Assembly: GCA_038207085.1 (NCBI GenBank)
Contig: JBBRAE010000008.1
Coordinates: 1 to 64,000, forward strand
Origin: Armatimonadota bacterium
Lineage (GTDB): Bacteria; Armatimonadota; UBA5829; DTLH01
Direction: 5' to 3'
DNA length: 64,000 nt
Shown here: piece by piece, positions 1 through 64,000 of the stretch
Position numbering within the stretch: the first letter of the stretch is position 1
Layout of the letters: the number at the start of each line of letters is the position of its first letter
Program-made: the position numbers and the translations under genes
The notes under the pieces: generated by a model
Told to the model about the DNA's origin: nothing
The model's database searches: none
Seen by the model: the letters and a program-made list of their open reading frames with translations, nothing else

Positions 1-271
1 GGTTATACAGGCCAACTCTGCCGCGACTGAAGAGATGTCTGCTGCAAGTGAAGAGCTATCAGAACAGGCAGAACAGCTGCTTGATACGGCTTCGTTCTTC
101 AAGCTGAAAGACGATATGACCACAAGGTCGAATGCAAGAAAGACGAGCAAGAAAACGGCTGCGCGCAGGTCGGCAACACCAAAACCCGCGCCAGCTCGGA
201 ACACTGGTGTAGCGCTGTCGCTTGACGCTCCAAGTGAGGTCAACGACAACGACTTTGAAAGGGCTGCTTAG
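1..271 (+). CDS. Methyl-accepting chemotaxis protein, C-terminal part (5' truncated by window edge)
   Basis: Frame is open from position 2 ([26 protein letters not shown]..), the MCP signalling-domain end; nt 1-129 are identical to the downstream MCP. Confidence 0.92.
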   Translation, partial: VIQANSAATEEMSAASEELSEQAEQLLDTASFFKLKDDMTTRSNARKTSKKTAARRSATPKPAPARNTGVALSLDAPSEVNDNDFERAA

Positions 272-313
272 TTTGCGGCTCATTTCAAGTAATACGAAAG
301 GAGAACCAGTCCG

Positions 314-2269
314 ATGAAGATGGACTCGATTCGACTTAAACCAAGGCTCGTTGGAGCATTTCTGATCGTCGCGTTGATAGCGGGGCTGATAGGATGGAAG
401 GGAATCTCCGGGATGGGGCAGGTGATGGAAAGCGGGGTTGAGATCGGCACCAACCGACTCCCCAGCATTGCGTCAATGCTGTCCATCAAAGAGGCCCAGA
501 TGGATATCGACAGCGCTGAAAACGCTCTGCTATGCACCGCGATCAACGGCGCTTCGAGGCAAGAGCTCTATGGACGTATGGAAAAGGCCTTGAAGCGTGC
601 AGATGACGCCTGGAAGGTCTACGAACCACTCCCGCAGATCGTGGAAGAGAAGAAGGTCTGGGACCAGTTCGTTCCTGCCTGGAATGCATGGGTCAAGGAT
701 CACAACGACTACGTCAGCCTGGCAAAGGCTTACGGAGCCGCTCCGTCCGCCGCTGCATACAAGGCTATGACCCGGCAGGCGCTTGTCACAAACGCGGTTT
801 CCCTTACTGCAAGTGAAGGGCTCCTTAAGAAGCTCGTAGCGATCAACGACCAGATCGCGGGCGAGGCAGTCAAACAGGGTGGTCGCACCTACGCATCGTC
901 CAGATCAATGATGATCATATTCATGGCCATCGGCGTGTTGATTGCACTTGGATTAGGGTTATTTATCTCGACAAGTGTTGCTAACCCAGTGAAAGCGATG
1001 GCTGAAGTGGCCAACAAGCTCGCGCAGGGGGACGTTGACATTACACTGAACACGGCTGGGGGCGATGAGGTCAGTGACCTCGCCCGTGCAATGTCCAAGA
1101 TGACTGAGTCGATCAAGATGATCGTAGCCGAAACCGCGAGGCTTACCAAGGCTGCCGCTGATGGAGAGTTGAGCGTGCGGGGCGAGACGACTCAGTTCAA
1201 GGGTGCATATCGAGAGATCGTAGCCGGGTTGAACGGAGCGTTTGACTCGATCATCACGCCGCTCAAATCTACGGCAGGATACGTCGACCTGATATCAAAG
1301 GGAGATCTGCCAGACAAGATCGCGACCGAATGGAAAGGCGACTTCGGCGAGATCAAGGGCAATCTGAACCAAATGATCGACAACCTCACCCGTTTTGCAA
1401 CCGATGTCCAGGCTGCGGCCAACATGGTCGCAACCGGGTCTGAGCAGGTGAACTCTACCGCTCAGTCTCTTGCTCAAGGCTCAACGGAGCAGGCGTCAAG
1501 CATAGAAGAGGTATCTTCTTCTATGGAAGAGATGAACTCAACGGTCAAGCAGAACGCCGACAACGCCCAGCAGACCACAGGTATTGCAGTAAAGAGTGCA
1601 ACTGACGGTCAAGAGGGCGGCAAAGCCGTAGCTGCGACAGTTGAGGCAATGAAGAGCATCGCCGACAAGATCGGGATCATCGAAGAGATTGCACGGCAGA
1701 CTAATATGCTCGCTCTTAACGCTGCAATTGAAGCCGCCAGAGCAGGAGAGCATGGCAAGGGCTTTGCAGTGGTCGCCGCTGAAGTCAGAAAGCTTGCGGA
1801 GCGCAGCCAGTCTGCTGCTAAAGAGATCAGTGAGGTCTCTACTTCAAGTGTGGAGATCGCAGAGAGTGCAGGCAAGATCCTTCAGGAGATAGTCCCTGGG
1901 ATACAGAAGACCGCGGAGCTCGTGCAGGAGATCAATGCATCAAGCAATGAGCAGTCTACCGGGATCGATCAGGTGACCAAAGCCATCTATCAGCTAGATC
2001 AGGTTATACAGGCCAACTCTGCCGCGACTGAAGAGATGTCTGCTGCAAGTGAAGAGCTATCAGAACAGGCAGAACAGCTGCTTGATACGGCTTCGTTCTT
2101 CAAGCTGAAAGACGATATGACCACAAGGTCTGTGATAAAGAAGGCCAAAAGGACCTCCCCGAAACCGGCATCAAGGCCTGTCCGGGAGGAACCGAAGAAG
2201 ACCAGGGGTATCAACCTCTCACTCGGTAACGACGACGTCGACGATTCCGATTTCGAGCGGGCCGCCTGA
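314..2269 (+). CDS. Methyl-accepting chemotaxis protein (4HB sensor, HAMP, signalling domain)
   Basis: Two TM segments flank a periplasmic helical domain; hairpin signature [40 protein letters not shown]. Confidence 0.97.
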
Positions 2270-2287
2270 GAATATTAGGAGAAGAAT

Positions 2288-2800
2288 ATGGATCCAGTTA
2301 CAGTTGATTCCAACCAGTATCTCACACTGACGCTTGGGCTCGAGCATTTCGCGATCGAGATTCCCAAGGTCCGCGAGGTGCTCGATTATACAAACATCAC
2401 TAAGGTCCCGCGAACGCCGGACTTTATGCGCGGGGTGATCAACCTCAGAGGCAACGTCGTCCCGGTGGTCGACCTGCGACTAAGCCTCGGGATGAGCGCG
2501 ATCGAGAAGACTGTCGACACCTGCATCGTGATCGTGGAGGTCAGGATCGACACCGAGGTGCTGGCGGTGGGGATGCTTGCTGACTCGGTTCAGGAAGTCA
2601 TCGAGATCGACCCGGCACAGGTCGAGCCCGCGCCCAAGCTCGGAACCAAGCTCAATACCGACTTTATATCCGGTATGGGCAAGCGCGATGAGGACTTTGT
2701 CATGATACTCGATATCGACAAGGTGCTCTCGGGCGAGGACCTCGCCACAGTGCGCTCAGGCGCGATCGATGAAGAGTCAGAGGTTGCCGTTGCGGCCTAA
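2288..2800 (+). CDS. cheW: Chemotaxis coupling protein CheW
   Basis: VPRTPDFMRGVINLRGNVVPVVDLR motif; operon context; AGGAG RBS. Confidence 0.96.
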   Translation: MDPVTVDSNQYLTLTLGLEHFAIEIPKVREVLDYTNITKVPRTPDFMRGVINLRGNVVPVVDLRLSLGMSAIEKTVDTCIVIVEVRIDTEVLAVGMLADSVQEVIEIDPAQVEPAPKLGTKLNTDFISGMGKRDEDFVMILDIDKVLSGEDLATVRSGAIDEESEVAVAA

Positions 2801-2869
2801 TAGGTAAGCAATGCGCGGGCGGAGAACGTGGGGACTCCGCCCGCATGTTTTGGTGATTATGGAGCGGGG

Positions 2870-3742
2870 ATGATCGAACAATCAGTATCAAAACCTACAT
2901 ATTCGCTGCCGGTTCCAATGTCGGATCGGGAGTTTCAGGGGTTTGCGCAGCTTGTTTACAGCGAGTGCGGGATTTCTCTGAACAGCGCCAAGAAGAGCAT
3001 GGTCACAACCAGGCTTACCAAGCGGCTGCGGGCTCTTGAGATAGAGAAATTCGGGGAGTACTACGACTTTGTGATGTCTCCCAAAGGCCGGAAGGACGAG
3101 CTTACGTCGATGATCGATGTCATCACCACAAACACGACGGAGTTCTTCAGGGAGCGCAAACACTTCTCTTATCTGACATCCGAAGCGCTGCCGAGGATGC
3201 TTGGTGCAAAGCGAGGGGTCGACAAACGACTGAAGTTCTGGAGCGCGGGGTGCTCGACAGGCGAGGAGCCTCACACGCTTGCGATGGTGCTTTCGGACTT
3301 CTTTTCAGACAACTGCGCCGCGTTTTGTATATACGCAACAGATATTTCAACCCGCGTGCTCGCCCATGCCAATAGAGCTGTCTATGAAACAGAGGCGATT
3401 GAGCCCGTGCCTGTGCACATGAAGCGCAAGTATGTGATGTGCGGGACCGGGGAACAGTCGGGACGGTGCAGGATCGTGCCTGAGCTGCGGAACACCATCA
3501 CTTACGCAAAGCTGAACCTGATGGACGACTCCTACAATGTGCCGGCACTGATGGACGTGATCTTCTGTCGGAACGTGATAATCTACTTCGACCAGCAGAC
3601 CAAGATCGATATCATAGGCAAGCTCTATGACAATCTTGTGCCGGGCGGATACTACTTTGCCGGGCACTCCGAAACACTAAATGGGATAAACGACGATTTT
3701 GAGCTTATCGCGCCGACCGTTTACCGCAAGCCGGTAAGATGA
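2870..3742 (+). CDS. cheR: Chemotaxis methyltransferase CheR
   Basis: [33 protein letters not shown] and GHSE motifs. In-frame ATG 2870 after GGAG preferred over GTG 2828. Confidence 0.95.
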
Positions 3743-3743
3743 T

Positions 3744-4877
3744 ATGGGAGCAGGCGAGGAAAGAACTATGCGCAGAAAAGTAAGCGTTTTGATAGTGGAT
3801 GACTCGGCAGTCGTTCGCCAGACACTGACTGACATTCTGGAGTCAGACCCGGATATCGAGGTCATAGCGACTGCGGCGGACCCCTACGTTGCCGCGAGCA
3901 AGATCGCTCAGCGGGTGCCGGACGTGATCACACTCGACGTGGAGATGCCGAGGATGGACGGACTCACGTTCCTTCACAAGATCATGAGCCAGCACCCGAT
4001 ACCCGTCGTCATGTGCTCGAGCCTCACCGAAAAAGGCTGCGAAACCACGTTGAAGGCGCTTGAATACGGCGCGGTGGATATCATCACCAAACCCAAAATC
4101 GGAGTCAAGGGGTTTCTTGAAGAGTCGAGCATCGTGCTCTGCGACGCGGTCAAGGCTGCGGCGCGCGCGAGGATGAAGCGGGTCTCGCCTACGTCCGCAA
4201 AGCCGGTCGAGCAGAAACTGACCGCCGATGTGGTGCTCGAAAAGCCTACGCTGAACTCGTTTATGCAGACGACGGAGAAGGTGATCGTGATTGGGGCGTC
4301 GACCGGCGGCACCGAGGCGCTTCGGGCGCTGCTCAGGCCGCTACCCGCGGACGCGCCCGGGATCGTCGTCGTCCAGCACATGCCCGAGAAGTTCACAAGC
4401 TCCTTTGCCGAACACTTGAACACGATTACAAGCATGAACGTGCGCGAAGCCCGCGACAACGACGCGGTCATCCGCGGACGGGTCCTGATCGCACCGGGAA
4501 ACAAGCATATGCTCCTCAAGCGAAGCGGCGCGCGGTACTACGTCGAAATCAAGGACGGCCCGCTTGTTTGCAGGCATCGGCCATCGGTCGACGTGCTATT
4601 CCGCTCTGCCGCAAGGTACGCGGGGAAGAACGCGGTCGGCATAATTATGACGGGTATGGGGGACGACGGCGCGCGTGGGATGCTTGAGATGAAGCAGGCC
4701 GGGGCGCTCACTATAGCCCAGGACGAGGCCTCATGCGTGGTATTTGGGATGCCCAAGGAGGCCATCGCGCTTGGCGGGGCCAGTCGGACGATTCCGCTCG
4801 ACCGTATCCCCGATGAGATAGTGCGCGCCGGAGCCTACGAAGGTGTCAGTTCATCCTGCCACAGATTAGCCGGCTAA
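3744..4877 (+). CDS. cheB: Chemotaxis methylesterase/response regulator CheB
   Basis: Receiver domain (VDDS, TLDVEMP) plus GASTGG, VQHMP, HRPSVD and TGMGDDGA motifs. Start may be ATG 3768. Confidence 0.96.
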
Positions 4878-5952
4878 TACTGCGCTTTACAGATTCGAGG
4901 CCCCCAAGCCGTCGCACGCCTTTGGGAAGCGATCGCCAAAGGGCCATTGTCTTGTAAGTGGCGGCAAATCGGGCAGAGACGACGAGGTTCGCCGCGTCGG
5001 ATATCGAAAAGCTGTGTGGGATAGTCTCCTCAAGCACCCCTTGGTATACTCCGACGAGGTGTGAGACAGCGTGTTCCAGCCCGGCTGTAGACCTGATCAG
5101 TTCGCACACTGCGCGCGCGTCTTCGGGGTTGTACTGACTGATACGTTCGATCAGAATATCGGCTGAGTGCGGCGCAGTGAGTGCAGCATAGCCAAAGTTT
5201 AACGGTTTAAGTTGAACAAAGTTATCTCTCGTCACGACCGGGCCGACGCCTCCGTAGTCGCAGAGCACCACCGCGCAGCCGACGGCCATCGCTTCCATCG
5301 CAGCCTTTGCCTTGGCGAAGACTATGTCATATTCGCCGAGTATCTGCTCGGGGTTTTCGATCTGCCTGCCTACCCCTTTGCCTACTACCGAGAGTTCTAC
5401 TCCCATACGATCGCACGCTTCGGTTACTGCCGGGAGGAAGCCGTTATCGGTCGCATAGTTGCTGAAGACGAGCGCCCTTTGGGGCTTTTGGGGGAGCTCG
5501 CGGCGAGGGGTGAAACGGGCGAGGTCTACGAAATTGTACACCTGACCTATCTTCTCATCGTCGATTCCGGTGCGCCTGATTCGCTCCACGCAAAGCTCAC
5601 TTACTCCGAAGTAGTTCTGAATATGGGAGTGGCGGGGTGGGGTGTCGGCCCAGTGGGTGTGATCGTGGCAGATGTAGATCGCAGGCGTGCCGGGGAATCG
5701 CTTGATCGCTGAAAGCGTCTCATACCTGTGGTGGCCGTGGATGACGTCGGGGCGCATATTGAGCTTTCGAAGCGAATCCGTGACTTCAATGCCGAGGGCG
5801 CGGAGGTCGTCGGCTGGCTTTCCTAGCCAGGGGGAATACACCGCCGGTGTGTGGCCCTGCCGGGCGAGCTCAAGCGCGACATCCCGCACGTAAATCTCGG
5901 TGCCGGTGTACGTAGTGAGTGTGAAGTTGGTCAACAGAATGTTCAAAGACAC
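4846..5952 (-). CDS. Glycosyltransferase, GT-B fold (GT4-like)
   Basis: [25 protein letters not shown]-terminus and [12 protein letters not shown] motif. Start uncertain (GTG 5952; ORF track extends to 6006). Confidence 0.8.
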
Positions 5953-5971
5953 TGTGGCTTTCGGTGAAAAA

Positions 5972-6019
5972 GGCCCGGATTGCAAATCCGGGCCAACATT
6001 ACGCAAATCCGGGCCAACA
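5972..6019. repeat. 10-bp perfect hairpin with a 17-nt tandem duplication (period 21)
   Basis: GGCCCGGATT-GCA-AATCCGGGCC; GCAAATCCGGGCCAACA occurs at 5982-5998 and 6003-6019. Confidence 0.8.
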
Positions 6020-6886
6020 CTACAGACATGCCTTGATCGGCTCAGCCTCTGTGTTCACACGGCGGTCGAGCCCGATGATCTTTCGGGCTTCGGCTGGTGT
6101 CGCAGGCTCCCGGCCCATCTCGCGGGCGATGCGTGCGATGCGGGATACGAGTTCGGTGTTGTCGGCAAGGCGCGTCCTCGCTCGGTCGTAGTAGATGCAG
6201 TCCTCTAGCCCGACCCGCACGTGCCCACCGGACGCAATCGCCATGACGTTTGCGTCGAGTTGGTAGCTCCCAAGCCCGCCGACAGACCAAGTCGCGCCTT
6301 TCGGGAGCATCCCGACCATGTGCCCGAGGCCGACGAGGTCGAGCGGTGCCGCGCCGAGTGACCCGAGTAGAATATTATAGTAATACGGTGGTCGAAGCGC
6401 CTCTTTTCGGATCAGATAATTGGTGTAGTTGATGAACCCCGCCTCGAAAATCTCAAGCTCGGCGACCGCCCCTGAGGCGTAGATGCGCTCTGCGAGAGCT
6501 CGGATGGTCTCGGGGGAGTTCACGCTTGGCTGGGTCGCGAAGTTCATCGAGCCGGTGGTCAAGCTCGCCATATCGGGGCGAGAGATGAGCGGCTCAGCTC
6601 GATCTTCGACGCTTGGTATGTGGCGGCCGCTCAGCGACACGCAGGCGATGATGTCTCCGCAGGCCTCGCGCACCCGGCTTACGATTTCAGTGTAAATCTC
6701 TCCGCTGCATGACGGTGAACCGTCGGCTTCGCGGGCGTGAAGGTGAATGATCGAGGCCCCCGCGTCCTGAACTCGCCTCGCGCAGTCGACGATCTCCGGA
6801 ATCGCGATCGGCAGGTGCGGCGTGTCCGACTTGTGGAGCACGCACCCCGTGATCGCTGCGTTGATTATGAGCTTGTCCGTGAGCAT
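6020..6886 (-). CDS. Beta-keto acid cleavage enzyme (BKACE/DUF849, Kce family)
   Basis: IINAAITG, GASIIHLHAR (Zn HxH), DMASLTTGSMNF and GGHVRVGLED motifs. Confidence 0.92.
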   Translation of the reverse strand: MLTDKLIINAAITGCVLHKSDTPHLPIAIPEIVDCARRVQDAGASIIHLHAREADGSPSCSGEIYTEIVSRVREACGDIIACVSLSGRHIPSVEDRAEPLISRPDMASLTTGSMNFATQPSVNSPETIRALAERIYASGAVAELEIFEAGFINYTNYLIRKEALRPPYYYNILLGSLGAAPLDLVGLGHMVGMLPKGATWSVGGLGSYQLDANVMAIASGGHVRVGLEDCIYYDRARTRLADNTELVSRIARIAREMGREPATPAEARKIIGLDRRVNTEAEPIKACL

Positions 6887-7380
6887 TAGAGTCTCTCCTC
6901 GGGAGGGACAGTTCCGACGACTTTTGCGGGGTTGCCGAAGACTATCGCGTTGTCGGGAACGTCCTTGGTGACGACCGCACCCGAGCCGACGAGCGCGTTT
7001 TCACCGATCGTCACCCCGGGCATCAGCACCGCGCCACCCCCGATTCGTGCAGCGCGAAGTATTCTCGGCGAGCTGCGCTCGAAAGTGAGGTTAGCGCGCC
7101 GATAGACCATCTTCTTGTCGTTCATCGTGACGATCCTCGGGCCGCAGAAGACTTCGTCCTCGATTATGACCCCGCGGGTGATGTAGCAGCCGCTCTGGAG
7201 CGAGACGAAATCGCCGACGGTTACCTCGCCCTCGATATCGACAAACGAGCCGATGGTGCATCCCTGCCCGATCCTGGTTGCGGCACGAATGAAGACGTAG
7301 TTTCCGATGCGGGTGCGCTCCCCAGCGGTGACATCGGGGTCGATGAGGCAGTGCTCACCGAGAACAATTAATTCCAGCAT
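6886..7380 (-). CDS. Hexapeptide-repeat (left-handed beta-helix) sugar N/O-acyltransferase
   Basis: Hexapeptide repeats, [34 protein letters not shown] (WbpD/WxcM-like). Confidence 0.88.
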
Positions 7381-7418
7381 TTATACTTCAGCGCTCCTAT
7401 TTAGTCGCCTCGACGGCG

Positions 7419-8765
7419 CTATCCGCGCCGTCTCTTAAAGGCTGGCGCGTAGCGCCACCGGCTGATGGCTGTCGTCGCGATGCCGATTCTTTTCCAGACA
7501 AAGCACGCCAGGACTATGTTCCAGACTGTAAGGCTTGTTGCTGTCGCGATTGCCGCGCCGACTGCTCCGAACCTGGGAATCAGAACGGCGGAGAGTGCGA
7601 CGTTTGCCAGCACTCCGATTCCGACCCCGAGCGCCGCGTCGCGTCCGTGTCCGGTCATTACAAGCAGGTTGCCGACCGAGCCGATGGCGGCGTTTATGAG
7701 CTGGCCCGCGCAGAGCAAAGCAAGCGGCAGGTGTCCGGCGGTGAACTCTCTTCCGAAAAGTAGCAGGAACCACTTGCCTCCAACTATCAATGTGACAGCG
7801 ACCACAGCCGACCCGGCCGTCATCAGCCTGGCGCTTCGGGTCACGAGCTCTTGGAGTCCTGCAAGTTTGCCAGCTTGGTATAGATTAGCGAAAGTTGGCG
7901 CAAGCGTCAAGTTTACGGCGGCAAGAGGGAGCGCGACGATCTGCGCGAGCCGGTCGGCGGCGGTGTAGAGGCCGAGCGCGGAGGTCCCCGACCACGTGCC
8001 AAGCGCGAGTGAGCTGATCTGGTTGTTCAACACCCCGAGCACTCCGAGAAATAGCAGTGGGGAGGCGTCCACAAGCCAACGGCGTGACTCGTAGGCCCTG
8101 CCCGAGCCTCGGGGGACTTCGCAGACAAGCGCTCTGCGCAGTTGTAGTGCCAGGAACACACAGGCGACTGCGGTGGCACATGCGTATATGCCAACTGCGG
8201 ACGGAGCGTCGAGTTTTCGACCGTAAACCGTCCCGAGCGCGATCACCAACACGCACACCACTGCGGGAATGATCAGCGACTCGCCAGCCTGTCCGATGAC
8301 TACCCAGTGAAGTCCTCTGAGCGACGCGCCAAGGGCACGCATGGTGACTGTCAGGATAAGAAAAACCCCCGCCGGAAGCAGGATTGGGGCAAGGTCGATG
8401 CCTGAAGAGGGCTTGATCCCTCGAAGCGCGAGGTTCGCCACGAGCGCTATTGCCGCCGGTATTGCAAACGTAACGATGCGCGACCATCTGATGAGCCCGA
8501 GCAGTTTGGGCCAGTCCGTCCTCATGCGGTAGTTGGCGATGTCGCGCACGAGCATCGATTCGAGGCCGAAGAGCCCAACGACGCAGAGCACTCCTACCCA
8601 GGTGACCGTGTAGGCGAACGCGCCATACTCGCTCACTCCGAGGTTTCGTGCGAGCAGGATGTTTGTAAGGGCAGCGATCGCGTTGCCGCTCACAGTCACC
8701 CCGGCCGTCCCCGCGACTGCTCGCAGAAACGGTGGCCCTGCGGGTTTCGGTGTGGCTCTCGGCAA
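7419..8765 (-). CDS. Polysaccharide flippase (Wzx/MATE-like)
   Basis: About 12 hydrophobic segments; LARNLGVSEYGAF, GLYTAADRL and LIPRFGAVGAAIAT motifs. Confidence 0.88.
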   Translation of the reverse strand: MPRATPKPAGPPFLRAVAGTAGVTVSGNAIAALTNILLARNLGVSEYGAFAYTVTWVGVLCVVGLFGLESMLVRDIANYRMRTDWPKLLGLIRWSRIVTFAIPAAIALVANLALRGIKPSSGIDLAPILLPAGVFLILTVTMRALGASLRGLHWVVIGQAGESLIIPAVVCVLVIALGTVYGRKLDAPSAVGIYACATAVACVFLALQLRRALVCEVPRGSGRAYESRRWLVDASPLLFLGVLGVLNNQISSLALGTWSGTSALGLYTAADRLAQIVALPLAAVNLTLAPTFANLYQAGKLAGLQELVTRSARLMTAGSAVVAVTLIVGGKWFLLLFGREFTAGHLPLALLCAGQLINAAIGSVGNLLVMTGHGRDAALGVGIGVLANVALSAVLIPRFGAVGAAIATATSLTVWNIVLACFVWKRIGIATTAISRWRYAPAFKRRRG

Positions 8766-8997
8766 TAGCTGGTCCTTTCGCGATCTTTATATACCTTTAT
8801 ACTACCCCCGGGGGGTGAACGTCAAGTCGAGTATAAAAGGCTGGCAGCCTGCAGGCTGTCAACACGCAATCAGAGGTGCTTTAGAACCGGAGTGCGACTA
8901 TTGCGGCGTCGTCTTGTCGAACGCCCAGGGCGGCAAGCTCGCATGAGAGTTTACTCAGAGTTGCCGGCCAGTGTCGATGCTTTGCCCCAATTGGAGA

Positions 8998-10485
8998 CTA
9001 CTCGGTGAGTTCGGTCGAGCCCATCAGGTAGGTGTCACATGCTCGCGCCGCGCCTCGGCCTTCGTTGATCGCCCAAACGACGAGACTCTGTCCGCGCCTT
9101 GCGTCACCTGCGGCGAATATGCCGGGCTGGCTCGTCTCATACTTGCCGTAGTCGGCCTTGATGTTTGACCTGGGGTCGCGATCAAGCCCGAGCGCATCGA
9201 CGAGTGTGTCGTCCGGGCCAAGGAAGCCTAGCGCAAGGAGGACGAGGTCGGCTTCGATTACTTCCTCGGCGCCGGGAATCTCGACGGGTGCGAAGCGTCC
9301 GTTTTCTTTCTTCCACTCGATCTTTGCGGTGTGAAGCTCTTTCACGCGCCCTATTTCGTCGGCGACGAACTTCTTGGTCGACACGCAGTAGTCGCGCGGG
9401 TCAGCCCCGTAGAGCTCGGCTGACTCCTCCTGGCCGTAGTCGACTTTGAGGAACTTCGGCCACTCCGGCCAGGGGTTGTCGCTTGTGCGTTCTGCGGCGG
9501 GCTCAGGTAGAATCTCAAGCTGGACGACGCTTTCGCAGCCGTGCCGAAGCGAAGTCGCAACGCAGTCGGTGCCCGTGTCGCCACCGCCGATTACAACCAC
9601 TTTCTTGCCCTTGGCCGAGATATACGCGCCGTCGCTGTGACCCGAATCAAGCAGGCTTTTGGTGTTCGCGTGCAGGAACTCCATCGCAAAGTGAACCCCA
9701 GTGCTTTCGCGCCCATCAATCGAGAGATCGCGTGGCTTGGTTGCGCCACATGCTAGAACTATCGCGTCAAAATCGGTTTTTAGCTGCTCTACCGGGTAGT
9801 TATTGCCGACTTCAATGCCTGTTTTGAACTCGACGCCTTCGGCCTGCATTAGCCCAATTCGCCGCAGGACGACTTGCTGCTTGTCTAACTTCATGTTGGG
9901 AATCCCATACATAAGTAGACCGCCGGGACGGTCGGCTCGCTCGAACACTGTTACGGAATGGCCCGCTTTGTTTAACTGATCCGCACATGCAAGGCCTGCG
10001 GGGCCGGAGCCTACTACGGCGACCTTTTTGCCGGTGCGGACTGCGGGAGGGTTCGGCTTGACCCAACCCTCGTCGTAGGCGTGGTCGATGATCGAGCACT
10101 CGATGTTCTTGATCGTAACCGCCGGGCGCTTGCTCCCGAGCACGCATGAACCTTCACACGGCGCGGGGCAGACGCGGCCCGTAAACTCGGGGAAGTTGTT
10201 GGTCGCGTGCAGCCGCTCGATTGCCTGACGCCAGAGGCCGCGGTAGACGAGGTCGTTCCATTCGGGTATAAGATTGTGGATCGGGCAGCCGCAGGCCATC
10301 CCCTGAAGCAAAACGCCGGTGTGGCAGAACGGGATGCCGCAGTCCATGCAGCGCGCGCCCTGGTTTCTTAGCGCCGACTCCTCCATATGCTCGTGGAACT
10401 CGTTCCAGTCGCCGACTCGCTCGCCTGCGGGCCGGTCACAGGGTAGTTCACGCTTGTATATCATAAATCCTCGTGGATTTCCCAT
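8998..10485 (-). CDS. gltD: Glutamate synthase small subunit
   Basis: [36 protein letters not shown] and [14 protein letters not shown] motifs. Confidence 0.98.
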
Positions 10486-10496
10486 TTGTTTGCTCC

Positions 10497-13400
10497 TTAC
10501 TTGCCGCCAGCCCTCGCGGAGTTGGTCTTGTTATACTCAAACGCCGCAAGGACAGCTTCGTCGCCTGCGAGGCCGCTTTGTGTAGCCTGCTCGATCGATT
10601 CGAGCATCCTCTTGTAGTCCTTGGGCATGACTCTTACAAACCGCGGCAACACGTCGCGCCAGTGGGCTAGCATATCGGCTGCGATGGCGCTTCCCGTGAG
10701 CTCGGCGTGGCGGCTGATCATCGCGTGGACCTCGGCTATCTCGTCCTCGTGCTCAAGTCGCTCAAGCTCGACCATCTGCAGGTTGCAGCGGGTGAGGAAG
10801 TCGCCTTTTCGGTCATAGACGTAAGCGACGCCGCCCGACATTCCAGCGGCGAAGTTGCGCCCGGTGGGGCCGAGGACTACTACGCGCCCGCCCGTCATAT
10901 ACTCGCATCCGTGGTCGCCGACGGCTTCTACTACGGCTCGCACGCCGCTGTTTCGCACGCAGAATCGCTCACCGGCCATACCTCTTATATAGGCCTCGCC
11001 GCTGGTCGCGCCGTAGAAGGCGACGTTACCGATGACGATGTTCTTCTCAGGCTTAATAGGACTGTCGGCGGGCGGATAGACGACTATCTTGCCGCCTGAG
11101 AGCCCCTTTCCGAGGTAGTCGTTTGCATCACCTTCGACGGTGAGCGTGATACCCTTGGGGACAAACGCGCCGAAGCTTTGGCCCGCTGAGCCTGTGAAGT
11201 GGAGCTTGATCGTGTCTTCGGGAAGACCCTCTGCGCCGTAGCGCCTGCTCACTTCGCTTCCGAGGATCGTTCCCGCGGATCTGTTATTGGTCTTGATCTT
11301 GAGCCTGGCCTCGACCGGAGTGCCGTCTTCGATGGCGGCTTTGGCAATCGGGAGAAGCTCCACAAGGTCGAGCGCGCCGTCGAGTACGTTTTTCTTGGGG
11401 GGCGGTGCAAGTTTCAGCACGTCCGGGTCATAGGGCTCGGGCTGGTAGAGAACCGCCGACAGGTCGACGCCTTTCGCCTTCCAGTGGTCGCGGCCCTTGT
11501 CGAGAAAGAGTTTGTCGCTTCGCCCTACCATTTCTTCGACTGTTCTAAAGCCGAGGCTCGCCATAACTTCGCGAAGCTCGGCTGCGATGAATTTCATGAA
11601 GTTGACGACATACTCGGGGTCGCCGTCAAAGCAGCTTCTAAGCTCGGGGTTCTGAGTCGCGACGCCCGCGGGGCAGGTGTCGAGGTGACAGACCCGCATC
11701 ATAATGCAGCCGAGAACTATCAATGGAGCGGTCGAGAAACCGAACTCCTCAGCGCCAAGAAGCGCGGCAATCGCGACGTCACGGCCTGTCAGAAGCTTGC
11801 CGTCGGTCTCCAGGATCACCCGATTGCGCAGGTTGTTCAGCACAAGCGTCTGGTGGGTCTCGGCGATTCCAAGCTCCCAGGGAAGCCCCGCATGCCTGAT
11901 GCTGCTCCGTGGGGACGCGCCGGTCCCGCCGTCGTAGCCGCTTATCAATATCACATCAGCGTGGGCTTTTGCGACCCCCGCCGCGATAGTGCCGACTCCG
12001 GCTTCAGAGACTAGCTTGACCGAGATTCGAGCGTCGCGGTTCGCGTTCTTCAGGTCGAATATCAGCTCGGCGAGGTCCTCTATCGAATAGATATCGTGGT
12101 GCGGGGGTGGGGAGATCAGCCCGACGCCGGGAGTGGAGAGCCTCACTTTGCCGATCCAGGGGTATACCTTGCCGCCGGGGAGCTGTCCGCCCTCGCCGGG
12201 TTTTGCGCCCTGCGCCATCTTGATCTGAAGCTCTTTGGCGTTTACGAGGTAGTGGCTCGTCACTCCGAAGCGGCCTGATGCGACCTGCTTGATCGCGCTG
12301 CACTTGGAGTCGCCGTTTGCCAAAGGTGTGAAACGCGCGGGGTCCTCGCCGCCTTCGCCGGTGTTGCTCTTGCCGCCGAGGCGGTTCATAGCGATAGCGA
12401 TCGCCTCGTGGGCCTCTTTGCTGATCGATCCGTAGCTCATCGCGCCGGTTTTGAAGCGTTTTACGATCGACTCGACGCTTTCGACCTCGTCAATCGGGAT
12501 CGCCTGGTCGGTCCTAAACTCAAGCAGGCCTCTGAGCGCGTGGTGCTTGGTGGTCTGCTCGTTTATCAGCTCCGAATATTGCTTGAATAGGCTGTAGTCC
12601 CCCTGCCTGCACGACTGCTGGAGCCGGTAGACCGTTTCGGGGTTGAACATGTGATACTCGCCGTTGCTTCGCCACTTGTTGTCACCGCCGGTCTCAAGCA
12701 CGGGGCTCGCCGCGCTTCTTGCAGGGAAGCCCTTGGCGTGGCGCATCGCTGACTCGCGCGCGATTTCATCCAGTCCGATGCCTTCGATTCGGGACGGGGT
12801 CCAGGTGAAGTAGTCGTCGATCACATCGTGAGAGATGCCGAGCGCCTCGAAAATCTGCGCGCCGCGGTAGCTCTGGATCGTCGAGATACCCATCTTGGAC
12901 ATCGTTTTCACAATCCCCTTGACGCAGGCCTTGATGTAGTTTGCGACGGCCTTCTCATAGGGCACGTCGGTCAGCATCCCCTGGTCGATCATGTCACGGA
13001 TCGTCTCGAACGCGAGATAGGGGTTGACCGCGCCGACTCCGTAGCCGACCAAGAGCGAGAAGTGGTGCACCTCGCGGGGCTCACCGGACTCAAGCACAAG
13101 CCCGACCCGGGTGCGCGCGCCTTCGCGGATAAGGTGATGGTGCATACCGGCGACCGCCAAGAGCGCGGGGATTGCAGCCTGCTCACGGCTGATTCCACGG
13201 TCGGAAAGAATTATGATCGTCGCGCCGCCTGCGATGGCTTCGTCGGCCTGCTTGTAGAGGTTCTCCATCGCCGCCTTGATGCCGTCTCCGCCGCTTTTTG
13301 GGTCAAAGACTATCTGTAATACAGCCGATTTGAAGCCGGGCTGATCGATATGTTTCAGCTTCGCGAGCTCCTCGTTTGTGATATACGGGCTTTGGAGCAC

Positions 13401-15095
13401 GATCTGGCGGCAGCTTTCGGGCTGCGGGTCGAGGATGTTGCGCTCGGGGCCGATCGTTGTCTCGACCGAGGTGACGATCTCTTCTCGAATGGCGTCAATC
13501 GGCGGGTTGGTGACCTGCGCGAACATCTGCTTGAAGTAGTTGTACAAGAGCTGCGGGCGGTCGGAGAGCACCGCGGGAGGCGTGTCGACGCCCATCGAGC
13601 CAAGCGGCTCCTCGCCGTCTTTTGCCATCGGTTCGATTGACATTTTCAGGTCTTCGAAGGTGTAGCCGAAGGCCTGCTGGCGCTCGACAATGCTCGCCTC
13701 GGTGCTTTGGTCGATCTCTGCCCCCTCGGGAAGCCTGCTTAGGTGGATCAAATTCTCATCGAGCCACTTCTGATATGGCTTTTCGCATGCGACACCGCGC
13801 TTGATCTCCTCGTCGCTTACGATGCGTCCCTCGGCGGTGTCGATCAGGAACATCTGGCCGGGCTGGAGGCGTCCTTTTTTGACGATCTTGTGAGTCGGGA
13901 TATCAAGCACGCCCGCTTCGCTCGCCATGACGACCCTGTCGTCGTCGGTGACGTAGTAGCGGGAGGGCCGCAGGCCGTTTCGGTCGAGCACCGCGCCTAG
14001 AACTGTTCCATCGGTGAAGGCGATCGACGCCGGGCCGTCCCAGGGCTCCATCAGGCAGCTGTGATACTGGTAGAAGGCGCGCAGGTCGTCGTCCATAGCT
14101 CCGTGGTTCACCCAGGGCTCGGGGATCATCATCATAACCGCGTGCGGCAGGCTTCTCCCCGCAAGATGCAGGAACTCAAGGCAGTTGTCGAACATAGCCG
14201 AGTCGCTGCCGTCGTGGTCGATCACGGGGAAGAGCTTCTTGAGATCCTTGCCGAACGCCTCGGAGGCAAGCAGCGCCTGGCGCGCGTGCATCCAGTTGAC
14301 GTTGCTCCTGAGCGTGTTGATCTCGCCGTTATGGATCACATATCTGTAGGGGTGCGCCCGCTCCCAGCTCGGGAAGGTGTTGGTGCTGAAGCGCGAGTGC
14401 ACGAGCGCGATCGCCGAGTCAACAAGCGGGTCGGAGAGCTCTGGGTAGAACTCAGACACCTGCTGGGGCGTGAGCATTCCTTTATATACAATTGTGCGCG
14501 ATGAGAGGCTTGATATATAGAAATACCTGTTCTCTTTCGCGTGTCGGATTTCAAGCTCGGCGCGACGTCTGATGACGAAGAGTTTGCGCTCGAATGATAT
14601 CTGGTCGGTGACGTCTTTGCCCTTGCCGATGAACGCCTGTCGCACCAGGGGTTCGTAGCGCCGGGCTGTTCGCCCGAGCGTTGCGCCTCGTGTGGGGACC
14701 GTTCGCCATCCCAGCATCTCCTGCCCTTCTTCGGCGACTATCTGCTCAAAGAGTTTCTCGCAGTCGCTTCGGTGGCTGGGGTAGGGCGGTAGGAACATCA
14801 TCGCGACGCCGTAATCACCGGCGTTCGGCAGAAAGATGTCCATGCACTCGTCACGGAAGAACTTGTCGGGAATCTGCATCAGGATGCCGGCGCCGTCGCC
14901 GGTGTTGTCCTCTGCGCCTCTTGCTCCCCTGTGGTCGAGGCTGACGAGCACCTGCAGCGCGTCGCGGACGATGCTGTGGGATCTCTTGCCCTTGATATGG
15001 GCGACGAACCCGACGCCGCAGGCATCATGCTCGAAGCTTGGGTCATAGAGCCCCTGCTTCTGTGGTATTCCGATTTTGTTCATTGGGTCATACAC
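10497..15095 (-). CDS. gltB: Glutamate synthase large subunit
   Basis: [10 protein letters not shown]-terminal Cys, [43 protein letters not shown]; 1532 aa. Confidence 0.99.
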
Positions 15096-15161
15096 CTACT
15101 GTCCTAACGGCGCGCCGTGCGCCGTTTCCGAAAGCTGGCGCGGATAGCGCCAGCGCACAAT

Positions 15162-15190
15162 ATTATACTGCGACGTCACGAACTTGGGAA
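15162..15190 (-). promoter_or_regulatory. Putative sigma70 promoter of gltBD
   Basis: Minus strand TTCCCA-N17-TATAAT. Confidence 0.5.
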
Positions 15191-15466
15191 CACTACTTTG
15201 TGTGCAGAGAAATCGGGGCAGTGGCAGACCGGACGACACCGTACGGTCGAGTGCTTCATTGCAGTTGTTGCGCCAGTTCTAAACTACTTTGTTTATGCCG
15301 CCGGAAACGTCATAACTACGGCCGTAGAGACCGCCACCACTATTATAGCAGGATGCGGGCGCTGTTGGAACCCAATCACGCTCGAACTGGCAATATTGCT
15401 TGGCAAGAACATATTCTCGGGTTAGAATATATGCACGTCAGGCAGACGATTTTCTGGAGGCAGGTA

Positions 15467-16833
15467 TGACCGAGGAACAACGCATCGATATTATGGCCCA
15501 CTCAAGCGCAGAAGACCTCTGCGCCGAAGAATATCCACAGTGGCTGAAAGATAGGCTTTCGTGGTTTCAGGATTTGAAGTTCGGGATGATTATCCACTGG
15601 GGGATGTACTCGCAGTGGGGCTGCATCGAGTCCTGGCCGCTTGTTGAGGCTGACCCCTGGGCGCGGCCCGACGATCTTGCCGCATGGACCGAGCGAGGTC
15701 TCGACATCAAGCGGTTCAAAGAAGACTACTGGAAGCTGAACGAGACTTTCAACCCGACTGAGTTCGACCCCGAGGAGTGGGCAAAAGTCGCCGAAGCCGC
15801 TGGGATGAAATACGTCGCGTTCACTACCAAGCACCACGATGGGTTCTGCATGTTCGACACCCAAACAACCGACTACAAGATCACCGCGCCCGACTGCCCG
15901 TTTCACTCGAATCCGCGATCGAACGCGACGCGTGAAGTATTCAACGCCTTCCGAGACAGGGGCTTTTCGATAAGCTGCTACTTCTCGAAGTCCGACTGGC
16001 ACAGCCCATACTACTGGGACCCGGCCCGGCCCGCGTTTGATCGCAACCCGAACTACGACACCCAGGCCGAGCCCGAGCGCTGGGCGGGTTTTCAGAAGTT
16101 CGTCTACGACCAGATCGAGGAGCTTATGACCGATTACGGCCCGATAGACGCGCTCTGGCTCGACGGTGGGCAGGTTCGACCTCCGCTTCAGGACATCCGA
16201 ATGGACAAAATAGCCGAGATGGCGCGGAGTCACCAGCCGGGCTTGATCATCGCTGACAGAACAGTAGGTGGCGAGTTCGAGAACATCTTGACGCCCGAGC
16301 AGGAGATCCCCGACGTGCCGCTCGGCCACACATGGGAATCGTGCCTTACGATGGGGACTAGCTGGGCCTACAAGCCGAACGACACTTACAAGTCGGCGCG
16401 CGAGCTCGTTCACATGCTCGTCGATATCGTGGCCAAGGACGGCAACTTCCTCTTGAACGTCGGCCCGACCCCTGAGGGCAAGTTCCCGCCCGAGCAGATC
16501 GCCCTGCTTGGACAGGTCGGCGACTGGATGAAGGTAAACTCCGAGGCGATCCACGGCACCCGGGCGATTGCTCCATACAAAGAAGGTAACGTCTGCTTTA
16601 CGAGCAAAGGCGACATGGTCTACGCGATCGTTCTTGCCGAAGGTGGCGAGTCGCGTCCGCCTGCGAGCGTTACGTTCAAAGGGCTTGTTCCTGAGCCGGG
16701 TTCGGAGGTCTCAATGCCTGGAGTCGGCGTGCTGGAGTGGAAAAGCACTGCGTCTGGCGCAGAGATAGACATGCCGGAGAGTGTGCCATGCGAGCATGCG
16801 TGGGTGGTGAAGTTCAAACAAGCTGTCGACTGA
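15467..16833 (+). CDS. Alpha-L-fucosidase (GH29)
   Basis: WFQDLKFGMIIHWG, TTKHHDGF, LWLDGG, WESCLT and NFLLNVGP motifs. ATG 15467 follows GGAGG. Confidence 0.93.
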
Positions 16834-16921
16834 CATCTCTATGCGTGCTGCAAGTTGCACAACCGGGCCAAAGAGACGTTTGCAGGCCATACATAGAAAA
16901 AAATAATGTACTATTCAGCCA

Positions 16922-16951
16922 TTGACAACGGCATATACTTGTGCTATTAAT
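16922..16951 (+). promoter_or_regulatory. Putative sigma70 promoter of the PEP-CTERM gene
   Basis: TTGACA-N17-TATTAA(T) with TGn, AT-rich upstream. Confidence 0.5.
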
Positions 16952-17103
16952 GATGGTGTATGCGCATGTACACAAATGTCACGGGTGGCATAAGATGCAC
17001 CTGTGAAGCTCTGTAACAGTCGCATAACACAAATACCGACTCAGTTTTCACTCCCGCTGACGTCGGACTAACAACAAAAAGGGAGACGGAAGGAGTCAGA
17101 GAT

Positions 17104-17922
17104 ATGTCTAAATCGTTAGTCTTCACTACTCTATTTGCAGCAGCAGGTCTCGCACTTGTGGCGATGCCAACGTCGGCAGAAACGTGGAACTTGGCCGATG
17201 ATTTTTCGCTGACCAACAACAATGGCACCGGGGCATGGGCCTATGGTTACGTTGACCAGGCCAGCGGCAACGCTTTCACCCTGTATGACCAGTCAACATC
17301 GTTCTATCAGAGCCCCGGTGGCTGGAATCAGCCGCTTCCCTACTGGGGCAACGGTAACTGGTCAGATGGAGGCATGGTCGCCAAGAACACAAGCAGTACG
17401 GCGTTCATCTGGACTGCATGGAACAAGGATCCCAACTACTGGTATGTTGAGCCGGGTGCTGTATCCCTTGCAAGCGGCAAGAACAGGAGCCACCTCGCTG
17501 CCGTGCGGTGGACCGCGAACTTCACCGGCACAATCGACCTTTCAGCTACGGCGATTATGTCGGGCAAGGGTGGTCCTCAGGCGATGGCTGTAGTCAAGAA
17601 CAGCACAATCCTTTCCAATGAGCTTGTAGACGGGTTCGCCGGCTCTGGGCCGGATTACACCAACCGAACCGGCAACTGGACCAAGACTTTCACCTCCAGC
17701 ATTGATGTTAATGTCGGTGACAACATCTATTTTGTCCACGACCTCAACTACCAGACGGGCTATGGCTGGGCAACTAACTGGGGCACAAACAGCTGGGAGA
17801 ACCGCAATGTCAGCCTGTCGGCGACTATCGTATCGCAGCCTACCCCTGAGCCGGGCAGCATGCTGGCTCTCGGCAGCGGTCTGATCGGGCTCTTGGGCTT
17901 CGCGGTCCGCAGAAGAAAGTAG
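17104..17922 (+). CDS. PEP-CTERM sorted surface protein
   Basis: Signal peptide; aromatic/Asn/Gly-rich beta domain; C-terminal TPEPGSMLALGSGLIGLLGFAVRRRK. Confidence 0.93.
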   Translation: MSKSLVFTTLFAAAGLALVAMPTSAETWNLADDFSLTNNNGTGAWAYGYVDQASGNAFTLYDQSTSFYQSPGGWNQPLPYWGNGNWSDGGMVAKNTSSTAFIWTAWNKDPNYWYVEPGAVSLASGKNRSHLAAVRWTANFTGTIDLSATAIMSGKGGPQAMAVVKNSTILSNELVDGFAGSGPDYTNRTGNWTKTFTSSIDVNVGDNIYFVHDLNYQTGYGWATNWGTNSWENRNVSLSATIVSQPTPEPGSMLALGSGLIGLLGFAVRRRK

Positions 17923-17975
17923 TAGTAGATTATCTGCGGACATCAGCGTTGTATTTGTTCCGTAGCTAATATCAA

Positions 17976-18006
17976 GATCTGGGGAGCCTGATTGGTTCCC
18001 CAGATC
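17976..18006. terminator. Strong hairpin downstream of the PEP-CTERM gene
   Basis: GATCTGGGGAGCC-TGATT-GGTTCCCCAGATC; no clear U-tract. Confidence 0.5.
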
Positions 18007-18328
18007 AATCATTGGTAGTATTACTTCTTCTTGCCGACAGGTGTAAGCTCCCAGCCCCCGAGGTCAGCCTCACTTGCCGAGCCAATCAGGTTTGTTGTGC
18101 CGTAACCCTCTTTGAACTCCACAATCTCCGCTGCTGCGGGAACTATTGACTTTCGGGCAACGACTTAACGTATATCCACTCAGCTTTCAACCCGAAAGTC
18201 GAGAGAAATTTTCGGCTCGAATACTCTGTGGCTGACCGTAAAGCTATCTGCTAAAAATCCATAAGTCAGAATAGACTTGAGAAGTGGGACGAAACGAAGC
18301 GTTCCCGCAGTATACGCCGAATTATCGA

Positions 18329-18363
18329 TAAACTTCAGACTCTGCACTTAGCACTCTGAACTC
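18329..18363. repeat. Degenerate heptamer tandem repeat (5 x NNNACTY)
   Basis: TAAACTT CAGACTC TGCACTT AGCACTC TGAACTC. Confidence 0.6.
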
Positions 18364-18444
18364 TCTCCTTGTCTTTCCTGCCCCTTGAACGGTATAATTT
18401 GGCGGCGGTATGCTAATTTCGATCACCCAGGACGGTAGTAATTG

Positions 18445-19401
18445 ATGAGTTTTGCAGCGGTCATCCTCGCGGCTGGTAAGAGCACACGTATGAAGTCGGC
18501 GCTTCCCAAGGCGGTTCATAAGGTCTGTGGAAAGCCTGTTACGCGCCACGTCATTGACGCGTGCTTCGGCGCGGGAGTCGATCAGGTTATCGTCGTCGTC
18601 GGTCATGAGGCCGAGCTTGTTAAGCAGACTCTTGGGAGCGACGTGACATACATCCTTCAGGCTGAGCAGCTCGGGACAGGGCACGCCGCGATGCAGGCGA
18701 TGCCCGAGATCGACCGAAGCGACGTGTTGATCCTCCCCGGAGACGCGCCGCTGATCACCTCTGAGACGGTTTCCAAGCTTATGAGCTTTCACACTGAAGA
18801 ATCTGCCTCCTGCACGCTTCTTACCGCGATTCTCGACGAGCCGGGAAGCTACGGCAGGGCTGTTCGCGGCCCCGACGGCAACGTCGAGCGCATCACTGAA
18901 GCCCGGGACGCGTCCCCCAAAGTGCTCGCGATCAACGAGTGTGCGATGTCCATCTATTCTCTGAACACAGATATGCTCCGCGAAAGCCTGTCCGAGCTTC
19001 GGGCAGACAATGCGCAGAAAGAGTACTATCTGACCGACGTGATCGAGATATTGCGAGGCAAGGGCAAGACCGTCAAGGCGCTTCCAGCCGAGGACCCGCG
19101 CGACACCCTCGGGATCAACACGCGAATAGAGCTCGCCGACGCCGCCCAGATCATGCGATGTAGGATTCTTGACCGGATGATGCTCGACGGCGTCAGCGTC
19201 GTTGACCCCGCGACTACTTACGTCGACGCTGGAGTTTTGGTTGGGCGAGATACCATCATCCACCCCTGCAGCGTGATCGAAGGCATCAGCACAGTCGGGT
19301 CGAACTGCGTGATTGGGCCGTTTGCCAGAGTGAAAAACATCATCGTCCCTGACGGGGCGGTCGTTGGGGCGTTTGAGCAGATGCTCGGGGAGGAACTTTA
19401 A
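18445..19401 (+). CDS. glmU: GlmU-like protein: GlcNAc-1-P uridyltransferase domain with only a short beta-helix (C-terminally short)
   Basis: ILAAGKSTRMKS.LPK, QLGTGHA, NAQKEYYLTD, GINTR; about 318 aa; directly upstream of prs. Confidence 0.88.
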   Translation: MSFAAVILAAGKSTRMKSALPKAVHKVCGKPVTRHVIDACFGAGVDQVIVVVGHEAELVKQTLGSDVTYILQAEQLGTGHAAMQAMPEIDRSDVLILPGDAPLITSETVSKLMSFHTEESASCTLLTAILDEPGSYGRAVRGPDGNVERITEARDASPKVLAINECAMSIYSLNTDMLRESLSELRADNAQKEYYLTDVIEILRGKGKTVKALPAEDPRDTLGINTRIELADAAQIMRCRILDRMMLDGVSVVDPATTYVDAGVLVGRDTIIHPCSVIEGISTVGSNCVIGPFARVKNIIVPDGAVVGAFEQMLGEEL

Positions 19402-19402
19402 G

Positions 19403-20362
19403 ATGCCGGACCTTAGACTTTTTACAGGGAACTCGAACCCGGAACTTGCGGCGAGGATCGCTGCGCATCTTGGCGTGAACGTCGGCAAAATGTCGGCCAC
19501 GCGGTTCTCTGACGGGGAGATCCGTGTGCAGGTGCATGAGAGCGTGCGCGGGGCCGACGCCTTTGTCGTGCAGTCCGGCTGCTGCCCTGTGAACGACAAC
19601 GTGATGGAGCTTTTGATCATCTGCGACGCCTTCCACCGCGCCGGGGTGAAGCGCCTGACCGTAGTGATGCCCTACTACAGCTATTCGCGCCAGGACAAGA
19701 AGGTCAAGCCGCGCGACCCCGTCACGGCAAAGCTTGTTGCGAACCTGATCGAGACCGCGGGGGCCGACAGGATGCTCACCATCGACCTGCACGCGGGGCA
19801 GATTCAGGGGTTCTTCGACTTTCCCGTCGACAACCTGTTCGCCGGCCCGATCATCGCCGATTATCTCCTAAATAACATCGTAGACATGTCTTCCGCGGTC
19901 GTGGTTTCCCCCGATGTCGGCGGCGTGACCCGTGCCCGGGCCGTGGCTGAGGCGCTTGGCACTCCGATTGCGATCATCGCGAAGCGCCGTCCTGAGCCGA
20001 ATAAGAGTGAGGTCATGGAAGTGATCGGCGACATCCAGGGCAAGCTCTGCATTATGATAGACGATATCATCGACACCGGTGGCTCGATCGCCTCGGGCGC
20101 CCGTGCGCTTGTCGAGCGCGGCGCAAAGGACGTGATTGCGGCTTGCACGCACGCGGTTCTATCCGACAACGCCGTAGGCAAGCTCGAGAACTCACCTGTC
20201 TCCAAACTGATCGTCACGGACACGATCCCGCTCACCCCTGAGAAGCGCACCGATAGCGTCGTAGTGCTCTCCGTCGCCCACCTTTTGGCAGACGCGATCA
20301 GTCGGATTCATCAGGAGCACTCCGTAAGCGAGTTATTCGGCGCGACCTGGATGGGCAGTTGA
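19403..20362 (+). CDS. prs: Ribose-phosphate pyrophosphokinase
   Basis: FSDGEI, YSRQDKK, DLHAGQIQGFF, VSPDVGG and DDIIDTGGS motifs. ATG 19403 follows GAGGA. Confidence 0.97.
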   Translation: MPDLRLFTGNSNPELAARIAAHLGVNVGKMSATRFSDGEIRVQVHESVRGADAFVVQSGCCPVNDNVMELLIICDAFHRAGVKRLTVVMPYYSYSRQDKKVKPRDPVTAKLVANLIETAGADRMLTIDLHAGQIQGFFDFPVDNLFAGPIIADYLLNNIVDMSSAVVVSPDVGGVTRARAVAEALGTPIAIIAKRRPEPNKSEVMEVIGDIQGKLCIMIDDIIDTGGSIASGARALVERGAKDVIAACTHAVLSDNAVGKLENSPVSKLIVTDTIPLTPEKRTDSVVVLSVAHLLADAISRIHQEHSVSELFGATWMGS

Positions 20363-20916
20363 AACTTATCGTAGGACTCGGAAACCCCGGACCCGACTAC
20401 TCCGGCACTCGGCACAACGTAGGTTTTGAGGTTGTGGATATGCTCGCCAAGCGCTGCGGGACCCGGATCGCCAAGCGCACGGGCCGGGCGATGATCGCGC
20501 GCTGTCGCCTCGGCGGTGAAGAAGTCACCTTGATGAAGCCGCAGACCTTTATGAACCTCTCAGGCGACGCCGTCGCCAACTTCGTCCGCCGCGAGAAAGT
20601 CGAACCAAGCGAGATTCTGGTCATCTATGATGACATGGCGATCCCACTCGGGAAGCTGCGAATCCGTCCGCAGGGCTCTGCTGGTGGACACAACGGGATG
20701 AAGTCGATCATCGGCCGCCTCGGCGTCAACGAGTTTCCAAGGCTTCGAATCGGCATCGGTTCGGCTCGTCGCGACGCTGTCGACCACGTTCTTTCGAGGT
20801 TTCATCGCACAGAGAAGCTGATCGTCCACGAAGCGATAATTCGTGCCGCCGACGCCGTTGAGAAGATGCTGACTGATGGGTTTGAGGCGGCGATGAATGA
20901 GTATAACAGGGTGTAG
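20359..20916 (+). CDS. pth: Peptidyl-tRNA hydrolase
   Basis: LIVGLGNPG..Y..TRHNVGF, KPQTFMNLSG, GSAGGHNGMKSI. Confidence 0.97.
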   Translation: MKLIVGLGNPGPDYSGTRHNVGFEVVDMLAKRCGTRIAKRTGRAMIARCRLGGEEVTLMKPQTFMNLSGDAVANFVRREKVEPSEILVIYDDMAIPLGKLRIRPQGSAGGHNGMKSIIGRLGVNEFPRLRIGIGSARRDAVDHVLSRFHRTEKLIVHEAIIRAADAVEKMLTDGFEAAMNEYNRV

Positions 20917-20978
20917 GGGATGGCGCACGTTTCGGCTTGGGATTAGCTCCCGGGGACTGGCTTGTGTCGAATATTTGG

Positions 20979-21148
20979 GTGGAGCGCACGTTTCGAGAGC
21001 CTCAACGTGATAGGTTTTGGATTGATCAAATATGGGAGATGGTGGTCGCACATCCTGAGCCCCGTCGAAGTGTGAGCGCGGTACAATCCCTCACATGTCA
21101 CCCAGCCCCAAACCCCTCACCCTGAGGCTCTCGAAACGTGCGCTCCAC
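20979..21148. repeat. 26-bp perfect inverted repeat pair (REP/MITE-like) between pth and tyrS
   Basis: GTGGAGCGCACGTTTCGAGAGCCTCA at 20979-21004; exact reverse complement at 21123-21148. Confidence 0.85.
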
Positions 21149-21318
21149 AAACCCATCAACGTACTACAACAAAGGGAAGCTAACACAGTCCCCCCGGCTC
21201 CCAATTTGACAGACTTCGTGCTCCGGTGCTACGATAACACTGGCATATTAATCTAACTTAATCACCGAGCTCGCCGCTGTGATCGGTTGAGCTCGTTTTT
21301 ATCTGAGGCTGAATTATC

Positions 21319-22548
21319 GTGGAAAAGCTTTCCGTTAACGAACAGTTTGAGTTCCTGAAGCGTGGGACGGTTGAGATCATTCCCGAAGAGGAGCTGAAAA
21401 AGAAGCTCGAAAAGTCTACGCGCGAGGGCAAACCCCTTCGCGTCAAGCTTGGGATCGACCCTACCGCGCCGGACATCCACCTTGGGTTTGCGGTTGTCTT
21501 GCGAAAGATGCGCCAGTTCCAGGACCTCGGGCACGAGGTTATCCTGATCGTCGGCGACTTTACAGCAAGCATCGGCGACCCGTCCGGCAAGTCCGAGACG
21601 CGGCCTATGCTCTCGCCCGAGCAGATTCGCGCCAACGCTGAGGCGTTTACCGAGCAGTTCTGGGATATTCTCGACCGCTCAAAGACCCAGCTCACTTTTA
21701 ACGGTGACTGGCTCGGCAAGATGACATTTAGCGATGTCGTGCGCGAGACTTCGCGTGTGACCGTCGCTCGGATACTCGAGCGCGACGACTTCCAGAAGCG
21801 GCTCGCCGAAGAGCGTCCTGTGGGGCTCCATGAGCTTATGTATCCGATTGCCCAGGCGCTCGACTCGGTCGAGATCAGGGCCGACGTTGAGCTTGGCGGG
21901 ACGGACCAGAAGTTTAATATTATGATGGGCCGCACTCTTCAGGAAGCGCACGGTCAGGAGGCTCAGGTCGGGCTGTTCACCCCGATTTTGGTCGGTCTGG
22001 ATGGCGTGCAAAAGATGTCTAAGTCGCTCGGCAACTACATCGGGATTCGCGAGCCCGCCAAGGATATGTTCGGCAAGGCTATGTCGATCCCAGACGAGGC
22101 GATGCCGATGTACTTCGAGCTTGTAACCGACATGCCGATGGACGAAGTCGCGAAGATCAAGGCTGACCTCGCAAGCGGTGCCATGCACCCGATGGACGCG
22201 AAAAAGCGCCTGGCGTGTGAGATCACCAAGATTTATCGCGGTGCAGAAGCTGCCGAGTATGAGCGGGCCGAGTTTGAGCGCGTTTTCAGCAACAGGGAGC
22301 TTCCCGCTGACATGCCCGAGTTTGAGATTAATCGCTCTGACCTGAAAGATGGCAAGATCTGGCTTCCCAAGCTCCTGGTCGCGGCTGGCGCGGCTGGCGG
22401 CACGGGTGAGGCTCGAAGGCTGATCCAGCAGGGTGGGGTGACGATCGACGGCGAGAAGATCGCTGATCCCGGCGCTGAGATCGAGCCCAAAGACGGCCAG
22501 GTCGTGCGCGCCGGTAAGCTTAAGTATTGGGTAAACAAGGTAGTATAG
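21319..22548 (+). CDS. tyrS: Tyrosine--tRNA ligase
   Basis: GIDPTAPDIHLG, ELGGTDQKFN, KMSKS; C-terminal S4 domain. Confidence 0.98.
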   Translation: MEKLSVNEQFEFLKRGTVEIIPEEELKKKLEKSTREGKPLRVKLGIDPTAPDIHLGFAVVLRKMRQFQDLGHEVILIVGDFTASIGDPSGKSETRPMLSPEQIRANAEAFTEQFWDILDRSKTQLTFNGDWLGKMTFSDVVRETSRVTVARILERDDFQKRLAEERPVGLHELMYPIAQALDSVEIRADVELGGTDQKFNIMMGRTLQEAHGQEAQVGLFTPILVGLDGVQKMSKSLGNYIGIREPAKDMFGKAMSIPDEAMPMYFELVTDMPMDEVAKIKADLASGAMHPMDAKKRLACEITKIYRGAEAAEYERAEFERVFSNRELPADMPEFEINRSDLKDGKIWLPKLLVAAGAAGGTGEARRLIQQGGVTIDGEKIADPGAEIEPKDGQVVRAGKLKYWVNKVV

Positions 22549-22572
22549 TAGTGGCCGGTCGCTGTGCCAGCC
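22548..22572 (+). repeat. GTAG-type REP-like hairpin
   Basis: GTAGTGGCCGGTCGCTGTGCCAGCC; related to 30764-30795 and 56003-56027. Confidence 0.6.
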
Positions 22573-22597
22573 TATCGACAACACGGAGAAATTTGCA

Positions 22598-23098
22598 ATG
22601 CTAACACAATGCGCGAAGGACATTATGACGGTTGATGTCGTCACGGTAAAGCGTGGCGCGTCGATGGATGAGGCGCTTCGGCTTATGGCCGAGCACCACG
22701 TCAGCGGGCTTCCGGTTGTCGACCAGGATGGGTGCGTCGAGGGTATTATCACCGAGTCCGACGTACTTCTTAAGGGTCAGGCGCGGATGAGCAGGCCGCC
22801 TCGTGCGCTTGCTGGTGACTGGCAGGTGCCCGATTCCATAGTAGACGAGGCCTATCGCAAGGCGAGTGCCGACACGGTTGAGGAGGCTATGTCCTCCAAG
22901 GTCGTCACATTCGGCGAGGACTCCGCCATCACCGACATCGCACGGGTGATGATCGAAAAGCAGATCAACCGAGTCCCGATCATCCGGGATTGTAAGTTAG
23001 TCGGCATAGTCAGCCGCCGCGACATAGTCCGAGCAATGGCCCGAGCCGTCACCGGCCCGGCTCCATCGAACAAGAAGCAACGGCGGATTAATCTGTAG
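22598..23098 (+). CDS. CBS domain pair protein
   Basis: DIMT.DVVTV, SGLPVVD..G.VEGIITESD, INRVPII..LVGIVSRRDI. Confidence 0.92.
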   Translation: MLTQCAKDIMTVDVVTVKRGASMDEALRLMAEHHVSGLPVVDQDGCVEGIITESDVLLKGQARMSRPPRALAGDWQVPDSIVDEAYRKASADTVEEAMSSKVVTFGEDSAITDIARVMIEKQINRVPIIRDCKLVGIVSRRDIVRAMARAVTGPAPSNKKQRRINL

Positions 23099-23305
23099 CT
23101 TTTTTGGAGCGCTGCATCTCGATGCCGCACTCCACACTGCGGAAATGCTTGATACGCCCTAGTTTGTCGAGCTTCGGACATATATTTCTCCAATTATGCA
23201 CCCGCCTGTCGTTTGACCAGTCGCAAAACAGGCGAACATGCATGTAAGTAACGCTCTTGGTTTATGCCGAGGCTTTCTACTGACGGATTGGAGGAAAAGA
23301 TCGCT

Positions 23306-24001
23306 ATGAACGCTTTAAGAATTGCCGTATTATGCTGCATTGCGCTTGCGATGGTTCTTGTTGCGGGGTGCAAGAGCAAGGATAGCACTCCGCCGGTCGG
23401 CTCAGGACCGGCAAGCTCTATGGTCAGATTTGTGCATGCCAGCCCCAACGCACCGGTGGTTGATGTTGTCGCCGGAGGCAAGGCTGTGGCGCAGAACCTC
23501 GCTTACATGCAGGTCACCGACTATGCACCCATCGTCCCGGATACCTACAAGGTGGAGGTCTTCCCCACCGGAACCCGGGAAAACGCTTTGATAAAGAAAG
23601 ATGTCACAGTGGCGGCGGGCAAGAGCTACACCGCGCTCGTGATTGGAATGCTTGAGAACATCAAGCCACTGCTCCTGGTCGATGACATGACCGCCCCACC
23701 CGCAGGTCAGGCCAAGGTCCGGTTTGTGCATGTGAGCCCGGATGCGCCTGCGATTGACATCAGCATCCCAGCGTCGAGCCTGACGCTCACCCGCAACCTG
23801 TCATTCGGCACGGCGAGCCCTTACATCACTGTAACCGGGGGCACCTATGATGTAAACGTTATGCCTTCGGGGCAGAGTGGCAACATCGTGCTCGTTGTGA
23901 ACGATGTAAACGTCGTTGCCGGTAATGTCTACACCGTGGTAATCATGGGCCGCGTCGCGACCAATACTCTGATGTCGCAAACTCTGATCGATAACCCATA
24001 G
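23306..24001 (+). CDS. DUF4397-family lipoprotein
   Basis: Lipobox LVAGC; two VRFVH(A/V)SP(N/D)AP repeats. Confidence 0.85.
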   Translation: MNALRIAVLCCIALAMVLVAGCKSKDSTPPVGSGPASSMVRFVHASPNAPVVDVVAGGKAVAQNLAYMQVTDYAPIVPDTYKVEVFPTGTRENALIKKDVTVAAGKSYTALVIGMLENIKPLLLVDDMTAPPAGQAKVRFVHVSPDAPAIDISIPASSLTLTRNLSFGTASPYITVTGGTYDVNVMPSGQSGNIVLVVNDVNVVAGNVYTVVIMGRVATNTLMSQTLIDNP

Positions 24002-24055
24002 AGTCGCTGGCAAGAGTTCGCATTGTATCGGGGACACCTGTCCCCGATACTTGTT

Positions 24056-24865
24056 CTACGACAAATCCTCAAGTCCAAGCAGCTTCGCTGCATTGTTACC
24101 GAGCACCGCATCGATCTCTTCACTCGAAAGCGCAAGCGCACGGATTCCGTCGAGCTCAGCCGAGTGCGGGGTCCAGGGGGAGTCGGTGCCAAAGAGAATC
24201 TTCTCGGCTCCGTGGGCTTTGATCATCGCGGCCATGCGCTCCGGGCCCATGTCGGCAAGAGAATAGGACGTGTCAAGATATAGGTCGCGGCCGATCAGGT
24301 GTTTTTCGACATCGTCCCACATCAAGTAGCCCCCCATGTGTGCAGCGATTGCAGTTAGGTCTGGCACTTCGTCGAGCACGTGAGCGAGCCTGTCCGGGGT
24401 CGCGTGGGTTGGGGGAGGCAGGCCGATGTCTACGCCTGCGTGGAACAGGACGACGAGCCCTGCGTCGGCAAGCAGGTGATACATCGGGATCACCTCGGGA
24501 TCATCTACGAAGAAAGCCTGATAGTCGGGGTGGAGTTTGATCCCCCGGATGCCGTCGGCTTTCATCTGTTCGATCTCTGCGGCCCACTGGGCCGGTGCAA
24601 ACGGGTGCAGGCTTCCAAACGAGATCAGTTCGGGATATGTCTCGCGCACTTCAACTGCCCAGGAATTGATCACACGGGTCTGCGTCGGTTTGGTCGCGAT
24701 CGGCATAATGACGGCCAAGTCTACTCCGGCCTCCCTGATGGCCTTCGCGAGCCCCGAGCACGTGCCGTCGGTAAAGGCGAGGCAGTCGCAGTTATGAGTG
24801 AGCGTCCCGATCGCCCGCGGTGCCAGGTCGTCGGGGAACGCGTGCGCGTGAATGTCGATAATCAT
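24056..24865 (-). CDS. Amidohydrolase family protein (Amidohydro_2)
   Basis: IDIHAH, GIKLHPDYQ, FHAG, AHMGG and LFGTDSPW motifs. Confidence 0.92.
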   Translation of the reverse strand: MIIDIHAHAFPDDLAPRAIGTLTHNCDCLAFTDGTCSGLAKAIREAGVDLAVIMPIATKPTQTRVINSWAVEVRETYPELISFGSLHPFAPAQWAAEIEQMKADGIRGIKLHPDYQAFFVDDPEVIPMYHLLADAGLVVLFHAGVDIGLPPPTHATPDRLAHVLDEVPDLTAIAAHMGGYLMWDDVEKHLIGRDLYLDTSYSLADMGPERMAAMIKAHGAEKILFGTDSPWTPHSAELDGIRALALSSEEIDAVLGNNAAKLLGLEDLS

Positions 24866-24947
24866 CTTAAGTCCGTCGTCCTTTATTAAGCTTTCCTGTT
24901 AATTCTACCCTTGAATACGCCCCGAGGTCAACGAAGAATCGTCCTAC

Positions 24948-25004
24948 TTGCATTCACTCGATCCCGATGATATACTTCAGTTACGGTTGTGAAATCGTGC
25001 ACGA
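24948..25004 (+). promoter_or_regulatory. rex promoter with Rex operator-like site
   Basis: TTGCAT-N17-TATACT (24948-24976), then TTGTGAAATCGTGCACGA (24987-25004), 2 mismatches to TTGTGAA-N4-TTCACAA. Confidence 0.75.
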
Positions 25005-25035
25005 TTCATTTTGAACTGTCCTCCAGGTGTGACTG

Positions 25036-25680
25036 ATGCGAAAAAACAACGGCCACAAAGTCCCAATGCCAACGCTTGAGCGACTTGCCACATATCTCAC
25101 CTCGCTAACCGAGCTTGCCGATCAGCAGGTGCAGACGGTATCCTCAAGCGACATCGAGCAGGTTACCGGGATCAACGCGGCTCAGTTCCGCAAGGACCTG
25201 TCCTACTTCGGCGAGTTCGGGCGACCGGGCATCGGCTACAATGTGCTGGAGCTAAGGAGTTGGATCGCCCAAATCCTCAAAGTCGAACGCGAGCAGCCCG
25301 TCATCCTCGTCGGCGCGGGAAACCTCGGGAGCGCGCTTGTGGGTTACGCGGGGCTTGGTATTCAGAACTTTCGGATCTGTGGCGTCTTTGACAACAACTA
25401 CAACAAGATCGGACGCAGGCTCTGGGACCAGGAGATTATGGACGTCGCGACGATTGTCGAGGCGAACAGCGAGATTCAGGCGCGCATCGGGGTGATCGCG
25501 GTTCCGGCGAGCGTGGGTCAGGATGTCGCCAACAGAATGATCGAGGCCGGAGTCAAGTCGATTCTCAACTTTGCGCCGACCAGGCTTAAGGTTCCAGAGG
25601 GCGTGGTCGTGCGAAATGTCGACTTTGTGCAGGAACTAGCCGTTCTCGCGTTTCATCTGTCGGAAGATGAATCCGAATGA
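25036..25680 (+). CDS. rex: Redox-sensing transcriptional repressor Rex
   Basis: TLERLATY, QFRKDLSYFGEFGRPGIGY, LVGAGNLG Rossmann motif, ILNFAP. Confidence 0.97.
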   Translation: MRKNNGHKVPMPTLERLATYLTSLTELADQQVQTVSSSDIEQVTGINAAQFRKDLSYFGEFGRPGIGYNVLELRSWIAQILKVEREQPVILVGAGNLGSALVGYAGLGIQNFRICGVFDNNYNKIGRRLWDQEIMDVATIVEANSEIQARIGVIAVPASVGQDVANRMIEAGVKSILNFAPTRLKVPEGVVVRNVDFVQELAVLAFHLSEDESE

Positions 25681-26099
25681 GGAAATACATGAAGAACTTC
25701 ACCATCGCCGCCGCGATCGTGCTTGTGGCCTCCGGGATAATCGTCGCCGCCCCCTCCAAAGACGCGAAGTACATCGGCGCGGACAAGTGCAAATCATGCC
25801 ACTCGACCGAGCACAAGGGCTGGAGCAAGACCGCGCATGCCCGGGCGTTTGATCAGCTCGCGAACGTCGGGCAGGAGAAAAACGGTGACTGCCTGCCCTG
25901 CCACACAACCGGTTACGGCATCGGCGGGTTCACCAATGAAGCTGCGACCCCGAACTTCAAAGCGGTGCAGTGCGAGAGTTGCCACGGGCCGGGAAGCGAG
26001 CACAACGGCGACGCCACAAAGATCGTGCGGGCGCCTTCCTCAATCATCTGCGCGGGCTGCCACCAAAGCCACGGACTTCACCCCAAAAGCAGCATGTAA
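25677..26099 (+). CDS. Exported tetraheme c-type cytochrome (c554/C-prime-like)
   Basis: Signal peptide; YIGADKCKSCH..W..T.HARA; 4 CxxCH (CKSCH, CLPCH, CESCH, CAGCH); ATGA overlap with the rex stop. Confidence 0.9.
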   Translation: MRKYMKNFTIAAAIVLVASGIIVAAPSKDAKYIGADKCKSCHSTEHKGWSKTAHARAFDQLANVGQEKNGDCLPCHTTGYGIGGFTNEAATPNFKAVQCESCHGPGSEHNGDATKIVRAPSSIICAGCHQSHGLHPKSSM

Positions 26100-26148
26100 G
26101 CAATCTTCACAGTGGTTTAAATAATCTTCAGTCACGCTTTAGTTTCCG

Positions 26149-26204
26149 TTGACAATCCTTGCAGGCTGGGGTATTATGAAACTGAACTGTGAACATCGGC
26201 ACAA
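26149..26204 (+). promoter_or_regulatory. Promoter of the 14-heme cytochrome with second Rex operator-like site
   Basis: TTGACA-N17-TATTAT (26149-26177), then CTGTGAACATCGGCACAA (26187-26204). Confidence 0.65.
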
Positions 26205-26263
26205 AGCCTGCAAGTAGCAAGCTGCGACATTCAACGCTCGTGCATGCCCGTGAAAGGGATCAG

Positions 26264-27397
26264 ATGGCTTCTGTATCGCGGTGGTCCTCAGCCATTCTGG
26301 CGACTCTTTTCTTAAGCCTCGCTGCTGTTGCGACGGCCGATACCGCGCCCGCGTCCCCCTCCGCTACCCTCAGCGCCGAGGAGTCATGCGGCAAGTGCCA
26401 CTTCGACAATTCCCCGAACGCCGTCTCCGGCAAGACCATCGAGAGCAAATACTGGAAAAGGTCCGACCACAAACGAAACGATGTCGAGTGCCTTTCCTGC
26501 CACTACGAACACGGCGGCTCGGCAGGGATGTTCAGGAAGAAGTCGCCGGATCTCTGCATCGGCTGCCACAAGGAGATCGCGAAAAAGGGCGATTACCTAC
26601 ATGCGCCGATCGCCGGAGGAGCGTGTCTTACCTGTCACAACCCTCACGGAACGAGCGCGCGCCATCAGCTTGTGAAGAACGTATCCACGTCGTGCGTCGC
26701 CTGCCACAGCCCCAAAGTCGCCAAGTTTACCCTCGCCCACAAGGGCATCGATGTTTCCACTTCGAACTGCGTCGAGTGCCATTCGGCCCATTCCCGCAAC
26801 AGGACAGCAAAGCGCATCAAACCCAGACAGCACATGCCGTTTAAGAGCGGTCAATGTGGCACGTGCCACAAACCTGGGAGCAGTGAGCTCGCCAAACCCG
26901 AGAAAGATCTCTGCGCGATCTGCCACAAAGACGTTGTCGGGTCCCCTGAGAAGGCGGGACATGCTCACGCCGCGGTTACAGAAGGGATGTGCACCCAGTG
27001 CCATTCCCCGCACGCGTCTGACGCTCCAAAGGGGCTTTACAAAGACAAACAGATTGCCAACTCCTGTTTCCTCTGCCACACAGGCGTAGAGGATGAGGTG
27101 AACTCGAAGTATAAGCACGAACCCGCGCGCGATCTCAACTGTCTCACCTGTCACAAGGGGCACTCGTCGACCCAGAAGACTTTGCTCGTCAAGGATTCGA
27201 TAGAGCTTTGCAAAGGCTGCCACAAGCCGCACGCTCATCCCTTTGGCAAGCTTGCAAACGGCAAGGTAGTCATCGACCCAACCACAAACGATATGCTCAC
27301 CTGCGCGAGTTGTCATACTCCGCACGGTTCAAACCATAACAAACTTACACATCTGGACAAGAACGCGGAACTCTGCACAATGTGCCACAAGGTGTAG
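26264..27397 (+). CDS. Exported multiheme c-type cytochrome, 14 CxxCH (paired CxxCH type)
   Basis: Signal peptide from ATG 26264; 14 CxxCH counted, mostly as CxxCHxxH..CxxCH pairs. Confidence 0.93.
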   Translation: MASVSRWSSAILATLFLSLAAVATADTAPASPSATLSAEESCGKCHFDNSPNAVSGKTIESKYWKRSDHKRNDVECLSCHYEHGGSAGMFRKKSPDLCIGCHKEIAKKGDYLHAPIAGGACLTCHNPHGTSARHQLVKNVSTSCVACHSPKVAKFTLAHKGIDVSTSNCVECHSAHSRNRTAKRIKPRQHMPFKSGQCGTCHKPGSSELAKPEKDLCAICHKDVVGSPEKAGHAHAAVTEGMCTQCHSPHASDAPKGLYKDKQIANSCFLCHTGVEDEVNSKYKHEPARDLNCLTCHKGHSSTQKTLLVKDSIELCKGCHKPHAHPFGKLANGKVVIDPTTNDMLTCASCHTPHGSNHNKLTHLDKNAELCTMCHKV

Positions 27398-27462
27398 ATA
27401 ACTAACCCGTTGTTTCGGGGACCCCGTCCCCGAAACCGACTGCTGGCATACGGCAAACTGAT

Positions 27463-28476
27463 ATGATCACAGCGAACTTCACAACTTGGCGCGTGGGCAT
27501 TGTGACAAAGTTCACTCTGCTCTTTATGATTGGAGCTATGTCGCACGCAGGCGGCACTGCGCTTCCTGAGATCAAAGATAACACCAATCTTTGCATTTAC
27601 GGATGGTCGCGCAGTGAGCCGTTCAAGAACCCCGGCGGCGTGTATTTCTATGCCAGACGCTCCGAGGTGTATGTCGCTGACTCCGGGAACCACCAGGTGC
27701 TTGTGTTCAACACCGCTGGGACGCCCGTTGCGAGGATCAGGCACAGCGTCGACTCCGAGACGCCGGGAGAGGTCCGTCAGGGTGAGCCCGTGCGGGTTGC
27801 GGTCAACTCCAGAGGCGACATCCTTTTGGTCGACGCGCTTGCGGGGTATCTCGACGTGCTCGACTACCGGGGCAAATCGATCAAACGGATATACCCCGGA
27901 GACCTGCTGGGGATGGCCCGGGATTTGGTATCGTGCTCGGCGGTTGCGGTGGATCTGGCAGACAATGTCTATCTTGCGACTGCGGGCGGCGAGGTCGCGG
28001 TGCTCATGATCGACCCGTCAGGCAAGCTTGTGCGCAAGATCGGCAAGAAGGGCCAGGGCGAAGGGGCGTTTACATCGATCACCTCGGTCTGGATCGATGG
28101 CGGTGGCAAGGTCTACACTACCGACTCCAGAGGCGAGCCGAGTGTGCAGGTGTTCTCGCCCGAAGGCAAAGTCCTGCTCGGGTTTGGGGCTCACTCGTCG
28201 GGGCCGAACAATTTCTCTCTACCCGAAGGCGTCGTAACCGACGAACTCGGCAACATCTACGTGATCGATGGGCTGCGCCACTGGATCGGCGCGTTCAGCC
28301 CGACCGGTCAGTTCATAACGAGGCTTGGCGGCGGGTTCGGTGATCGTCCCGGCGACCTTGCCTATCCGACCTCGCTCGCCGGAGACGGCAAACGGACCCT
28401 CTTTACGACCGAAAAGGTCGGGGCGAGGCTGCAGGGGTTCAATCTCAAAATCACACCACCGAAATCAGGTGATTGA
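27463..28476 (+). CDS. NHL-repeat beta-propeller protein
   Basis: FKNPGGV..VYVADSGNHQVLVF, FSLPEGVVTDELGNIYVID and LAYPTSL blades; hydrophobic N-terminus; start uncertain. Confidence 0.9.
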   Translation: MITANFTTWRVGIVTKFTLLFMIGAMSHAGGTALPEIKDNTNLCIYGWSRSEPFKNPGGVYFYARRSEVYVADSGNHQVLVFNTAGTPVARIRHSVDSETPGEVRQGEPVRVAVNSRGDILLVDALAGYLDVLDYRGKSIKRIYPGDLLGMARDLVSCSAVAVDLADNVYLATAGGEVAVLMIDPSGKLVRKIGKKGQGEGAFTSITSVWIDGGGKVYTTDSRGEPSVQVFSPEGKVLLGFGAHSSGPNNFSLPEGVVTDELGNIYVIDGLRHWIGAFSPTGQFITRLGGGFGDRPGDLAYPTSLAGDGKRTLFTTEKVGARLQGFNLKITPPKSGD

Positions 28477-28602
28477 TGATACAGGTCGGGCTTTGCCCGG
28501 CTTGGATAGTAAAACAGTATCAGTATAAGGAAAGAAGGTGAATCCTTAACTAACATTTACACTACAAAGTGTAGGGATTCAATAGTTAAGGAAGAAAAGA
28601 CC

Positions 28603-29685
28603 ATGAACAAAACGCTTCCAGTAATTGCCGTAGCGCTGATTGTAGTATTCGCAGCCGCTGTGTCATACGCCGGTGACTATCACTCAGGCGCCAACAACGT
28701 GTGTTCCGACTGCCACACCATGCACTACAGCCGCAGCCATGACACCGCGGGAGGCACGGGGACAGGTTTTACCGACCTCGGCCCCGGTGGTCTGTTCACA
28801 GGCTTGCTCCGGGATGAGCCGAACAAGCTCTGCCTGGCGTGCCATGACGGCAAGACCGACGCTCCCGACGTTCTCGGCAACAACACGAACAGCTACTCCC
28901 GCTCAGGGGGCGCGCTGAACGACACCGCCGGGACCGACGGCTATGCATCGTGGACCGGCCACACGCTCGGTTCCACATCCGCGGCTCCGGGCGGCACGTT
29001 TGCCGACGCCGAGGGGCTTGAGTGCATCGACTGCCACCATCAGCATGGTTCGGCTTCAAGTGGAAAAGACGCGACCGGAGCTACCGTCTCAAGCGCCTAC
29101 CGCAACCTGAAGTCGTGGAACGACGGCTCCGGCAACCGTGCGGTGAGCTACTCGGCCGGCGACACCAAAGACCTCACTAAGGACGTTTGGGAGGCCTACG
29201 GACACGGTTCGACGCTTGCTCAGCACTATGGGCAGGACAACGTCGGACTGCTCGAACCCGTTCAGACCAAGTCCGGTATGGCTGACTACTGCAAGAGCTG
29301 CCACACCAGCTTCCACGGCGCCAAGGGCGATGTGAACACCGTCGGCGGCGACGTGGCGACCGGGCACGATTGGCTTCGCCACCCGAATGCTGACAGCAAC
29401 ATCGGCGGTCAAACGACCAAGGGCCATTCCAACCTGGCCCGCTACAACACCAAGCTCTATCGCGTCCGCGTTATGAGCGGCTCGGGCAACTGGGGCACCC
29501 AGGGAGCAGCCTGGACCGGCGCTCCGACCGACCTTACCCCAACGTGTCTCTCCTGTCACAAGGCCCACGGCAACAAGAACGCCTTCGGCCTGGTCCTGGC
29601 AGACGGCACCGCAGCAATCGGCGAAGATGGAAACACAACTTCCACCAAGTCGACCTGCACCCAGTGCCACGTTCAGGGCGGGTAG
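28603..29685 (+). CDS. Exported hexaheme c-type cytochrome, OmcS-like
   Basis: Signal peptide; YHSG...CSDCHTMH; 6 CxxCH with the last at the C-terminus; GHTL, AYRNL, LRHP and CLSCHKAH motifs. Confidence 0.85.
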   Translation: MNKTLPVIAVALIVVFAAAVSYAGDYHSGANNVCSDCHTMHYSRSHDTAGGTGTGFTDLGPGGLFTGLLRDEPNKLCLACHDGKTDAPDVLGNNTNSYSRSGGALNDTAGTDGYASWTGHTLGSTSAAPGGTFADAEGLECIDCHHQHGSASSGKDATGATVSSAYRNLKSWNDGSGNRAVSYSAGDTKDLTKDVWEAYGHGSTLAQHYGQDNVGLLEPVQTKSGMADYCKSCHTSFHGAKGDVNTVGGDVATGHDWLRHPNADSNIGGQTTKGHSNLARYNTKLYRVRVMSGSGNWGTQGAAWTGAPTDLTPTCLSCHKAHGNKNAFGLVLADGTAAIGEDGNTTSTKSTCTQCHVQGG

Positions 29686-29711
29686 GGCGCAAGCTGTTAG
29701 CTGTTAAGTAT

Positions 29712-29743
29712 GGGCGGCGAAAGAGATTTCGCCGCCCTGTTTT
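29712..29743 (+). terminator. Rho-independent terminator
   Basis: GGGCGGCGAAA-GAGA-TTTCGCCGCCC then TGTTTT. Confidence 0.8.
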
Positions 29744-29795
29744 ACGTTCTCCCGGCGATGGCAAAAGCTCAATTCTCTCCGCGGATGCTGCGATC

Positions 29796-29831
29796 TTGAC
29801 GTCGAAATATGGTATGACTATAATAGTCATA
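29796..29831 (+). promoter_or_regulatory. vapBC promoter with palindromic operator
   Basis: TTGACG-N17-TATAAT; perfect palindrome TATGACTAT-A-ATAGTCATA (29813-29831) covers the -10. Confidence 0.8.
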
Positions 29832-29855
29832 TTAAGAGTATTAGGTGTACATATT

Positions 29856-30149
29856 ATGCGAACTGCAGCGATAGCGAAGCTAAAGGCGGGATTGTCCGGG
29901 TACCTTGAGAGCGTGAAAGGCGGAGAGCAGGTTGTGGTTACAGACCGTGGCCGTCCGGTGGCGCTCATTGTGCCTATTGATCCGAATATATCTATGGATG
30001 AGAGACGAGCGGAACTTGTCGCCAAGGGGCTGGTAAGGCCCGGTTGTGGATCAATCCCGGTGGATTTGATAGAAGGGGCCGTCGTTTCCGGTCTGACATC
30101 TGAGCGTGCGCTTCAGGCTGTTATTGAAGACCGCGAGGACAGAGTATGA
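29856..30149 (+). CDS. vapB: Phd/YefM-family antitoxin
   Basis: MRTAAIAKLKAGLSGYLESVKGGEQVVVTDRGRPVALIVP; overlaps the PIN gene by ATGA. Confidence 0.9.
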   Translation: MRTAAIAKLKAGLSGYLESVKGGEQVVVTDRGRPVALIVPIDPNISMDERRAELVAKGLVRPGCGSIPVDLIEGAVVSGLTSERALQAVIEDREDRV

Positions 30150-30568
30150 AGTTCTGGGATACCTCCGCGCTTTTCGTGCTCCTGACCGTCCAGCCCGACA
30201 GCTCCAGTGCCGCCGCCGTGTTTGGCTCTGATCCTGAGGTGGCGATGTGGTGGGTGACATCCGTCGAGTTGGCCTCGGCAGCGTCCCGGTTGCGTAGAAT
30301 GGGTGAGGTTGACGAGGCGGGCTATGTGCGCATACTCAGCAAGATAGCGCCTTTTGCTCGGAGCGCTGAGGAGGTCCAGCCTACTGAGGAGGTCAGGCAG
30401 ACCGCGCTCAGGCTGATCCGGGTCCACGACCTGCGTACCGCTGACTCGCTCCAACTCGCGGCAGCTCTTGTCTGGGCAAGGCACGTCCCAACAGGTCTTG
30501 GGTTTGTATGCATGGATGCGAAGCTTCGTGCAGCTGCCGAAAAAGAGGGTTTTATCGTCTTGGGATAA
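30146..30568 (+). CDS. vapC: PIN-domain toxin
   Basis: FWDTSAL, VELASA, LRTADSLQLAAA, D.KL..AA..EGF. Confidence 0.92.
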   Translation: MKFWDTSALFVLLTVQPDSSSAAAVFGSDPEVAMWWVTSVELASAASRLRRMGEVDEAGYVRILSKIAPFARSAEEVQPTEEVRQTALRLIRVHDLRTADSLQLAAALVWARHVPTGLGFVCMDAKLRAAAEKEGFIVLG

Positions 30569-30667
30569 GCTTGGAACACGGCTGTTGTGGGTGTGATACT
30601 GCGATTTGTTTGGTGGTGATCTCCCTTATTTCCTTCCTCGAATGCAGGATAACAAATATTCAATCCC

Positions 30668-30748
30668 TTAGCCCGCTTTATTCGTGAAGCGAATAAAGCT
30701 TTCACTAACAGAGCATTATTCACGCCACTCGTGAATAATGCCGGTTAG
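30668..30748 (+). repeat. 81-nt double-hairpin palindromic repeat (TTAG/CTAG-ended family)
   Basis: GCTTTATTCG..CGAATAAAGC plus GCATTATTCACG..CGTGAATAATGC; near reverse complement of 43979-44059. Confidence 0.88.
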
Positions 30749-30818
30749 AGCGTGTCTGAGAAGTGTAGTGGCCGGCACGGCGACCGGCCACTACAATCGG
30801 GATTTCTCAAACCCGCTC
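30748..30818. mobile_element. 71-bp MITE with IS5 (IS1031-group)-like ends, carrying a REP hairpin
   Basis: TIRs GAGCGTGTCTGAGAA / TTCTCAAACCCGCTC (13/15 match), flanked by TTA on both sides; internal TGTAGTGGCCGG-N8-CCGGCCACTACA (30764-30795). Confidence 0.65.
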
Positions 30819-31038
30819 TTAGATGCACAGCAATCCAGCATAACGAAATGAAGGTGATGCATACAGGCCAAGGGTGACAATCCCCCCTGTCACTCCCCCA
30901 CAAATCACCGTGCAATCTCCCCATCCCGCAATCCAACTTACTGTCGTCAAAATTTGCCTTCTCTCTGGAGTCCACGCCCAATTCATGGTATGCTTGATGA
31001 GTATGTAATTGATTCATGTGCGGCTGAGGTGTGGATAG

Positions 31039-33018
31039 ATGGGTCAGAAACGTATTCAGAAGAAACCTGCACCTGTAGAGGTGGCAGTTGACTGGCGAGT
31101 GATCGCTGGGATAATCATTGCGCTGGCGTTTGGGACGCTTGTGGTCTACCTGCGGGTTGTTGGGCATCAATTTCTTCAGTTTGACGACCCTGAATATATA
31201 AAGAAGAACTTCAATATTGTCAACGGTCCGACGCCTGAAGCTATCAGGTGGGCGTTTGCCAAGACCGGCTACTGCTCGAACTGGCACCCACTGACGTGGA
31301 TATCCCATATGATCGATATGAAGATCTTTGGGATGGATGCGGGGATGCACCTTCTCGTCAACGTCGCGCTGCACATTGGAAGCACGGTGCTGCTGTTCCT
31401 TGGGCTTTTCAAGCTCACGGGGTCTCCGTGGCGAAGTGCGTTTGTGGCGGCGCTTTTTGCCGTTCACCCCGCGCATGTGGAGTCGGTCGCGTGGGTTGCT
31501 GAGCGCAAAGACGTGCTCTCGACGTTCTTTCTTATGCTCACCATCCTCTCCTACGCGCACTACGTGAAGCGCAAGGGGACGGCGAAATACGCGCTCTATG
31601 GGGCGATGATCGTAAGCTACGCGCTCGGGCTGCTCTCCAAACCGATGCTGGTCACGCTGCCGTTTGTGCTGCTTCTGCTCGACTGGTGGCCGCTTGGCAG
31701 GTTCGCCCGGGTCCAGAATGGCAAGAAGGTAGAAACTCGGCCGTCGATCTTCTCGATCGTCGCCGAAAAACTGCCACTCTTTGCGATGGCGGCGTTTTCT
31801 TCTTATATGACCTACTCCGTGCAGCGGATGGGTGGGGCGGTCGCCTCGACCACGCTCACTCTCGGTATGAGAATCGACAACGCCTTCGTCGCCTACGCAA
31901 ACTACATAGGAAAGCTACTTTTTCCAGTGAAACTCGCGGTGGTGTATCCTCACCCCGGCAACACTCTGCCGATCGTAAACGCGATTGCCGCTATGGCGCT
32001 GATCGCCGCGCTTTCGATCGCATTTGCACGAATGACGCGCAAACATCCCTATATCGGGATGGGGTGGGTGTTCTTTATCTTTACGCTCCTGCCTGTGATC
32101 GGACTTTTCGTGCAGGTCGGCGAGCAGGGGATGGCGGACCGATACACCTACGTGCCGTACATCGGGCTCTTTATCATGATCGCCTGGGGAGTGCCGGAGC
32201 TCCTTGCGAGAATGCCTGATCGGAAGCGCGCGCAGACACTTGGCGCGCTTGCGGGCGTGGTAATCCTCGCGCTTGCGGCAGGGACCTATCATCAAGTCGG
32301 ATACTGGAAGGACACCGGCACACTTTTCAGGCATACGATCGCAGTCACGCCGCCGAATATCACCGCAGAGATCAACCTCGGGGCCTGGCTTGAGGATCCG
32401 GAGCGGGGCAAGCGGCCGGAGGCGATCGAGCACTACAAGGCGGCCCTTGACGTGAACCCAAACCATGTGAGGTCGCTCAACCTGCTCGCAACGGCTTATG
32501 CTCGGGATCAGAGGTATCAGGAAGCCGTCGATATCTATCAGAAGGCGCTCTCCCTCTCCGATGACCTCAACGTGACCAACAATATCGGGCTCACGCTAAA
32601 CGAAATGGGCAAACCCAAGGACGCGATCCCTTATCTTGAGAAGGTAATTGCACTGAAGCCGGACTTCTTTGCAGCCTATAATAATCTCGGGAACTCCTAT
32701 AGAATGCTTGGTCAGTATGATAAAGCAGTAGAGCTGTTTGATCAGGCTATTGGCATCAACCCGTCGCTCGGACATTCCTACGCAAACCGAGGGCTTGTGC
32801 GCGTGCTGCAGGGAAGGTTCGACGAGGCTTTGGCCGACTATGCCGAAGCCCTGAGGGTCGACCCGAACCTCGGCTACGTGCATACGAGAATGGGCGCGGC
32901 GTACTACTTCATGAAACGCTACCCAGAAGCGCTCGAAGAACTCCGACAGGGTGCGGATATGGGTGTTGAACCTGACCCGGCACTTCTGGCTGACCTCAAG
33001 GCCAGGCTCGGGCAGTGA
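31039..33018 (+). CDS. TMTC-like GT-C membrane glycosyltransferase with C-terminal TPRs
   Basis: FLQFDD.EY, NWHPLTW, HPAHVESVAWVAERKD, LLSKP and ADRYTYVP motifs; multi-TM N-half; TPR C-half. Confidence 0.85.
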   Translation: MGQKRIQKKPAPVEVAVDWRVIAGIIIALAFGTLVVYLRVVGHQFLQFDDPEYIKKNFNIVNGPTPEAIRWAFAKTGYCSNWHPLTWISHMIDMKIFGMDAGMHLLVNVALHIGSTVLLFLGLFKLTGSPWRSAFVAALFAVHPAHVESVAWVAERKDVLSTFFLMLTILSYAHYVKRKGTAKYALYGAMIVSYALGLLSKPMLVTLPFVLLLLDWWPLGRFARVQNGKKVETRPSIFSIVAEKLPLFAMAAFSSYMTYSVQRMGGAVASTTLTLGMRIDNAFVAYANYIGKLLFPVKLAVVYPHPGNTLPIVNAIAAMALIAALSIAFARMTRKHPYIGMGWVFFIFTLLPVIGLFVQVGEQGMADRYTYVPYIGLFIMIAWGVPELLARMPDRKRAQTLGALAGVVILALAAGTYHQVGYWKDTGTLFRHTIAVTPPNITAEINLGAWLEDPERGKRPEAIEHYKAALDVNPNHVRSLNLLATAYARDQRYQEAVDIYQKALSLSDDLNVTNNIGLTLNEMGKPKDAIPYLEKVIALKPDFFAAYNNLGNSYRMLGQYDKAVELFDQAIGINPSLGHSYANRGLVRVLQGRFDEALADYAEALRVDPNLGYVHTRMGAAYYFMKRYPEALEELRQGADMGVEPDPALLADLKARLGQ

Positions 33019-33061
33019 TAGGCGAAGACGGCCTCAGCCGTTGACATTTTGACAGTGCAGG

Positions 33062-33102
33062 CTAGCGAGAGCTTTATTCGTTTCACTAATAAAGCTGGCT
33101 AG
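33062..33102 (-). repeat. Single-hairpin member of the palindromic repeat family
   Basis: CTAGCGAGAGCTTTATTCGTTTCACTAATAAAGCTGGCTAG; near reverse complement of 47687-47727. Confidence 0.8.
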
Positions 33103-33139
33103 AAATTACTCAGCAATGTCCATTAAAGGAGAATCTGCT

Positions 33140-36100
33140 ATGCTAAAGCGCGTTCCGATCTACGCGTTCATCGTTTTGTTGTTGGCCAGCCTGGTGACAA
33201 CAGCTGTTGCTCAGGAGAAGAAAGCTCCGACTCCGCCCAAGAAAGACCCGGCGATGGTCCACTTCCAGAAGGCCATCGAGGCTCACAAGGCGAAGAAGCT
33301 GGACGACGCCATGCGTGAGTACAAGGAAGTTGCGAAGCTCAAGCCTTCGTTCTCCGTCGTGTACTTCAATATGGCAGCGATCCATATGCAGAGAAACGAG
33401 CTCGACGCGGCTATTCCGCTGCTTCTTAAAGTGGAAAAGTTAGAGCCGAAGAACTCCGAAGTTCCTGTTCAGCTCGTACGTATCTATTTCTCCAAAAAGC
33501 AGATGGAGCAAGCCGCCGCGCAGGCTAAAATTGCGGTTGGGCTGAAGAGCAAGGACCCCGTAGCCTACTATGTGTTGGGCATGCAGGCGTTCGAGAAGAA
33601 AAATTACGCTTCGGCTGCATCGAACCTGCGCCGGGTCGTCGATCTCAACCCCACGGACTCACAGGTGCGCTTCAATCTCGCCTATTCCTACATGCAGACC
33701 GGCAAATACGCGCTTGCTCTTAAAGAGTGCGAGAAGCTGACGGCGAAAGACCCCGACAATCTCCAATACCGTCAGATGGCCGCCGAGGCCGCGCGGCTTT
33801 CCAAGAACACCAAGGCCGCTGTGAAGCAGTACGAGGCGATAGCCAAGTTTGATCCCAAAGACACCACTGCGCTTGTCGCCCTTGCCAAGCATTACGAGCA
33901 GACCGGCGACATTAAGAAGTCCAAATCGACTTTCGAGCGGCTTCTCAAGATAAGCAAGCCCGGAAGCGAAGTGGAGTATATCGCAATATTCAACCTCGGA
34001 CGCCTCGCATTCGAGGAGCGACAGTTCAACGTCGCCAAGACGTACTTTGCCAAGGCTTGCGTGCTTCATCCCAAGGATATCAGTGCGAAGCTGAACCTCG
34101 GGCTTGCCGAAACTCAGCTCAAACAGTATGATCTTGCGCTCAAGCACTTCAATGCGGCGCTTGCGATCAACCCCAAACACAGGGGAGCGCTGCTTGGTAT
34201 AGCTGGTATCTACGAAGAGAAGAAAGATTACGAAAACTGCCGCAAATACCTAGGCAAGCTTGCTGCGTATTATCCCAAGGAGTCGCAGTATCTGGTTCAG
34301 ACCGCGTTCGTCTATCTTGAAGAGAACAATACTGACGACGCTGAGAAGACCCTTAAAGACGTTCTCGCCAAGTTCCCGAACGACGTTGCGGCGATGTCCG
34401 GGCTCGCGGATATCTACACCCGTGGACGCAAATATGAGGACGCGATCAAGCAGTGGGAAGCCGTCGGCAAGCTTCCGGCTTCGGCAGTCAGAGCTTCCGG
34501 CGTGCCGGTCCCTGACTACAGGGAGATGATCGCCCAGGTCCATACTCAGGAAAACAGGCACGACAAGGCAGCCGAGCGCTACAAAGACATTCTAAAGGGC
34601 GACCCGGACAACAGTCGAATCCTCGCCGCGCTTGCCGAGTCCTACAGCCGTGGCGGCTTCGCTCAGGAGTCGATCAACACCTGGAGGCAGGTGGAAAAGC
34701 TGAACCCGGATATGGTTGAGCCCTATTTGAGTATTGCCAGGGTCATTCGCACAAACGAGAGGATGTCCCAGGACACCCGCCTCGCAGGCGCAGCAAAGGA
34801 GCTCGAAGGCATCAAGCCGAAGTTCCCGAAGAGCAGGGCGCTTCTTGAGGTGCTTGCCGACATCTACGCCGAGCAGAAGCAGTATGACAAGGCGATCGCC
34901 GCCTGGCAGGAGATCGACACAAAGAAGCTCGCTTCAGAGGGTATGAAGGCGTCCGAGCCGACCGACCGCATAGCCGACCTTCTGGCCGACAAGGGGGACA
35001 TCAATGCCGCGCTCGGCAAATATGACCCGATGATAACCAAGAACTCGAAAGACCCCGTTCCCTATAAGGGCAAGGCGAGGATCTATCTTCGGGACAAGAA
35101 ATATGACGACGCAGTCGCCCAGTGGGAGATGGTAAAGAGCCTCGACCCCAAGAAGATCGATGCCTATCAGCAGATCGCCAATATCTACCGCATGCAGGCC
35201 TTCGAGAAGAAGGAACTCTTCGACAAGGCAATCGGCCAGTACAAAGAGTTCCTCGGGAAAGCTCCCGGCGACGAAGACAAGAAGATGGCTATGTGGCAGA
35301 TGGCGGGCGTATATCACGACGCCAAACGCTACGATGAGACCATCGCCGAGCTTCGCGAGATCGCAGCCGCGTTCCCCAAAGACGCGAAGATGATGAACAT
35401 TACCGACAACATCGCTCGGATCTACTCCACGCAGGGGAAATATGATCTTGCGATTGATGAATACGTCAAAGCCCTCAAGGCTGATCCCAAGGACTCAAAC
35501 GCTTTAACGGGGCTGACACAAGTCTATGGCGAGAAGAAGGATCCCACGCTTGGGGAGCCGGAAGTCGCCGCGCTTCGCAAGCTGATCGAAATCTGCCCGG
35601 ATAACGTCGAGGTGAAAGTCGACGCTTACAGGCAGATAGCGAACTTGTTCTTGAAGAAAGATCAGGACGAGGCGGCATCAAAGGAGTTTGTCGAGGTCGT
35701 CAAGCTTCGCCCCGGGGACGTCAGCACGATCCTCCAGCTCGCGCGGCTTTATGAAAAGCTCGGCAAGAAACCTGAGGCATACGAGCAGTATCGCGCGGCT
35801 GCCAAGTTCAGACCGCTATTTAGAGTGGAGTCCGCCCGTATGCTCGTGGAGCAGGGCAAGGTGGCAGAGGCGAAAGCCGAGCTTGAGGACGCTATCAAGA
35901 CCGATCCCAAGAACGGCAGGACGCACAGCTCACTCGGCAAGATCTATGAGAACGAAGGCAAGACCGACCTCGCCGTGATCGAGTATAAGGCGGCGATCAC
36001 ACTCGACCCGACGATCTTCGACGCGACGTTCGGCCTGATGAAGATCTACGAGAAACAGGGCAAGCTTGACGAGGCCGCGAAGCTTCAGCGCAAGCTTATT

Positions 36101-37030
36101 GAGAATAACCCGAACAACACGAGCCCGACCGACCTGATGCGCGCGCTTGAGAAGGCTGGCAAGATCGAAGAGGCTTCCAAAGAGTATCGGTCACAGATCG
36201 AGAAGAACCCGAAACTTGTCGCGCAGCTCCGCGCTGAGTGGTCGAGGATGCTCCTGCGCCACGATCGGCTGGAGTCGGCGCTTGCGGTCTATCAGGATAT
36301 GATGAAGGATGAAGTCACCAAGTGGGACGGCATCCGCGGGACCGGCGACGTCTATGCCAAACAGGGCAAAGACGCGCAGGCGATCAGCGCTTACAAGCAG
36401 GTGCTCGGCAAGTATCCGTCCTACCCGGACGTGATCGACCGGCTCGAAGCTATCTACGTCGCACAGGGCAAGCGTAACGAGTTCCTAAGCTACATGAAAG
36501 ACCTCGTCAGGACTTCCCAGACGAGCGCTCCCTACGACTTCATGATGGCGAAGTTCAAGTCCGCCGATAGGGCAAGCGAGGGGCTTTCTTACCTTGAGAG
36601 CCTGCAGACCGAGCGCCCGAACGACGACAACCTGAAGGTATGCATCGCCCGCTGGTATGCCGATGGCGGCAACCTGGCAAAGGCGATCGATATCTACGAG
36701 AAGCTGATCGCGACATCCACGCAGGACCCGGGCGTCGGCGTCCGACAGACGCTTGCGATGTTCTACGAGAAGGCCGGGGACAGTGCCAAGGCCATGGTCG
36801 AATACGGCAAATGCGTCGACCAGAGCGGCTCCCCTGAGCTTCGCATGAAGTATGCGGCGCTTCTTGAGAAGTCGGGTAAGAACGACGACGCGCTCATTCA
36901 GTATAAGAAGGTCCTCCAGATGGACCCCACGAACGAAGAGGCCACCCGCGGGATGAAGAGGATCGACCCGAATGCGGTCGCTCCGGCCCCCGAGCCCATG
37001 CCCGGCCAGATGGGCAACATGTCGCGTTAG
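33140..37030 (+). CDS. Very large exported TPR-repeat protein
   Basis: Signal peptide from ATG 33140 (AGGAG RBS); TPR-like units along nearly the whole ~1300 aa. Confidence 0.9.
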   Translation: MLKRVPIYAFIVLLLASLVTTAVAQEKKAPTPPKKDPAMVHFQKAIEAHKAKKLDDAMREYKEVAKLKPSFSVVYFNMAAIHMQRNELDAAIPLLLKVEKLEPKNSEVPVQLVRIYFSKKQMEQAAAQAKIAVGLKSKDPVAYYVLGMQAFEKKNYASAASNLRRVVDLNPTDSQVRFNLAYSYMQTGKYALALKECEKLTAKDPDNLQYRQMAAEAARLSKNTKAAVKQYEAIAKFDPKDTTALVALAKHYEQTGDIKKSKSTFERLLKISKPGSEVEYIAIFNLGRLAFEERQFNVAKTYFAKACVLHPKDISAKLNLGLAETQLKQYDLALKHFNAALAINPKHRGALLGIAGIYEEKKDYENCRKYLGKLAAYYPKESQYLVQTAFVYLEENNTDDAEKTLKDVLAKFPNDVAAMSGLADIYTRGRKYEDAIKQWEAVGKLPASAVRASGVPVPDYREMIAQVHTQENRHDKAAERYKDILKGDPDNSRILAALAESYSRGGFAQESINTWRQVEKLNPDMVEPYLSIARVIRTNERMSQDTRLAGAAKELEGIKPKFPKSRALLEVLADIYAEQKQYDKAIAAWQEIDTKKLASEGMKASEPTDRIADLLADKGDINAALGKYDPMITKNSKDPVPYKGKARIYLRDKKYDDAVAQWEMVKSLDPKKIDAYQQIANIYRMQAFEKKELFDKAIGQYKEFLGKAPGDEDKKMAMWQMAGVYHDAKRYDETIAELREIAAAFPKDAKMMNITDNIARIYSTQGKYDLAIDEYVKALKADPKDSNALTGLTQVYGEKKDPTLGEPEVAALRKLIEICPDNVEVKVDAYRQIANLFLKKDQDEAASKEFVEVVKLRPGDVSTILQLARLYEKLGKKPEAYEQYRAAAKFRPLFRVESARMLVEQGKVAEAKAELEDAIKTDPKNGRTHSSLGKIYENEGKTDLAVIEYKAAITLDPTIFDATFGLMKIYEKQGKLDEAAKLQRKLIENNPNNTSPTDLMRALEKAGKIEEASKEYRSQIEKNPKLVAQLRAEWSRMLLRHDRLESALAVYQDMMKDEVTKWDGIRGTGDVYAKQGKDAQAISAYKQVLGKYPSYPDVIDRLEAIYVAQGKRNEFLSYMKDLVRTSQTSAPYDFMMAKFKSADRASEGLSYLESLQTERPNDDNLKVCIARWYADGGNLAKAIDIYEKLIATSTQDPGVGVRQTLAMFYEKAGDSAKAMVEYGKCVDQSGSPELRMKYAALLEKSGKNDDALIQYKKVLQMDPTNEEATRGMKRIDPNAVAPAPEPMPGQMGNMSR

Positions 37031-37069
37031 CCCGCATTATTCACGCTACTCGTGAATAATGCGGGTTAG
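37027..37069. repeat. Single-hairpin member of the palindromic repeat family, overlapping the TPR gene stop
   Basis: TTAGCCCGCATTATTCACG-CTACT-CGTGAATAATGCGGGTTAG. Confidence 0.85.
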
Positions 37070-37093
37070 TTCAAAGAGACATAGCAGACACCC

Positions 37094-37132
37094 AAGCCCG
37101 CTCTCAATATTCTTTGAGAGCGGGCTTTTTTT
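37094..37132 (+). terminator. Rho-independent terminator
   Basis: AAGCCCGCTCTCAA / TTGAGAGCGGGCTT plus T-tract. Confidence 0.85.
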
Positions 37133-37234
37133 ATTGAAGTATCCTCCCAACCAAGCGGTCTAAGCATATAGAACGGCGCGAATGGACCACAACGGTCGGA
37201 ACGGGTTCGCGCTTGTGAAAGGGGATATTTCAAG

Positions 37235-39625
37235 ATGAAGTTTCGATTGTTTCTGGTTATGATGCTCGCGCTCATCGCGGTTGCGGCGGTGGGGCTTGTT
37301 GTCCAGTCGGTGAGCGCCGACTCAAACCGCGTCGCGCTGAAGCACAGGCTGATGCCTGCGAGCAAAGTCACGGGCGGACAGCTTCAGGTCGTCGGGAAAG
37401 ACGGGAAGCAGCTTGGGCAGTGCCCGCTTGAGCATACGACGGTCAAGGCCGAGGCGGCGGGGTTTGTCGCCCGGGTGGACGTGACGCAGGAGTTCACAAA
37501 CCCACTTGATGAGCCGATCGAAGCCGTTTATGTCTTCCCGCTGCCCTCGGACTGCGCCGTTGATGCGATGGAGATGACCGTCGGCGACAGGGTGATCACG
37601 GGGACGGTCAAGCGCCGCGAAGAGGCGAAGCAGATCTACGAGGCTGCCCGCAGAGAGGGCAAAGTTGCGAGTTTGCTCGACCAGGAACGGCCGAACATCT
37701 TCACCCAGTCGGTCGCAAACATCATGCCCGGTGCGCGCGTCAAGATCAAGATCAGCTATGTCGACGTGCTGAAGTATGAGGACGGGCTCTACGAGTTCAG
37801 CTTCCCGATGGTCGTCGGGCCGCGCTACATGCCAGGCGGCGATCAGGTGCCGGACGCAGGGAGTATCACCCCGCCCATCACTCCTGAAGGCACTCGTGCG
37901 GGGCACGACATATCAATCGACCTTGATATCAACGCTGGGGTGCCGATCGGTGAGATCAAGAGCGTCCTACATGAAGTTAAAGTCGATCGATCTGCTGACA
38001 CCGAGGCGCGCGTGACGCTGAGGGACGAGTCGACGATCCCTAACAAAGACTTTATCGTCCGCTACAGGGTCGCAGGCGAGAGCGTCCGCACCGGCTTTCT
38101 TCCCAACACTCGGAGCGCGGGCGACGGTTACTTTGGCATGATCCTCGTGCCGCCGAAGTCGCCGACGCCGGAGCAGATCGCGCCCAGGGAGATGATATTC
38201 GTCATCGATTCATCGGGTTCGCAGCAGGGGTGGCCGATCGAGAAGGCCAAGGAGACGATGAAGCTCTGCATCGAGAAGATGAACCCCGGCGACACATTCA
38301 ACGTCATGTCGTTCTCAAATGAGGTGAACCCGCTGTTCTCCTCGCCGCAGCCGAACACCATCGAGAACAGAGCATTCGCGACTGAGTTCCTCGCGTCGAG
38401 TCTTGGAAACGGCGGAACGGAGATGATGAAAGCCATCGACGCCTGCCTCACGCCACAGCCAGACCCCAAACGCCTGCGGGTGATATGCTTTATGACCGAC
38501 GGTTACGTCGGAGATGACTTTGCAATTCTCGACACCATCAAAAAGAAGATCGGTAACGCCCGGCTGTTCTCATTCGGGATCGGCAACGGCGTGAATCGGT
38601 TTCTGCTCGACGGTATGGCTCGGATGGGCCGGGGAGCGGTCGAATACGTCACTCTGCAGGAAGAAGGCAAGGGCGCAGCGGAGCGATTCTATGAGCGAAT
38701 CGGCAAACCGGTGCTGACCGATATTTCGATCGACTGGAACGGTCTGCCCGTATACGACACCTATCCGAATCAGATTCCTGACCTCTTCAGCGCCCAGCCG
38801 GTCATAATCAAAGGCCGCTACGACAAGCCGATGAGCGGGACGGTGATCATCCACGGCAGGCTTGGCGGCAGACCGTGGGAGGAGCGCATTAAGGTTTCGC
38901 TTCCGGGGCACGAGGAAGAGAATGGGGCGCTCCCGGCGCTTTGGGCCAGGGCCAGGATAGGCGACCTGATGGCGCTCGACTACGAAGGCACCCAGCGGGG
39001 GAAGACCGACCCCAAGATCAAAGAAGACATCATCGCCACCGCGCTCAGCTATCAATTGATGAGCCAGTTCACCTCGTTTGTCGCAGTCGAGGAGAAGGTG
39101 GTGAACGAAGGCGGCGTGCAGAAGAAGGTGGCGGTGCCGGTCGAGATGTCCGATGGGGTGAGCTATGAAGGTATCTTTGGCGACAAGGCAGAGGCGGGCC
39201 AGGCCGTCTATTGCAATAGCGTTCCCAGCCCGTCGATGCCCAAGATAATGAGAGTTCCTATGTCGGGCTCCGTGAACGTGGCAGCGACCTCTCCTGCGCC
39301 CTATGTCGAGTGTGACGCCGGCGCCTCCGACGCACTGAAGCCCGTTATTATGAAGCCCCAGCAGATACGAAAGCAGAAGATCGAGACCCGGCTTGCCCCG
39401 TCGCTTCGCAAGCTTGTCGCGAACGGTAAAGTGGGAGACAAGGCGCGGGTGTCGATCAAGATGTCAGCGTTGTCTGAGACAAATCTCGCTCAGCTTCGCG
39501 CACTTGGGGTCAAGATCACGAGCACGAATAAGTCGCTTGTGATGGTGATCGGCTCGGTTCCAGTTGCCAGGCTTGAGGAGCTTGCACTGCTCGACTGCGT
39601 GGTGAAGATCGCGCCTGTCAGGTGA
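37235..39625 (+). CDS. Exported VIT + vWA domain protein
   Basis: QEFTNP..IEAVYVFPLP (VIT); FVIDSSGS MIDAS, GGTEM, FMTDG; LMSQFTSFVAVEE. Confidence 0.92.
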   Translation: MKFRLFLVMMLALIAVAAVGLVVQSVSADSNRVALKHRLMPASKVTGGQLQVVGKDGKQLGQCPLEHTTVKAEAAGFVARVDVTQEFTNPLDEPIEAVYVFPLPSDCAVDAMEMTVGDRVITGTVKRREEAKQIYEAARREGKVASLLDQERPNIFTQSVANIMPGARVKIKISYVDVLKYEDGLYEFSFPMVVGPRYMPGGDQVPDAGSITPPITPEGTRAGHDISIDLDINAGVPIGEIKSVLHEVKVDRSADTEARVTLRDESTIPNKDFIVRYRVAGESVRTGFLPNTRSAGDGYFGMILVPPKSPTPEQIAPREMIFVIDSSGSQQGWPIEKAKETMKLCIEKMNPGDTFNVMSFSNEVNPLFSSPQPNTIENRAFATEFLASSLGNGGTEMMKAIDACLTPQPDPKRLRVICFMTDGYVGDDFAILDTIKKKIGNARLFSFGIGNGVNRFLLDGMARMGRGAVEYVTLQEEGKGAAERFYERIGKPVLTDISIDWNGLPVYDTYPNQIPDLFSAQPVIIKGRYDKPMSGTVIIHGRLGGRPWEERIKVSLPGHEEENGALPALWARARIGDLMALDYEGTQRGKTDPKIKEDIIATALSYQLMSQFTSFVAVEEKVVNEGGVQKKVAVPVEMSDGVSYEGIFGDKAEAGQAVYCNSVPSPSMPKIMRVPMSGSVNVAATSPAPYVECDAGASDALKPVIMKPQQIRKQKIETRLAPSLRKLVANGKVGDKARVSIKMSALSETNLAQLRALGVKITSTNKSLVMVIGSVPVARLEELALLDCVVKIAPVR

Positions 39626-39632
39626 CCCGGTC

Positions 39633-39708
39633 GGGCGGACACATTCGTCCGCCCTCTTGCACCATCTGCATGAGCCCGAAATGGGCGGACACATTGGTCC
39701 GCCCCTAC
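39633..39708 (-). repeat. Two GTAG-type REP palindromes between convergent genes
   Basis: GGGCGGACACATT(C/G)GTCCGCCC at 39633-39654 and 39683-39704; the second reads GTAGGGGCGGACC.. on the minus strand. Confidence 0.8.
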
Positions 39709-41432
39709 AATTTGGGTGAGACGTCTACGGTCTTTTCTCTCTGGTAGGTGACTAACCCCGGTGCTGCTGCCCGGGGTTTTCTCACGTGTTTTCGCAGCGT
39801 ATAATCGACCGGGACCAAGCTCGAGTGCTTGGCGTCGCAGTTCTTGGCGGCGACCATCGCGGCTTCGCGGATCGTTCCCGGCGGGACGGCGTCCGGCCTG
39901 TTGTTCGTGCGTATGACGACGTGCGCGCCGGTGATCTGACGCGCGTGGAGCCATAGGTCATTCGGTTTGGCGACCTTGGTCGTCAGGAAATCGTTGGACG
40001 TGCTGTTTTCGCCGTAAAGTATCTCAAAACCGTCGGATGAGGTCAGCCTGCGGATCTTCGCGCTGCCAAACTCGCTCTCCTCCCGCTTGCCGGGAACCGC
40101 GTGCACCTGCTCGGCTCGAAGGAGGTTCTGCTTGGTCAGGCTAGGTCGAAGCGACTTAACGCCATCGACCGTGGTTGCCCTGGACAGAGTCTCAAGCGCG
40201 GACTGCAGCGTGGCAAGCTCGTCGCGGACGCCGTCGATTCGGTTCACCGCAAGCGCGGAGGCCTCGCGGGTCTTTCGCGCGCGCTGGAACAGACGCTCGG
40301 CGTTTTCTCTTGGAGTCATCTTCTCATCGAGCGGAATCTCGATCTCGGGCATCTCGGGGTCGTAATAATCGATCACCCGCGCGGACTTGTCACCCTTCTC
40401 TATCGTGTGCTGGCTTGCAAGAACGAGCTCGCCGAACTGCTGGAGGCGCTCCGACTTCTTGCCGTCGACGACGGAGGTTTCGAGCCCTTTCAGAGTCTGC
40501 CTGCGGGCTGCGATCGAGCGCTTGATCGCCGTTTCGAGCGAGGCGTACTCGGTGTCGAATGCGTCGCGGCGCGTGAGATCGCGGTAGAGGGTGTCGAGCA
40601 CCTCGTTCATAGAGCTTCGGGGGTGCTGCAGCTTCTCCGGGTGCTGACGCGTGGGCATCGGGTAGGCGTAGATCGACGAACCACGCTCGTTTGTGATGAG
40701 CATCGGGGCAAACTCGCGCGTCCCGACCATCACCCGGATATTTTCAAGCGCGTTCCAGACGGCGTCGGGGGTAGGGGAGCCGGCGCGGAGCATGATCTCC
40801 TCGGCAAGGAACGGCCCAATGCCGCTGAACCCCGCGACGAGGCCGCGTTTGACGTTATCTTCGGTCGCTTCCGTGCCGATACCGTCGCGCCAGAGCGCAT
40901 CATACTCAGCTCTGCTGCAGGAAAGTGGGTCGAGCTTGCTGCCTCCGGGCGGCGGGATATAGTCGCGCCCGGGTAGCACCTGGCGATACCTGCTGACCGC
41001 CGCCGATACGTGCTTGGCCGCGCCGAGGATTTTATCGGTATCTGAGAGCAGTATGAGATTACTGTGCTTGCCCATCAGTTCGAGCACTAGCGTGTTGCGG
41101 TTGCCGTCGGGGGCCTGTGTGTTGATCTTTAGCACCCGGTCGAACCCCGACTGTTCCACCGACCTGATGAATGCGCCGCCCAGGTATTTGCGAAGGAGCA
41201 TGCAGAAGTTGGGAGGCGTCTGCGGCGTCGGTGGCTTTCCCGACGAAAGATGCACGCGCGAAAACCTCGCCGAGACCGACATGAAGAGCAGATAGCTTTC
41301 GTTCCTGCTTCTCACCTCAAAGGTCAGGTCGGAGTCGTCGTGCTGTCGGATATGCTGAATCCGCCCGGTTTCCACAGTTCTTTTAAGCTCCGCGACCACC
41401 GCCGCAAGCACAAGTCCATCGTAGGTCATCAT
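39705..41432 (-). CDS. rqcH: Rqc2/RqcH (NFACT, FbpA-like) ribosome quality control protein
   Basis: PPNFCMLLRKYL, DRVL, ELMGKHSNLIL, WLHARQITGAHV, VDYT..K.VRKP. Confidence 0.93.
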   Translation of the reverse strand: MMTYDGLVLAAVVAELKRTVETGRIQHIRQHDDSDLTFEVRSRNESYLLFMSVSARFSRVHLSSGKPPTPQTPPNFCMLLRKYLGGAFIRSVEQSGFDRVLKINTQAPDGNRNTLVLELMGKHSNLILLSDTDKILGAAKHVSAAVSRYRQVLPGRDYIPPPGGSKLDPLSCSRAEYDALWRDGIGTEATEDNVKRGLVAGFSGIGPFLAEEIMLRAGSPTPDAVWNALENIRVMVGTREFAPMLITNERGSSIYAYPMPTRQHPEKLQHPRSSMNEVLDTLYRDLTRRDAFDTEYASLETAIKRSIAARRQTLKGLETSVVDGKKSERLQQFGELVLASQHTIEKGDKSARVIDYYDPEMPEIEIPLDEKMTPRENAERLFQRARKTREASALAVNRIDGVRDELATLQSALETLSRATTVDGVKSLRPSLTKQNLLRAEQVHAVPGKREESEFGSAKIRRLTSSDGFEILYGENSTSNDFLTTKVAKPNDLWLHARQITGAHVVIRTNNRPDAVPPGTIREAAMVAAKNCDAKHSSLVPVDYTLRKHVRKPRAAAPGLVTYQREKTVDVSPKL

Positions 41433-41570
41433 AGTTCGGACATTTTACCACGTTTGGGGGAAGAGTTGGGAGGTAATCTGCGACTGCCTTCCAAGATGCG
41501 TTCACCCAACGAAACTTGACCTCGTCGTGATCAAATGTTATAGTTTATATATACGTGGAGGTGTGCTCAA

Positions 41571-42320
41571 TTGTCAGGTCATTCAAAGTGGCATAATATC
41601 AGACTTCGCAAAGGAAAACAGGACGCGGAGCGCGGTAAGGTTTTTACCAAACTCGCACGCGAGATCATAGTCGCGGCCAAAGCTGGAGGCGGCAACATCG
41701 ATGCTAACCTCAGGCTTCGCCTGGCTATCGGCAAAGCCCGCGATTCCAGCATGCCAGCGGACAACATCAAGCGAGCAATCCTGCGCGGAACCGGCGAGCT
41801 CGAAGGCGTCAACTACGAAGAGATTACCTATGAAGGTTATGCTCCGGGCGGCGTCGCGGTGCTTGTGCAGTGTCTTACAGATAACCGCAACCGCACCGTC
41901 GCTGAACTGAGAAACGTGTTCGGCAAGGTCGGCGGAAGCCTTGGTGAGACAGGATGCGTCGGCTGGATGTTCGACCAGAAGGGCGTCGTGGAGATTCCCG
42001 CTGAAGGCAACGATGAGGAGTCTATTATGATGACGACTCTCGACGCCGGAGCCGAGGACATCAAAGTCGATGACGAAACCATCGAGATTACGAGCAAACC
42101 CGAAGACCTCAACGCTGTAAGAGAAGCGCTGGAAGCCGCGGGGATCAAGTTCATCTCAGCTGAGGTCGCGATGGTCCCGCAGACCACCGTGTCCGTCAAC
42201 GCGAAGGTAGCATCTCAGATTCTCAGGCTTATGGATCTGCTTGAGGACCTCGACGACACACAGAACGTCTACGCGAACTTCGATATTCCCGATGAAATAA
42301 TGCAGGAAGTGGCCGTCTAA
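41571..42320 (+). CDS. yebC: YebC/PmpR family protein
   Basis: MSGHSKWHNI, YEGYAPGG, TDNRNRT, DLDDTQNVYAN. Confidence 0.97.
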   Translation: MSGHSKWHNIRLRKGKQDAERGKVFTKLAREIIVAAKAGGGNIDANLRLRLAIGKARDSSMPADNIKRAILRGTGELEGVNYEEITYEGYAPGGVAVLVQCLTDNRNRTVAELRNVFGKVGGSLGETGCVGWMFDQKGVVEIPAEGNDEESIMMTTLDAGAEDIKVDDETIEITSKPEDLNAVREALEAAGIKFISAEVAMVPQTTVSVNAKVASQILRLMDLLEDLDDTQNVYANFDIPDEIMQEVAV

Positions 42321-42347
42321 AACTGTCGCTCTGCTTAATATTGGTTC

Positions 42348-42387
42348 AAAGAAGCTGATCGGATTATTTCGGTCAGCTTCTTTTTTT
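42348..42387 (+). terminator. Rho-independent terminator
   Basis: GAAGCTGATCGGA / TTCGGTCAGCTTC plus T7. Confidence 0.8.
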
Positions 42388-42731
42388 GGGGTGTATACCG
42401 CTGTATGCTGCGGTGTGCCGGGCATGGCCTGATGATGGAATGCGGCCAAGTCAAGTTCCCACAGCAGTCTTCGGCGGAGGAAAGTAGCAAAGCGACAAGA
42501 AAAGATGAGTAACCAGCGTTTCCGAAATGTCTACCAGGACGGGTGAAGTCACTTCTGTAAGGCAAACGTGGCATCGTTGGCTATGGCTGCTACAACGATA
42601 GGCCAGGCCCCATCGACGTTGATCTGCCCTCTGCTGCGGGAACTTAGAGGGCGCGAGGATGATCAGTTTGTGGACAGAGGCGTTCACGCAGCTTACACAA
42701 GTCTCCGATGGAATTACTTCTTATCGCGCGC

Positions 42732-43973
42732 CTATTCGGACGCCTTGTCGCTCTTCTTCGTGCCAACAGGAGAGTTGTGGGCAGGGTAGTAGAACGGCCT
42801 TATGTTCCGGACTGCCACGGGGCAGCTTGATATAGATTCACCCGTTCGGATATCGACGGAGTATGCCGCCGGGCTCGACCCTTTGTCTCCCCATATGAAG
42901 GCATAAGGCCCAAGAAGCTCGTAGCCTCGCAGAGTGAAGTCGCTGATTTTTGCCACTAGATTGCGGTCCCCGGTGAACCAGACACGGGCCACTTCAACGA
43001 CGGGTTTGCTGCTGTCCTTCACCTGGTCAATCTCAAGGGTCTCGCTCTTGTTTAGCATAAAAGAGTCTTGGCCGGGGAATGTGTGCACGCCTACAGCTTT
43101 CCATTCCGGCCTGTCGGCTTTTGGAGATGTTTCGTAGGCGAGGGTGCGATCGGCCTTGTTGACCATTATCATCAGCGTTTCCCCGGACCATGCGATCTTG
43201 CTGGGTTGTACTCCTTCGGGCAAAGTCAGAGTCTTGGCTTTTGAGGTGTCCTTGCCCACGAGGCCTATCACGATAGTCCAGTCTGTTCCCAATTCGGGTC
43301 TGACAAATCCTGCCCACTGGTCCTCCGCGCTCGTAAACGCCGCATCGCCGAAATCAAGAGCCCCGTAGAGCAGCTTCTCTTTTCCAGGTTTATCTGCTCT
43401 GACATAAAGAAGCTCATGGGTGGAACGGGATGTTCGCCGTTTTATGATCACCACGCCCTTGTCCTGAGGATAGTAGTCCGACACTTCAGATGCGATACGA
43501 ACGCTATTAGTGCCAAGCAATGAGCACTGACACAGATCGCCGTTGAAGTTCGGGTCGTTCTCAATGGGCTGCAGGTAAAGCATAGAGTAAGACCAGGAAG
43601 AGACTGGTCCGCCGTATCTGAAGGATTTCGCACTGGTTGTGTAGAGGTACTGCGACCCTCGGGCTTCCAGAGTCACCCGCGACCCCGGAGTCTGCACCTG
43701 CGCGTACATCTTGCCGGTCTCCGGCATCCCAAGTGCTGCGCCCGGCCAAGTCGTAGCCTGTTCGTCGACCACTTTGATATCCTTGACCTGCAGCTTAAGT
43801 CTGCCTGCCAGATCCTGTTTGCACTGTGAGATAATGGGAGATTTCGCCTGCGCAATGGTCGAGGCAGGCGCGGCGGCTACTGCCACAGTGCTTCCACCCA
43901 AGGCTGCGAGCACTATCGCGGCAAGGAAACGGTTGCTGTTGCAGTTCTTCATTCTAGTTCTCCTGATGTTCAT
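42732..43973 (-). CDS. Exported hypothetical protein
   Basis: 413-aa ORF with signal peptide; N-terminal domain with W-P-x-x-x-L-G-x-P...Y-x-Q-V-x-T-P-G motif; beta-rich remainder. Confidence 0.75.
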   Translation of the reverse strand: MNIRRTRMKNCNSNRFLAAIVLAALGGSTVAVAAAPASTIAQAKSPIISQCKQDLAGRLKLQVKDIKVVDEQATTWPGAALGMPETGKMYAQVQTPGSRVTLEARGSQYLYTTSAKSFRYGGPVSSWSYSMLYLQPIENDPNFNGDLCQCSLLGTNSVRIASEVSDYYPQDKGVVIIKRRTSRSTHELLYVRADKPGKEKLLYGALDFGDAAFTSAEDQWAGFVRPELGTDWTIVIGLVGKDTSKAKTLTLPEGVQPSKIAWSGETLMIMVNKADRTLAYETSPKADRPEWKAVGVHTFPGQDSFMLNKSETLEIDQVKDSSKPVVEVARVWFTGDRNLVAKISDFTLRGYELLGPYAFIWGDKGSSPAAYSVDIRTGESISSCPVAVRNIRPFYYPAHNSPVGTKKSDKASE

Positions 43974-43978
43974 TATGG

Positions 43979-44059
43979 CTAACTGGCATTATTCACGAGA
44001 AGCGTGAATAATGTTCTCTTAGCAAGAGCTTTATTCGCTTCACGAATAAAGCGGGCTAA
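43979..44059 (-). repeat. 81-nt double-hairpin palindromic repeat (inverted copy of 30668-30748)
   Basis: Same two hairpins in reverse order; CTAA ends. Confidence 0.88.
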
Positions 44060-44676
44060 CTGGCTCATCAATTATACCAGATCGCCTGATTGCTACATTG
44101 GTTTAGACCCCTGTAACAGTAAAGCCTTCAATAAATCGAGCAAACATACAGAAAAAACAATGGGTAGTAGATTTCGACGAGGACGAACGCGAACTGTGTG
44201 AGGTCGTGATAGAGAGGCAGTAACAGCCTTCCGTGACTGCATCGAAGACTGTTGGAGCCAAGCTGGCTTTGCCGCGCTCACTCCTCCGCCAATCATCTCG
44301 TAGAGCAGCTCATCGCCGTGCCCCACATCCTCCGAATATCCCCCCGCACCCTTGCCGGTTTTCTCCCCAAACACTCCCGTGGCACGCAATGTGCATCTAA
44401 AGCCTATTGCAGGAGCGGTAGTTGAGTTCACCCTGCGTCGTTTACAGGGACAAGGAACTCTTTCGTTGCTGCAAAGTTGACCGTCTGCGCTCTTGCGCCG
44501 CCGTTCGCCGATGATTTTGCCATCTGATCACGGGTCTCATTCCCCGCTGGGTCCGGTTGCTCGTCTCTCTCACTCCGGACCCGGCCCGCCTCTCGCCAAC
44601 TCCCTGGTTTGTCTGCTATAATCTCCCGTTGGGTACATTCGTTTGCACAGCCCAATTCCCATGATGGAAGGTAGAC

Positions 44677-46206
44677 ATGAACAGCAGAACATCACTCCAA
44701 AAGCATAAGAACGGCCACCGTCTCCTGATCGACGGTCAGCCTACGATACTCCTCTCCGGCGAACTCCACAACTCGAGCGCCGCCGCGATGGTCGACGTTC
44801 GGGATAAGTTTGCTAAGCTTTCGGATTTAAACTTAAACTCCGTTATACTTTCGATTAGTTGGGAGTTAGTCGAGCCTGTAGAGGGCGGGTTCGACTTTTC
44901 CCTGATCGACGGCATCATAGAGGAGGCAAGGCTTCGCCGATTGAGACTTGTTTTCCTATGGTTTGGCACGATGAAGAACGCGATCTCCTGCTACGTCCCT
45001 GAGTGGGTGAAGACCGACACTACACGCTTCTTCCGAGCCGAGGGCACGCCGGGGCAGGGGAGCTGGACCGTTTCGCCGTTCTGTCGCGAGGCGATGGAGT
45101 GCGACGCCCGCGCCTTTGCCGCCGTAATGCGCCATATCCGAGAGTATGACTCCGAGCACGGCACGGTAATTATGATGCAGGTCGAGAACGAGTCCGGTAT
45201 CCTGCGTGCTACCCGCGACTTTTCACCCGCTGGCGAAGCTGCGTTCCATTCCCAGGCGCCAACAGATCTGACCGATTATCTGTCGACTCACTCTGATGAT
45301 CTTATTCCCGAGTTTGCCGACATCTGGAAGGCGATGGGTTCGCGCACCGAAGGCACATGGTCCGAGGTTTTCGGTCGCGACGCCGATGAGGTCTTCATGG
45401 GCTGGTACATCGCAAGTTTCATCGAGCACGTCACTGCCGCCGGTCGCGCCGAGTATGATATCCCGATGTTCGCCAACGCCTGGCTGATCGCTGGCCCTGG
45501 GTATCTTCCGGGCCAGTATCCAAGCGGCGGCCCGGTATCGAAGTTGATGGACGTCTGGCGCGCCGCCGCCCCAAGCATCGACTTCATCGCACCCGACATC
45601 TATTCTCCCGAGTTCAGAGAGCACTGCGCCTCCTACACCCAAAGTGGCAACCCGCTCTTCATTCCAGAGGCCCAGAACGGCCCACTCGCCGCCGCGAACG
45701 CGCTCTATGCCATCGGTCGGCATGATGCTATCTGCTTCTCACCGTTCGCGATCGACGACATCGCCACGGATCACCCCCTGGGTGAGACCTACCGGATGCT
45801 TACTGAGATGATGCCCCTAGTCGCCGGCGCATACGGCGAAAGCCAACTAACGGGGTTCGTCCAGCAGTCTGATGAGGAGCGCTTCAGCGAAGGGCTCGCA
45901 GGCTATCGATTCAACGCCCGGACCAACAAACCCCTAGCCGAGGTCACCGTCCCCGGAAGCTGTCTGATCCTATCAATAGGAAACGACGAGTTCTTCTGCA
46001 TCGGCTACAACCTGACAATCACCTTCGACTCGCTCGACCAGAGCAAGAACACCGCCGCAATCGTCTGGCTCGATGAAGGCGAGTTCAAGGACGCCAATTG
46101 GCACCCCATTCGCAGGCTAAACGGCGACGAAACCTTCCACGGCACAGGAGTCCAGCTAACAGACAAGCTCACTGTCTGCAAGTTCAAGCTCCACGCGCAT
46201 AAGTAG
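44677..46206 (+). CDS. GH35-like beta-galactosidase/DUF5597 protein
   Basis: LSGELHNSS, WELVEP.EG.FDF, MMQVENE, YPSGGP, APDIY, NPLFIPE and RRLNGDET motifs. Confidence 0.88.
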   Translation: MNSRTSLQKHKNGHRLLIDGQPTILLSGELHNSSAAAMVDVRDKFAKLSDLNLNSVILSISWELVEPVEGGFDFSLIDGIIEEARLRRLRLVFLWFGTMKNAISCYVPEWVKTDTTRFFRAEGTPGQGSWTVSPFCREAMECDARAFAAVMRHIREYDSEHGTVIMMQVENESGILRATRDFSPAGEAAFHSQAPTDLTDYLSTHSDDLIPEFADIWKAMGSRTEGTWSEVFGRDADEVFMGWYIASFIEHVTAAGRAEYDIPMFANAWLIAGPGYLPGQYPSGGPVSKLMDVWRAAAPSIDFIAPDIYSPEFREHCASYTQSGNPLFIPEAQNGPLAAANALYAIGRHDAICFSPFAIDDIATDHPLGETYRMLTEMMPLVAGAYGESQLTGFVQQSDEERFSEGLAGYRFNARTNKPLAEVTVPGSCLILSIGNDEFFCIGYNLTITFDSLDQSKNTAAIVWLDEGEFKDANWHPIRRLNGDETFHGTGVQLTDKLTVCKFKLHAHK

Positions 46207-46469
46207 ATTCTAAGAATGATGGCCGGAGAGATTCCTCCCCGGCCCCGCTATCCAGGGCATCTGCCCTACCACCCAACACAATACCAATCCCCTTTCTTGA
46301 CTAAATGGTCCAATATGCTCTATCGTATTTCAGGTACGTTTCTGCTAAATTTCCTGCATGTTACGTGCGGCTCAGTGAGTGTGAGCAGAGTCGCACGTTA
46401 TCCAGTTTCCATGACCAAGCCAAGTGCGGATTATTCTGCACCCATATCACTGTCTGGAAAGGATCAACT

Positions 46470-47690
46470 GTGTTAAAAAAGAGCTTTGGGCTGATCGTGG
46501 CGAGCCTTGCCTTCTCGCTTTTGGGGCTGAGTATTGCCTGGGCCGGTGAGGCCGGATCGAGCGCCCTCAGCAGCAACCTGAGACAGGTGGAGCAGTACAA
46601 CTTCTCCATCCATATCCTGGCGATGCTGCTTGTCGGCTTCGGCTTCTTGATGGTATTTGTCAGGAACTATGGTTACAGCGCCACGGCCGGCACATATATG
46701 GTAGTCGGTGTTGGCCTTCCACTCTATATGCTGCTCCGGTCCACTGGAGTCATCAGCGCGGAGGCGGTGACTGCTGATTCGATCAAGGCTCTGCTTCTGG
46801 CCGAGTTCGCGTGTGCGGCTGCCTTGATCGCTATGGGAGCCGTTCTCGGTCGGCTCCGTATCTACCAGTATGCCATTTTGGCAGCTCTGGTTGTTCCGAT
46901 GTATATGTTAAACGAGTGGCTGGTGCTCGACGGCGGTCTGGGAGTCACCAAAGGCTTCGTAGATTCCGCCGGTTCAATCGTCATACACGCATTTGGCGCG
47001 TACTTCGGTTTGGGCCTGACCATCGCATTGACGAGCCGCCTTCACCGTGAGCTGATTGTTGAGAGCGACCCCACGTCCGACCGTTTCTCCATGCTCGGGT
47101 CTATGGTGCTGTGGATGTTCTGGCCGAGCTTCTGCTGCGCGGTGGTTCCTTCTGAGCAAATGCCGCACACCGCAGTAAACACTATATTGGCTCTGTGCGG
47201 AGCGACGGTTATCACATATATAATGAGCAGCCTACTTCGCAAGGGACAGCCTTCCATCGCCGATATGGCCAATGCCGCTCTTGCGGGCGGTGTAGCCATC
47301 GGGGCTACGTGCAACCTGGTGTCAGCTCCGGGCGCATTTGGAATCGGGTTGTTGGCGGGTGCGATATGCGTAATAGGATACGTCTTCGTCCAGCCGAGGC
47401 TTCAGGCTCTGCTTAAGGGAGTAGATACCTGTGGTGTGCACAACCTCCACGGAATGCCTGGTCTGCTTGGTGGGATAGCCGCGATATTCGTGGTTCCGGG
47501 AATCATGCGAGCCCAGGTGACGGGTATTGCCGTTACTGTAGCCATCGCTTTCATCAGTGGGCTTGTAGGCGGCTATATTATCAAAGCCACCGGTTCGAAG
47601 AAGTCCGCCTATGAGGACAGCGACGAGTTCGGCTGCGAGATTCTGGTTCCGTCCGAAATCGTGACCAGCGCATCGCCTAAGCTTCGCTAG
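46470..47690 (+). CDS. Rh50-type (Rhesus) ammonium/gas channel, Amt/Mep/Rh superfamily
   Basis: HILAMLLVGFGFLM, DSAGSIVIHAFGAYFGL, LWMFWPSF, NAALAGGVAIG, DTCGVHNLHGMPG; GTG 46470 follows AAAGGA. Confidence 0.9.
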   Translation: MLKKSFGLIVASLAFSLLGLSIAWAGEAGSSALSSNLRQVEQYNFSIHILAMLLVGFGFLMVFVRNYGYSATAGTYMVVGVGLPLYMLLRSTGVISAEAVTADSIKALLLAEFACAAALIAMGAVLGRLRIYQYAILAALVVPMYMLNEWLVLDGGLGVTKGFVDSAGSIVIHAFGAYFGLGLTIALTSRLHRELIVESDPTSDRFSMLGSMVLWMFWPSFCCAVVPSEQMPHTAVNTILALCGATVITYIMSSLLRKGQPSIADMANAALAGGVAIGATCNLVSAPGAFGIGLLAGAICVIGYVFVQPRLQALLKGVDTCGVHNLHGMPGLLGGIAAIFVVPGIMRAQVTGIAVTVAIAFISGLVGGYIIKATGSKKSAYEDSDEFGCEILVPSEIVTSASPKLR

Positions 47691-47727
47691 TCCGCTATAT
47701 TCGTGAAGCGAATAAAGCTCTCGCTAG
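47687..47727 (+). repeat. Single-hairpin member of the palindromic repeat family, overlapping the Rh50 stop
   Basis: CTAGTCCGCTATATTCGTGAAGCGAATAAAGCTCTCGCTAG. Confidence 0.8.
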
Positions 47728-47893
47728 GCGGCATCGATCCAGGCTTGTCCGGGAGGCGATATCCTCATCGCCTCCCGGTCCAACTTCACTACGAAACTCA
47801 AAGCCAATATTGACTAAAGAGCCGGGCATGCTCTATTGTGGTTCTGAGTGATTGCAGCAATACGTGTGTTAGGATAACAAGCGAGGGTAGTGA

Positions 47894-49114
47894 ATGAATA
47901 AGTATGATGTCGCGATAATCGGGGCCGGTCCTGCCGGGATGACGGCAGCCATCACCGCTTCAGGCAATGGAAAGCGCGTCGCCCTGATCGATAGAAATCC
48001 TCAGCTTGGCAGAAAGCTCCTGGCGACCGGCAACGGACGCTGCAATCTGACCAACCAATACGTTACCCTCGACCGATATCACGACGCCAACCCAGAGTTC
48101 ATAGAAACCGTGCTTACCGGCTTCGATCAACGCGCAACATTGGAGTTCTTCCAAGACCTGGGGCTTGTCGTGAAAGAGGAGTCCAACGGCAGAATATTCC
48201 CCCGGACTAACCAGGCATCAAGCGTCGTCGAAGTCCTCAGGCAGCGACTTGCCCGAAACAACGTCGACGTTCTGCTCGATACGCAGGTTGTAGGAATCGC
48301 CAAATCATCTTTTTGGAACATATCCCTAAACAGCGAAAGAACGATCCAATCTGCCAAATTGATCATAGCAGCCGGGGGAAGAGCCGCTCACCATTTTGGC
48401 TCCACCGGTGACGGGCTTTACTGGGCTACCAAGCTTGGGCACTCCCTAACCCCAATTCATGCTGCTCTGGTCCCTATTGAGATCGTTGAGCAGTGGCCGA
48501 AGCGTGTTCAGGGAATCAAGGTTGAAGCCGGAGCCTGGGCAACGAGCGGCGGCGAGAGAATCTGTGAAAGCGCCGGGGACGTTCTTTTTACAAGTTACGG
48601 AGTCTCGGGCCCTGCCGTTATGGCGCTTGCCCGAATTATCGCTCCTCTGCTTAAGACATCCCGCGTGCAGATCCACATCGATCTGTTTCCTGATATGACG
48701 GACGAACAGTTGGATCAGATATTACTGCGCATTATTGCCAGTGATGACAAGAAGACGCTCAAAGCTGCTTTGGTCGGCCTATTGCCAAGCGGCCTGATCC
48801 CCGTTATCATCAGTCTTGCCGGGCTTGCTGAAGCCGATCGAGTTGCTGCAATCCCGATGAGCAATCGGCTGGACGTCGTAAAGACTCTAAAGGACCTGAC
48901 TCTCACCGTCTCAAAGTTACGACCACTGAAAGAGGCCCAAGTCACAGCAGGCGGCATAAACAGCGACGAGGTAGACCCTCGTTCTTTGCAGTCAAAGCTC
49001 GTAAAGGGCCTATACTTTGCCGGTGAGGTGTTGGATGTTGACGGCGATTCCGGTGGGTTCAACCTGCAGTGGGCTTGGTCCAGCGGCTATGTCGCGGGCC
49101 TGACCGCTGATTAG
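47894..49114 (+). CDS. HI0933/BaiN-family flavoprotein
   Basis: IIGAGPAGM, GRKLLATGNGRCNLTN, GSTGDG, AQVTAGG, GEVLDVDG.SGGFNLQWAWSSG. Confidence 0.94.
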   Translation: MNKYDVAIIGAGPAGMTAAITASGNGKRVALIDRNPQLGRKLLATGNGRCNLTNQYVTLDRYHDANPEFIETVLTGFDQRATLEFFQDLGLVVKEESNGRIFPRTNQASSVVEVLRQRLARNNVDVLLDTQVVGIAKSSFWNISLNSERTIQSAKLIIAAGGRAAHHFGSTGDGLYWATKLGHSLTPIHAALVPIEIVEQWPKRVQGIKVEAGAWATSGGERICESAGDVLFTSYGVSGPAVMALARIIAPLLKTSRVQIHIDLFPDMTDEQLDQILLRIIASDDKKTLKAALVGLLPSGLIPVIISLAGLAEADRVAAIPMSNRLDVVKTLKDLTLTVSKLRPLKEAQVTAGGINSDEVDPRSLQSKLVKGLYFAGEVLDVDGDSGGFNLQWAWSSGYVAGLTAD

Positions 49115-49177
49115 CCCGCCCCTTGATTTGTCCAAACACAAGGACATTTCGCCTCCGGCGTCTAAGTATTAACTGAT

Positions 49178-49957
49178 ATGACAACACAGAATACAACCAA
49201 GAAGACATATCTACTGGACATGGACGGCGTGCTCGTCCGCGGTCGCAAGCCAATCCCCGGCGCGCAGGAGTTCATCGCGCGCCTGACCTCAAACGGCAAT
49301 CCGTTTCTGGTCTTGACGAACAACCCGATGTATACTCAGCGCGATCTCCAGCACCGCCTGCAGTCCGAGGGCTTGAACGTCTCCGCCGACCACCTCTTCA
49401 CTTCGGCGATGGCGACCGCGAAGTTCCTGCACACCCAGCGGCCCGACGGCACCGCGTTTGTAATCGGCGAAACCGGCCTCACGCAGGCGCTGCACGAGAT
49501 CGGCTACGTGCTCACAAGCCGGGACCCCGACTACGTTGTCCTCGGTGAGACGACTTTCTACAATTTCGAGCTGATCAGCAAAGCGATCCAACTAGTAGCC
49601 GCTGGTGCAAGTTTCATCGCGACCAATCCCGACCCGACCGGCCCAAGCGAGCGAGGAATCCTTCCCGCGTGCGGCGCGATGGCAGCCTTGATCGCCAAAG
49701 CGACGGGTGTCGCCCCATATTTCGTCGGCAAACCCAACCCTCTTATGATGCGAAGTGCGCTTCGATACCTCGGCGCTCACTCTGAGATGACCGTTATGGT
49801 CGGCGACCGTATGGACACCGACGTCGTAGCTGGAATGGAAAGCGGCCTTGAGACGATACTCGTTCTCTCGGGTGTAACGACCGCTGAGGAAGTAAGCCGC
49901 TACCCGTATCTGCCGACGCGAGTGCTGGGTTCCGTCGCCGAGATCGAGATAGAGTAG
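49178..49957 (+). CDS. nagD: HAD-IIA phosphatase (NagD-like)
   Basis: DMDGVL, LTNN, ATNPD, GKPNP and MVGDRMDTD motifs. Confidence 0.9.
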
Positions 49958-49967
49958 GGGATGTGAG

Positions 49968-50168
49968 ATGTCGATCGCCCCGTCCCCCGGAGACATCGCC
50001 CGAATGCGCAAGGCTCACCCCTGCGGCGGCTTTGAGTGGGAAATAACCGGCGCAGGCGCCGACATCCGAATGAAATGCCTGACCTGTGGCCGCCGAGTGA
50101 CCCTGGACCGCGAAACATTCGCCCGCCGCGCACAATCTACAAGAAAACCCAAAGAACCAAGCTCATAA
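49968..50168 (+). CDS. DUF951-family small zinc-ribbon protein
   Basis: GDIARMRKAHPCGG.EWEI...GADIRMKC..CGR. Confidence 0.85.
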   Translation: MSIAPSPGDIARMRKAHPCGGFEWEITGAGADIRMKCLTCGRRVTLDRETFARRAQSTRKPKEPSS

Positions 50169-50170
50169 TA

Positions 50171-50199
50171 TTGACGTTTCTCTGCAACTAAGCTATAAT
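50171..50199 (+). promoter_or_regulatory. Sigma70 promoter of tRNA-Pro
   Basis: TTGACG-N17-TATAAT, 11 nt before the tRNA. Confidence 0.8.
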
Positions 50200-50210
50200 A
50201 AAGTCGCTGT

Positions 50211-50287
50211 CGGGGAGTAGCGCAGTTTGGTAGCGCACCTGTATGGGGTGCAGGGGGTCGCCGGTTCAAATCCTGTCTCCCCGACCA
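50211..50287 (+). tRNA. tRNA-Pro(GGG)
   Basis: Acceptor CGGGGAG/CTCCCCG, D-stem GCGC, anticodon arm CCTGT-ATGGGGT-GCAGG, TTCAAAT loop, encoded CCA. Confidence 0.95.
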
Positions 50288-50291
50288 CAGC

Positions 50292-50327
50292 AAGGGCCGC
50301 CTGAGTCAATTCTCAGGCGGCCCTTTT
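50292..50327 (+). terminator. Rho-independent terminator
   Basis: AAGGGCCGCCTGAG / CTCAGGCGGCCCTT plus TT. Confidence 0.85.
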
Positions 50328-50417
50328 CTATGACCATTTGACCACTACTTACCAGCAGCACAGACACGCATAGCATCTGCGGAGGCTGCTGGCCAAGCCA
50401 ACGTCTTAGTGGGGTCG

Positions 50418-51332
50418 CTATCTCAGAGCAAGAGCTATTGACGGAATGCGTCCGCTGCCGACTATGACCAAACGATCCTGATATACCCGGACAAGCGCGA
50501 ATGCGTTGGTGTCGGGGGTGTCGACCATCCCCTGCAGCGTCACGTAGTGTACGCCGTCCTTAACTGCATAGTTGCCCTTGTGGTCGTGCCCGTTGATCCA
50601 GACCTTAACGCAGGGGTATGACTCGATTGTCTTCACCAACTCCTCGTCGTTCCAGAGGTTGCAATCCCCGCCGTAGGGAAAGACGGGCATGTGGCAGAAG
50701 ATAACCACATTCTGATGAGATTTCGACGCGGCATTGAGCTTAGCCTTTAGCCACGCAAGCTGTGCAGGGCCTACTCCGCCGTTGTAGGACTGAGCATTAG
50801 GGGCGTGCAGGCCCTTCTGCTTCTGGAGCATAGCCTGAGCTTCGGCGGTCTTTTCGGCATTGCCAACGCTGGATTGCAAGCTCACATCGTTGCCGTCAAG
50901 CACGACAAACTTCCAGGAGCCCTTGGCGAAGTCGTAGTATCTGCGCTTCAGCCCCAGGTGGCGCACGACCTCTTCGGCGCTCACCCTGGCGAAGTCGTGG
51001 TTTCCGAGGACGTTGTAGTGAGGCATCGAAAGCTTGTTGTAACGATCGAGCATAGGGCTAAAGCTTGCCCCGTCGTGGTCTATCAGATCCCCCATCTGAA
51101 CGACGAACGCAGGTTTTTCAGCGTTGAACCGTGCCACGCACTCCTCAACCTTGGCAATGGATGCGCGGTAGCAGCGGTTTCCGCCGTTGGGAGCATCCAC
51201 GTACTGTGCATCCGCAAATACGCCGAAGCTAAACAGCACTCTGCCTGAATCTGCGTGTAGTGGGACTGCACAAATCCCACAGCTGAGCGCCATCAGGAGC
51301 GTCACAGCGCCTCGAAAAATAGCCTCCTTCAT
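50418..51332 (-). CDS. Metallophosphoesterase (Mn-dependent ADP-ribose/CDP-alcohol diphosphatase-like), likely exported
   Basis: ADAQY, QMGDLID, GNHD, YNGG, CHMP and GHDHKG motifs; signal-peptide-like N-terminus. Confidence 0.88.
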   Translation of the reverse strand: MKEAIFRGAVTLLMALSCGICAVPLHADSGRVLFSFGVFADAQYVDAPNGGNRCYRASIAKVEECVARFNAEKPAFVVQMGDLIDHDGASFSPMLDRYNKLSMPHYNVLGNHDFARVSAEEVVRHLGLKRRYYDFAKGSWKFVVLDGNDVSLQSSVGNAEKTAEAQAMLQKQKGLHAPNAQSYNGGVGPAQLAWLKAKLNAASKSHQNVVIFCHMPVFPYGGDCNLWNDEELVKTIESYPCVKVWINGHDHKGNYAVKDGVHYVTLQGMVDTPDTNAFALVRVYQDRLVIVGSGRIPSIALALR

Positions 51333-51549
51333 CCTTTACCTCTTTGACTTCCGTCAGTCGTTATAGTTCAATAGCAACTTCTCCCAAGCCCAAGTGATAT
51401 CCTCCTTTCACGCACCCTCCCAGGGTTTGAGCACTACCTTCACCCATCCATAGCTATCCGTAAGTCAAAGTCTGTATAATAATCGGTCTTTGTGTTATAC
51501 AAACCAATACTGCTCACCCAGCTATCAGCAAAATTGCACCCTGCCAGTG

Positions 51550-51898
51550 ATGCCTCTGCATCTTCGGGAATAATGCACATCAGCGCACTGTCACTGCATC
51601 GGGGGAGCTGGACCTTTTGGACGTATCGCGTCTCAACCTTGCGCTTGATCACGCGTTGATTGCGGGCGGTGGGTTGATAGTAGACCTGCGCGAGGTGGAA
51701 TTCATCGATACTGCGATTCTCGCGTGTCTTGCCAAATATGCCAAGAGTCTGAGTGATACAGAGTGTCGTATGAAAGTGAAAGTGAGGCATGAAAGCCATC
51801 CCGACTGCGTCCTGAAGACCGTCGGTTTCTCGCATATCATGGATATCGCAGTCTCTGCGCCAGTGAGGGAATGCAAAGTGGAGGAGACTACTGCCTGA
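51550..51898 (+). CDS. STAS-domain anti-sigma factor antagonist (5' end apparently frameshifted)
   Basis: VTASGELDL, LIVDLREVEFIDTA, VLKTVGF; no canonical in-frame start before the GELD motif. Confidence 0.7.
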
Positions 51899-53174
51899 CG
51901 CCGTCGAGCATTTTGCGTGCAAGCTTGGAGTTCGGGTTCTCCCGAACAAGTGCCTTGAACTCGCTCTGCGCTTCGTCGTTCATCCCGAGCTTCTCATAGA
52001 CGGTTCCCATCACGAGGTGAGAGTCAGAGTAGCGCGCCTTCGCTCCTGAGAGTAGGTCGCTTTCGTTCTTTGAAAGTACCCGGAACCAGATCGCCTGAGA
52101 CGGGTTCCACTCGGCGTACTCACCGAGCCGCACCCACACGGTCCACTTGTAGTAGCCTGTGGTAAGCGCCTTTGTGGACTGAAACTCGTTCACGCTCGTC
52201 TCTTCGTACAGCGCCGTCGTGCCGTCAAGCTTACTTACTTCAACCCGATACTTGTCCGCTCCATCCACCGCTTCCCACTTGAAGCTCGGTGTGTTTGGCG
52301 CAATACTTGCGGGTTTGGGAGAAATCTTGTTGATCTCGATCGTGCCCTGCGGACCGCGCACCATATCGTCGGAATCAAGCATCGCAACCTGCATATCGGC
52401 CGGAAGCTTCCCTGTTCGAAGTTTCTTCTCAACCGCCGCCGCAACGACCGACACAAGATCGCGTCCACCGGACTTAACCCGAACCTTGCCGCCGACCTTA
52501 TCAACCGTGACGCTGCCGTCTTTCAGCACCGCAACGGGCTCAGGCCTTGGCGTTCTATGCGTAACCACCGGCCGCTCGATCTGATGAACAACTGTCGAAG
52601 GCACAGATGCGATCACCGTCTTTTTGGGCTGAACCGGCGCAGAGGCTATGATCCTTGGAGCCTCATTTGTCGCAACAGCCGTAGGTTTCTGCGGGCTTTT
52701 AACGACAGACGAGCTCGACATCACGAGAACCGCCGCAACCGCCGCAACTCCAATAGCCGCAGTCGCCGTGCTTTTCCATCCCAGCACCGTCCACACGGAT
52801 CTCTTACGTCCAAACATTTGGGGTGTGACTGTGATCGACGGCGCAAGCGAAGCGCGCGACCGTGCTTCCTGCAGCGTTTCAACGTCATCCCAGCAGAGTT
52901 CGCAGTTGGTGATATGCCGCTCGACTGACAGATACTCCACGCCCGAGAGTTCTTCGCTTGCGTAGGCCGAAAGTGTCTCGTACTGCGGGCAATCCTGATC
53001 CGCGCTTGCAAGCGAGCCGAGTTCGTACGCCGCCTTGGCATAACCAGCAAACCCAGCGATCTGTGCCCGGCAAGCCTCGCACCCGCGAACGTGTTCGCTC
53101 GCAGAAACGATCTCACCAGCCGGAAGCGCCCCCGAGAGGTAATTCTTCAGTTTTCGCTCATCAAGACATTGCAT
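51888..53174 (-). CDS. Anti-sigma-like membrane protein with two zf-HC2 (ZAS) domains and an extracellular domain ending in a TPR-like helix
   Basis: HVRGCEAC and HITNCELC; one TM; Pro-rich linker; PSFKWEAV..Y..GYYKWTV beta domain. Confidence 0.82.
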   Translation of the reverse strand: MQCLDERKLKNYLSGALPAGEIVSASEHVRGCEACRAQIAGFAGYAKAAYELGSLASADQDCPQYETLSAYASEELSGVEYLSVERHITNCELCWDDVETLQEARSRASLAPSITVTPQMFGRKRSVWTVLGWKSTATAAIGVAAVAAVLVMSSSSVVKSPQKPTAVATNEAPRIIASAPVQPKKTVIASVPSTVVHQIERPVVTHRTPRPEPVAVLKDGSVTVDKVGGKVRVKSGGRDLVSVVAAAVEKKLRTGKLPADMQVAMLDSDDMVRGPQGTIEINKISPKPASIAPNTPSFKWEAVDGADKYRVEVSKLDGTTALYEETSVNEFQSTKALTTGYYKWTVWVRLGEYAEWNPSQAIWFRVLSKNESDLLSGAKARYSDSHLVMGTVYEKLGMNDEAQSEFKALVRENPNSKLARKMLDGVRQ

Positions 53175-53410
53175 ATCAGTAGCCTTCTACGTATTTCTTG
53201 GTTACAAGGTTTCAAGACGTGCCTGTGGAAAGATTCTTGCCAACTGATTTCCATAATTTTTCACCCGACTGCCTGCTCCGATTATCGGTTGAATAGCCTG
53301 CGTCCTCCAGCGCGGAAGCTCTCGTGCCAATTACCACCAAGTCCATTCCGGACTCCTGCGAAACGTGCTCTATACTACGTGCAGAGACATCCCAGTCATT
53401 GGGGGGCTCA

Positions 53411-53926
53411 ATGGACTTACTGGCTAAGCATTACGAATTGGTCGCGTGGCTGTCATTAATCCCGGCTCTTTGCCTGATCTATCTCATCGCGAAAGCTGCT
53501 CTGGAGTGGAAATGGACGCCTCATGCGGCCTTTGTGGTGGTTCTGATTTTCGCCGTGGCAAGTATACTGGAATTGACATTGATCCACACCGGCCTCGCCG
53601 GGCCGTGGTATGACTACATCGGACTCGGAGTGTCGGGCCTTGCTGTGGCCTGGTTCGCTTTACGCAGACGCAAGACGGCCAGTTTGATAGGCGGACGATT
53701 CTGCCTCCCCCTCATATTCGCATACGCGGGGTACGCACTGATAGATTACATCCTGGGTCATAGGTATAGCTACGACGACGTACATCCGTGTTATTATTCC
53801 CATCTGTGGTGGTCTGACTTTACGGCTCCGTTATGGGGAATTGTGGGCGCGTTTTCAGCAGTCCACCAGAACAGAATACGCCTAGTATGCTCCTGCGCAG
53901 CGATAGCCATATGGGCGCTGATATGA
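53411..53926 (+). CDS. Hypothetical membrane protein
   Basis: Several hydrophobic segments; ATG 53411 follows GGGGG. Confidence 0.6.
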   Translation: MDLLAKHYELVAWLSLIPALCLIYLIAKAALEWKWTPHAAFVVVLIFAVASILELTLIHTGLAGPWYDYIGLGVSGLAVAWFALRRRKTASLIGGRFCLPLIFAYAGYALIDYILGHRYSYDDVHPCYYSHLWWSDFTAPLWGIVGAFSAVHQNRIRLVCSCAAIAIWALI

Positions 53927-53936
53927 CAGACCTCGC

Positions 53937-55289
53937 CTAACCCCACCGCTCCCGAACAATCTCCGCAGCTCTTTCTTTGTCCTCCGGCGCAAGCTTCCCC
54001 TCAAGAATCTCATTGATCAAAAACTCCTTGATCTCTGAGAGCACATGCCCCGCCGGAATCCCGAGAATCCCCATAATCTCGTGCCCATTCAACGGACTTC
54101 TGATACCGACAGCGTCGACCGTCGTCTGCACATGGGCAATGCGACGTTCCAATTCACCCAGATCAACCGAAGGCATCGCCGTGTTCGCAGCCGCTCTGTC
54201 GGCCTGCGTAAGCGAGATCAGCGTACGAAGATCATCCCCCGCCTCCCGAATCAGCCGCCGCACCGCCGCATCGCTCCACTCCGAGTCGTACTCCCCGACC
54301 CGCAGGTGCATATCGACGAGTTTCGCGACCTTCGAGACGACCTCATTTGGAAACCTTAGCCGCAAAAGCACCCGCCGGGCAATGTCCGCCCCAACGTGCT
54401 GATGGGTATAGAAGTGAACGTTCCCCTTGTCGTCGATCGTCCGAGTCTCGGGCTTTCCAATGTCATGAAACAGAGTCGCAAGCCGAAATGTGAGGTCCGA
54501 GTCCTCGGGAATCGCCTCAAGCGCCTTCATCGTATGCGTCCAGACATCATAGAGGTGGTAGATATTCTGAGTGACCCCGTAGGTGCGCGCAAGCTCCGGC
54601 GCAAAGTGGTCGAGCAGCCCCGCCATTCGCAGCTTCTCAAGCGCCTGCGACCTCCCCGGCGTCAAGAGCATCTTGGAGAACTCGTCCCGAATCCTTTCCG
54701 CGCTGATGATCTCCAGCCGCGCGGCCTTGCGCTCGATCGCCCGATAGGTCTCATCTTCTATCCGAAACCCAAACCGAGCCGCAAAGCGAACCGCCCGAAG
54801 CATCCTGAGCGGGTCGTCCTCAAACGTCACATCCGGGTCAAGCGGCGTTCTGATCACCCCCGCCCGGATATCCTCCATCGCCCGCCCCGTGAGATCGAGC
54901 ACCTCCCCGGTGTGCAGGTTCTCCATCAGGGTATTGATAGTAAAATCCCGTCGAAGCACGTCCAAATCAAGCGACGCGAACTCCACATCCGGCTTCCTGC
55001 TCTCCGGCGCGTAGGACTCGCTCCGCGCGCTGACAAGCTCCACCTGCTGCCCTGAGACCGTCACCATAGCCGTCCCAAAGCGCGGGTAGACGACCGGCGC
55101 GTGGTCGGCAATCCCCTTCTTGAAGATAAAGTGGGCAAGCTCTGTGGCATCCCCCTCTATGACGATGTCGATATCTTCGTCCGCGGGCAGGCCCATCACC
55201 AGGTCGCGGACGATCCCGCCGACCAGAAACAGCCTGCCCTCGTAATCCGAACCTTTAGTCGCCTCCCGGAGACTGTCGAGCGCCTTCAC
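53937..55289 (-). CDS. cca: CCA tRNA nucleotidyltransferase with HD domain
   Basis: LVGGIVRD, DIDI, RSESY..ESRKP loop, RRDFTIN, DDPLRMLRAVRF, ERIRDE; HD motif FHDIGK. Confidence 0.93.
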   Translation of the reverse strand: MKALDSLREATKGSDYEGRLFLVGGIVRDLVMGLPADEDIDIVIEGDATELAHFIFKKGIADHAPVVYPRFGTAMVTVSGQQVELVSARSESYAPESRKPDVEFASLDLDVLRRDFTINTLMENLHTGEVLDLTGRAMEDIRAGVIRTPLDPDVTFEDDPLRMLRAVRFAARFGFRIEDETYRAIERKAARLEIISAERIRDEFSKMLLTPGRSQALEKLRMAGLLDHFAPELARTYGVTQNIYHLYDVWTHTMKALEAIPEDSDLTFRLATLFHDIGKPETRTIDDKGNVHFYTHQHVGADIARRVLLRLRFPNEVVSKVAKLVDMHLRVGEYDSEWSDAAVRRLIREAGDDLRTLISLTQADRAAANTAMPSVDLGELERRIAHVQTTVDAVGIRSPLNGHEIMGILGIPAGHVLSEIKEFLINEILEGKLAPEDKERAAEIVRERWG

Positions 55290-55917
55290 GGGTCAACCTT
55301 TCTATGGATGAGTGGATCAGCTGCTCAAGCTGCTGCTCGCGCATAGTGACGGTGAGGTCACCGCGGCTTCGTTCGAGCACCCCGCGCACCATATCGGTAG
55401 TCCTTCGAAGCCCGCCGGTCACCGCATCGGGATAATCGAACGTGACGAGAATATAGAACACATCGTCCATAATCCCCAGAATCTGCTCCGCGCGCTTGAG
55501 GTCGCCCGTCCTCATCACATCGAGGATATGCCTGCGGCTCTCCCCGATCGCCTCACCAAGCCCGTTCAAGTACGACGCGCACTCGACCCCAAGCTCCTGA
55601 TGGCTCGGCAGCGGCATGTCTCGAGCAATCGCCGCCGTAAGCTCCGACTCTGCGTACTCTTTCTGCGCATCGAGCACATAGCCCGTATAGTAGATATCCA
55701 TGTGGTCGCGCAGCAGTTCTTTGGTCTCGATGACCTTCTGCCGTGCCTGGTCCATCAGCATGCGCGCCTCATCCCACTCCTCACGATGCGTAGCGCGAAT
55801 CGAGTTCGCGGACAGCCTGATAATCTCCCGAGAAAGTTTGAGCGCCCCTTCGCGAGCCGCGTTGGTAGCATCAAGCTCAGCGCGTATATCATCAGCAATC
55901 TTCTTCAAGTTTTCCAA
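55255..55917 (-). CDS. Translin/TRAX family protein
   Basis: RE.ALKLSREIIR.S...IR..H, AQKEYAES, YLNGLGEAIGESRR, GLRR.TD..R..LE; TTG start follows AGGAG. Confidence 0.88.
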   Translation of the reverse strand: MENLKKIADDIRAELDATNAAREGALKLSREIIRLSANSIRATHREEWDEARMLMDQARQKVIETKELLRDHMDIYYTGYVLDAQKEYAESELTAAIARDMPLPSHQELGVECASYLNGLGEAIGESRRHILDVMRTGDLKRAEQILGIMDDVFYILVTFDYPDAVTGGLRRTTDMVRGVLERSRGDLTVTMREQQLEQLIHSSIERLTREGARQSPGGD

Positions 55918-56002
55918 TAGAAAGCTCCTTTGCTCAAAATCATCAACACAACAGCTTACCCTCATGTGACGCTATTGTATCAAAGCAGGCAAGCGTATAC
56001 AA

Positions 56003-56027
56003 GTAGTGGCCGGACTCCGTCCCGGCC
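56003..56027 (+). repeat. GTAG-type REP-like hairpin
   Basis: GTAGTGGCCGG-ACTCCGTC-CCGGCC. Confidence 0.55.
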
Positions 56028-56182
56028 TGAATCTACCGGTATCCCCTCAGTGGTTCAAAAGGCAAGAGAGCCAAAAGAGCCCAAAACCCCGCTCCCACAA
56101 AATACCGACAAAACGAAAAAAAATCCACGCTCATTACAAGCGTGGATTCGTTTCGCCAAAACCTGTAATAAACCCGTTTCGC

Positions 56183-56770
56183 TTACTCCGGCAACACCGC
56201 GACTACCACCCGGGACGGCCGCACAACCTGCTCGCCCTGCACGTAGCCGGTCTGCACTTCCTGAATGATAGTGTTCTCTGGGTAGTCATTGGTCTCAACG
56301 CGCTGCACCGCCTCATGGACGTTGGGGTCGAACTCCTTGCCCTCTGCCTCAATCGGCTGGACACCCTCGACCGAGAGCACATCCTGGAACTGCCTGAGCG
56401 TCAACTTGACTCCCTCTGCGAGGCTCTCAAAGCTGTGGTTCTTGTCAGCAGCCGCGACCGCGCGCTCAAAGTTGTCGATGACGGGGAGGATCTTCATGAT
56501 AAGCTCACGCGAGGCAAACTTGATCGCCTGAGCATAGTCATCCTGATGCCTGCGCTTGTAGTTGCTGAAGTCCGCGAGCGCCCGCAGGTGCCTGTCGTGC
56601 TCCTCGACGGTATTTTTGCGCTCTTCGTCGAGTTCCAGCAGCATCCGGTCTAGCGCCGCCTGAAGCTCATCTACGGTCGGCGCTGCCGACTCCATCTCCA
56701 TCTCAAGCTCGGAGGACTCTTCGTCTATCTCAACTTTGATGGGTTCTTCGTTGTTATATCGCTTGCTCAT
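56183..56770 (-). CDS. grpE: Nucleotide exchange factor GrpE
   Basis: RALADFSNYKRR, LPVIDNFERA, FDPNVHEAV, GY..VVRPSRVVV. Confidence 0.96.
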   Translation of the reverse strand: MSKRYNNEEPIKVEIDEESSELEMEMESAAPTVDELQAALDRMLLELDEERKNTVEEHDRHLRALADFSNYKRRHQDDYAQAIKFASRELIMKILPVIDNFERAVAAADKNHSFESLAEGVKLTLRQFQDVLSVEGVQPIEAEGKEFDPNVHEAVQRVETNDYPENTIIQEVQTGYVQGEQVVRPSRVVVAVLPE

Positions 56771-56923
56771 TGTTCCTCACTTCTGTTCGTCAAGTATGCT
56801 CTTATGCCCTATACCCTCAGGCAGGGGCGATTCACTCACAGAAAAGGTGCTGGACACAGGGTGGGGGACGCTATCACGTCCCGACACAGGGCATCCAACA
56901 CCCTTGGTATATGGTGGTGTCTG

Positions 56924-57952
56924 CTAGCTTAGACTAAGCAGCGTCAAAAGTTCACTCAAGTTCTGCGCCATCGCGTTCACGGCCGAGATTGCTCGCCGGT
57001 AGTCCATTCTGGTCGGTCCGACCACTCCGATGGTCCCCATCTTGCGCCCGCCGATGGCATAGTTCGCGGCGACAAAGCTCGTATCTCTCATGTCGACGTA
57101 GGGGTTCTCGCTTCCGATGATCACAGTCACCGTCGGCCCCAGCATCGCGCGCGAGAGTATCAGGTAGAGCCTGCGCCGCTGTTCAAGCGCCCCGAGGATG
57201 CTCTCAAGGCGGGACACGTCCTTGAACTCCGGGTGCTTCAGGATATAGTTTGTTCCCTCAACGCAGACATCGTGCTCGGAGGCAAGAGTCTGCGCGATCA
57301 GACGCACCGTGCCAAGCACCTGAGCGCACACGGGGTGAGCGTCCTGCACGAGAGGCTCGACCCCCGACGCCGCCGCGTCAAGCGTCTTGCCGACGTACTG
57401 CGCGCTGGTCATATTCCCGATCCGCTCCACGTCCGCCGCGGTCATCCGCACCCCGGCGTCGATGATCCTGTGCTCCACGTGTGTGTCGGATAGCACCACC
57501 ACAAGGAGCAACTTGCGTTCGCCGACCTTGGAGAGCGCGACGTGTCCGATCGTCGTTTCGCTCATCGTGGGCTGGGTCGCAAGAGATATGTAGGAGGTAA
57601 GCCGCGCGAGCATCCGGCACGTCTCCGAGATGATGTCCTCGATCTCGCTTGCGATAGCCGCCGAATTGGCGTTCGCAGCGGTCGAGTCCTGCGTTGGCGG
57701 GTCCATCAGCCGGTCGACATAAAACCTGTAGCCCATATCCGATGGCACGCGGCCTGCAGATGTGTGAGGCTGACGCAGGTAGCCCAGCTCGGACAACTCC
57801 GCAAGTTCGTTACGGATAGTAGCCGACCTCACGCCAAAGTCGTAGTGCACCGCGAGAATCTCAGAGCCCACAGGCTCCGCAGTCTCAACGTGCTTATTGA
57901 CCACGGCCTTAAGAATCTTCTGTTTTCGCTCGTCCAGTGCGCCAAAATACAT
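56924..57952 (-). CDS. hrcA: Heat-inducible repressor HrcA
   Basis: EPVGS, SATIRNE, QPHTSAGRVPSD.GYRFYVD, GVVGPTRMDY. Confidence 0.97.
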   Translation of the reverse strand: MYFGALDERKQKILKAVVNKHVETAEPVGSEILAVHYDFGVRSATIRNELAELSELGYLRQPHTSAGRVPSDMGYRFYVDRLMDPPTQDSTAANANSAAIASEIEDIISETCRMLARLTSYISLATQPTMSETTIGHVALSKVGERKLLLVVVLSDTHVEHRIIDAGVRMTAADVERIGNMTSAQYVGKTLDAAASGVEPLVQDAHPVCAQVLGTVRLIAQTLASEHDVCVEGTNYILKHPEFKDVSRLESILGALEQRRRLYLILSRAMLGPTVTVIIGSENPYVDMRDTSFVAANYAIGGRKMGTIGVVGPTRMDYRRAISAVNAMAQNLSELLTLLSLS

Positions 57953-57989
57953 ACGCAGAGTACTCCAGAAAGCTTACAAGCTCGACTGT

Positions 57990-58018
57990 ATGGTACCATC
58001 GGGCCAAGTGGGTGTCAA
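57990..58018 (-). promoter_or_regulatory. Putative sigma70 promoter of hrcA-grpE
   Basis: Minus strand TTGACA-N17-TACCAT. Confidence 0.65.
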
Positions 58019-58048
58019 GCCCGCCGGCCTCAGGTGCCATGCTCGAAC

Positions 58049-58231
58049 CTACGCTTTCGGTGCTTCCTCCGAAGTCTCGTCCGAAGCGGTGTCGTCACCT
58101 GTGATGTTCTTCGAGGCCTTCTTAAACTCTTTGATCCCTTCGCCGAGAGACTTGCCAAGCTCCGGGAGCTTTCTCGCTCCAAAGAGGAGGATTCCCACGC
58201 CGATTATGATGATCCATTCCTGTGCACCCAT
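58049..58231 (-). CDS. tatA: Twin-arginine translocase TatA
   Basis: MGAQEWIII...LLFGARKLPELGKSLGEGIKEFKK. Confidence 0.93.
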   Translation of the reverse strand: MGAQEWIIIIGVGILLFGARKLPELGKSLGEGIKEFKKASKNITGDDTASDETSEEAPKA

Positions 58232-58446
58232 TATGCTTCACCATCCCTTTTGATGACCTGCTGCGGTTCTTCGCGCTCGGGTTCCCCGGCGTCGTTTACC
58301 GTGGACATCAGGTCGTTTGACGCGCGTTTAATCTCGCGCAGGGTCTTTCCAAGCGTTCTGCCGACTTCCGGCAGTTTCTTCGGGCCGAACACGATCAGCG
58401 CGACCGCAAGTACTATTACCAGTTCAGGGGCCCCTACGTCGAACAT
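58231..58446 (-). CDS. tatB: Twin-arginine translocase TatA/TatB family
   Basis: MFDVGAPELVIV..VALIVFGPKKLPEVGRTLGK (TatB-like N-terminus). Confidence 0.8.
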   Translation of the reverse strand: MFDVGAPELVIVLAVALIVFGPKKLPEVGRTLGKTLREIKRASNDLMSTVNDAGEPEREEPQQVIKRDGEA

Positions 58447-58459
58447 GTGTCGTATCTTC

Positions 58460-59392
58460 CTATTCCAGCCGCGTAACCCGCACATCGGGTCTGAGCTTGT
58501 TGAAACACTCAAGTGTGAGGCACGCGGCTCCGTACGTCATAGCGTTTCCAGCACCGGCGGCGACCCCGGCGGCGATTGCGTCGGCCAAATTGCTCCCACC
58601 GGCAGCAGCGTCGACAAATGCGGCCACAAGTGAGTCACCAGACCCGACCGCGCTTACAAAGTCTATCTTGGGCGGCACGGCAAGCCATGTCTCGCGCCCG
58701 TTGGTGACTATTGCACCCGAGCGTCCCATCGATACTACCACGACGCCTATGCCCCTGTCGACAAACGCCTTCGCTGCGGCGAGCACTTCGGTCGTAGTGT
58801 TTAGCTCAGAGCCGACAAGTGAAGACAGCTCTGCAGCGTTTGGTTTGATAATATCCGGCGCGGCTGCAATGCCCCTGCGCAGGTGCTCCCCGCTTGAATC
58901 AAGCACGGTGATCGCTCCGGCGGACTTGGCGGCCTCTATAGCGACGGCGTAAAAGTCGTCGGGCACCCCGGGAGGGGCGCTGCCTGATAGCACGAGGTGA
59001 CTAGCCCCGGGCAAGAGTGAGCGAATCTTCGTCAGCAGCGCGCTGACCTCGTCGGCGGTTACAAGCGGCCCGGACTCGTTCACCTCGGTCTGCGTGACGT
59101 TGGCCGGGTCGACTACAGCGATGCACAGCCTTGACTCGCCGACGGTTCGCACAAAGTCGTGGCGGATGCCTTCGGTGTCCAGGCTCTCAAGAATCAGATC
59201 GCCGTTGTGTCCGCCGATGAACCCTGTCGCGATCGCTTCGCGCGCAAGCGTTCCAAGCATCCGGGCGACGTTGATTCCTTTGCCCCCGGCAGCCGTCTTT
59301 TCGATCGATGGCCTGTGCATTCGGTCGATGGTGAAGTCATCGACCGTATAAGACTTATCAACGGCTGCGTTAAGTGTGACTGTGACGATCAA
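58460..59392 (-). CDS. 1-phosphofructokinase/LacC-family (PfkB) sugar-phosphate kinase
   Basis: TVTLNAAVD, GGKGINVA, LSGS.P.G, IKPN..EL, AVGSGDS; probable TTG start. Confidence 0.92.
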   Translation of the reverse strand: MIVTVTLNAAVDKSYTVDDFTIDRMHRPSIEKTAAGGKGINVARMLGTLAREAIATGFIGGHNGDLILESLDTEGIRHDFVRTVGESRLCIAVVDPANVTQTEVNESGPLVTADEVSALLTKIRSLLPGASHLVLSGSAPPGVPDDFYAVAIEAAKSAGAITVLDSSGEHLRRGIAAAPDIIKPNAAELSSLVGSELNTTTEVLAAAKAFVDRGIGVVVVSMGRSGAIVTNGRETWLAVPPKIDFVSAVGSGDSLVAAFVDAAAGGSNLADAIAAGVAAGAGNAMTYGAACLTLECFNKLRPDVRVTRLE

Positions 59393-59797
59393 ATATACAC
59401 CCGGCTGATAGTGAGATTTCATTCTTATTGTACGCTCCCCGGCAGAGGAAGTCAAATGCGTTGATGCGGGTGTGAGTAAAGATTGTTGGCGGCCTCCAAT
59501 CCCGATTTTGGAGTGCGGCGAGCAATCGCCGCTTTCACGTATCTTTCGAATGATGCCGACTCGGCGCTTGCGCGCTCTGTTTCAGTCGAGAGAAAAGCGA
59601 CGCTCGCACGCCGCACTCCATATAGAGGCGACTTGTCGTCACCTGCCAAGTCTAATATTGGAATAAATACTTACACTAATATGAACTTGCGGCATGGGTT
59701 GAGCAAATCGGTGGCTCTGCTGTATAATAGATGTGGCTGGCGAGTTTGCCAGCGAAGTATTGAGGAGTCTTGCTCCTTGTAATCTATGAGGTCTTCG

Positions 59798-60010
59798 ATG
59801 CCGACTTATGAGTATGAGTGCCTGGACTGCGGGCACAGGTTTGATGTGTTTCAGAAGATGACCGATGCACCGGTCACTGCCTGCGAGAAGTGTTCTGCCA
59901 AGGTCCGAAAGCTCATATCCCCCGTTGGGATTTCGTTCAAAGGCTCGGGTTTCCATGTCAATGACTATCGGAAGCCCGGCTCGACAGACAAGGCAAAAGA
60001 GACTGCCTAG
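59798..60010 (+). CDS. FmdB-family zinc-ribbon protein
   Basis: MPTYEYECLDCG..F..Q...C..C...FKGSGFH.NDY. Confidence 0.92.
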   Translation: MPTYEYECLDCGHRFDVFQKMTDAPVTACEKCSAKVRKLISPVGISFKGSGFHVNDYRKPGSTDKAKETA

Positions 60011-60042
60011 CTGGAGAGCATTTAGCGACACTATGAATTAAC

Positions 60043-60077
60043 AAAGCCAGGTACCTGATGAGAGGTACCTGGCTTTT
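60043..60077. terminator. Bidirectional terminator between convergent genes
   Basis: AAAGCCAGGTACCT / AGGTACCTGGCTTT. Confidence 0.8.
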
Positions 60078-60110
60078 GTCGTTTTTGTCTAGTATTGTCT
60101 GTTACAGGGA

Positions 60111-61982
60111 TCAGGCGGAGACGATTCTCCACTCGCCGGTGCGCTCATCAGCCTCGAGTTTTGCGCCGAGGACTTCCTTTAGAGCCTGCACATCGACCAT
60201 CATTCGTCCGCGGCCCGCGATGAACGGGGCACAGGACAGCTTGACCTGCTGGCCATCGACCGATGCGATCGGCTGGCCTACCTGGAACTTGACGGTCTTG
60301 TTTCCAAAGCGGGCAAGGACTGTGCGGGTGCGTTTGTCCCAGGCGATGATCCTGCCGCCTGCCGACTCTATCGCAAATCGCAGGCCGGTGATGACTGTGC
60401 CTTTATGGCGCACGGTCATCAGGCGGACCTTGATCGTCTTGGGGTCGGGCGCGGGCTGATACTTGAGCGGCTCAGGCTGCGGCGATCGGGCCATCTTGAT
60501 CGGTTCGGGGATCTGGGCCTTGGGCTGCGCGATCTTCTGGGCGAGTCTCATACCTGTTCCGCGCTCACTGAGAAGTTCGGAGCGGCTCATCTGGGCTCTG
60601 GGAGCATCGGAGGCGATCGCCGGTTCGAGGGGAACGGACGGCTCAAGTGCGGACGCAGGAGACGACTCGCCGCTCATATTCTCAGCAGCTACGTCGCCGG
60701 CGCCTGATGTGCGAGCAACGTTCGGTGTCGTCGCGCTTGCCGGAGTAGCCGGTTCGAACTCCGGCTCTTCAGGGTCCGGGCCGGAAGACAGCGTCGGGTG
60801 CGGAAGCTCGGCCATCAGCACTGGCTGATCGATCCTCGCGACCTGCGCGGTCTGAATAGTCTCAGCGGCGGGCTTCCTCTCGGGAAGTCGGGCGGGTCTG
60901 GGTTCGCTAACCCTTGCGGTGCTCTGTGACCTCGTCTCAACGACGGTCGGCTTGACCGAGGCTTCAGACTGCCTGGAGACTGACTGAGGCCTGCTCTCGA
61001 CCGGCTTTGCGATGACCTTTTCGGTCCAGGCCGGGCGAGCCACAATTGAGTCGGACTGTTGCGCCGGGGCGACCGCGCGCTCGGAGCGTGAAAAAACTTT
61101 GTCAGGCCTCGCCGAAACGGTGTTTGTCTGAGCCGATGAGACGCTCGGAGTGGCTGTGCGAGCGGCGCTTGTCTGAGAGGCGGTGCGCTCCATCGGGATG
61201 ACGGCGGGCCGCGCCGTTTCGGTACGAACAACTACCTGAGTTTCTATTGCAGCTGATTTCGGAGCCTCAACTGCGGCAACTTTTGGCGTTTCTGCGGGAA
61301 CTTCGGCGATTGATGCGCCTGCGTTTCTCACCGTGACTTCTATCTCTTGGGCGTCGCCCCTGTTTCCTGCCTCGTCATAGGCGTAGGCGTGGAGGGTGTG
61401 GCGGCCGTTTTCATACTCGGCTGTGTTCCAGGAATAGCGATAGGGCGGGGTGTTTCTGATAAGCTTGAGCGACTTGTCGACCATGACTGAAACAAGCGGG
61501 TCTTTGTCGCTTCCGTCGCGGGCCGAAACCTCAATCTCAGTGGTCCCAGAGACCACTTTGCCCTGAGTGACTCCGACGAACTTGATGGTAGGCGGAAGCA
61601 CGTCTATGGTGGAGTTGCTGACGGCGGACTTGCTTGACGCGGAGCCGATAAGGACGGTCCCGGAGTACACCTTGACGACGATCGAGCGCACGCCGTTTGC
61701 AAAGCGCGTGGTGTCTACAAGGAACGAGGATATCCCCTTTGAGGTGGGCTCGGCGAGGTTTCTGGTGCCGCAGCGCTGCCCCTCGACGTCGATGTCGACG
61801 CGGGTCACCTTTTGCGCGGAGCCGGTGTTGAAGCTTACTGAAACCTCCGCGCGGCGACCGGCGAGAACTTCGCCAGGACCCGGGGAGACTATCGACACCC
61901 AACTCGTCTCAGCACAGACGGGCAGGTAGCTAGTGAGCATTGTTAAGGCAACTACAAGTGATAAGGACCGCAAGGTGTCCAA
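60111..61982 (-). CDS. Exported protein with two Ig-like domains, long low-complexity linker and C-terminal copper-amine-oxidase-N (stalk)-like domain
   Basis: Signal peptide; PPYRYSWNT...NG.HTL.A.AYD.AGN; P/A/S/E-rich middle; LRFAIE..GG...WD..TRTV and APFI..GRMMV. Confidence 0.82.
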   Translation of the reverse strand: MDTLRSLSLVVALTMLTSYLPVCAETSWVSIVSPGPGEVLAGRRAEVSVSFNTGSAQKVTRVDIDVEGQRCGTRNLAEPTSKGISSFLVDTTRFANGVRSIVVKVYSGTVLIGSASSKSAVSNSTIDVLPPTIKFVGVTQGKVVSGTTEIEVSARDGSDKDPLVSVMVDKSLKLIRNTPPYRYSWNTAEYENGRHTLHAYAYDEAGNRGDAQEIEVTVRNAGASIAEVPAETPKVAAVEAPKSAAIETQVVVRTETARPAVIPMERTASQTSAARTATPSVSSAQTNTVSARPDKVFSRSERAVAPAQQSDSIVARPAWTEKVIAKPVESRPQSVSRQSEASVKPTVVETRSQSTARVSEPRPARLPERKPAAETIQTAQVARIDQPVLMAELPHPTLSSGPDPEEPEFEPATPASATTPNVARTSGAGDVAAENMSGESSPASALEPSVPLEPAIASDAPRAQMSRSELLSERGTGMRLAQKIAQPKAQIPEPIKMARSPQPEPLKYQPAPDPKTIKVRLMTVRHKGTVITGLRFAIESAGGRIIAWDKRTRTVLARFGNKTVKFQVGQPIASVDGQQVKLSCAPFIAGRGRMMVDVQALKEVLGAKLEADERTGEWRIVSA

Positions 61983-62266
61983 CCTCCTTCGTAAATGGCG
62001 CTTTATGCCATTTACGTTCCCATCGTGACGAAGCCTTTGGCGACAGCATCATCGATAGATGATGCGAAAGCCGGCAGCGGCGCGCAGTCTGCGCTGCGAG
62101 AAGCTTCAGGCACGATTCCTGTCAAGCTGTAGTCGGTGGTCCTCCGGCGGGGTGAAACATGGTCCTGCGCGGAGTGTGTTTTTGACTCAGCTCAACTGTT
62201 TTATACTGTTCAAACTCTACCATATAGACCCCCGAAAGTCAACGATTGTCAGCAATGTCAGAATCT

Positions 62267-64000
62267 CTAAGCTTCGTGCAGAGTCCTTGCGAGGATAGCC
62301 TGCTGCAACTCCGGGCTGAGTATTGTGAACAGACCCGAAAATCCACCGACACGCACTGCCAGATTGGCGTATTGCTCGGGGTTGTCGATGGCGTCCTGCA
62401 GGGTCTCCTGGTCTACTACGGAGAACTGCAACTGCATTCCGCCAAGCTCGAAATACGCCTCCACAAGGCTCCTCACACGCATGCGGCCTGACTTGCTCTT
62501 TAGCGCCGATGGCTGAATGCGCAGGTTGAATACCGGCGTGCCGATGGCGCGGTGAAGTGGCAGCTTCGTGACGCTTCGGATGGTCGCCGTGGGGCCGTTC
62601 TTGTCGCGTCCTTGGTAGGGGCCGATCGAGTCGGCAATGGGTTCCCTCGCGCGGCGACCGTCGGGAAGCGCGCCGACGTCCATTCCCGCTGCAGGCGCAC
62701 CCATGAATATGATGCAGCTGGGGAGGTAGGGGCCGCTGCCCTGGTAGGTACGGTGACGTGCGATTTCGTCGCAGGCTGTGCTGAAGACGTGTGCGGCGAG
62801 GTCGTCGACGTCTTGGGCGTCGTTGCCGAACTTGGGGGCGCGCACGAGACGTGCAAGGAGTTCGTCGTAACCTGCAAAATCGGCTTTCAGTGCATCAAGA
62901 AGTGCTGCCTTAGAGCAAAAACCCTGACTGAATACTACATCACGAAGCGCTGCAAGCGAGTCGGCGACATTTGCGAGACCGGCGAGAGTGAGAACGCCCC
63001 AGTTGTAGCGCGCGCCACCTGCGTTGAAGTCGAGACCGCGCTCGATGCAGTCCTGGTGCAGGATTGTTCGCATAGGGTGGGGCATAGCGATGGCCCGGTC
63101 GCGCTGGATGTCGTTCAAAAGACCTGTGACATGGGCGATATTCTCAACAAGCTCAGCTTCAAAGCTCGAAACGAAACTCTCGAAGTCGGGCGAGGCAATG
63201 AGGTGCTTGTGGAGCGATTGCTCGAGGATCCAAGGCAGGTTGAACCCGGCGTCGAGACTTCCGCAGTTTGTGCGCCCCTGGATTAGCGTTTCGGTGCACC
63301 CAGCGCCGGCCCACCACGCGAGGTCGTCATCAGTGAGATCCGGGATGGCGTTCTTGAGTGATTTCAGGTAAAGCATCTCGTTGTGAAGCGCCGGCTGTCC
63401 TGTCGCGGCTGCGATGGCGTCTAGGGCCGCGCCCCAGGTGGAATCGGGCATGTCGGGTCGAATTCGGAGTTGGTAGTTCGGTCTATGATGCCCAATCACC
63501 GCCTCAAGACACAGATCCGTGACTTCGCTGAAGGCAGGCGACCCTTTGGGGTTTGTTCCGCCGATAGTTGCGGACCAGGTGTCGTTGTCGCAGACGATCC
63601 GGCAAAGCTCGCGGAGGAGCTCAAGCGCCTCTGCTCTTGTAATGCGCCCGGCGGCGAGGTCGGGTTCGTAGTAGGGCGCGAGTTCGATGTCGAGGCGTCC
63701 GGGGTTGTCGCAGAAGTCCAGGTACATCACGAAGACGTGTGTGAGGATCGCTTCATAGAACGTGCGAGCTGGCTTGAAGGGGATGCGAGTAAGCACTTCC
63801 CTGAGTTTGCGCAAACGCGCGGCTTCTGCTTCGTCCGCAGGCTGGTGTCCGCTCAGATGATCGAGAATATTCTGGTGCCACGCACGGATGCCTGCAAAAA
63901 CGTCACATACCCCGGAGTAGAAGTCGACCTTGCCGGCGTCTCCTGAAGCCTCCGCCTCGCGCAGATATGTCATGGCTTGTGCCTCTACAGCGTCAAAGCC
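62267..64000 (-). CDS. Glycyl radical enzyme (PFL2-like), 5' end outside the window
   Basis: PGRLD, GQPA, GCTE Cys loop, PKFGND, PDGR, QFSVVD..L.DA...PE.Y.NL.VRVGGF. Confidence 0.92.
   Translation of the reverse strand, partial: GFDAVEAQAMTYLREAEASGDAGKVDFYSGVCDVFAGIRAWHQNILDHLSGHQPADEAEAARLRKLREVLTRIPFKPARTFYEAILTHVFVMYLDFCDNPGRLDIELAPYYEPDLAAGRITRAEALELLRELCRIVCDNDTWSATIGGTNPKGSPAFSEVTDLCLEAVIGHHRPNYQLRIRPDMPDSTWGAALDAIAAATGQPALHNEMLYLKSLKNAIPDLTDDDLAWWAGAGCTETLIQGRTNCGSLDAGFNLPWILEQSLHKHLIASPDFESFVSSFEAELVENIAHVTGLLNDIQRDRAIAMPHPMRTILHQDCIERGLDFNAGGARYNWGVLTLAGLANVADSLAALRDVVFSQGFCSKAALLDALKADFAGYDELLARLVRAPKFGNDAQDVDDLAAHVFSTACDEIARHRTYQGSGPYLPSCIIFMGAPAAGMDVGALPDGRRAREPIADSIGPYQGRDKNGPTATIRSVTKLPLHRAIGTPVFNLRIQPSALKSKSGRMRVRSLVEAYFELGGMQLQFSVVDQETLQDAIDNPEQYANLAVRVGGFSGLFTILSPELQQAILARTLHEA

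Follow-up and report, generated by a model that had tools for sequence, protein, structure and literature searches.

Among the hexaheme cytochrome paralogues of Geobacter, polymerisation is known for OmcS alone (PMC12977616); what the filaments contribute to extracellular electron transfer is disputed (PMC11077965). In the osc operon of Geobacter sulfurreducens, OmcS (GSU2504; 6EF8/6NEF) has an NHL propeller and a large multiheme cytochrome as neighbours. Syntrophic sulfate reducers possess an OetABI/OmcS-like cassette with an OmcS-like gene, a periplasmic multiheme cytochrome, a porin and c554-type tetraheme carriers (PMC10553843); in the accessible part of that report the genes belong to Desulfobacterota, uptake of electrons from ANME is proposed and Rex control goes unmentioned. 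With respect to the NADH/NAD+-sensing repressor Rex, the available text on the firmicute Calderihabitans maritimus describes Rex motifs (TTGTGA-N6-TCACAA) upstream of three extracellular multiheme genes as well as of hydrogenase and oxidoreductase genes, with induction under reducing conditions (CO) (PMC7306483). In the Fe(III)-reducing actinobacterium Parvivirga hydrogeniphila, rex is located, as far as the report is accessible, inside a multiheme/biogenesis cluster (PMC9686372). OmcS/osc clusters and Rex-linked multiheme cytochromes are each already known (PMC7306483, PMC9686372); no literature report that joins OmcS clusters with Rex control was found.

The window, i.e. the whole stretch of 64,000 nucleotides that was analysed, derives from a sediment bacterium, probably of the phylum Armatimonadota, the affiliation which the sequence-only reading had surmised. 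We lean towards the view that its multiheme cluster constitutes half of a Rex-repressed osc/oet-type extracellular electron transfer system devoted to export, and the findings suggest that the organism turns on electron export when reducing power accumulates.

Common to this cluster and osc are the OmcS fold with six CxxCH and conserved extra histidines, and the NHL propeller and large multiheme neighbours, here in one operon. It differs from osc in that the hexaheme is merely 19-24% identical to OmcS and about 70 aa shorter, that a 26-heme gene is missing, that the barrel and CsgG-like genes are located on other contigs (in several relatives all are clustered together) and that Rex-type operators are predicted, of which none was found reported for osc. 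The likeness to the Oet cassette is one of gene content. In C. maritimus, the accessible text does not describe the cytochromes as OmcS-type, although Rex binding is predicted in both organisms; the accessible part of the P. hydrogeniphila report presents MtrA/OmcH homologues and contains neither a mention of OmcS nor an operator analysis. With regard to the porin-cytochrome conduit MtrAB of Shewanella (6R2Q), the 14-heme protein resembles MtrA (E 3e-12) and a barrel protein encoded on contig C12 has MtrB as its best fold match, yet the 14-heme gene is not located beside a porin gene here and there is no MtrC.

Composition and conservation of the cluster

An ORF check recovered the five plus-strand genes described by the sequence-only reading, in the order rex, tetraheme, 14-heme, NHL and hexaheme within 24948..29743 (Table 1), and a motif count gave the same 24 CxxCH (4 + 14 + 6), with all cysteines of the three cytochromes (8, 28 and 12) residing in these motifs. 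The N-termini of the cytochromes are Sec-like as judged by eye. The terminator proposed to close the cluster folds with z -4.5, a stability reached by 0/200 shuffles. As claimed, an ATGA overlap of rex and the tetraheme gene is present in the sequence, but may itself go unused because the AGGA of another ATG, at 25689, is more favourably spaced. Since a strong internal promoter, P2, precedes the 14-heme gene, the cluster probably has two promoters rather than one; the -35 and -10 hexamers of P2 are identical in two relatives (G004 and G007), and P1, below the threshold of the promoter scan (9/12), is placed by its position relative to operator O1. ATG 26264 is the probable start of the 14-heme gene, as the alternative GTG falls within operator O2.

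Table 1. Features of the multiheme cluster, with positions in the window
Feature	Position	Strand	Evidence
Probable promoter P1 (TTGCAT-17-TATACT, 8/12), for rex and tetraheme	24948..24976	+	Layout relative to operator
Rex-type operator O1 (TTGTGAAATCGTGCACGA), 10 nt behind P1 -10 box	24987..25004	.	Matrix score
rex, NADH/NAD+-sensing repressor	25036..25680	+	NCBIfam NF003993, 236.9 bits (cut-off 217)
c554-like tetraheme cytochrome, exported by eye	25677..26099 (alternative start 25689)	+	4 CxxCH; PF13435
Promoter P2 (TTGACA-17-TATTAT, 11/12), for 14-heme, NHL and hexaheme	26149..26177	+	Promoter scan
Rex-type operator O2 (CTGTGAACATCGGCACAA), 9 nt behind P2 -10 box	26187..26204	.	Matrix score
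14-heme DmsE/MtrA-like cytochrome, exported by eye	26264..27397 (alternative GTG start 26189)	+	14 CxxCH
Intergenic hairpin without U tail	27409..27440	+	Region z -5.35, 0/200 shuffles
NHL beta-propeller, exported by eye	27463..28476	+	PF01436
Hairpin in 126-nt gap 5' of hexaheme gene, putative function	28482..28504	+	Region z -4.53
Hexaheme cytochrome, OmcS fold, exported by eye	28603..29685	+	6 CxxCH; profile E 7.5e-16
Intrinsic terminator	29712..29737	+	Folding versus shuffles

The Rex protein of the window combines a winged-helix with a Rossmann domain carrying GxGxxG, exceeds the curated cut-off and is, by tree and motif check, a vertically inherited orthologue with intact GAGNLG and RKDLS motifs. 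The host genome encodes four Rex paralogues, three of which have altered NAD-binding motifs. A domain search matched the other cluster proteins to paired-CXXCH families and the NHL family. The tetraheme cytochrome, 55% identical to the one heading the cluster of G007, is a probable periplasmic carrier. The 14-heme protein matches TIGR03508 (E 6e-39, under the cut-off) and is 59% identical to residues 116-451 of a 16-heme protein of another locus (L047); by alignment it is a shorter version of the 16-heme protein that relatives possess. The NHL protein, 61% identical to its L047 counterpart, belongs to a family that is the usual neighbour of OmcS-type genes and is encoded in 70/86 mapped loci.

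The order multiheme, NHL and hexaheme recurs in 10 of the 14 Armatimonadota genomes examined, which bears out the synteny expected for these genes. A conserved Rex-led arrangement had to be rejected: rex is adjacent to a multiheme gene in 0/29 orthologue loci and in 0/80 of the GTDB hexaheme loci analysed (80 listed of 257 confirmed candidates). In one other genome (G124), a different Rex paralogue, with a Cys-rich N-terminal extension and without GxGxxG, is located at the same place, heading the module. Rex operators are better evidence for Rex control than rex adjacency.

The OmcS-type hexaheme and its partners elsewhere in the genome

The mature hexaheme is about 337 aa long, compared with 407 for OmcS. 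A single-sequence search against solved structures gave no match; a profile of 118 sequences reaches OmcS 6EF8, and the predicted model (pLDDT 88.7) aligns with OmcS in Foldseek (E 3e-7, probability 1.0, TM-score 0.45) and in VIA (Z 14.0, 259 aligned, rmsd 3.8; next row 5.3), so that the earlier assignment as an OmcS-type hexaheme stands. Eight non-motif histidines are kept in 116-118 of the 118 homologues, and H27, H41, H148 and H322 coincide with OmcS histidines in the profile alignment. His41, which follows CxxCH-x-M and corresponds to OmcS His16, which we take to be the inter-subunit heme ligand, is like the other candidate distal histidines invariant or nearly so. Six distal histidines are needed for the bis-His hemes of OmcS (PMC6584659). 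As far as the source is accessible, one heme ligand in OmcS is donated by the neighbouring subunit. A predicted complex of four hemes and two copies of the hexaheme scored 0.01, a value indicating neither assembly nor its absence. By analogy with OmcS the hexaheme may form filaments, a possibility which we rate slightly below an even chance.

Heme maturation and porin genes, which the sequence-only reading did not see in the window, are located elsewhere in the genome. Cytochrome c maturation system I is encoded by ccmABCEF in one operon on contig C45, where the CcmC, CcmE and CcmF domains pass the Pfam cut-offs with CcmA/B matches alongside, and the NCBIfam CcmA/B/C/F matches are under the equivalog cut-offs; ResB was not found in the host genome. 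Modelling of the C12 protein gives an all-beta barrel (MtrB match: E 2e-9, TM 0.54), and a CsgG-like homologue is encoded on C45. A direct join of C12 and C45 was discarded, as the ends show no exact overlap; they carry a 149-nt repeat that recurs at three further contig ends, and its orientation does not allow the two to be joined directly. Neither the barrel gene nor the CsgG-like gene belongs to the window cluster, the operon of which has no porin. Among the mapped loci, 58/86 contain a CsgG-like gene and about half a barrel gene; the cytochrome and barrel/CsgG modules are adjacent in L087, L102 and G124, and adjacent or in one cluster also in G367 and G424.

These observations bear on the alternative that survives best, although we regard it as unlikely: the cluster is Rex-controlled but does not encode a wire, the hexaheme, like GSU2501/OmcT, stays monomeric in the periplasm or at the surface, and the cluster as a whole acts as an electron store or as a short relay, for example to ACIII plus a cbb3-type oxidase or to soluble acceptors. 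The reduced length, the TM-score, the porin-free operon and the ACIII and cbb3-like oxidase in the host genome are consistent with such a role, whereas the near invariance of His41 and the other candidate distal histidines, the frequency of CsgG-like and barrel genes and the adjacency of both modules in L087, L102 and G124 speak against it.

Candidate Rex operators in the window and in other genomes

Rex control, also predicted earlier, is based here on the operators O1 and O2, which had escaped the sequence-only reading. The operator matrix was learned de novo from the regions upstream of 29 rex genes in other genomes, the host genome being left out, and the resulting motif TTGTGnAnTAnTnCACAA agrees with the Rex consensus given in PMC5317091 from earlier publications; 14/29 of these training regions, which come from varied gene contexts, score above 12 bits. 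Within the host genome of 3.35 Mb, O1 ranks 7 with 20.9 bits (shuffle p 0.003) and O2 ranks 47 with 12.6 bits (shuffle p 0.013), the latter score being equalled or passed by 14/846 leader windows (1.7%) of the host genome. An 18-bp TTGTGAANNNNTTCACAA-type operator in the cluster promoters is conserved in relatives, with O1 strong and O2 modest but its position kept: the 9-nt promoter spacing of O2 is the same in G004 and G007, the spacing is kept in three genomes overall, and the sites of relatives are stronger (17-24 bits). Two of 609 strong promoter-like host sites have an operator 4-12 nt behind the -10 box, an interval chosen post hoc. A further Rex-like site at 27500, which scores as O2 and is located inside the NHL signal-peptide codons, is a probable chance match.

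The best operator sites of the host genome precede hdrCBA, NuoE/ferredoxin-type genes, atp, hydG, an [FeFe]-hydrogenase-associated cluster and three rex genes, and the second OmcS-like operon has a site as well (C12:7554, 13.2 bits). Upstream of ACIII, the 11-heme gene on C7, the 7-heme gene on C14 (6.7 bits) and the ccm operon, the search yielded no operator.

Across genomes, operators were called at a score of at least 12 bits and counts were redone with heme-coding DNA masked, because CxxCH-coding DNA resembles the operator; a 15-bit site in G367, created by such DNA, proved false, and the counts for the 80 GTDB loci were unchanged. The operator marks the clusters of 8/14 Armatimonadota genomes; in a held-out test just one of five new Armatimonadota genomes reached 12 bits, and the clusters of three high-GC Armatimonadota genomes showed no operator. 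Across phyla, among the 80 listed loci, operators are present at 28/56 from rex-bearing genomes (permuted matrices: mean 1.4, maximum 14) and at 0/24 where the genome has no full match to rex. Both GC and kinship confound this split: the corresponding figures are 25/37 versus 0/3 below a GC of 0.60 and 3/19 versus 0/21 at 0.60 or above, and the rex-negative set is mostly Planctomycetota. In the other phyla, sites at the cluster go together with sites upstream of rex (17/21 versus 4/20 genomes); Fisher tests across genomes are not taken as probabilities because kin are not independent.

The TGTGA-N6-TCACA core is common to the operator motif and CRP boxes. The palindromes might be bound by a CRP/FNR-family factor, of which the host genome encodes one on contig C6, or by a divergent paralogue of Rex that answers to a different signal, and the cluster would then not respond to NADH; the altered NAD-binding motifs of the three host paralogues and the Cys-rich G124 protein fit such an arrangement. 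We nevertheless judge it improbable, as the motif derives from regions upstream of rex in varied gene contexts, the operator occupies a repressor position behind the -10 box, cluster and rex-upstream sites co-occur (among genomes that are partly kin), and the single-chromosome genome G041 possesses rex together with sites that score 21.9 and 24.4 bits, with no cNMP-binding domain found in a domain search.

Proposed control and route of electrons

In the Rex-repressed export system which we prefer, Rex would sit just behind the -10 boxes of P1 and P2 at low NADH/NAD+ and block transcription from both. Upon NADH build-up Rex would be released and the cluster expressed along with hydrogenases, Hdr and ATP synthase. 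It speaks against this reading that several well-conserved targets were unchanged in rex mutants of D. alaskensis (PMC4045070). The most likely route would lead from NADH via complex I to menaquinol, and from there via ACIII or a cytochrome b/multiheme unit on C7 to the tetraheme and 14-heme relays, the C12-encoded barrel conduit and the OmcS-fold hexaheme on the cell surface, from which electrons may pass to minerals, humics or partner cells. Rnf/Nqr subunit D was not found in the host genome.

That the module imports electrons supplied by partner cells, Fe(II) or conductive minerals, as is proposed for oet of syntrophic sulfate reducers, seems very improbable: OmcS-like and Oet genes are proposed electron acceptors in ANME partners (PMC10553843), MtoA-type genes are reported from other Armatimonadota (PMC9671151) and the oxidase is available as a possible sink, but de-repression at high NADH suits electron disposal and not uptake (PMC5317091), and the co-marked genes include bifurcating-type [FeFe] hydrogenases. 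Hardly credible is a chance location of rex beside the cluster, with O1 serving autoregulation alone and O2 a chance match, as the missing adjacency in the 29 orthologue loci, the site at 27500 and the share of leader windows scoring like O2 would allow, since the operator position is the same in three genomes with stronger sites in the relatives, the tetraheme gene is under P1 regardless of O2 and G124 recruited a second Rex-family gene independently.

Under the preferred Rex-repressed export, a signal (NADH/NAD+), a regulator and precisely located predicted operators can be given for an OmcS-type system that does not come from Geobacter, and the disputed purpose of OmcS-family cytochromes therefore becomes testable without culturing the host. 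Excess electron donor combined with an electrode or Fe(III) is suggested as the enrichment condition in which to look for filaments. If true, apparently fermentative sediment bacteria could join iron cycling or direct interspecies electron transfer. A bolder proposal, which we hold to be doubtful, is that fermenters from several uncultured phyla (Armatimonadota, Zixibacteria and others) get rid of surplus NADH through compact OmcS-type nanowires, which would serve as an overflow valve, and that on two or more occasions a Rex-family gene came to head the module; as nanowire genes and hydrogenases would then belong to one Rex regulon, the cell would choose between H2 and electron export by wire.

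At the level of the transcript, the hairpin at 27409..27440 is a possible mRNA stabiliser or processing site, as judged from its predicted folding.

The cluster and its OmcS-type hexaheme

The sequence-only reading had proposed five co-oriented genes closed by a terminator in an Armatimonadota-like host, and this layout is borne out: rex, tetraheme, 14-heme, NHL propeller and hexaheme genes follow one another, with 4, 14 and 6 CxxCH motifs in the three cytochromes, every cysteine of which lies inside such a motif, and the terminator is present. Rex scores above the curated family cut-offs and the propeller protein matches the NHL family; judged by eye, the likelier start codons of the tetraheme (25689) and 14-heme (26264) genes lie downstream of the first-called ones. 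The GC of the cluster (0.584) is near the genome-wide value (0.57) of the host, G000 (3.35 Mb, completeness 100%, contamination 2%), and the nearest named hexaheme relatives among the matches listed, protein P0004 and locus L047, are labelled Armatimonadetes; the coordinates of L047 are identical to those of G004, which belongs to the host's family. An intergenic repeat family of about 80 nt, REP- or MITE-like, is spread over many contigs in well over 100 genome copies.

A single-sequence search of the hexaheme against solved structures gave no match. The profile of 118 sequences, i.e. the 120 matches listed among 590 homologues without P0015 (long) and P0030 (partial), retrieved OmcS, the Geobacter nanowire hexaheme, at E 7.5e-16 with the runner-up at E 0.1, and the structural model (pLDDT 88.7) aligns with OmcS (6EF8) in Foldseek (E 3e-7, TM 0.45, identity 19%) and VIA-align (Z 14.0 against 5.3 for the next row, rmsd 3.8 over 259 aligned positions). 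Eight non-motif histidines are each conserved in 116-118 of the 118 sequences, and His41 is aligned by the profile with OmcS His16, which we take to be the inter-subunit ligand. OmcS requires six such histidines, one donated from the neighbouring subunit, according to PMC6584659. Two more hexaheme paralogues are encoded on contigs C12 (29% identity) and C14 (25% identity) of the host.

Coordinates of features in the window, in other contigs of G000 and in one further locus
Feature	Location	Strand
Near-consensus promoter (11/12) between tetraheme and 14-heme genes	window 26149-26177	
Rex-like site (12.6 bits) overlapping 10/12 promoter-like match, inside NHL signal-peptide codons	window 27500-27530	
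Terminator after cluster	window 29712-29737	
Phd/YefM antitoxin and PIN-domain toxin pair, directly after terminator	window 29856-30568	
11/12 promoter of this pair	window 29796-29824	
Intergenic repeat, examples	window 30668-30748, 43978-44059	
TolB-like, NHL, hexaheme, 9-heme, MtrB-like barrel (second OmcS-like operon, L143)	C12:299-7535	-
CsgG/GNA1162-like lipoprotein gene heading ccmABCEF, cysG-N, hemA, ccsA-like, hemC (L142)	C45:8853-19177	-
11-heme, cytochrome b, 16-heme unit; alternative complex III with cbb3-like oxidase (L146)	C7:76453-79653 and 84517-93602	
Response regulator promoter	C21:429-461	
Rex-like gene, Cys-rich extension	C40:1212-2234	
Rex-like gene, Cys-rich extension (G124)	L222:10505-11530	

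Gene order and Rex-family genes in relatives

A set of 401 Armatimonadota genomes contains 13 with OmcS-like genes, and these 13 were examined together with L049. The synteny expected in relatives stands for the order 14/16-heme, NHL, hexaheme (10 of the 14 genomes), with a tetraheme gene directly ahead of the cluster in six; its rex-led part does not, as rex adjoins a multiheme gene in 0/29 orthologue loci (1.5-kb flanks, some incomplete) and 0/80 GTDB loci (flanks of at most 10 kb, many incomplete). Among 86 mapped loci, 80 from GTDB (the best 80 of 257 confirmed) and six of G000 and its relatives, 70 contain an NHL and 58 a CsgG-like gene. Genes for 42-heme cytochromes (~1,050-1,150 aa) are found in OmcS-like clusters of several phyla (L063-L066, L068, L069, L072, L075, L076, L082 and others).

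In another genome, G124, the cluster starts with a Rex-like gene, followed by tetraheme, 16-heme, NHL and hexaheme genes, and a barrel module lies back to back with it. Its Rex-like protein has a Cys-rich extension, is devoid of GxGxxG and belongs to a different clade from the window Rex, which clusters with orthologues from its own family (long branches are flagged in this tree); Rex-family genes can be read as having been recruited twice separately to the cluster head. The clade with the Cys-rich N-terminal extension and no GxGxxG also includes L132 and a copy on C40 of G000, whose extension gives a DUF3795 match (E 3e-4), and may sense a signal other than NADH.

Predicted Rex operators

The operator motif, TTGTGnAnTAnTnCACAA, was learned by palindromic EM over 29 rex upstream regions, all from other genomes, exceeds 12 bits in 14 of them and agrees with the Rex consensus quoted in PMC5317091. 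Ranked by score, sites in G000 lie ahead of hdrCBA (1) and NuoE/ferredoxin-type genes (2), then, at ranks 3 to 7 in this order, of a DRTGG/[FeFe]-hydrogenase cluster, atp, a response regulator, a rex-hydrogenase operon and the window rex, and at rank 10 of hydG; for ranks 8 and 9 no redox target is evident. The site ahead of the 14-heme gene, O2, has 12.6 bits (rank 47), equalled or passed in 14 of 846 leader windows, and counts for more than its score because its position is conserved, the layout TTGACA, 17-18 nt, TATTAT, 9 nt, palindrome being common to G000, G004 and G007. Among the strong promoter-like sites of G000, 609 in all, only 2 are accompanied by an operator-type site of at least 10 bits located 4-12 nt behind the -10 box, a distance window set post hoc. 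The response regulator promoter on C21 is laid out like the promoter at O2 (11/12 match, with a 21.4-bit operator at 9 nt from the -10 box), and its product is a possible second regulon tier; the Rex-like site in the NHL codons is possibly a chance match.

With heme-coding DNA masked and a threshold of 12 bits, a cluster site is present in 8/14 Armatimonadota genomes, the other six having 10.7, 8.9, 7.6, 1.9, 0.0 and -0.8 bits; one of five held-out genomes, those found last, reaches 12 bits, and G124 has a 16.1-bit half-site falling outside the preset windows. Across 80 loci (78 genomes), sites occur in 28/56 from genomes with rex versus 0/24 from genomes without a full-length rex match (same count with permuted matrices: mean 1.4, maximum 14), a split confounded by GC (below 0.60, 25/37 versus 0/3; above, 3/19 versus 0/21), kinship and incomplete genomes. 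In phyla other than Armatimonadota, a site lies upstream of 21 of the 41 rex genes surveyed, and the cluster sites track these (17/21 versus 4/20). Strong Rex-type palindromes of 16-25 bits, often in the gap directly ahead of the hexaheme gene, are seen at OmcS-like clusters of Zixibacteria-/Ignavibacteria-labelled and other genomes (L050, L052-L054, L056, L057, L071, L073, L079, L097, L098, L101, L104, L116).

The operator core is common to CRP boxes, and a CRP-type factor, for which G000 has one CRP/FNR gene, could bind these palindromes instead of Rex; against this, the motif derives from rex promoters, the operator occupies a repressor position, and genome G041, in which a search for a cNMP-binding domain found none, combines rex with sites of 21.9 and 24.4 bits. 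G000 has four Rex paralogues, any of which may be the one that binds; GAGNLG is intact in the window Rex alone. Control of the cluster by Rex appears quite probable.

The cluster is real, and both OmcS/osc-type clusters and Rex control of multiheme genes are already known. Published work covers the osc operon of OmcS (PMC13194489, PMC12977616), the oet cassette (PMC10553843), OmcS homologues across diverse taxa (PMC10954620, PMC12954529, PMC7399161), and Rex linked to multihemes (PMC7306483, PMC9686372, PMC4045070); further sources are PMC9473688, PMC9743091 and PMC9671151. A literature search with few subscription journals found no publication linking Armatimonadota with OmcS, and among the titles listed none that connects Rex with an OmcS cluster; the new part would be the link of Rex control to an OmcS/osc-type cluster, predicted in several phyla.

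Accessory genes and a proposed electron route

Genes, fold, predicted operators and accessory genes are established here. Rex would repress the promoters of rex-tetraheme and 14-heme/NHL/hexaheme until NADH rises. From the quinone, complex I-type, alternative complex III, oxidase and cytochrome b genes of G000 we infer a route in which the tetraheme and 14-heme cytochromes would relay electrons drawn from quinol, with the barrel module moving them outward and the hexaheme working at the cell surface. Outward electron transfer is somewhat favoured; filament formation by the hexaheme is a tentative suggestion, and filament function is disputed (PMC11077965).

G000 possesses MqnA, two complex I-type membrane subunit sets, alternative complex III and a cbb3-like oxidase. 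The cytochrome b/multiheme unit and alternative complex III on C7 are candidate quinol-oxidising entry points, and no Rex-type site was found upstream of them. Heme-maturation and porin genes, not seen in the window by the earlier reading, are encoded elsewhere: a ccm operon with heme-synthesis genes lies on C45, where a homologue of the CsgG-like cluster protein (E 2e-45) immediately precedes ccmA and, 344 nt ahead of this CsgG/GNA1162-like gene, the contig stops in a repeat, and the ~550-aa last protein of the C12 operon is predicted as an all-beta barrel (pLDDT 70.6, 4 sequences), with MtrB as best fold match (E 2e-9, TM 0.54) and TonB-type barrels ranking lower. This second OmcS-like operon has a Rex-type site of 13.2 bits at C12:7554.

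Follow-up and report, generated by a model that had tools for sequence, protein, structure and literature searches.

We found a five-gene cluster in an Armatimonadota bacterium in which a gene for Rex, an NADH/NAD+-sensing repressor, precedes genes for three multiheme cytochromes and a beta-propeller. Given this arrangement and one cytochrome's relatedness to OmcS, the cluster probably provides an electron-export route that is switched on as NADH builds up. On balance, we lean toward reading it as a Rex-repressed, NADH-derepressed extracytoplasmic electron-transfer module. The stretch of DNA analysed (64 kb; hereafter the window) has the following features in this region, all on the + strand:

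24948..24976, +, weak promoter-like element upstream of rex (TTGCAT, 17 nt, TATACT; read from the sequence, under the consensus-scan threshold)
24987..25004, +, Rex operator-like palindrome 1, TTGTGAAATCGTGCACGA, 2 mismatches to TTGTGAANNNNTTCACAA (motif scan)
25036..25680, +, rex, NADH/NAD+-sensing transcriptional repressor, 214 aa (Pfam Put_DNA-bind_N and CoA_binding; NCBIfam)
25677..26099, +, tetraheme c554-like cytochrome, 4 CxxCH (CxxCH count, Pfam, PDB)
26149..26177, +, strong sigma-70-like promoter before the 14-heme gene (TTGACA, 17 nt, TATTAT; 11/12; consensus scan)
26187..26204, +, Rex operator-like palindrome 2, CTGTGAACATCGGCACAA, 3 mismatches (motif scan)
26189..27397, +, 14-heme MtrA-like cytochrome (14 CxxCH; six Paired_CXXCH_1 stretches in Pfam)
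27412..27436, +, GC-rich hairpin past the 14-heme stop codon, no T tract (read from the sequence; not in the terminator scan)
27463..28476, +, secreted six-bladed NHL beta-propeller, 337 aa (Pfam NHL)
27500..27517, +, Rex box-like site 3, TTGTGACAAAGTTCACTC, 3 mismatches, in the NHL signal-peptide codons (motif scan)
28482..28504, +, hairpin past the NHL stop codon, no T tract (minimum-free-energy fold; not in the terminator scan)
28543..28592, +, two-tier hairpin in the 6-heme gene leader, its 3' arm overlapping the Shine-Dalgarno AAGGAAG (RNA fold)
28603..29685, +, OmcS-family hexaheme cytochrome, 360 aa, 6 CxxCH (profile, AF2 model, Foldseek)
29712..29737, +, intrinsic terminator, 11-bp stem with 8 GC pairs, tail TGTTTT (terminator scan)

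Gene content of the cluster and its host

The five open reading frames (ORFs) are co-oriented in the order rex, 4-heme, 14-heme, NHL propeller, and 6-heme gene; all lie where the original prediction had placed them, and the Pfam and NCBIfam identities agree. The three cytochrome genes encode 4, 14, and 6 CxxCH motifs, exactly the sum of 24 that had been counted before. This motif is absent from the 43 other window ORFs counted (17,292 aa), so its concentration in three ORFs is far beyond chance. All three proteins match Pfam Cytochrome_C554 or Paired_CXXCH_1. Judged by hydrophobicity, each of the four proteins encoded after rex has a single strongly hydrophobic stretch at the N-terminus and none further along, which fits the signal peptides predicted for the cytochromes.

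The host belongs to Armatimonadota, as had been proposed; the best homologues of the cluster were found in an Armatimonadetes MAG, and among the best 120 homologues of Rex, all 14 with a named phylum were from Armatimonadota. Rex itself is a normal protein of this phylum. It scores above the cut-offs of three NCBIfam Rex equivalog models (NF003993, 236.9 bits, cut-off 217; NF003992, 230.2 bits, cut-off 226; NF003994, 201.9 bits, cut-off 130), and its translation shows the Rossmann motif GAGNLG.

With PDB matches to 6I5B_A (E=8.5e-16) and to cytochrome c554 1BVB (E=1e-13), the 4-heme protein is c554/OcwA-like. The ATGA overlap between rex and this gene, pointed out in the original prediction, is present in the sequence but is probably not the true start; ATG 25689, located 8 nt past the rex stop codon and giving 136 aa, is likelier. 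This ATG is preceded by a GAGGA motif, and a length of 135 aa is shared by the six nearest homologues (P0242-P0247, 61-70% identity), the database call for the window's own protein being 136 aa. For the 14-heme gene, the start is probably ATG 26264 (377 aa), which has a Shine-Dalgarno-like AAGGGA and gives a product with a signal peptide. Both revised starts leave the heme counts unchanged. The 14-heme protein matches PDB 6R2Q chain A (single sequence, E=5.1e-12; profile, E=7.2e-25), which we take to be MtrA, the record's own label being different. Its score against the DmsE/MtrA NCBIfam model (134 bits) is under the cut-off of 192, and it lacks the N-terminal di-heme module seen in four 16-heme relatives.

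The weak element at 24948..24976 may be the rex promoter. In 5.5 kb, there are seven promoter-like sites compared with 1.8 expected from shuffles, and a consensus match is here a putative promoter. The hairpin past the 14-heme gene may act in RNA stability or as a partial stop. The two-tier hairpin ahead of the 6-heme gene (-18.8 kcal/mol, z = -3.93; none of 200 shuffles folds as well) has no match among Rfam families. The sole canonical terminator of the cluster, with its 11-bp stem and T tract, is the one past the last gene and closes the cluster as predicted. A Pfam scan of the 47 window ORFs found no porin, Ccm, or Res genes, in agreement with the first reading of this DNA. The 64-kb window also has no large beta-barrel, CsgG-like lipoprotein, cytochrome c maturation gene, or quinol dehydrogenase, and these absences count against an electron-transfer module.

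The OmcS-family hexaheme protein and the neighbouring propeller

A profile of 62 homologues of the 6-heme protein matches OmcS (6EF8) at E=1.1e-15, with the alignment beginning at OmcS residue 1; the single sequence gave no OmcS match in the PDB at E up to 10. The AF2 model (pLDDT 83.1, pTM 0.82) has 6EF8_A as its sole Foldseek match in the PDB (E=1.9e-6, probability 1.00, TM 0.41/0.37), a moderate fold match (TM about 0.4) with approximately 18% identity across the fold alignment. The profile and fold matches agree with the OmcS-like character first assigned to this protein and make it a distant member of the OmcS family. Eight non-motif His are invariant. His27 and His41 are found in 62/62 sequences. 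Residues 1-16 of OmcS align with the protein's mature N-terminus (GDYH...CxxCH-x-M-H), and OmcS His16 is presumably a ligand to a heme of the next subunit. The monomer model is least confident over the N-terminal 40 residues.

A profile of the NHL protein's family matches solved NHL-propeller structures, with a best E of 1.8e-74. Of 77 evaluable loci from 13 named phyla, 67 have the NHL gene directly upstream of the 6-heme gene, such that the synteny in relatives anticipated at the outset holds for this pair, and CsgG/GNA1162-like lipoproteins are found near the pair in 47/79 loci. Adjacency of rex is not a general trait, as rex lies beside the cytochrome cluster in none of the 79 species-representative loci. 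Close Rex and 4-heme homologues appear together on five contigs, on the basis of identical longest-contig sizes rather than the DNA itself (6304, 6397, and 47491 for Rex, 4-heme, and 6-heme homologues; 4368 and 3473 for Rex and 4-heme homologues).

Candidate Rex operators in the window and in relatives

The published consensus of the general Rex motif is TTGTGAANNNNTTCACAA (PMC5317091). In the window, palindrome 1 starts 11 nt past the TATACT hexamer, stops 32 nt short of the rex ATG, and overlaps a perfect 14-bp palindrome, AATCGTGCACGATT. Palindrome 2 starts 10 nt past the -10 hexamer of the 11-of-12 promoter, at the expected transcription start. Site 3 is the weakest of the three and of uncertain function, with an additional TTCACAA half-site nearby at 27478. 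With up to three mismatches, the 64 kb contains four matches compared with 1.56 expected, three of them inside the cluster, and at least three sites within 2.6 kb were found in none of 300 dinucleotide shuffles. The spacer between the NHL and 6-heme genes has no Rex box in the window (best match, 5 mismatches). That the window boxes are imperfect (2, 3, and 3 mismatches) and that the third is in coding sequence count against a Rex module. The half-sites and spacing of TGTGA-N6-TCACA are presumably also those of CRP/FNR-type regulators, so the motif alone does not name Rex.

Each of the eight Armatimonadota-like loci carries one or more boxes (up to 3 mismatches) upstream of a homologous gene. 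Their upstream territory contains 17 such sites in 16,065 bp compared with 4 in the other 118,085 bp, and 10 compared with 0 at up to 2 mismatches; this territory takes in some coding sequence, and its counts are inflated because CxxCH codons (TGT CAC) make half-sites inside cytochrome genes. The spacer between the 4-heme and 14-heme genes has two perfect boxes in locus L060 and one with 3 mismatches in locus L078. In other phyla, boxes with up to 2 mismatches occur in 16 of 67 spacers between the NHL and 6-heme genes (200 shuffles: mean 0.125, maximum 1). In 13 aligned box-bearing spacers of the Zixibacteria/Ignavibacteria type, the box and TTGACA form conserved islands in sequence that is 39% identical. 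Among the loci on the tree, 19/58 have boxes near the NHL or 6-heme gene, with high proportions in Zixibacteria (9/11) and Ignavibacteriota (3/4) and none in Krumholzibacteria (0/5) or Gemmatimonadota (0/3). The predicted redox control by Rex is strengthened by operator-like sites that recur in relatives and lie where a repressor would act.

Known systems, proposed mechanism, and alternatives

Published work already describes comparable gene sets as well as Rex motifs ahead of multiheme genes, which weakens the novelty of the cluster. In Desulfovibrio ferrophilus IS5, DFE_0448-0451 and DFE_0461-0465 place 12-/14-heme MtrA-like cytochromes, NHL-repeat beta-propellers, and predicted extracellular cytochromes side by side (Deng 2018, PMC5815863). 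The available text names no classical porin and proposes that the propeller stabilises the complex, and that these clusters, induced by electron-donor starvation, serve electron uptake (PMC5815863). Their likeness to the window's proteins is by description, and, unlike the window, they have no Rex involvement in that description. The smallest OmcE nanowire clusters are described with the same parts list, i.e., two multiheme cytochromes, beta-propeller lipoproteins, and a filament subunit (PMC13712944). However, the OmcE subunit is a tetraheme of another family (7TFS matches the 6-heme profile only at E=0.12), and those clusters are described with two propellers and a large beta-barrel that is always present, which the window lacks. 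OmcS, the nanowire subunit of Geobacter sulfurreducens, shares with the window protein six hemes, profile homology from the mature N-terminus, and a companion gene set; the osc (omcS companion) cluster is credited with factors for folding, secretion, and morphology (PMC13194489, citing Shen 2025). In the literature searched, we found no confirmation of the original prediction's statement that Geobacter omcS has an NHL-propeller gene nearby. In contrast, the window set belongs to a different phylum, includes rex, and accompanies its hexaheme only with a propeller and two other cytochromes. Compared with MtrCAB of Shewanella, the 14-heme protein is homologous to 6R2Q chain A but has 14 hemes instead of 10, and the window has neither an MtrB-like barrel nor an MtrC-like decaheme. 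As for Rex regulons, the Caldithrix rex-led hydrogenase operon resembles the window set in having rex as the first gene and a Rex box shortly upstream (38 bp, two deviations; PMC5317091), and in Calderihabitans maritimus, three extracellular multiheme genes induced under reducing conditions are described as having Rex-like motifs upstream (PMC7306483). The window differs from these in that the target is an OmcS-family cluster in Armatimonadota; in the literature searched, we found no description of this box recurring upstream of the homologous clusters that other phyla carry.

In the mechanism that we infer, Rex would bind the palindromes by the promoter of rex and the 4-heme gene and by the 14-heme transcription start at low NADH/NAD+, keeping the genes off. 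When acceptors run short, NADH would accumulate, Rex would be released, and the whole set would be transcribed to the single terminator. All four products downstream of rex would be exported. The c554-like tetraheme may carry electrons in the periplasm, and the MtrA-like 14-heme protein may form a long heme wire that leads towards the outer membrane or through it. The OmcS-family hexaheme may be the outermost element and may polymerise head-to-tail like OmcS; the NHL propeller would be a conserved partner that assembles or scaffolds it. The electrons would flow out to acceptors that are insoluble or lie outside the cell.

It is improbable that the palindromes belong to another regulator (e.g., CRP/FNR-type, TGTGA-N6-TCACA) or are RNA hairpins, with the position of rex saying little about control of the rest. 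The shared half-sites and spacing and the lack of rex in all 79 loci favor this, as do the 13 aligned spacers, in which the full palindrome lies approximately 100 nt downstream of the conserved TTGACA promoter and would therefore sit inside the leader. However, a scan of 28 box-bearing loci, covering 78 of 91 candidate mid-sized ORFs (13 being left out by eye as short or antisense), found no Crp/Fnr-family gene, and its only DNA-binding regulators were response regulators of the LuxR type, in L012 and L016. At the flanking positions of the Rex consensus (TTGTGAA), T and A are the letters seen most often, and the half-sites are kept with no compensatory changes at positions 7 and 12, unlike an RNA stem. 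Box 1 of the window also precedes rex, as in the Caldithrix operon described in PMC5317091.

A Rex-controlled export module would also compete with two other roles. Multiheme chains are reversible in principle, and the module might take up electrons from solid donors or partner cells, or run both ways, as proposed for the D. ferrophilus clusters whose described architecture it matches (PMC5815863). We regard this as unlikely, since Rex is described as repressing at low NADH and releasing at high NADH (PMC5317091, PMC7306483), a logic that suits electron disposal and not uptake in starvation. Somewhat less doubtful, though still a minority view, is that the 6-heme protein is a monomeric periplasmic or cell-surface cytochrome that forms no filament, the set being a periplasmic electron sink or a soluble-acceptor reductase chain and the propeller an ordinary binding partner. 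Neither a secretion channel nor a large beta-barrel or CsgG-like gene lies in the window, the OmcS fold match is only moderate, and the OmcS paralogues OmcT, OscC, and OmcJ are called OmcS-like in the available text (PMC13194489), with no filament evidence for them found in the literature searched. Against this reading stand the N-terminal alignment with OmcS and the invariant His27 and His41, and the low-confidence N-terminal segment of the monomer model might, speculatively, be one that packs against a neighbour. The described nanowire clusters also have the same make-up of multihemes, propeller, and subunit (PMC13712944).

Organization and boundaries of the cluster

The original prediction of five co-oriented ORFs led by rex was confirmed, and all of them reside on the plus strand:

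25036-25680, plus strand, rex
25677-26099, plus strand, tetraheme (4-heme) cytochrome gene
26189-27397, plus strand, 14-heme cytochrome gene
27463-28476, plus strand, NHL propeller gene
28603-29685, plus strand, 6-heme cytochrome gene
29712-29737, plus strand, terminator

The 24 CxxCH motifs attributed to this cluster were counted as 4 + 14 + 6 in the three cytochrome ORFs, and the motif is absent from the 43 other window ORFs counted (17,292 aa). Each of the four proteins encoded downstream of rex has a single hydrophobic stretch, which is N-terminal. The first gene encodes Rex, with Pfam domains PF06971 and PF02629 (N-terminal winged-helix DNA-binding and C-terminal Rossmann NAD(H) domains, respectively) and scores over the curated cut-offs of all three NCBIfam Rex equivalogs (NF003993, NF003992, and NF003994). 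An organism is named for 15 of the best 120 Rex homologues, namely, 14 Armatimonadota/Armatimonadetes and one "[bacterium]". A recent transfer of the cluster was considered and rejected, as the GC content is even throughout the region and carries no sign of such an event.

The ATGA overlap proposed between rex and the tetraheme gene is present in the sequence, but the likelier tetraheme start is ATG 25689, located 8 nt past the rex stop, because GAGGA precedes it, a length of 135 aa is shared by the six closest homologues (61-70% identity), and the database call for the window protein is 136 aa. For the 14-heme gene, ATG 26264 is the more likely start. The predicted closing terminator was also found: an 11-bp GC-rich stem with a T tract, located after the 6-heme gene, is the sole canonical terminator that a terminator scan detected between or after the genes on the cluster strand.

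Two GC-rich hairpins without a T tract follow the stops of the 14-heme gene (27412-27436) and the NHL gene (28482-28504) and might produce different transcript levels inside one operon. A two-tier hairpin (28543-28592) is located just 5' of the 6-heme start, and its 3' arm overlaps the ribosome-binding site. None of 200 shuffles folded as well (z -3.93), and no Rfam family was matched; this hairpin could act in translation control or mRNA stabilisation for the putative major subunit. The Rfam scan of the cluster gave a single sub-threshold match, on the terminator hairpin.

Directly past the terminator (29763-30568), there is a Phd/YefM-type antitoxin gene (Pfam E=3.9e-8) with an overlapping 140-aa partner that has no Pfam match. 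This pair has its own 11-of-12 promoter (29796-29824), looks like a toxin-antitoxin pair, and was not found beside the cluster in relatives. Further downstream (31039-37030) are two large TPR proteins, one of 659 aa whose N-terminal half is hydrophobic and one of 1304 aa; neither has a counterpart beside the cluster in relatives. The 659-aa membrane protein was rejected as a cluster member on this ground.

Relationships of the cytochromes and the propeller

The 6-heme protein resembles OmcS in having six CxxCH motifs, a length in the range of about 350-430 aa, and a signal peptide. A word-indexed search found 590 relatives at E<=0.001, and a profile search against 1.84 billion cluster representatives found 1558 at E<=0.001, 631 at E<=1e-10, and 244 at E<=1e-30. 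The single sequence has no relevant match in the PDB. A profile of 62 homologues matched OmcS (6EF8) at E=1.1e-15 in three stretches spanning OmcS 1-392, followed by OmcE at E=0.12. The alignment begins at residue 1 of mature OmcS, where the family pattern "YH.G...C..CH.MH" faces "FHSGGVAECEGCHTMH" of OmcS.

Eight non-motif histidines (27, 41, 46, 120, 148, 238, 260, and 322) are invariant in all 62 sequences, a number sufficient to supply the distal ligands for bis-His ligation, and the N-terminal one just after the first CxxCH is among them. His41 is aligned with OmcS His16, which we take to be a ligand to the heme of the neighbouring subunit. An AlphaFold model, built without hemes, has a pLDDT of 83.1 and a pTM of 0.82 and is weakest at residues 21-60. 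Its single Foldseek match in the PDB is 6EF8_A (E=1.9e-6, probability 1.00, 382 aligned columns, and TM 0.41/0.37). The profile match, the histidine alignment, and the sole fold match together argue for filing the 6-heme protein as a distant OmcS-family member, and the OmcS-like assignment made originally is upheld on these sequence and model comparisons.

The 14-heme protein matches 6R2Q chain A, which we take to be MtrA of the MtrCAB complex, at E=5.1e-12 as a single sequence and at E=7.2e-25 as a five-sequence profile. The search table lists this chain as "Cystathionine beta-synthase", apparently a misnomer in the record, given that the chain behaves like a decaheme cytochrome. Membership in the MtrA/DmsE decaheme family was rejected, as the TIGR03508 score of 134.1 bits is below the cut-off of 192.2 and the protein has 14 hemes, not ten. 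We therefore describe it as a relative of that family, yet not a member. The window gene (26264-27397) lacks the N-terminal di-heme, c554-like module found in four 16-heme Armatimonadota relatives:

Related loci with 16-heme proteins carrying the extra N-terminal di-heme module
L001, 2808-4175
L046, 6191-7612
L060, 1344-2819
L078, 6348-7796

The tetraheme protein is c554-like, and its best PDB match is 6I5B, presumably OcwA of Thermincola. The fourth gene encodes an NHL propeller according to Pfam, and its family profile matches solved NHL propellers with a best E of 1.8e-74.

Conservation and neighbouring genes in relatives

A profile scan of species-representative genomes with the 6-heme family confirmed 327 relatives, and the best 80 of these, representing 79 loci, were kept; 57 of the 79 loci carry a phylum name, from 13 phyla. 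The synteny expected in relatives was recovered for the NHL and 6-heme pair: an NHL gene on the same strand and within 800 bp upstream of the 6-heme gene was found in 67 of 77 evaluable loci among these best 80 of 327 relatives (two loci with too little upstream sequence were omitted). Because the pair is kept to this extent across 13 named phyla, the NHL propeller is marked as a core partner of the OmcS-like protein. Of the 77 evaluable loci, 56 have a 14-heme-like cytochrome, and a close tetraheme homologue was found in 6 of 79. The order 4-heme, 16-heme, NHL, and 6-heme is complete in L046, L060, and L078. The closest relative among the 79 loci, L001 (about 60% identity), has 16-heme, NHL, and 6-heme in this order, and the window pairs with it (SH-aLRT 98) in a quick tree of 59 6-heme sequences, from which full-length filters dropped eight of the 67 paired loci and from which the truncated L042 was omitted as well. 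None of the window's flanking genes recurs beside the cluster in the 79 loci.

The adjacency of rex did not hold as a shared trait, since tblastn at E<=1e-5 found no rex homologue in any of the 79 loci. This adjacency seems to recur in the closest relatives, as judged solely from identical "longest contig" values among homologous proteins from the sequence searches:

Homologues with identical "longest contig" values (identity to the window protein)
6304: Rex P0139, 76%; 4-heme P0245, 64%; 6-heme P0003, 61%
6397: Rex P0144, 74%; 4-heme P0243, 67%; 6-heme P0005, 57%
47491: Rex P0135, 74%; 4-heme P0246, 70%; 6-heme P0007, 55%
4368: Rex P0125, 81%; 4-heme P0242, 70%; 6-heme none
3473: Rex P0124, 81%; 4-heme P0250, 71%, partial; 6-heme none

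Genes encoding CsgG/GNA1162-like lipoproteins were found in 47 of 79 loci. These CsgG/GNA1162/LpoB-like genes occur as one or two per locus, directly upstream of NHL or elsewhere in the cluster (e.g., L008:2633-3811, L069:7363-8597, L077:7502-8683, and L003:19528-20610), and their products are candidate outer-membrane channels for secreting the OmcS-like subunit. No such homologue was found in the window, where the best tblastn match has an E of 0.032. With regard to nanowire assembly, the window has a propeller gene beside the subunit gene; channel, beta-barrel, CsgG-like, and prolyl-isomerase genes were not found within its 64 kb.

Several Armatimonadota loci have a PD40/WD40-like tandem beta-propeller protein of about 690-800 aa after the OmcS-like genes (L003:12201-14273, L005:2732-4807, L012:12492-14588, L060:5179-7290, and L046:1534-3924). 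The protein of about 690 aa downstream of the 6-heme gene was considered as an outer-membrane barrel and rejected, as it consists of PD40 beta-propeller repeats. An 8-9-heme protein is often encoded next and is fused to Big_1/invasin-like Ig domains in some loci. Neither protein is encoded in the window.

Rex operator-like palindromes and a proposed redox switch

The general Rex consensus is TTGTGAANNNNTTCACAA, as given in the accessible text of PMC5317091 (citing Ravcheev 2012). Three imperfect sites in the cluster approximate the operator TTGTGAA-N4-TTCACAA with 2-3 mismatches:

Rex operator-like palindromes in the cluster
Box 1, 24987, 2 mismatches, between a -10-like TATACT and the rex start
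Box 2, 26187, 3 mismatches, beginning 10 nt past the -10 of an 11-of-12 promoter in the spacer between the 4-heme and 14-heme genes
Box 3, 27500, 3 mismatches, in the first codons of the NHL gene, doubtful

At up to 3 mismatches, the window has four matches to the consensus (1.56 expected), three of which are in the cluster, and none of 300 shuffles placed three matches within 2.6 kb. The strong promoter and box 2 are located just 5' of the shortened 14-heme gene. The spacer between the NHL and 6-heme genes in the window has no Rex box, so the 6-heme gene could be under Rex only via co-transcription with the upstream genes, which would fit the single terminator.

Boxes were found upstream of homologous genes in all eight Armatimonadota-like loci, a count in which the upstream territory takes in some coding sequence and CxxCH codons can create Rex half-sites. 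The spacer between the 4-heme and 16-heme genes of L060 has two perfect boxes. Among the 67 spacers between NHL and 6-heme genes, 16 have a box at up to 2 mismatches (shuffles: mean 0.125, maximum 1), and all 16 are at least 231 bp long. By phylum, boxes near either gene were found in Zixibacteria (9/11), Ignavibacteriota (3/4), Eisenbacteria (2/8), Acidobacteriota (1/4), and Bacteroidota (1/1), as well as in 3 of 16 loci without a phylum name, and were absent from the other six groups (0/14).

In an alignment of 13 such spacers (L004, L008, L010, L011, L014, L019, L027, L029, L052, L055, L056, L059, and L069), TTGACA and the palindrome are prominent against a background of 39% identity. In the Zixibacteria/Ignavibacteria-type loci aligned, the OmcS-like gene is served by a conserved TTGACA promoter of its own, and a half-site overlaps the -10 region. 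The full palindrome is located about 100 nt beyond that half-site and is followed by a leader of about 200 nt. Operators paired at such a distance could act by looping or as a roadblock. In half-sites and spacing, these boxes are the same as CRP-type sites. A scan of 78 of the 91 mid-sized ORFs in 28 box-bearing loci detected no Crp/Fnr gene.

At the level of sequence analysis, the feature is real, and its interpretation as a candidate redox-regulated nanowire/extracellular electron transfer cluster is largely borne out. It is established that Rex binds at low NADH/NAD+ and is released at high NADH, as summarised in the accessible text of PMC5317091 and PMC7306483. At low NADH/NAD+, Rex on its operators would block the promoter of rex and the tetraheme gene and the strong promoter ahead of the 14-heme gene; at high NADH, Rex would be released. 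The exported products would form a chain, with the c554-like tetraheme as its periplasmic member, the 14-heme MtrA-like protein as a wire, and the OmcS-family hexaheme outside, for which the NHL propeller would be an assembly or scaffold partner. This regulatory logic of Rex favours electron disposal over uptake.

The novelty is less than originally thought, as the parts list and Rex-like motifs before multiheme genes are already in print. The same parts list is found in DFE_0448-0451 and DFE_0461-0465 of Desulfovibrio ferrophilus IS5, compared by architecture alone (accessible text of PMC5815863), in the OmcE nanowire clusters (accessible text of PMC13712944), and, as far as citing papers tell, in the osc cluster of OmcS. 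OmcS-like genes outside Geobacter were proposed earlier as filaments (PMC10553843), and Rex-like motifs occur ahead of three extracellular multiheme genes in a Firmicute (accessible text of PMC7306483). Supplementary tables aside, the literature searched yielded no description of a cluster that begins with rex, of an Armatimonadota cluster of the OmcS family, or of a box recurring across phyla upstream of OmcS-family or NHL genes.

A tentative and rather doubtful extension is that a Rex-type operator is an old cross-phylum switch on OmcS-family genes (in Armatimonadota, Zixibacteria, Ignavibacteriota, and others), by which cytoplasmic NADH/NAD+ directly gates the outermost conduit, and that one Armatimonadota lineage captured the sensor gene as the first cluster gene, there without a nearby porin or CsgG-like channel gene. 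Such a conduit, if true, would imply a previously undescribed, propeller-assisted envelope route. To our knowledge, little has been established on how nanowire-type cytochromes are regulated outside Geobacter, and extracellular electron transfer has not been reported in Armatimonadota. A direct NADH/NAD+ switch, if true, would give a simple testable rule for the timing of electron export in uncultured soil, sediment, and groundwater bacteria. Furthermore, the predicted disposal direction would help to interpret the many "DFE/OmcS" matches of metagenome surveys.

No gene for a quinol oxidase, a cytochrome maturation system, or an outer-membrane passage was found in the window; these functions may be encoded elsewhere in the genome. 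A ResB-like cytochrome c biogenesis gene, absent from the window, is located directly upstream of the homologous cluster on the Armatimonadetes chromosome of L046 (3942-5396, minus strand). Another three OmcS-like genes and a second NHL gene occur in this locus, and each set is preceded by Rex boxes.

Follow-up and report, generated by a model that had tools for sequence, protein, structure and literature searches.

The gene at positions 28603–29685 (+ strand) of the window, the 64,000-nucleotide stretch of an Armatimonadota genome analyzed here, encodes a 360-residue hexaheme c-type cytochrome. Homology, fold and tree topology assign it to a short-form clade of proteins with the fold of OmcS (GSU2504 of G. 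sulfurreducens, PDB 6EF8/6NEF). Probably, this hexaheme serves as the abundant repeat subunit of an OmcS-type cytochrome filament, linked head to tail and made under NADH excess.

The reading frame contains no internal stops. Six CxxCH motifs, starting at C34, C77, C141, C230, C315 and C352, consume all 12 Cys residues, in agreement with the six hemes counted in the first-pass annotation; more than one CxxCH arose in 0 of 20000 residue shuffles. The motif series listed in that annotation was present in full and in the order given, namely YHSG..CSDCHTMH (C34-H38, H41), CLACH (C77), GHTL (H120), CIDCHHQHG (C141, H148), AYRNL, CKSCHTSFH (C230, H238), LRHP (H260), CLSCHKAHG (C315, H322) and CTQCH (C352), and the corresponding OmcS series given there agrees with the 6EF8 sequence. 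The full motif order recurred in 203 of 222 six-heme proteins from a set found without His-containing search patterns. By inspection, residues 1-23 (28603–28671, +) form a predicted Sec signal peptide with an N-terminal helix (residues 4-17) and no lipobox Cys. The predicted cleavage after A23 would leave 337 mature residues, compared with 407 in OmcS, and the mature chain would start directly before the YH pair aligned with OmcS F1-H2. Pfam and NCBIfam matches were limited to generic paired-CxxCH models, and a search of the ESM Atlas returned paired-CxxCH clusters only. Among 7086 candidates, 590 were relatives of the hexaheme at E ≤ 0.001, and a profile search with the family gave 1562 representatives at the same threshold.

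A single-sequence phmmer search of the hexaheme against the PDB matched neither OmcS nor any other entry. The family profile, built from 119 of the 120 listed close relatives, matched OmcS (6EF8) with E 3.5e-16, and the next of the eight matches had E 0.12. The heme-free AlphaFold2 model (pLDDT 87.6) contained little secondary structure. Foldseek aligned it with 6EF8 at E 7.9e-7, with a TM-score of only 0.40, whereas VIA-align superposed residues 21-359 on chain residues 1-407 with Z 14.5 and rmsd 3.6 over 257 aa. For comparison with OmcS proper, metagenomes were scanned with an N-terminal OmcS motif, which yielded 33 OmcS-type loci; one motif-selected protein matched 6EF8 at E 1.6e-108. The hexaheme family aligned with 19 OmcS-type proteins in hhalign with a probability of 99.8 and E 1.2e-27. 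The OmcS homology proposed in the first-pass annotation is thus supported by profile, profile-profile and both structural comparisons, at a sequence identity of 19-24%. The VIA-align runners-up were MtrA (Z 4.9) and OmcE (Z 3.9). With MtrAB (PDB 6R2Q) the hexaheme shares the paired-CxxCH heme chain. In contrast to the MtrA/DmsE decahemes, it carries six hemes in the OmcS fold and scored 27 bits on TIGR03508, for which the cut-off is 192.2 bits. It also differs from the OmcE tetraheme nanowires, by its six hemes and a profile E of 0.13.

The 19 aligned OmcS-type proteins have exactly 12 invariant His residues, two of them fixed by the search motif. This equals the number of axial His ligands given for OmcS in PMC6584659. 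Six of these residues lie outside the CxxCH motifs, and H27, H41, H120, H148, H260 and H322 of the hexaheme align with them, being present in 117-119 of 119 close relatives and 319-323 of 323 sequences in a wider set. Along the + strand, the candidate distal ligand His27 (28681–28683; H2 in OmcS; 117/119, with two gaps) precedes heme motif 1 (C34-H38, 28702–28716). His41 (28723–28725; H16 in OmcS) was found in 119/119 and 319/323 sequences, the remaining four being gaps, and would act as the donor to heme 5 of a neighboring chain. His46 (28738–28740), conserved in 119/119 close relatives, is specific to the clade and has no counterpart in OmcS. Heme motif 2 (C77-H81, 28831–28845) is followed by His120 of the GHT motif (28960–28962; H110 in OmcS), and heme motif 3 (C141-H145) together with His148 (H147 in OmcS) spans 29023–29046. 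Heme motif 4 (C230-H234) and His238, which is invariant in the clade and not in the OmcS-type set, occupy 29290–29316. His260 of the RHP motif (29380–29382; H257 in OmcS) matches the invariant HP of OmcS-type proteins. Heme motif 5 (C315-H319) with His322 (H335 in OmcS) lies at 29545–29568, and heme motif 6 (C352-H356) with a four-residue His-free tail closes the frame at 29656–29685. All six distal His residues are therefore present at OmcS positions, as the first-pass annotation had proposed to check, and they are putative ligands of the six hemes. The same annotation had regarded the His three residues after the first CxxCH as the kind that supplies the inter-subunit ligand in OmcS filaments. 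The alignment of H41 with OmcS H16 upholds the position, and the ligand role of H16 itself was reportedly described by Wang in 2019. According to PMC6584659, heme 5 of OmcS draws its twelfth His from the neighboring molecule, and heme 5 of the hexaheme would likewise need a ligand from another chain.

Like OmcS, the hexaheme shows the fold over its whole length, six CxxCH motifs with six aligned distal His residues, a C-terminus directly past heme 6, loops rich in G/T/S/A/N, and an NHL gene directly upstream. Unlike OmcS, it is compact. Its hemes span 318 aa, where OmcS-type proteins have a median of 400, and the spacings between heme motifs are 43, 64, 89, 85 and 37 (39, 94, 102, 92 and 73 in the OmcS-type set). 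Because hemes 5 and 6 are separated by a loop of half the OmcS-type length (37 versus 73 aa), the OmcS interface could not be retained unchanged. The full length of 360 aa is about 17% below the 432 aa given for OmcS in PMC6584659. His46 occurred in 89 of 101 clade members, 1 of 17 members of the shorter paralog class and 0 of 20 OmcS-type proteins. In a quick tree of 95 rows, 23 OmcS-type rows stood opposite all 72 short forms, the hexaheme among the latter, across a branch of length 1.64+0.12 with support 100; the tree is unrooted (midpoint root), its OmcS-type rows were chosen by exact motif and 50 of 86 clade rows were dropped at random. Since it falls outside the OmcS-type rows across this long branch, the hexaheme, though OmcS-like in fold, belongs to a sister clade and is no OmcS ortholog. 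The suggestion that it is a trimmed OmcS variant holds in so far as the protein is shorter through loop loss; descent from OmcS was overstated, since the sister clade is large, its branch long and the tree unrooted. OmcT, OmcJ and GSU2501 (OscC) are likewise OmcS-like hexahemes, often in tandem, as described in 10.1101/2025.11.06.686851. They fall within ~10% of the OmcS length, the limit used there for OmcS proper, whereas the hexaheme lies beyond that limit and outside the sampled OmcS-type clade.

The best 80 of 257 GTDB loci came from Armatimonadota, Zixibacteria, Eisenbacteria, Krumholzibacteria, Planctomycetota, Ignavibacteria, Gemmatimonadota, Acidobacteriota and others. The distribution is patchy, with the family in 10 of 301 Armatimonadota genomes and in one of five other genomes of the host's own family; the host assembly comprises 83 contigs and 3.35 Mb, with a completeness of 100. 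Tandem copies of the clade gene were found in 20 of the 80 loci and resemble omcS-omcT of G. sulfurreducens. A full-text search returned no paper joining "Armatimonad" with "OmcS"; the surveys likeliest to cover the subject, Shen 2025 and Baquero 2023, lay outside its scope. Distant OmcS-like genes outside Geobacter have already been reported, in diverse taxa (PMC12954529; 10.1101/2020.09.22.307553) and specifically in Krumholzibacteria (10.1101/2020.09.22.307553).

The hexaheme terminates four residues past heme 6; tails in the clade are 2-10 aa long, and one of 116 contains a His. With a spare N-terminal His and a His-free C-terminal tail, the protein likely depends on another chain for the ligand of heme 5. 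Of 135 OmcS-fold proteins in the loci, 131 had both ends, i.e. a His three residues past the first CxxCH and a His-free tail, a count that is partly circular because the locus search patterns contained that donor His; sets found without His-containing patterns agree with it. The two barrel-adjacent cytochrome classes had the donor His in 29/31 and 12/12 members, and their tails were always His-bearing. In the 16-, 26- and 42-heme classes the donor His was found in 2/23, 0/12 and 0/21 proteins, respectively; 7, 10 and 9 of them had His-free tails, with only scattered His residues in the remainder. In the host genome, 3 of 15 ORFs with at least four hemes had both ends, namely the hexaheme and two OmcS-fold paralogs, a 333-aa hexaheme in a barrel operon (C12:3438-4439, locus L001) and a stand-alone seven-heme form (C14:41854-43161, L002).

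In four loci, a shorter paralog-type OmcS-fold unit was naturally fused to the next, capped hexaheme, giving proteins with 12 hemes (L035:13123-15273, L041:5119-7272, L047:5282-7390 and L048:12927-15023). We also noted a protein of 1879 aa with 24 hemes, P0239, which extends this layout. An interpretation of the 12- and 24-heme matches as tandem repeats of OmcS units was rejected, because the profile match is confined to the first unit, and what follows is a different cytochrome. Possession of both ends does not by itself prove a homopolymer, because the two paralogs possess them as well and these four loci fuse the shorter class to a capped cytochrome. We infer that chains are built through His donation, with OmcS-fold proteins as extenders. 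Mean-field DCA on 323 sequences placed its best pairs between the N- and C-terminal units at ranks 90, 93 and 113 (z ~4.5); these may be contacts within or between chains.

The gene order in the window is rex, tetraheme cytochrome, 14-heme cytochrome, NHL propeller, hexaheme and terminator, all on the + strand. The NADH/NAD+-sensing repressor Rex is encoded at 25036–25680 (NF003995 and other models above cut-off). The tetraheme c554-like cytochrome (25677–26099, PF13435) has equivalents at the same place in L044 and L059; it also scored 112 bits against the C-terminal region of NF041198, a UshA-like selenoprotein model with a cut-off of 275. The 14-heme paired-CxxCH cytochrome of the 16-heme class (26264–27397; its ORF opens at 26189, with the ATG at 26264) has no N-terminal donor His and a His-free C-terminal tail. 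The NHL-repeat β-propeller protein (27463–28476, PF01436) is a candidate chaperone of the hexaheme. Of the 73 loci with sufficient flank, 56 had an NHL gene directly upstream of the clade gene, and it takes the same position at OmcS-type loci. A terminator-like hairpin (11 pairs, 8 of them G-C) with a T run lies directly 3′ of the hexaheme gene (29712–29737). Beyond it, 29796–30568 (+) holds a promoter-like site and two ORFs, a small one and one with a PIN domain (PF01850, 22.2 bits, just below cut-off). The small ORF resembles a Phd/YefM antitoxin. A VapBC-like pair may stand here, where relatives carry on with the cytochrome cluster, and may mark the break that splits the cluster. Elsewhere in the window, the ORF at 17104–17922 ends in what we take to be a PEP-CTERM-like sorting motif.

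Further parts were located on other contigs of the host. Contig C12 carries a PD40 propeller, an NHL protein, the 333-aa paralog, a nine-heme cytochrome with donor His and His-bearing tail, and a 558-aa protein. The model of the latter is an all-β barrel of ~28 strands, with MtrB as its best PDB match (TM 0.52), and the protein is homologous to a family present in 41 loci. Contig C45 begins with a lipoprotein homolog, followed by ccmA, B, C, E and F and heme synthesis genes; an export signal, predicted for the hexaheme, and a c-type maturation system are both present in the host. L059 has all cluster parts other than the ccm genes side by side, in the order 4-heme, 16-heme, NHL, hexaheme class, PD40, NHL, paralog, 9-heme, barrel and lipoprotein. 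L059 and L044 suggest that C45 adjoins C12, although no sequence overlap between these two contigs was found. The cluster is split in the host over C8, C12 and probably C45. Apart from this cluster, C7:76453-93602 (L003) contains, judged from translations only, genes like alternative complex III and part of a cbb3-type oxidase, followed by 11- and 16-heme cytochromes.

Shen et al. reportedly described in 2025 an omcS-companion (osc) cluster. It corresponds to the block GSU2500-GSU2493 (PMC13194489, PMC13712944, 10.1101/2025.11.06.686851), and, as far as these sources describe it, our loci share its NHL propeller, 14/16-heme cytochrome, CsgG/LpoB-like lipoprotein family and large barrel. We mapped families to Osc names by gene order and size, by which the 14-heme cytochrome of the window would be OscJ-like. 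In OmcS-type loci such as L097, L102 and L108, the genes that follow encode a ~480-aa propeller, a ~730-aa protein, a pair of CsgG/LpoB-like lipoproteins, a PPIase and a large cytochrome, and these neighbor families also flank the short-form clade in L068, L082 and others. Relatives in Planctomycetota and other phyla share with OmcS-type loci the propeller, ~730-aa, lipoprotein, PPIase and 26-heme families. The host cluster differs from osc in being split over contigs and in having a PD40 propeller, a ~560-aa MtrB-like barrel and a single fused lipoprotein. The host genome gave no strong match to the ~480-aa propeller, the ~730-aa family or OscD-, OscE- and OscI-like counterparts, and it contained no 26-heme protein. 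A cytochrome of ~1050 aa with 42 CxxCH motifs is conserved in 21 loci (L020-L026, L029, L032, L033 and others; in pieces in L012), where it apparently replaces the separate 26- and 16-heme proteins.

The hexaheme gene ranked 35 of 2296 in codon bias relative to 12 highly expressed genes, whereas eight other cluster or paralog genes ranked 256-1244. Use of optimal NNC codons was higher in the hexaheme clade than in neighboring cytochromes (58/69), NHL genes (45/60), barrels (40/53) and the short paralog (11/15), and fourfold GC3 was not raised alongside; p-values for these comparisons are overstated because the loci are related. The excess over lipoproteins (37/58) was not significant, and by a simpler NNC measure within the host genome the paralogs equal the hexaheme (65/80, 57/68, 63/77). 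A structured intergenic leader with two hairpins (28482–28592, +; z −4.6, 0/200 shuffles) precedes the gene and is possibly an mRNA-stabilizing element. Rfam gave three matches in 24000–31000, all far under the gathering score and none a riboswitch. The leader of the OmcS-type gene in L087 (upstream of 329), judged by eye, resembles a riboswitch of the GEMM/c-di-GMP-I type. Within 28527–28600 we also observed an extra Shine-Dalgarno-like motif without a start codon, ~70 nt upstream of the ATG and followed by a hairpin. L004 and a small number of other loci have it too, and it is a possible transcript stabilizer. As a signal, the spare motif was set aside as too weak (5/92 clade and 4/29 OmcS-type genes, against 2/219 controls).

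Upstream of the 14-heme gene, 26149–26204 (+) contains a σ70-like promoter (11/12 matches) and then a weak Rex-box-like site with three mismatches. At the equivalent place, L059 has two exact Rex boxes and L004 one with three mismatches. Another Rex-box-like site (24987–25004, +), with two mismatches to the consensus given in PMC2883068, lies 32 nt before rex. The window holds four such sites against 1.56 expected, which is weak when taken alone; in seven Armatimonadota loci, we counted 10 boxes with at most two mismatches, against 0-1 in 30 shuffles, with none in three of the seven. At the same threshold, 39 sites were found in the 1.26 Mb of 73 non-Armatimonadota loci and 22 in the 3.35 Mb of the host genome, and Rex control of hexaheme clusters may be widespread. 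Taken together, codon bias and Rex boxes suggest an abundant, redox-induced subunit.

In the filament that we favor, the hexaheme would be exported by Sec and loaded with hemes by the Ccm system on C45, and the upstream NHL propeller would hold the subunit. His41 of one chain would then ligate heme 5 of the next to give a continuous bis-His heme stack. Cytochromes of the cluster with one kind of end would anchor or end the chain, with the MtrB-like barrel of C12 as the outer-membrane crossing. A build-up of NADH would relieve repression by Rex, and the wire would carry electrons to an external acceptor. The OmcS homology and fold, the two chain ends, the codon bias, the tandem copies, the neighbor families shared with OmcS-type loci, the MtrB-like barrel, the ccm and heme synthesis genes and the Rex boxes count in favor of the filament. 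The TM-score of 0.40, the low identity, the halved heme 5-6 loop, the paralogs sharing both ends and equaling the gene by the simpler NNC measure, and the lack of strong matches to OscD-, OscE- and OscI-like families count against it, as do H46, H238 and H275, spare His residues that could close heme 5. Homology alone is no proof of wires, because only OmcS among the four G. sulfurreducens paralogs is known to polymerize, according to 10.1101/2025.11.06.686851. The role of OmcS filaments is itself disputed, as deletion of OmcS left Fe(III) oxide reduction unblocked (PMC11077965).

The same ends could also serve a hetero-chain of fixed length, which we regard as rather unlikely. His41 would then ligate the open penultimate heme of the 14-heme neighbor, and heme 5 of the hexaheme would take the His of the C12 paralog, leading through the nine-heme cytochrome to the barrel, i.e. 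an extended porin-cytochrome conduit across the envelope. The parts do fit, as the 14-heme protein lacks a donor and ends in a His-free tail, the nine-heme protein combines a donor with a His-bearing tail, all parts are contiguous in L059, the paralog class is naturally fused to the next hexaheme, and the C12 barrel resembles MtrB. Nevertheless, no fusion of the hexaheme clade itself to a partner was seen among 80 loci, and a codon bias above that of the partners, a structured leader and terminator of its own and tandem duplication in 20/80 loci are more in keeping with a bulk subunit than with a 1:1 link. If it were a mere link of such a conduit, the hexaheme would be an ordinary addition to a known kind.

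The filament would also be absent if the hexaheme were a closed monomer or small oligomer, acting as a periplasmic or surface electron carrier. Its heme 5 would then either be capped by one of the spare His residues (46, 238 or 275) or stay five-coordinate as a reactive site. H46 and H238 are kept in 119/119 close relatives and H275 in 97/119, H46 is absent from OmcS-type proteins, and the interface loops are much shorter. We find this arrangement very unlikely, since H41 would be partnerless and is yet kept in 319/323 sequences, H275 drops to 193/323 in the wider set, and H46 sits in the N-terminal unit, which should be far from heme 5 along the heme axis of OmcS as described in PMC6584659. 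A different question is whether an OmcS-like filament, structurally overlapping with the one favored here, serves electron uptake, charge storage or adhesion rather than respiration of an external acceptor. The OmcS deletion result cited above and the patchy occurrence in the phylum (10/301 genomes) would allow it. However, the Rex boxes before the operons point to induction when NADH accumulates, which, from Rex biology, fits electron disposal, and we judge such other functions unlikely.

Extending the head-to-tail filament to its neighbors, we put forward, tentatively and as a possibility only, a polar, self-terminating wire kit operating by "donor-histidine complementation", as in chaperone-usher pili. 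The barrel-plugging cytochrome, with donor His and capped C-end, would be the base, the short OmcS-fold paralog the adaptor and the hexaheme the repeat subunit. An acceptor-only cytochrome with 14/16, 26 or 42 hemes would close the far end, each OmcS-fold subunit would have its own NHL chaperone, and Rex would be the switch. If true, this would name the anchor and the terminator of OmcS-type nanowires and extend these to at least 10 mostly uncultured phyla via a compact second clade.

The structure of OmcS wires is known from a single species, and PMC12307469 and PMC13712944 describe their anchoring, termination and secretion as an open question. The pattern of chain ends across the cluster leads to specific, testable pairings of anchor and cap. 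Because the short-form clade has kept the heme-ligand skeleton and lost ~80 loop residues, it offers a direct test of which parts of OmcS are needed for polymerization. For the organism itself, the hexaheme cluster points to Rex-controlled extracellular electron transfer in Armatimonadota.
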